The translations under genes were made by a program, and so were the position numbers. A model generated the notes under the pieces. That model had not been told where the DNA came from. It saw only the letters and a list, made by a program, of their open reading frames with translations, and did no database searches. 555 bases of DNA from a phage. Where the stretch lies: sequence record EF517112.1; one strand, given 5' to 3'. The first letter of the stretch is position 1, and the number at the start of each line of letters is the position of its first letter. Positions 1 through 555 of the stretch are shown in pieces.

Positions 1-5
1 TAGAG

Positions 6-20
6 TGCATAAAATATGCA
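6..20. other. Small perfect hairpin/palindrome (tgcata-aaa-tatgca) in the AT-rich region upstream of gene 19.5
   Basis: Positions 6-11 (tgcata) are the reverse complement of 15-20 (tatgca), giving a 6-bp stem and 3-nt loop. It sits in a 31% GC leader. Function unknown; too short for a canonical RNase III site. Confidence 0.4.
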
Positions 21-99
21 TAATGGTGTACCTAAAGTGACCTCTAAGAATGGTGATTATATTGTATTAGTATCACTTTAACTTAAGGACCAACATAAA

Positions 100-107
100 G
101 GGAGGAG
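100..107 (+). promoter_or_regulatory. Shine-Dalgarno / ribosome-binding site for gene 19.5
   Basis: The sequence gggaggag (100-107), with core GGAGG at 101-105, has a 6-nt spacer (agactc) before ATG 112. This is typical of strong T7 late-gene RBSs. Confidence 0.8.
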
Positions 108-111
108 ACTC

Positions 112-261
112 ATGTTCCGCTTATTGTTGAACCTACTGCGGCATAGAGTCACCTACCGATTTCTTGTGGTACTTTGTGTTGCCCTTGGGTACGCATCTCT
201 TACTGGAGACCTCAGTTCACTGGAGTCTGTCGTTTGCTCTATACTCACTTGTAGCGATTAG
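112..261 (+). CDS. 19.5: T7-type gene 19.5 protein: 49 aa small basic/hydrophobic protein of unknown function (MFRLLLNLLRHRVTYRFLVVLCVALGYASLTGDLSSLESVVCSILTCSD)
   Basis: ATG at 112-114 and in-frame TAG at 259-261, translated by hand codon by codon. GGAGG at 101-105 sits 6 nt upstream of the ATG. It is the only ORF in the window with a credible RBS. The protein and the surrounding DNA match my recollection of T7 gene 19.5 immediately left of the terminal repetition. The product has a basic N-terminus (R3, R10, H11, R12, R16), a hydrophobic core (about F17-L30) and an acidic, Cys-containing C-terminus (C22, C42, C47). Confidence 0.88.
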   Translation: MFRLLLNLLRHRVTYRFLVVLCVALGYASLTGDLSSLESVVCSILTCSD

Positions 262-343
262 GGTCTTTCTGACCGACTGATGGCTCACCGAGGGATTCAG
301 CGATATGATTGCATCACACCACTTCATCCCTATAGAGTCAAGT

Positions 344-400
344 CCTAAGGTATACCCATAAAGAGCCTCTAATGGTCTATCCTAAGGTCTATACCTAAAG
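344..400 (+). repeat. Two copies of an imperfect ~20-bp direct repeat (cctaaggtatacccataaag / cctaaggtctatacctaaag)
   Basis: 344-363 and 381-400 both read CCTAAGG + T(C) + TATACC + (CA)TAAAG, differing by small indels and substitutions. The copies are spaced 37 bp start to start. Confidence 0.7.
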
Positions 401-429
401 ATAGGCCATCCTATCAGTGTCACCTAAAG
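344..429 (+). repeat. ACCTAAAG-family short repeat array between gene 19.5 and the TR (SRR-like array of T7)
   Basis: Perfect ACCTAAAG at 393-400 and 422-429; one-mismatch variants CCATAAAG at 356-363 and CCTAAGG at 344-350 and 381-387. Further copies lie outside this span: ACCTAAAG at 30-37 and 540-547, ACATAAAG at 93-100, ACTTAAAG at 516-523. All are on the + strand. A specific 8-mer is expected about 0.02 times in 555 bp on both strands; four perfect copies are observed. Confidence 0.75.
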
Positions 430-468
430 AGGGTCTTAGAGAGGGCCTATGGAGTTCCTATAGGGTCC
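401..468. other. Cluster of mutually complementary short palindromes / inverted repeats (potential alternative stem-loops or cruciform)
   Basis: ataggcc (401-407) is the exact reverse complement of ggcctat (444-450). atagg (401-405) and cctat (410-414) form a local hairpin with a 4-nt loop. cctatagg (457-464) is a perfect 8-bp palindrome and can also pair with either of the others. agggtc is directly repeated at 430-435 and 462-467. Confidence 0.5.
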
Positions 469-500
469 TTTAAAATATACCATAAAAATCTGAGTGACTA

Positions 501-555
501 TCTCACAGTGTACGGACTTAAAGTTCCCCCATAGGGGGTACCTAAAGCCCAGCCA
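501..555. repeat. Left boundary and first 55 bp of the T7-type direct terminal repetition (TR, 160 bp in T7); truncated by the window edge
   Basis: tctcacagtgtacgga...gttcccccatagggggtacctaaagcccagcca matches the well-known T7 genome end sequence (TCTCACAGTGTACGGACCTAAAGTTCCCCCATAGGGGGTACCTAAAGCCCAGCCA) with one apparent difference at 518 (T where I recall C). The distance from the gene 19.5 start (389 bp) matches the T7 spacing I remember. Not verified by alignment. Confidence 0.8.
526..538. other. GC-clamp palindrome ccccc-ata-ggggg inside the terminal repetition, overlapping a GGTACC (KpnI) site at 537-542
   Basis: Five C (526-530) and five G (534-538) flank a 3-nt ATA centre. This is the only G/C homopolymer pair in the window and it lies within the TR. 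Confidence 0.5.

What the first reader, a model, noticed from the sequence alone, without database searches (positions are those of the whole stretch)
14..518. All apparent differences from the remembered T7 reference are G:C->A:T transitions (about 7 sites, 1.3%)
Against my recollection of T7, the window differs at 14 (G->A), 35 (G->A), 77 (C->T), 179 (C->T), 268 (C->T), 303 (G->A) and 518 (C->T), with no transversions or indels. A one-directional GC->AT spectrum is characteristic of alkylating-agent (nitrosoguanidine/EMS) or hydroxylamine mutagenesis, or of cytosine deamination, rather than ordinary divergence between natural relatives. Position 179 would change gene 19.5 codon 23 from GCT (Ala) to GTT (Val). 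Position 35 would turn a variant heptamer into consensus CCTAAAG, and 518 would turn a consensus heptamer inside the TR into CTTAAAG. The reference bases come from memory and individual sites may be wrong; the TR site (518) is the one I am most sure of.
Basis: inference. Interest (0 to 1): 0.55.

Follow-up and report, generated by a model that had tools for sequence, protein, structure and literature searches.

The report
Chemically mutagenised lab T7 right end
This 555-base stretch is the right end of laboratory phage T7 carrying seven G:C-to-A:T changes, the known fingerprint of deliberate nitrosoguanidine-type mutagenesis in experimental-evolution lines, so it is a real but already understood laboratory signature.

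Summary
The window aligns without gaps to T7 39278-39832 and differs at seven sites only: 14 G>A, 35 G>A, 77 C>T, 179 C>T, 268 C>T, 303 G>A and 518 C>T. All seven are G:C>A:T transitions. Under the spectrum separating T7 from its natural relative phiA1122 (33.5% GC>AT) the chance of 7/7 is about 5e-4. Under the spectrum of the heavily mutated T7 isolates K and P (94% GC>AT, 0.8-1.05% of sites) it is 0.65. I recall K and P as nitrosoguanidine lines, but no tool result confirmed that. Density (1.26%), lack of strand bias (3:4) and a 5'-purine before every mutated G also match K and P. 518T occurs in K/K115 and 268T in P/P82. Only 35A occurs in natural relatives. The resulting gp19.5 A23V protein is already in NCBI nr under three T7 accessions (ABR22985, ABR22986, ABR22991), with a further-mutated sibling (ABR22988). 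The window is therefore probably a short deposited record from a set of related mutagenised T7 lineages, possibly an experimental known phylogeny. The left-end repeat copy could not be checked. This is known and ordinary, so interest is low.

The parts
1..111 (+). Non-coding leader between the T7 promoter phiOR (T7 39229, just upstream of the window) and gene 19.5. It carries variants 14, 35 and 77.
   Evidence: NC_001604 annotation; alignment.
14..14 (.). G>A (T7 39291). It lies in the 3-nt loop of a 6-bp hairpin (6-11 / 15-20). The mutated G follows an A.
   Evidence: The fold energy is unchanged at -3.8 kcal/mol. No record in the 'phages' collection carries it.
35..35 (.). G>A (T7 39312). 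It changes CCTAGAG to the consensus heptamer CCTAAAG. The mutated G follows an A. It is the only variant that is also the state of natural relatives.
   Evidence: 27 natural T7-like phages have A here.
77..77 (.). C>T (T7 39354). The G is on the minus strand and follows an A.
   Evidence: phiA1122 and Bas102 have C. No record was found carrying T.
112..261 (+). Gene 19.5, a 49-aa small protein that the sources label hypothetical or DUF5465. Here it is the A23V variant.
   Evidence: The exact protein is in NCBI nr as ABR22985.1, ABR22986.1 and ABR22991.1.
179..179 (.). C>T (T7 39456). Gene 19.5 codon 23 changes from GCT to GTT, giving Ala23Val. The G is on the minus strand and follows an A.
   Evidence: Residue 23 is Ala in all 14 full-length 49-aa relatives listed and Val only in the ABR2298x T7 records.
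268..268 (.). C>T (T7 39545), 7 nt after the gene 19.5 stop codon. The G is on the minus strand and follows a G. It is shared with T7 isolates P and P82.
291..331 (.). Imperfect 19-nt inverted repeat (quasi-palindrome) with a 3-nt spacer. Variant 303 removes a G-C pair (303 pairs with 319).
   Evidence: I1. The ssDNA fold is -7.2 kcal/mol (z -2.8) in wild type and -4.0 (z -0.9) in the window.
303..303 (.). G>A (T7 39580). The mutated G follows a G. It lies in the left arm of the quasi-palindrome.
   Evidence: No record in the collection carries it.
329..547 (+). Array of CCTAAAG-like heptamers next to and inside the terminal repeat.
   Evidence: The whole window has 13 matches within one mismatch, against 2.4 expected. 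None of 200 shuffles reached 13.
501..555 (+). First 55 bp of the 160-bp right terminal repeat (T7 39778-39832).
   Evidence: The reference left and right TR copies are identical, and the window aligns to TR positions 1-55.
518..518 (.). C>T (T7 39795, TR position 18). It changes CCTAAAG to CTTAAAG. The G is on the minus strand and follows an A. It is shared with T7 isolates K and K115.

Best explanation
The window is the right-end region (T7 39278-39832) of a laboratory T7 lineage that was propagated for many generations under a G:C>A:T-specific chemical mutagen, with population bottlenecks that let mostly neutral or mildly harmful hits become fixed. The mutagen was most probably N-methyl-N'-nitro-N-nitrosoguanidine (MNNG). 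The mechanism comes from established knowledge: MNNG makes O6-methylguanine, which pairs with T at replication and gives G>A on whichever strand carried the G, preferentially at G preceded by a purine. The spectrum, the density, the context and the sharing with other mutated T7 lines are shown here. The identity of the mutagen and the provenance are inferred. The likely provenance is a short GenBank record from a set of related lineages, probably an experimental 'known phylogeny' of T7, deposited around 2007.
For: (1) The backbone is laboratory T7: 548 of 555 bases are identical and there are no indels, whereas the natural relative phiA1122 differs from the window at 21 sites. (2) All 7 changes are GC>AT. 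The probability is 4.7e-4 under the natural T7/phiA1122 spectrum and 0.65 under the spectrum of isolates K and P, a likelihood ratio of about 1400. (3) K and P have 412 and 304 substitutions, 93.9% and 94.1% GC>AT, at densities of 1.05% and 0.78%. The window has 1.26%, and 36% of K's and 14% of P's 555-bp windows hold at least 7 substitutions. (4) Every mutated G has a 5' purine (5 AG, 2 GG), against 80-84% in K and P and 51% genome background. (5) There is no strand bias: 3 G>A and 4 C>T here, 196:191 in K and 127:159 in P. (6) 518T is found only in K/K115 and 268T only in P/P82 among 50,697 phage records. 14A, 77T, 179T and 303A are found in none. (7) The exact A23V gp19.5 protein exists in NCBI nr under three T7 accessions. 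A sibling adds T31I and S48T, which looks like nested sharing among related lineages. No assembly contig encodes the protein, which fits short records, and the window's source is itself 555 bases long. (8) PMC6042481 states that GC>AT mutations dominate after nitrosoguanidine or hydroxylamine mutagenesis of T7 and that about four viable mutations per genome arise per infection in nitrosoguanidine. (9) The changes do not preserve local structure, since 303 weakens a hairpin. This fits drift under mutagenesis better than selection.
Against: The mutagen is inferred from only seven sites. The 5'-purine signal is weak against this window's own background (0.66; p=0.055), so hydroxylamine or EMS cannot be excluded. 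The source nucleotide record was not found in any DNA collection searched. The papers that would document it (Bull et al. 2003, Springman et al. 2010, Sousa et al. 2008) are not held. That K and P are nitrosoguanidine lines of the Hillis et al. phylogeny rests on my recollection of Bull et al. 2003. PMC1409768 confirms only that isolates named K, L, O and P belong to that phylogeny. Sharing one site with K and one with P is not explained by a single tree position.
Confidence: 0.85

Rival explanations
1. The lineage was mutagenised by a different GC>AT-specific chemical, either hydroxylamine treatment of virions or EMS, through repeated rounds. The outcome would be the same with a different agent.
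For: PMC6042481 says hydroxylamine also gives GC>AT-dominated mutations in T7, at up to about eight mutations per genome per heavy treatment. Seven sites cannot separate the agents firmly.
Against: Eight mutations per 40 kb is about 0.02% per round, so 1.26% would need dozens of rounds. All 7 mutated G follow a purine. The heavily mutated isolates K and P show the same bias (80-84%), and from my own knowledge nitrosoguanidine favours such sites. I know of no such bias for EMS or hydroxylamine. That last point rests on my knowledge and was not tested here.
Confidence: 0.08
2. The changes come from cytosine deamination, by an enzyme (an APOBEC/AID-type deaminase, for example one fused to T7 RNA polymerase) or by heat or spontaneous chemistry, acting on phage DNA.
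For: Deamination also gives only GC>AT. The window lies just downstream of the T7 promoter phiOR. Heat raises GC>AT rates in T4, according to work cited in PMC8923235.
Against: There is no strand bias (4 C>T, 3 G>A on the non-template strand). The base 5' of the mutated C is T in only 2 of 7 cases (A, T, C, G, T, A, C), while the 3' base is a pyrimidine in 7 of 7. Heat-adapted T7 clones (OL964739/40) show a different, mixed set of changes in this region. The match to isolates K and P, which I recall as MNNG lines, is closer on every measure.
Confidence: 0.04
3. The window is a natural wild relative of T7 and the seven differences are ordinary divergence.
For: 35A is the state found in 27 natural T7-like phages.
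Against: The probability of 7/7 GC>AT under the natural spectrum is 4.7e-4. Six of the seven variant bases occur in no natural phage record. Elsewhere the window is identical to the laboratory T7 sequence, whereas natural relatives differ at 20 or more sites with transversions and indels.
Confidence: 0.01
4. The changes are a sequencing or PCR artefact from a damaged (deaminated) template, not real mutations.
For: Template cytosine deamination gives GC>AT errors on both strands. The source appears to be a short, probably PCR-derived record.
Against: 179T (A23V) is present in four separate NCBI protein records. 518T and 268T are independently present in complete genomes of K/K115 and P/P82. A 1.26% consensus error rate is far above what direct sequencing of PCR products gives.
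Confidence: 0.02

Closest known systems
T7 isolates K and P and their recovery lines K115 and P82 (GenBank AY264775-AY264778; Bull et al. 2003, J Mol Evol 57:241; lineages of the Hillis et al. 1992 experimental phylogeny)
   Same: They have the same laboratory T7 backbone and the same spectrum (94% GC>AT). Density is similar (0.78-1.05% against 1.26%). They show the same 5'-purine bias and the same lack of strand bias. They share 518T (K) and 268T (P) with the window.
   Different: The window lacks K's other changes in this region (106, 277, 366) and P's (101, 329, 355, 534). It has five changes that neither of them has, including A23V, so it is not one of those four genomes or a close sister of either.
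T7 records encoding gp19.5 A23V in NCBI nr (ABR22985.1, ABR22986.1, ABR22991.1; sibling ABR22988.1)
   Same: The gene 19.5 product is identical to that of the window. The sibling carries the same A23V plus two more changes, as expected for nested lineages.
   Different: Only the proteins could be seen here. Attribution to Sousa, Ze-Ze, Silva and Tenreiro 2008 (Mol Phylogenet Evol 48:563), a known phylogeny of T7 variants evolved from a parental T7, is my inference and is not shown.
[quoted passage not shown] 2010, Genetics 184:221)
   Same: It uses the same phage and reports a GC>AT-dominated spectrum, as described in PMC6042481.
   Different: That study used large populations rather than bottlenecked lines. 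The paper could not be read here.
Other laboratory-evolved T7 clones (MZ375233-MZ375293 'T7_40L' and others; OL964739-41 heat-adapted)
   Same: They have the same backbone and also carry changes in this region.
   Different: Their changes are of mixed type (A>G, A>T, C>G, T>C, G>T) and cluster at 295 and 313-315, which looks like recurrent selection and not a GC>AT mutagen signature.

Membership tests
Chemically (MNNG-type) mutagenised, bottleneck-propagated laboratory T7 lineage | The backbone is laboratory T7, not a natural relative. | tested here: met
   548 of 555 bases are identical to NC_001604/V01146/AY264774 with no indels. phiA1122 differs from the window at 21 sites.
Chemically (MNNG-type) mutagenised, bottleneck-propagated laboratory T7 lineage | Substitutions are overwhelmingly G:C>A:T transitions (about 94% in K and P). 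| tested here: met
   7 of 7. K has 387/412 and P has 286/304. The natural null is 33.5%.
Chemically (MNNG-type) mutagenised, bottleneck-propagated laboratory T7 lineage | Substitution density is on the order of 1% of sites. | tested here: met
   7/555 = 1.26%, with a 95% Poisson range of 0.5-2.6%. K has 1.05% and P has 0.78%.
Chemically (MNNG-type) mutagenised, bottleneck-propagated laboratory T7 lineage | The mutated G is preferentially preceded by a purine (5'-RG). | tested here: inconclusive
   7 of 7 fit the bias, but the window background is 0.66, so p=0.055. K and P show 80% and 84% against a genome background of 51%.
Chemically (MNNG-type) mutagenised, bottleneck-propagated laboratory T7 lineage | Both strands are hit about equally. 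| tested here: met
   3 G>A and 4 C>T on the + strand. K has 196:191 and P has 127:159.
Chemically (MNNG-type) mutagenised, bottleneck-propagated laboratory T7 lineage | The strain has a documented history of mutagen exposure. | not testable with these tools
   The source nucleotide record was not found. The relevant papers are not held.
Member of an experimental known phylogeny of T7 (Hillis 1992 or Sousa 2008 type) | Mutations are shared in a nested way among sibling lineage records. | tested here: inconclusive
   A23V is in four nr protein records, one of which has two extra changes. The window shares one site with K and one with P, which no single tree position explains.
Cytosine-deaminase editing (APOBEC/AID type, or T7-RNA-polymerase-tethered) | There is a 5'-T (or WRC) context at the edited C and a bias to the non-template strand. 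| tested here: not met
   The 5' base of the mutated C is T in 2 of 7 cases, and the strand split is 4:3.
Natural Teseptimavirus variant | The substitution spectrum is mixed and variants are shared with other natural isolates. | tested here: not met
   7 of 7 changes are one-directional (p=4.7e-4). Only 35A is seen in natural phages.
T7 terminal repeat | The left and right 160-bp copies are identical, so 518T should also be at left-end position 18. | not testable with these tools
   The window has no left end. In K and K115 the deposited left end starts at TR position 25, so position 18 is absent there. The other TR mutations (K position 60, P position 34) are present in both copies.

The most novel reading that the evidence does not exclude
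If the window comes from an experiment independent of the K and P lines, then 518T (in a terminal-repeat heptamer) and 268T arose twice independently. That would mark them either as strong alkylation hotspots or as changes tolerated or favoured in the concatemer-junction and packaging region of T7. The G>A at 35 would be a reversion to the CCTAAAG state of natural relatives. Under uniform mutation, the chance of sharing at least one site with each of K and P is 0.011-0.025. However, K and P already share about 2.6 times more GC>AT sites with each other than chance predicts: 15 observed against about 5.7 expected (my arithmetic). Ordinary hotspot heterogeneity may therefore be enough.
Probability: 0.2. 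Interest if true: 0.3.

Novelty: already known. Interest (0 to 1): 0.12.

Why it matters
It matters mainly for bookkeeping. The sequence should be treated as a deliberately mutagenised laboratory derivative of T7, not as natural variation. Its seven differences carry information about a mutagen's spectrum, not about phage biology or selection. The case also shows that a directional spectrum in as few as seven sites can be recognised and calibrated against real mutagenised genomes. The only slightly open point is whether the recurrent hits at 268 and 518 reflect hotspots or selection near the terminal repeat.

Tried and rejected
(1) I looked for the source record. Megablast against 50,697 phage records gave at best wild-type T7 at 98.7%. 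Exact variant-bearing k-mers found nothing in viral contigs, metagenome contigs or genome contigs. No contig on record encodes the A23V protein. Only the exact-protein look-up succeeded. (2) I searched the papers for the ABR2298x/A9XLB3 accessions and for the MZ3752xx clones and found nothing relevant. Springman 2010, Bull 2013 and Sousa 2008 are not held. (3) I tested whether the MZ375xxx and OL9647xx lab-evolved T7 clones are siblings of the window. I rejected this because they share none of the seven variants and have a mixed spectrum. (4) I tested whether variants 35 and 77 are a compensatory pair, since together they make a perfect 8-bp inverted repeat (33-40 / 73-80). I rejected this as chance. 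I estimate two to three perfect 8-mers are expected in 555 bases, the fold is not better than shuffles (z -1.0), the wild type folds differently, and natural relatives do not covary. (5) An Rfam scan and an ORF list found nothing beyond gene 19.5. (6) I tried to check TR position 18 in the left copy of K and K115. Their deposited left ends begin at TR position 25.

Full report
WHAT THE WINDOW IS. Megablast against 50,697 phage records places the window, without gaps, on T7 coordinates 39278-39832. According to the NC_001604 annotation, it starts about 50 bases downstream of the late promoter phiOR (39229). It contains gene 19.5 (window 112-261) and runs into the right terminal repeat (TR), whose first 55 bases are window 501-555. 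Gene 19.5 is the only ORF that matches an annotated T7 gene, and no Rfam family matches. CCTAAAG-like heptamers are strongly enriched, with 13 matches within one mismatch against 2.4 expected.

CHECK OF THE OBSERVATION. Position 179 changes gene 19.5 codon 23 from GCT to GTT (A23V). Position 35 turns CCTAGAG into CCTAAAG. Position 518 turns a CCTAAAG at TR position 18 into CTTAAAG.

IS IT MORE THAN CHANCE? For a natural-divergence null I aligned T7 with its close natural relative phiA1122 genome-wide. That gave 1728 substitutions in well-aligned context: 33.5% GC>AT, 32.2% AT>GC and 34.3% transversions. The probability that seven of seven are GC>AT is 4.7e-4. For a mutagenesis model I aligned the complete genomes of T7 isolates K (AY264775) and P (AY264777) with the wild type from the same deposit (AY264774). 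K has 412 substitutions, 93.9% of them GC>AT, at a density of 1.05%. P has 304, 94.1% GC>AT, at 0.78%. Under that spectrum seven of seven has a probability of 0.65, a likelihood ratio of about 1400 over natural divergence. The window's density of 1.26% is ordinary for such lines: 36% of K's and 14% of P's 555-bp windows hold seven or more substitutions. Extrapolated, the lineage would carry roughly 200-1000 substitutions genome-wide. That figure is inference.

WHICH KIND OF MUTAGEN? In K and P the mutated G is preceded by a purine in 80% and 84% of cases, against 51% for all G:C sites of the genome. From my own knowledge, this is the flanking-base bias described for N-methyl-N'-nitro-N-nitrosoguanidine (MNNG) in E. 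coli lacI. In the window all seven mutated G follow a purine (five AG, two GG). The window's own background is 0.66, so this is only p=0.055. The changes split 3 G>A to 4 C>T on the + strand, and K and P are similarly balanced. The base 5' of the mutated C is T in only two of seven cases. A single-strand cytosine deaminase would be expected to give a strand bias and a TC-type context, and neither is seen. PMC6042481 states that GC>AT mutations dominate after nitrosoguanidine or hydroxylamine mutagenesis of T7. It gives about four viable mutations per genome per infection in nitrosoguanidine, and up to eight per genome for a heavy hydroxylamine treatment. A density above 1% therefore needs long, cumulative exposure with fixation, as in bottlenecked lines.

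RELATION TO OTHER SEQUENCES. I searched with seven concatenated 41-mers, each centred on one variant, so that every 28-base megablast seed had to contain the variant base. The result: 518T is present only in K and K115, 268T only in P and P82, and 35A in 27 natural T7-like phages. No record was found carrying 14A, 77T, 179T or 303A. K and P do not share the window's other changes, and the window lacks theirs, so it is a different lineage. Under uniform mutation, the chance of sharing at least one site with each of K and P is 0.011-0.025. However, K and P share 15 GC>AT sites with each other where about 5.7 are expected (my arithmetic). Hotspots, selection or shared early history are therefore normal in this system. 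Other lab-evolved T7 clones (MZ3752xx, OL9647xx) carry none of the seven variants and show mixed-type changes.

PROVENANCE. No DNA collection held the window itself and no assembly contig encodes its gp19.5. An exact-sequence look-up did find the A23V protein in NCBI nr and UniRef under three T7 accessions: ABR22985.1, ABR22986.1 and ABR22991.1 (UniRef100_A9XLB3). A sibling, ABR22988.1, carries A23V plus T31I and S48T. Residue 23 is Ala in all 14 full-length 49-aa relatives listed. Several T7 records that share one induced change, with one of them further changed, and with no genome-length contig, fit a batch of short records from related mutagenised lineages. The window's source is itself only 555 bases long. 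PMC1409768 confirms that isolates named K, L, O and P belong to the Hillis et al. 1992 experimental T7 phylogeny. That AY264775-8 are those lines, grown in nitrosoguanidine, is my recollection of Bull et al. 2003, which is not held. A second T7 known phylogeny exists (Sousa et al. 2008). It is my best guess for the ABR2298x batch, but that attribution is inference.

CONSEQUENCES OF THE INDIVIDUAL CHANGES. Six of the seven changes are non-coding. The seventh is a conservative Ala>Val in a small protein annotated only as hypothetical, which from my own knowledge is non-essential. Position 14 sits in the loop of a 6-bp hairpin and leaves its energy unchanged. Position 303 removes a G-C pair from a 19-nt quasi-palindrome (291-309 / 313-331) and weakens its single-strand fold from -7.2 to -4.0 kcal/mol. 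Positions 35 and 77 together create a perfect 8-bp inverted repeat, but this is at chance level and is not supported by natural covariation. Nothing suggests that the set was selected. It looks like fixed mutational load.

THE TERMINAL-REPEAT QUESTION. The window has no left end. In K and K115, which have 518T at the right end, the deposited left end starts at TR position 25, so position 18 is missing. Their other TR mutations (K position 60, P position 34) are present in both copies. From established T7 biology, both copies are regenerated from the single copy at the concatemer junction, so concordance is expected.

VERDICT. The explanation is a known laboratory phenomenon, and the sequence variant is very probably already deposited. 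Interest is low. The only mildly open point is why 268 and 518 were hit in more than one line.

Noticed in passing
window 295 and 313-315 (T7 39572, 39590-39592): Lab-evolved T7 clones from two accession series, none of them the window, carry recurrent changes of mixed type here. T7_40L has 295 A>G, 313 A>T and 315 C>G. T7_50L has 313 A>T and 315 C>G. T7_160L has 314 T>C. OL964740 differs from the window, which is wild type here, at 295, 313 and 315, and OL964739 differs at 314. All of 313-315 lie in the loop-proximal pairs of the right arm of the quasi-palindrome 291-331. This looks like a recurrently selected site near the concatemer junction.
   Followed up: partly
window 33-40 and 73-80: Variants 35 and 77 both fall in arms of one inverted repeat and together make it a perfect 8-bp repeat. 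In the wild type it has a G-T pair and an A-C mismatch. I judged this to be chance.
   Followed up: yes
window 35: Wild-type T7 is the odd one out here. 27 natural T7-like phages have A (CCTAAAG), so the window's G>A restores the state of the natural relatives.
   Followed up: partly
L010, L012, L021 (left ends of AY264775, AY264777, AY264776): The deposited 'complete genomes' of K, P and K115 start about 23-24 bases inside the terminal repeat. K also has an N near the start. The outermost left-end bases were therefore not determined.
   Followed up: yes
protein ABR22988.1 (P0002), gene 19.5 codons 31 and 48 (window 202-204, 253-255): The sibling record adds T31I, which is a C>T change and fits the spectrum. 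It also adds S48T, where AGC>ACC needs a G>C transversion, a rare class (about 3%) in K and P.
   Followed up: no
cluster of wild-type gp19.5: gp19.5-family proteins are annotated in bacterial assemblies: WP_353846506.1 from Staphylococcus hyicus, seen on three contigs of up to 39.7 kb, and WP_161954300.1 from E. coli. These are probably T7-like phage contamination or carry-over in those assemblies.
   Followed up: no
L017-L019 (AY264774, AY264775, AY264777 whole genomes): K and P share 24 substitutions relative to AY264774. They include non-GC>AT changes (11062-3 GT>TG, 15095 G>T, 39938 T>A) that look like differences in the ancestral stock rather than induced mutations. PMC6042481 reports 15094 G>T in a laboratory T7+ stock.
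   Followed up: partly

Follow-up and report, generated by a model that had tools for sequence, protein, structure and literature searches.

The right end of phage T7 carries, beside its terminal repetition (TR), copies of a short sequence that lie predominantly on one strand, which raises the question of whether they form a genuine motif family and, if so, what reads it. The stretch analyzed here (the window; 555 nt of record EF517112.1) is the right end of a T7 variant. It corresponds to T7 39278-39832 with 548/555 identical positions (window position p = T7 39277+p), and seven private substitutions set it apart from reference T7. We take its heptamers at 344-547 to be the right part of the known T7 short-repeat arrays (SRR, TR-internal copies, SRL). 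Such arrays flanking the T7 TR were reportedly described by Dunn and Studier in 1983 and by Chung and Hinkle in 1990, and decades later we know of no demonstrated function. In the open full-text literature, outside which the classical T7 papers lie, nothing was found that discusses CCTAAAG, SRL or SRR, or that assigns them a function. The CCTAAAG array restates an already known feature of T7; the comparisons below narrow the range of its possible readers.

The heptamer and its copies in the window

The original prediction described an octamer family with four perfect copies of ACCTAAAG, and all four are present on the + strand (30-37, 393-400, 422-429, and 540-547), against 0.03 expected and with none of the shuffled sequences (0/200) reaching this number. 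Two of the three proposed one-mismatch copies, 93-100 (ACATAAAG) and 516-523 (ACTTAAAG), hold, whereas the third, 356-363 (CCATAAAG), departs from the octamer at two positions; its part at 357-363, CATAAAG, is one mismatch from CCTAAAG. With up to one mismatch, the octamer occurs six times in the window, always on the + strand (0.76 expected). The CCTAAGG variants at 344-350 and 381-387 and the bias of TAAAG (7 on the + strand, 2 on the - strand) were likewise correctly described. What carries information is the heptamer CCTAAAG; an A in front of it is merely preferred and the flanks contribute little, the sequence logo having information at the seven heptamer positions alone and non-conserved spacers.

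The heptamers are unevenly distributed along the window (Table 1). Positions 340-555 hold eight + strand heptamers with up to one mismatch, against 0.55 expected from the rate in the T7 interior, whereas the three observed in positions 1-339 (0.86 expected) are near chance. The copies upstream of gene 19.5, initially counted as family members, do not belong to it by position: the copy at 30-37 owes its perfect match to a private G>A substitution at window position 35, and the positions of 30-37 and 93-100 are not conserved in T3 or K11. The placement of the other copies in the intergenic array and inside the TR agrees with what was proposed, the copies at 344-463 being separated by 38-157 nt from the TR start to their right (501) and those at 516-547 falling within the TR, which is 160 nt long in T7. 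The arrays bracket both TR boundaries and adjoin the terminase cleavage sites. Separately, the pair CCTATGG (446-452) and CCTATAG (457-463) was absent from the original list; T3 has two perfect CCTAAAG copies there. The right array and the first two TR-internal copies of the window have the heptamer, the 13-nt spacing (pairs 344/357 and 381/394), and the single orientation of T7 SRL/SRR; relative to reference T7, two of the private substitutions add the copy at 30-37 and damage that at 516-523.

Table 1. Motif copies and landmarks of the window (window coordinates)
Feature	Position	Strand	Remark
ACCTAAAG	30..37	+	probably outside the array; reference T7 reads ACCTAGAG
ACATAAAG	93..100	+	immediately 5' of the ribosome-binding site of gene 19.5; probably a chance match
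Gene 19.5 (49 aa)	112..261	+	context, outside the array
CCTAAGG, first unit left of the right TR	344..350	+	T7 39621-39627
CATAAAG	357..363	+	13-nt spacing from the first unit; ortholog of the second T3 CCTAAAG
CCTAAGG	381..387	+	37-nt direct repeat with 343-364 (repeat family D3)
Perfect ACCTAAAG	393..400	+	13 nt after the 381-387 unit
Perfect ACCTAAAG	422..429	+	kept in 3/3 evolved clones inspected
Pair CCTATGG-agtt-CCTATAG	446..463	+	directly upstream of the conserved core (repeat family D4)
Conserved core CCTTTAAAATATACCATAAAAATCTGAGTGACTA	467..500	+	ends at the left TR boundary; no heptamer repeat
Right TR, first 55 nt	501..555	+	begins with TCTCACAG at 501 = T7 39778
ACTTAAAG, TR-internal copy 1	516..523	+	ACCTAAAG in reference T7
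Perfect ACCTAAAG, TR-internal copy 2	540..547	+	

Individual units differ in their conservation among natural T7-like sequences. The unit at 344-350, whose orthologous position in T3 is a perfect CCTAAAG, reads CCTAAAG in 4/16 of them; the heptamer at 422-429 is found in 15/16 aligned sequences (CCTCAAG in L155), and that at 540-547 in 13/16 (CCCAAAG in L073 and L149, CCTAAAT in L030). TR-internal copy 1, imperfect in the window because of a private C>T change at 518, is CCCAAAG in 9/16 sequences and in T3. Positional equivalents of the pair at 446-463 are CCTAAAGn6CCTAAAG in T3, CCTGAGn5CCTGAG in K11, and CATTAGGn6CATTAGG in PPWS4. Within the T7-like phages the middle bases of this pair vary (CCTGAGG, CCTAGGG, CCTAAGG; CCTAGAG), while CCT and the last G stay almost constant, with two exceptions (TCTGAGG in L140 and CTTAGAG in L146).

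The best-conserved stretch across genera is the core at 467-500, common to T3, PPWS4, the Kvp1-like lineage, and other lineages, and alignment with distant relatives is restricted to window positions 454/467-534. The core is a candidate for the essential pac determinant. Comparison of the window with Rfam covariance models yielded a single sub-threshold chance match (E = 0.29) and no structured RNA family, and a search of the window for sigma-70 promoters and terminators gave nothing above chance. The imperfect inverted repeat at 291-331, presumably the 'hairpin' site of Chung and Hinkle, was set aside as lying outside the motif family; it folds weakly (z = -0.77) and is missing from viable clones.

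Junction confinement, shared layout, and unit turnover

In reference T7, the perfect heptamer occurs 13 times on the + strand and never on the - strand of the 520-nt junction, compared with 6 and 3 copies, respectively, in the interior (39,257 nt). With up to one mismatch, the 590-nt junction holds 24 + strand and 3 - strand copies, compared with 98 and 101 in the 39-kb interior, and 13/15 of the + strand copies of ACCTAAAG fall in T7 1-340 or 39670-39843. Enrichment and strand bias are confined to the junction, which rules out a compositional artefact, in line with the original prediction. Spacing is often regular, 10 of the 13 consecutive spacings between T7 175 and 355 being 13 nt, and the left array of T7 starts 6-8 nt after ATCTGTT (T7 161-167, outside the window). 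In the window, Tandem Repeats Finder detected one weak 13-nt array of 2.3 copies (369-398), and the spacers between heptamers differ. A homogenized satellite-like tandem repeat was rejected for the window, since whole units with their spacers are not repeated head to tail there; this pattern is present locally at T7 280-338 and in the natural T7-like phage L073.

The layout extends far beyond T7. Every examined lineage of Autographiviridae has an array left of the TR, TR-internal copies, and an array after the ATCTGTT pause site. This three-part, same-strand arrangement, built in each case from a particular 7-mer, was observed in T3, K1F, K11, PPWS4, the Kvp1-like lineage, L135, and SP6. Position and orientation are conserved as far as SP6. 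CCTAAAG itself stands at matching places in T3, phiSG-JL2, and SH2, whereas the 7-mers of other lineages are CCTACAG, CCTGAGG, CCTTATG, CTATCAG, and CATTAGG, and that of SP6 is CTTAGTG. None of the related loci (0/33) or genomes (0/6; five Studiervirinae and SP6) has its top heptamer on the - strand. Just upstream of the conserved core, a heptamer pair is found in T7, T3, K11, and PPWS4, three copies in K1F, and a single copy in the Kvp1-like lineage. In T7-like left arrays, divergence is 12.0% at heptamer positions vs 22.2% in spacers, a comparison subject to caveats concerning the independence of the sequences and alignment bias.

In the sequences compared, the identity of the 7-mer tracks neither the host, nor the type of RNA-polymerase promoter, nor gp18, the small terminase subunit. 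T7 and K1F both infect Escherichia coli and have different heptamers, whereas Vi06 (Salmonella Typhi) and the phiA1122-type Yersinia phages have that of T7. The heptamer is common and the promoter different in T3 and T7, and the reverse is found for K1F and PPWS4, which have a common promoter core. The gp18 of Vi06, a CCTAAAG phage, is 95% identical to that of the CCTTATG lineage, with residues 1-70 identical, and three gp18 types, ~73% identical to each other, are all paired with CCTAAAG.

Laboratory clones reveal both turnover and partial dispensability of the units. The arrays do not appear to be essential in culture, because the left one is mostly missing from the viable clone MZ375272 (without T7 189-332 through a 144-nt heptamer-to-heptamer deletion) and half of the right one from the viable clone OL964748 (without T7 39565-39664, a deletion that removes the three units at 344-350, 357-363, and 381-387). 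A 9-nt deletion in MZ375266 damages the unit at 381-387 and fuses and damages the copy at 393-400, which is kept in OL964748 and MZ375238; gene 19.5 is mostly deleted in the viable clones MZ375238 and MZ375266. Among the T7 rows listed in a spread sample, alignment runs through window positions 388 to at least 500, with MZ375266 and its 9-nt deletion as the exception. Single units are also gained and lost, one being lost in MZ375267, and one duplicated and one lost in OL964748. In L073, CCTAACGaccat occurs four times in tandem, a heptamer variant and its spacer being amplified together.

Candidate readers of the array

The Pac signal is described as comprising PacB, recognized by gp18, and PacC, cut by gp19 (PMC9860248), and gp18 is the DNA-binding packaging subunit (PMC2366019, PMC1828717). 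Initiation of packaging in vivo requires the phage RNA polymerase (PMC1828717), and gp18/gp19 interact with the polymerase-lysozyme complex, which pauses at the junction (PMC3276506). The class II pause signal is ATCTGTT, any base change in which is reported to abolish its function, and the stop position of T7 RNA polymerase at this signal coincides with the start of the left array (bioRxiv 10.1101/2021.01.11.426313).

Our first, tentative choice is that the heptamer block may serve as a redundant landing pad of low specificity for the maturation and packaging complex. In replicating concatemers, SRR, a single TR, and SRL form one block of ~590 bp with ~24 heptamers in one direction, which encloses both terminase cut sites as well as ATCTGTT, where T7 RNA polymerase pauses. 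The block would concentrate and orient on the junction the gp18-gp19-prohead complex, recruited beside the paused polymerase. The essential determinants would reside in the conserved core (467-500) and the cut sites, and the reader would recognize generic features alone, roughly CCTNNRG in a direct-repeat array, while the middle bases drift and are homogenized in each lineage by unit duplication and unequal recombination. Both the binding of a protein to the array and its identity as terminase are inferred. In favor of the landing pad are the strand-exclusive enrichment at the junction, the layout common to the lineages, the restriction of information to the heptamer, and the heptamers beside the core at the left cut site; the viability of clones with large array deletions and the lack of co-variation with gp18 speak against it.

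Several observations bear on such a role for gp18. Base-specific reading by the small terminase is contradicted by the gp18 of Vi06, and natural mosaics of this kind rule out co-evolution of gp18 with the exact heptamer. In favor of a role, T3 and T7 gp18 are interchangeable (PMC3276506), and both phages have CCTAAAG. The array is not the determinant of packaging specificity, because T3 and T7 differ in this specificity (PMC3276506) and yet share the heptamer. Generic recognition by gp18 is possible, since the first ~50 residues of the protein include a block, R32-H47, that is conserved across five genera (13/16 positions invariant); a search for a solved homologue of gp18 found none.

The arrays might also have no sequence-specific reader at all, a doubtful but serious alternative in which slippage and unequal recombination create and homogenize self-perpetuating short repeats in the non-coding DNA beside the TR, where they are tolerated or weakly useful merely as a spacer. 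Unit gain, loss, and tandem amplification alone could yield lineage-specific repeats, and this explanation agrees with the fast change of unit numbers in laboratory lines (MZ375267, OL964748, MZ375272), the tandem amplification in L073, the dispensability of large array parts, and a heptamer identity that is independent of gp18, promoter type, and host. It accounts less readily for the persistence of the layout and strict orientation from T7 to SP6 despite complete sequence turnover, for one heptamer being used in three compartments with unrelated spacers, unlike a homogenized whole-unit satellite, or for the lower divergence of heptamers than of spacers and the failure of reverse-strand copies to accumulate. 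We regard as unlikely that the arrays are an ancient orientation-locked junction part of the examined Autographiviridae that is read for polarity and periodicity over exact sequence. By analogy with KOPS and FtsK, they might act as polar signals that load or orient the terminase motor or the hand-over from polymerase to terminase; free drift with re-homogenization would then explain why the heptamer is tied to none of gp18, host, and promoter type. In the same reading, the strand-flipping clusters of primase sites would be a second layer, independent of the first, that marks the replication ends.

These clusters bear on a role in end replication and concatemer formation, in which arrays and primase sites would position the last lagging-strand primers or the loading of helicase-primase, so that priming just inside the TR leaves the TR alone single-stranded for annealing into concatemers. 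Canonical T7 primase pentamers (GGGTC, TGGTC, GTGTC) do cluster and flip strand at the TR. In the right array, left of the right TR, they cluster on the + strand (21+/5- in six genomes, for which the test was post hoc; 20+/2- in six further lineages), and in the left array, right of the left TR, on the - strand (1+/12- and 0+/10-, respectively). In addition, several left-array heptamers are directly followed by the primer-like ACCA, ACCC, or ACAC. Such a role is quite unlikely and the replication factor originally considered is a poor fit: the heptamers keep their orientation across the TR, whereas the primase sites flip, for which reason the two signals appear independent; the heptamer lacks the GTC primase core; and no ACC follows the right-array and TR-internal heptamers. 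It is improbable, too, that the arrays on the non-template strand slow or hold T7 RNA polymerase near the class II pause and so prolong the landmark to which terminase is recruited. With respect to phiOR-driven transcription, every copy is on the non-template strand, the T7 left array begins at the pause position, and packaging needs the paused polymerase (PMC3276506), but the elongation signal ATCTGT is conserved in all lineages examined (ATCTGTT in T7, T3, K11, PPWS4, L135, and SP6; ATCTGTA in K1F and the Kvp1-like loci) and the heptamers are not, neither promoter nor polymerase type predicts the heptamer (K1F vs PPWS4), and evolved viable clones carry changes within ATCTGTT itself. The heptamer was also rejected as a class II pause or termination signal in its own right, as it does not match the strict ATCTGTT. 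Promoter decoys were considered in view of CTAAAG at -5 to +1 of T3 promoters and several T7 promoters (7778, 7895, 11180, 12671, 13341), and were rejected because the heptamer does not change in step with the promoter consensus across K1F, PPWS4, K11, and SP6, the heptamers of K11 and SP6 bearing no resemblance to their own promoters. Binding by a host nucleoid or other host DNA-binding protein, the remaining suggestion of the original prediction, would suit short repeats that, in T7, are AT-rich in part and sit close to the end of the DNA that is first to enter the cell; it is very improbable, because the heptamer follows the phage lineage and not the host.

Relation to known systems

T7 is a main model for the cutting and packaging of concatemers of terminally redundant genomes, and it is in wide use as a platform for phagemids and transducing particles, which relies on the T7 'pac' fragment (PMC9860248, PMC13236587). 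Should the arrays be a functional landing pad, they would set the efficiency and fidelity of packaging and ought to be retained or tuned in engineered constructs; were they neutral, ~300 bp could be removed. The comparisons narrow the search for a reader, making a host factor unlikely and pointing away from promoter recognition and from base-specific contact by gp18.

Clusters of a hexamer (TGATCA/G) lie on both sides of the cleavage region in the pac site of phage P1. As in T7, clusters of a short motif bracket a terminase cut site and single copies are redundant; the P1 hexamers, however, are palindromic Dam sites whose regulatory role has been demonstrated, whereas the T7 heptamers are asymmetric, strand-locked, and far more numerous. 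Small terminases of other phages recognize arrays of sites, the R sites of lambda cosB and the pacL/pacR boxes of SPP1. These are likewise short repeated sites beside a cut site, which in T7 would assemble an oligomeric small terminase, but the lambda and SPP1 sites match their cognate small terminases, whereas the heptamers of the T7 group do not co-vary with gp18 and are dispensable in large part. The DR2/DR4 repeats of the herpesvirus 'a' sequence are also lineage-variable direct repeats in a terminal repeat beside conserved signals (pac1/pac2), with variable copy number, although the viruses and enzymes are unrelated and the units longer. Finally, KOPS of FtsK and SRS of SpoIIIE are short asymmetric motifs whose meaning is set by their orientation relative to a double-stranded DNA translocase; KOPS are spread over whole chromosomes, whereas the T7 heptamers are limited to the ~600 bp junction, where their reading by terminase would be a hypothetical counterpart.

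Repeat family at the terminal-repeat junction

The octamer ACCTAAAG occurs in T7 15 times on the plus strand and 3 times on the minus strand, and 13 of the 15 plus-strand copies lie within nt 1-340 or 39670-39843. In an unbiased k-mer test, which compared the junction region (170 nt before the terminal repeat (TR), the TR, and 190 nt after it) with the remaining genome, the heptamer CCTAAAG ranked top both in T7 (13 copies in 520 nt vs. 6 in 39,257 nt, and 0 on the junction minus strand; Poisson 2e-24) and in T3 (9 junction copies vs. 9 elsewhere; 1e-13). In the T7 interior the two strands are evenly represented (98/101 copies at one mismatch or fewer), which, together with the junction enrichment, does not uphold the compositional artefact that the original prediction had named first among its possible refutations.

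In the window, the predicted strand-biased octamer family was recovered as four perfect ACCTAAAG copies (30-37, 393-400, 422-429, and 540-547), all on the plus strand, with 0.03 expected and none of 200 shuffles reaching four. The CCTAAGG copies (344-350 and 381-387) and the 7:2 strand distribution of TAAAG were likewise as described; among the proposed one-mismatch copies, 93-100 and 516-523 stood, whereas 356-363 (CCATAAAG) has two mismatches. Six copies with at most one mismatch to the octamer were counted, all of them on the plus strand (0.76 expected). The information resides in the heptamer CCTAAAG, the only seven positions that are informative in an alignment of the 24 T7 copies. At one mismatch or fewer, positions 340-555 hold 8 plus-strand heptamers (0.55 expected) and positions 1-339 hold 3 (0.86 expected). 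Neither T3 nor K11 conserves the copies at 30-37 and 93-100, which were therefore excluded from the family. The motif observation is real, but its delimitation was partly wrong, on the left side and for one copy.

The whole window matches T7 39278-39832 (V01146) with 98.7% identity in the alignment, so the T7 coordinate equals 39277 plus the window position. All seven differences from reference T7 (14, 35, 77, 179, 268, 303, and 518) are G:C>A:T transitions, a pattern characteristic of chemical mutagenesis or deamination of a line, and no record in the phage collection searched carries them. The change at 179 is Ala>Val in gp19.5. Two of the seven affect the motif: that at 35 creates the "perfect" copy 30-37, where reference T7 reads ACCTAGAG, and that at 518 spoils a perfect T7 copy (ACCTAAAG to ACTTAAAG).

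Features of the window, of viable laboratory T7 clones, and of related junction regions
Sequence	Feature	Position	Details
Window	Start		phiOR start site lies 49 nt upstream
Window	Gene 19.5	112-261	49 aa
Window	Non-coding stretch	Between gene 19.5 and right TR
Window	Primase pentamers	373-377, 417-421, 431-435, 463-467; also 261-265	Plus strand
Window	Pair CCTATGG/CCTATAG	446-463	Overlooked in the original prediction; perfect CCTAAAG pair in T3
Window	Right TR, first 55 nt	From 501	Starts TCTCACAG
MZ375267	Unit loss		One 13-nt unit lost
OL964748	Left-array changes		One unit duplicated, one lost
OL964748	Deletion	T7 39565-39664	Three right-array units and inverted repeat lost
MZ375272	Heptamer-to-heptamer deletion	T7 189-332	Most of left array lost; 3 of 14 units remain
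MZ375238	Deletion	T7 39429-39617	Gene 19.5 and inverted repeat lost; array intact
K1F	Top heptamer		CCTACAG
K11	Top heptamer		ACCTGAG(G)
PPWS4	Top heptamers		CATTAGG and CCTCAAG
Kvp1-like contigs	Heptamer		CCTTATG, up to 10 copies
L135	Heptamer		CTATCAG, 10 copies
SP6 (different subfamily)	Heptamer	Junction region	CTTAGT(G), 10 copies, all on plus strand, two left of TR

Layout and heptamer identity in related phages

In the other genomes the k-mer test returned a different top heptamer each time, always without minus-strand copies in the junction region. The layout is constant across lineages: an array, then a conserved core, TR-internal copies, ATCTGT(T), and a second array. Position and orientation are therefore conserved from T7 to SP6, but the heptamer sequence itself is lineage-specific. 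Just upstream of the core there is a tandem heptamer pair in T7, T3, K11, and PPWS4, three heptamers in K1F, and one in the Kvp1-like lineage. The core (...CCTTTAAGAAT..ACA.AAAAATCTGAGTG..TA) terminates at the left cut site, and the right TR end leads into ATCTGT(T), directly followed by the second array, often with a spacing of 12-14 nt. In SP6 the 174-nt TR ends in ...GGGCTA and is followed by TCTGTT, ATCTGTT being re-formed across the TR boundary ahead of the CTTAGT(G) array (L161, 175-400); the arrangement of pause site then array thus reaches beyond Studiervirinae. Distant Studiervirinae, among them T3-like, Klebsiella, and Pectobacterium phages, align to the window at 454/467-534 only. 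Positions 467-534 comprise the core CCTTTAAAATATACCATAAAAATCTGAGTGACTA and ~34 nt at the TR start, and probably hold the essential cleavage/packaging determinant.

Heptamer identity does not follow the host, since T7 and K1F both grow on E. coli yet differ, and the T7 heptamer recurs in Vi06, a phage of Salmonella Typhi. Nor does it follow promoter type: T3 and T7 have a common heptamer and different promoters, whereas K1F and PPWS4 have a common promoter core (AACTATCACTAT) and different heptamers. For gp18, the small terminase, which belongs to Pfam PF11123 and has no homologue among solved structures, identities to T7 of 92% in T3, 45% in K1F, 72% in K11, and 65% in PPWS4 would, taken alone, allow co-variation with the heptamer. 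Such co-variation is broken by natural mosaics, as CCTAAAG accompanies three gp18 types that are ~73% identical among themselves, and Vi06 combines a T7-like junction carrying CCTAAAG, and a gp19 whose C-terminal 439 aa are 95% identical to T7, with a gp18 that is 95% identical to that of the CCTTATG lineage (residues 1-70 identical). Vi06 (NC_015271, 33713-33982, compared as L162; also L146) is T7-like overall with a gene 18 of the Kvp1/CCTTATG-lineage type, by sequence comparison a natural module swap that uncouples gp18 from heptamer type; its gene 19 is split by an HNH endonuclease ORF. T3 and T7 gp18 are exchangeable, and packaging specificity was mapped to gp19 and the terminal 5% of the DNA (PMC3276506). 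Being common to T3 and T7, the heptamer cannot be the packaging-specificity determinant.

Unit turnover, viable deletions, and primase sites

The right array is nearly invariant among 16 natural T7-like sequences and is therefore unable to distinguish motif from spacer. In the core-adjacent pair of T7-like sequences the middle bases vary (CCTATGG, CCTGAGG, CCTAGGG, and CCTAAGG; CCTATAG and CCTAGAG), and CCT and the final G are nearly always kept, the exceptions being TCTGAGG in L140 and CTTAGAG in L146. In the left array, which is the more divergent one, differences from T7 amount to 12.0% of aligned residues at heptamer positions vs. 22.2% in spacers (Fisher 8e-6, with non-independent sequences and an alignment that favours matching repeats). 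The arrays vary by whole units. The left array of the natural phage contig L073 (IMG/VR, 32,448 nt) carries CCTAACGaccat four times in tandem and no perfect CCTAAAG, and can be read as a snapshot of a variant heptamer taking over an array; that of L154 also has zero perfect CCTAAAG.

A natural deletion analysis is provided by MZ375272 (L158, positions 1-400), OL964748 (L159), MZ375267 (L160), and L006-L008. Each of the three T7 intervals missing from the deposited viable mutants in the table is dispensable in culture. Among the T7 matches listed in a spread sample, every alignment runs through window 388 to at least 500; MZ375266, with 9 nt deleted, is the exception. Window 291-331 contains an imperfect inverted repeat (AGGGATTCAGCGATATGAT/ATCACACCACTTCATCCCT), which is conserved in T3 and K11 and lies ~190 nt left of the TR, where the "hairpin" processing intermediate is reported to have been mapped; the fold predicted for it is weak (-4 kcal/mol, z = -0.77), and viable clones lack the repeat. 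In evolved clones, the class II pause site ATCTGTT, where the TR meets the left array, also bears point changes (A161C in MZ375272 and MZ375267, T162C in OL964748); these lines may have lost the junction pause, because any base change in this site reportedly abolishes pausing (bioRxiv 10.1101/2021.01.11.426313). Near T7 395-415, L158 and L160 have phiOL changed from ...ACTCACTATAAGGAGA to ...ACTCACTATAGGGAGA, nearer the consensus T7 promoter.

Canonical T7 primase recognition pentamers (GGGTC, TGGTC, and GTGTC) cluster within 200 nt of each TR, on the plus strand to the left of the right TR and on the minus strand to the right of the left TR. The pattern was first noticed by eye and then repeated on six additional lineages (sequences used: T7 L001, 161-360; L009-L012; L161; L130-L147). 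For the first six genomes, 21 plus-strand sites (4.7 expected) and 5 minus-strand sites were counted in the right array, and 1 plus-strand site and 12 minus-strand sites (5.0 expected) in the left array; the six additional lineages gave 20+/2- and 0+/10-. Pooled over 12 lineages, the counts are 41+/7- and 1+/22-, the expectation being ~0.85 for each strand of a 200-nt stretch. Primase sites thus change strand across the TR, whereas heptamers do not. The orientation of the primase sites puts them on the lagging-strand template of forks leaving each end and suits priming there.

Possible roles and known systems

Two one-directional processes traverse the junction, phiOR-driven transcription, with its pause at ATCTGTT, and terminase action. 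Packaging initiation needs the phage RNA polymerase (PMC1828717), and gp18 is the DNA-binding terminase subunit (PMC2366019, PMC1828717). The first left-array heptamer lies 6-8 nt after the ATCTGTT pause site, and the ~24 sites, all in a single orientation, are united as one block in concatemers only. The explanation that we favour, with low confidence, is that this block serves as a redundant platform, which would concentrate and orient the maturation complex at the junction. Its reading would have to be generic, roughly CCTNNRG plus periodicity, because the heptamer does not co-vary with gp18, and the lineage-specific middle bases would be supplied by unit amplification.

The main rival, considered only slightly less likely, is that amplification alone makes the arrays, with no reader; dispensability in culture speaks for it, and the layout and strict polarity conserved from T7 to SP6, and heptamers that diverge less than spacers, speak against it. 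A replication role suits the primase sites better than the heptamers. Transcription pausing is an improbable function, since conservation is seen in the genuine pause signal and not in the heptamers.

The motif corresponds to an already known feature of T7-group genomes, the short-repeat arrays named SRL and SRR. The arrays were reportedly described by Dunn and Studier in 1983 along with the T7 genome sequence, and are said to have been named in the T7 packaging papers of Chung and Hinkle from 1990; they are not known to have a demonstrated function, and none of the open papers searched discusses the motif. Small-terminase site arrays are defined by co-variation with the small terminase, which the T7-group heptamers, when tested, do not display, and the heptamer array is therefore not classed with them. 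In function, the T7-group arrays most closely resemble the P1 pac site with its hexamer clusters, and the arrays of small-terminase sites in lambda and SPP1.

Follow-up and report, generated by a model that had tools for sequence, protein, structure and literature searches.

Gene 19.5 of a T7 variant encodes a predicted single-span membrane protein and a candidate accessory factor in the timing of lysis

Most holins carry a charged, usually basic, cytoplasmic C-terminal tail. Holin regulators and antiholins, such as lambda S107 and T4 RI, are small membrane-associated proteins that shift the timing of lysis and are dispensable for lysis itself; T4 RI acts via its periplasmic domain. The lysis peptides of the ssRNA phages, for instance MS2 L, are the products of sole lysis genes and measure ~50-75 residues. 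In phage T7, deletion of the only known holin gene barely delays lysis; something else helps to open the membrane, and the product of gene 19.5 (gp19.5) has been a published candidate since 2009.

In that work (Heineman, Bull and Molineux 2009; PMC2680503) a second holin-like activity was postulated in T7, and gp19.5, described as a predicted short membrane-spanning protein on the basis of a TMHMM-predicted span, was named as the candidate second holin. A TMHMM-predicted span has also been published for the gp19.5 homologue of Yersinia phage AP5 (PMC4283147). When T7 lacking the holin gene 17.5 was evolved, the A24D substitution in gp19.5 was the only strongly compensatory change, and it was predicted to destroy the membrane span; in an otherwise wild-type background, A24D led to lysis 2 min later (PMC2680503). 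In the same study E38G arose in a T7 line with disrupted endolysin function, the effect of the gp19.5 allele depended on the presence of the holin, the effect on burst size was not significant (P = 0.24), and late lysis and small plaques were noted for the Kim and Chung deletion, which removes 19.5 together with the M-hairpin (PMC2680503). Both A24D and E38G appeared again, in independent work, in another T7 without its holin gene (Xu et al. 2021; PMC8365609), and 19.5 mRNA was increased 1.7- to 4.5-fold in holin-deleted T7 (PMC8365609). The 19.5 transcript is the most abundant one late in T7+ infection (PMC6938266), and the gene was dispensable in genome-reduction screens (PMC9825161). The clean deletion proposed as a check in the original prediction for the DNA analysed here is also on record: seamless removal of 19.5 alone made the plaques small and lowered the burst from 224 (wild type) to 152 (PMC12153263, 2025). 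As 19.5 has been deleted in T7 genome-reduction work, this fitness cost is relevant to phage engineering (PMC12153263, PMC9825161).

The original prediction stated that no function had been assigned to 19.5 in T7. The link to lysis timing and the second-holin hypothesis were already published in 2009 (PMC2680503); the proposal, in the original prediction, of an accessory factor in lysis is supported, and the same idea has been in print since then. Gene, family, membrane-span prediction and lysis hypothesis all predate the present analysis. The analysis presented here adds no categorically new result, and it sharpens the experiment to be done, in which point mutants are preferred over deletions.

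Identity and spread of gene 19.5

The window, i.e., the whole stretch of 555 nucleotides that was analysed (sequence record EF517112.1), is 98.7% identical to positions 39278-39832 of T7 (NC_001604) and represents the right-hand end of a T7-like genome. An open reading frame at positions 112-261 on the + strand, with an ATG start, 49 codons and a TAG stop, occupies the position at which T7 annotates 19.5. Its 49-amino acid product, MFRLLLNLLRHRVTYRFLVVLCVALGYASLTGDLSSLESVVCSILTCSD, is 98% identical to T7 gp19.5, the sole difference being A23V (nt 179). This change is conservative; Val is the second commonest family residue at position 23 (29%). A Shine-Dalgarno sequence, GGAGG, is found on the + strand at 101-105, six bases 5' of the ATG, in agreement with the strong ribosome-binding site that had been claimed. 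The terminal repeat begins at position 501, and 501-555 correspond to the first 55 nt of the 160-bp repeat of T7, with one substitution. The T7 annotation shows no gene past 19.5 in the terminal repeat part, and 19.5 had been rightly described as the last gene before the repeat. The window protein and T7 gp19.5 also share their length, their ribosome-binding site and their placement, with gene 19 on one side and the terminal repeat on the other. The phiOR promoter of T7 maps to 39229, 49 nt upstream of the window start. We conclude that the frame at 112-261 is the 19.5 gene of a T7 variant, and that it is a real, translated late gene. The placement of 19.5 inside the packaging-signal region, also part of the original prediction, is presumed here, in keeping with the pattern of conservation.

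Taken alone, the reading frame is unremarkable, because 889 of 2000 shuffles of the window gave an ATG open reading frame of equal or greater length (at least 49 amino acids); in 96 of 2000 a Shine-Dalgarno-like motif was present as well. The reality of the gene is carried by comparative evidence. Fifty-two related loci (15 annotated loci and 37 IMG/VR loci) were compared, and an intact open reading frame of 49-59 amino acids with a Shine-Dalgarno-like motif before its start was present in 52 out of 52. A few loci use GTG or TTG, both valid initiation codons, as alternative starts. The gene order (terminase, 19.5, terminal repeat) was invariant in the loci checked, and the gap between gene 19 and 19.5 was 214-297 nt, or 610-736 nt with inserted DNA. 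In 12 non-redundant sequences, the second codon positions were the least variable and the third ones the most (mean entropy of 1.06, 0.71 and 1.31 at positions 1, 2 and 3, respectively). At the invariant residues T14, F17, L18, G26, C42 and C47 the third positions vary (entropy 0.8-1.55), and therefore conservation acts on the protein, not on the DNA only.

The pooled pN/pS of 19.5 was 0.36-0.56 in the low-to-moderate divergence bins, whereas the last 150 codons of gene 19, used as a control in the same genome pairs, gave 0.04-0.07. This pooled ratio with its control was judged more reliable than single-pair dN/dS, which was 0.11-0.18 among the Pseudomonas phages and near 1 between T7 and single distant relatives; the latter value is not taken to mean that selection is lacking, as it is based on only ~40 synonymous sites with a depressed pS. 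The ratios indicate that gp19.5 is under purifying selection, far weaker than that on the terminase.

It could be argued that the reading frame is incidental, the DNA being kept as a packaging or processing signal and the peptide having no function. Frames of equal length are common by chance, DNA conservation in this region is strong between closely related phages, and 19.5 is non-essential. However, the frame is intact in all 52 loci, among genera whose proteins are just 31-65% identical, and the Shine-Dalgarno motif is retained in all of them. The second codon position is the most conserved and the third the least, codons vary where the amino acid is invariant, and the ratio of nonsynonymous to synonymous change goes down to 0.11-0.18 among the Pseudomonas phages. 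Finally, missense changes with phenotypes recur (PMC2680503, PMC8365609). We consider an incidental frame highly improbable, and this explanation is already close to refuted.

By score, position and signature residues, the window protein can be assigned to the T7 gp19.5 family. It scored 86.7 bits with the NCBIfam equivalog model NF040465 'T7_gp19.5' (cut-off 33), and residues 31-49 matched Pfam PF17553 DUF5465 with 41.9 bits (E 6.5e-11, cut-off 25). It also matched phrog_2193 (function unknown) with an E of 5.9e-25; this family is matched by 113 of the 113 aligned members. The signature H-R-x-T-Y/W-R-F-L, G26, E38 and C-x4/5-C, with family frequencies of 90-100%, is complete in the window protein.

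Conservation outside T7 was readily found. The protein was detected by tblastn in 931 phage records, and a profile search of a 5.8-billion-protein collection returned 270 family proteins; a single-sequence search of this collection gave 6, compared with the 270 obtained with the alignment. Every fetched record bearing a full taxonomy line belongs to the Studiervirinae, and the genera represented are Teseptimavirus, Teetrevirus, Przondovirus, Kayfunavirus, Pifdecavirus, Ningirsuvirus, Eapunavirus, Berlinvirus and Helsettvirus. A HMMER profile search of 1.84 billion representative proteins gave 36 matches, 35 of them of 35-92 amino acids; the 29 of these 35 that were read were all family members or frameshifted fragments. 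The remaining match, to an 897-amino acid repeat protein, was judged spurious. The profile search over the 1.84 billion representatives revealed neither a wider superfamily nor a bacterial relative, and the family is compact. When the PDB was searched with the family profile, just TAL-effector repeats and antibody chains were returned; they were judged spurious because none of the TAL-effector stretches and only one antibody stretch passed alone. Comparison of the AlphaFold model, which is short and of modest confidence, with viral structures by Foldseek gave no match.

Two members of the family deserve a comment. An ENA contig encodes a natural read-through variant of gp19.5 (P0004, 78 amino acids), in which the stop codon is replaced and the protein extends 29 residues into the frame of the short open reading frame at 280-348 of the window (MAHRGIQRYDCITPLHPYRVKS). 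The record MT350293.1 (hit H46), named 'Enterococcus phage EFA-2', has a genome of 39,964 bp and carries a T7-type 19.5 with 78% identity over residues 13-49; its host label (Enterococcus faecalis) is probably wrong, or the result of contamination.

Predicted membrane span and conserved residues

Conservation was scored in the alignment of 113 family members. Residues 1-16 (positions 112-159, + strand) are predicted to be cytoplasmic and to form a short hydrophobic/amphipathic N-terminal helix, followed by the basic motif L-x-H-R-x-T-Y/W-R. This segment has four Arg, one His and no acidic residue; R3, R10, H11, R12 and R16 account for the five Arg/His that had been counted in the first 16 residues. 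L8 (93%), H11 (92%), R12 (90%), T14 (98%), Y/W15 (100%) and R/K16 (100%) are conserved here. Residues 17-30, FLVVLCVALGYASL (positions 160-201, + strand), make up the hydrophobic core of the predicted transmembrane helix, with a Kyte-Doolittle mean of 2.44, and they correspond to the core of 14-17 residues that had been described. F17 and L18 are conserved in 99% each and V20 in 92%. The core contains the small-residue motif A24-x-G26-x-A28: a small residue (A/S/T) occupies position 24 in 100% of the members, G26 is found in 99% (small residue in 99%), and position 28 (A/T/S) is small in 99%. Residues 31-49 (positions 202-258, + strand) comprise a variable polar linker and then an amphipathic helix, L-E-x-x-x-C-x-x-L-x-C; they are net acidic and predicted to be periplasmic, and E38 (93%), C42 (99%) and C47 (100%) are conserved in them.

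The original prediction of an acidic C-terminus with three cysteines was correct in part. Residues 31-49 are indeed acidic, with three acidic residues and no basic one. The cysteines of the window protein are at positions 22, 42 and 47; C42 and C47 are conserved, but C22 sits in the hydrophobic core and occurs only in T7 and phages closely related to it. Between the last two cysteines the spacing is five residues in 100 of the 113 members and six in 12, and the pair is missing from a small number of the most divergent members.

The best 19-mer of the window protein has a Kyte-Doolittle value of 1.72 and a Wimley-White octanol sum of -5.07 kcal/mol. For T7's own gp19.5 these values are 1.59 and -4.11, and for the A24D allele the Kyte-Doolittle value is 1.31, which is much worse. 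The family median is 1.59, just below the usual threshold of 1.6, which is reached by 54 of 113 members; a negative octanol sum was obtained for 96 of 113. Without interruption, hydrophobic residues extend over only 12-14 positions. The membrane reading in the original prediction is supported, with the reservation that the hydrophobic stretch is marginal in length. Over the 113 members, Lys plus Arg number 4.31 on average ahead of F17 and 0.12 beyond position 30, whereas Asp plus Glu average 0.06 on the N side and 2.51 on the C side. From this strict charge split, an N-in/C-out orientation is predicted by the positive-inside rule.

AlphaFold2, run with the 113-sequence alignment, gave helices at residues 2-9, 12-31 and 34-48 with modest confidence (mean pLDDT of 66.6), and the central helix, at 20 residues, has the right length for one span. 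Hence the conserved hydropathy and charge asymmetry of 113 members, the AlphaFold helix and the published TMHMM results all agree with the small single-pass membrane protein that had been proposed, and gp19.5 is most likely, by prediction, a small inner-membrane protein with one span. In the literature we found no experimental proof of membrane insertion or hole formation by gp19.5. Absence of a predicted transmembrane segment, of conservation outside T7 and of a phenotype on deletion or overexpression was to count against the original prediction; a predicted span, conservation outside T7 and a deletion phenotype were all found.

Comparison with lysis proteins and a proposed role

Holins have one or two spans (T7 gp17.5 is annotated as type II). 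Like them, gp19.5 is small and late and has a predicted membrane helix, and gp19.5 alleles shift the timing of lysis (PMC2680503). Unlike holins, gp19.5 shows no sequence or profile similarity to this class, its tail is acidic where a basic one is expected (three acidic and no basic residues in the C-terminal part), and its gene does not adjoin endolysin or holin genes, since gene 19 (1.76 kb) lies between 19.5 and both the spanin genes 18.5/18.7 and the holin gene 17.5. On the established T7 map, the lysozyme gene (3.5) is located far upstream. Furthermore, deletion of 19.5 delays lysis or shrinks plaques, but lysis is not abolished. No Pfam holin family matched the window protein at E up to 10. 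A match to phrog_4712 'holin' (E 0.033) was discarded as composition noise, only 2 of 113 members matching it, and kinship with the T7 holin gp17.5 was likewise rejected (hhalign probability of 0.09%).

Unlike a relative of the antiholins, gp19.5 has no homology to lambda S107 or T4 RI, and we know of no gp19.5-gp17.5 interaction. The likeness to antiholins lies in small size, predicted membrane association and an influence on lysis timing by a protein that is dispensable for lysis, and in the dependence of the gp19.5 allele effect on the presence of the holin (PMC2680503). The lysis peptides of the MS2 L type resemble gp19.5 in layout: their N-terminal part is basic, and they have a hydrophobic segment and a short motif that is conserved. 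Unlike MS2, however, T7 has a full set of holin, endolysin and spanin, and there is no sequence relation between gp19.5 and MS2 L.

We propose, with a probability of about 0.5, that gp19.5 is a one-span inner-membrane protein with an accessory holin-like or holin-modulating function, which tunes the timing of lysis together with the gp17.5 holin. Residues 1-16, a short hydrophobic helix followed by the basic belt H-R-x-T-Y-R, would lie in the cytoplasm, and a helix of ~20 residues (~12-31) would span the membrane. The invariant A24-x-G26-x-A28 face would probably pack on another helix, from a second gp19.5 molecule or from a partner protein. The C-terminal helix, amphipathic and acidic, would face the periplasm with E38, C42 and C47 on its polar side, where these residues could form a disulfide or an interaction site; for the C42/C47 pair a disulfide or a metal role may be considered. 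By acting beside gp17.5, gp19.5 would tune membrane permeabilisation and hence the timing of lysis, as an accessory rather than an essential lysis gene product. The positions of A24D and E38G are among the most constrained in the 113 members (a small residue in every member at position 24, Glu in 93% at position 38), and this fits substitutions that may alter or abolish gp19.5 function.

Several observations do not sit easily with lysis tuning. Similarity to holin families is absent, the C-terminus is acidic, in contrast to the basic C-terminal tails of most holins, and the deletion phenotypes could reflect lost cis-acting DNA. For gp19.5 as a simple second holin, it is awkward that A24D, which is predicted to destroy the span, helps a phage without a holin. 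Mutagenesis would best be aimed at the invariant small face A24-x-G26-x-A28, E38 and C42/C47.

Conserved DNA around 19.5 and alternative roles

In 17 close T7 relatives (among loci L001-L031), the third-position diversity was 0.074 in 19.5 vs 0.139 in gene 19, and the most conserved DNA of the window was the 5' half of 19.5 together with the non-coding stretch 286-405. Nucleotide diversity was 0.032 at 101-114, compared with 0.24 in the leader 1-100. The low third-position diversity of 19.5 and its nearly invariant 5' half point to a putative constraint at the DNA or RNA level that would overlap the 19.5 coding sequence. Because 19.5 sits in unusually conserved DNA, its deletion may remove a cis-acting signal, and 19.5 deletions are not cleanly interpretable.

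The transcribed leader from phiOR to the ribosome-binding site (positions 1-90) is the most variable part of the region, with a diversity of 0.23-0.29 in the 17 relatives, and contains a near-perfect palindrome, TGCATAAAATATGCA, at 7-21. An inverted repeat at 291-331 has 19-nt arms that are 74% complementary and a 3-nt loop. Its diversity in the 17 relatives is 0.00-0.016, within the most conserved DNA of the window; the single-strand DNA fold of 291-331 was no better than that of shuffles (z = -0.87), so that the stability of a hairpin does not by itself account for the conservation of the repeat. We take this repeat to be, probably, the 'M-hairpin' site of concatemer processing. The G303A change of the window removes one base pair from it. 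The heptamer CCTAARG is present in six same-strand copies (31-37, 344-350, 381-387, 394-400, 423-429 and 541-547), against 0.28 expected, and 0 of 200 shuffles reached six. These copies are the short repeats beside and within the T7 terminal repeat; the one at 31-37 was created by G35A (T7 has CCTAGAG), and the T7 copy at 517-523 was destroyed by C518T.

The main rival to lysis tuning is a role of gp19.5 in DNA maturation, as a small accessory to concatemer processing or packaging at the right end, e.g., by helping to form the nearby M-hairpin, with late lysis and small plaques being secondary to slowed DNA maturation. A role in concatemer processing or packaging was suggested by Kim et al. 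1997 (cited in PMC2680503). The position of 19.5, flanked by the large terminase gene and the terminal repeat, is constant, although gene order is conserved across T7-like genomes and position alone tells us little. The inverted repeat at 291-331 falls in the most conserved DNA of the region, the burst falls when 19.5 is deleted (PMC12153263), and contact with nucleic acid through the conserved basic motif H-R-x-T-Y-R is conceivable. On the other hand, the hydrophobic core, the basic/acidic split and the invariant cysteine pair look like those of a membrane protein rather than a DNA-binding one, and no similarity to packaging families was found in Pfam, PHROGs, NCBIfam or the PDB. Moreover, the compensatory substitutions are specific to lines with damaged lysis genes (PMC2680503, PMC8365609). 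A primary role in DNA maturation seems unlikely to us.

A membrane peptide that acts outside lysis, in superinfection exclusion, interference with a host envelope protein or counter-defence, has also to be considered; the deletion phenotypes would then come mostly from the loss of cis-acting DNA. Synonymous variation in 19.5 is about half that in gene 19 (see the diversities above), and the 5' half of 19.5 is nearly invariant, with a diversity of 0.015-0.045 at all codon positions. The protein evolves fast relative to the terminase, as is frequent in host-interaction proteins (pN/pS of 0.36-0.56 vs 0.04-0.07). Against such a role, lysis is altered by the point substitutions A24D and E38G and not by deletions alone (PMC2680503), and a very high late transcript (PMC6938266) is not suggestive of early host takeover. 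The PADLOC models gave no match with gp19.5 at E up to 1, and a published exclusion or defence phenotype was not found. The superinfection and host-interaction options of the original prediction found no support, and a function outside lysis has, in our estimate, a small probability.

It is also conceivable, with a still lower probability, that the locus has a dual role. The 19.5 DNA, with the downstream inverted and heptamer repeats, would be part of a cis-acting signal for concatemer processing and packaging, and the peptide, with its cysteine pair in the periplasm, would be a membrane timer that senses the redox or energy state of the envelope and couples the end of DNA maturation to the start of lysis. 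If so, the published deletion phenotypes mix effects of the DNA and of the peptide.

A Rfam scan of the window gave nothing credible (one snoRNA match at E 0.29), and a scan for promoters and terminators found no more than in shuffles. The window differs from reference T7 at positions 14, 35, 77, 179, 268, 303 and 518, and 7 of 7 differences are G:C-to-A:T transitions. This bias points away from natural divergence and to a putative T7 lineage that had been treated with a chemical mutagen or heat, or deaminated. No identical record was found in the phage collection, the best being 98.7% identical, and the exact sequence of the window protein is not on record; A23V is found, together with two further changes, in a UniRef T7 entry (P0001, A9XLB6). 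The long gap of 610-736 nt between gene 19 and 19.5 is present in loci L009, L010, L012, L021-L023, L025-L028, L030, L042 and L049, and where the extra DNA is annotated it carries a putative homing endonuclease or a hypothetical open reading frame. Mobile elements seem to insert preferentially in this gap, which precedes phiOR and 19.5 directly.
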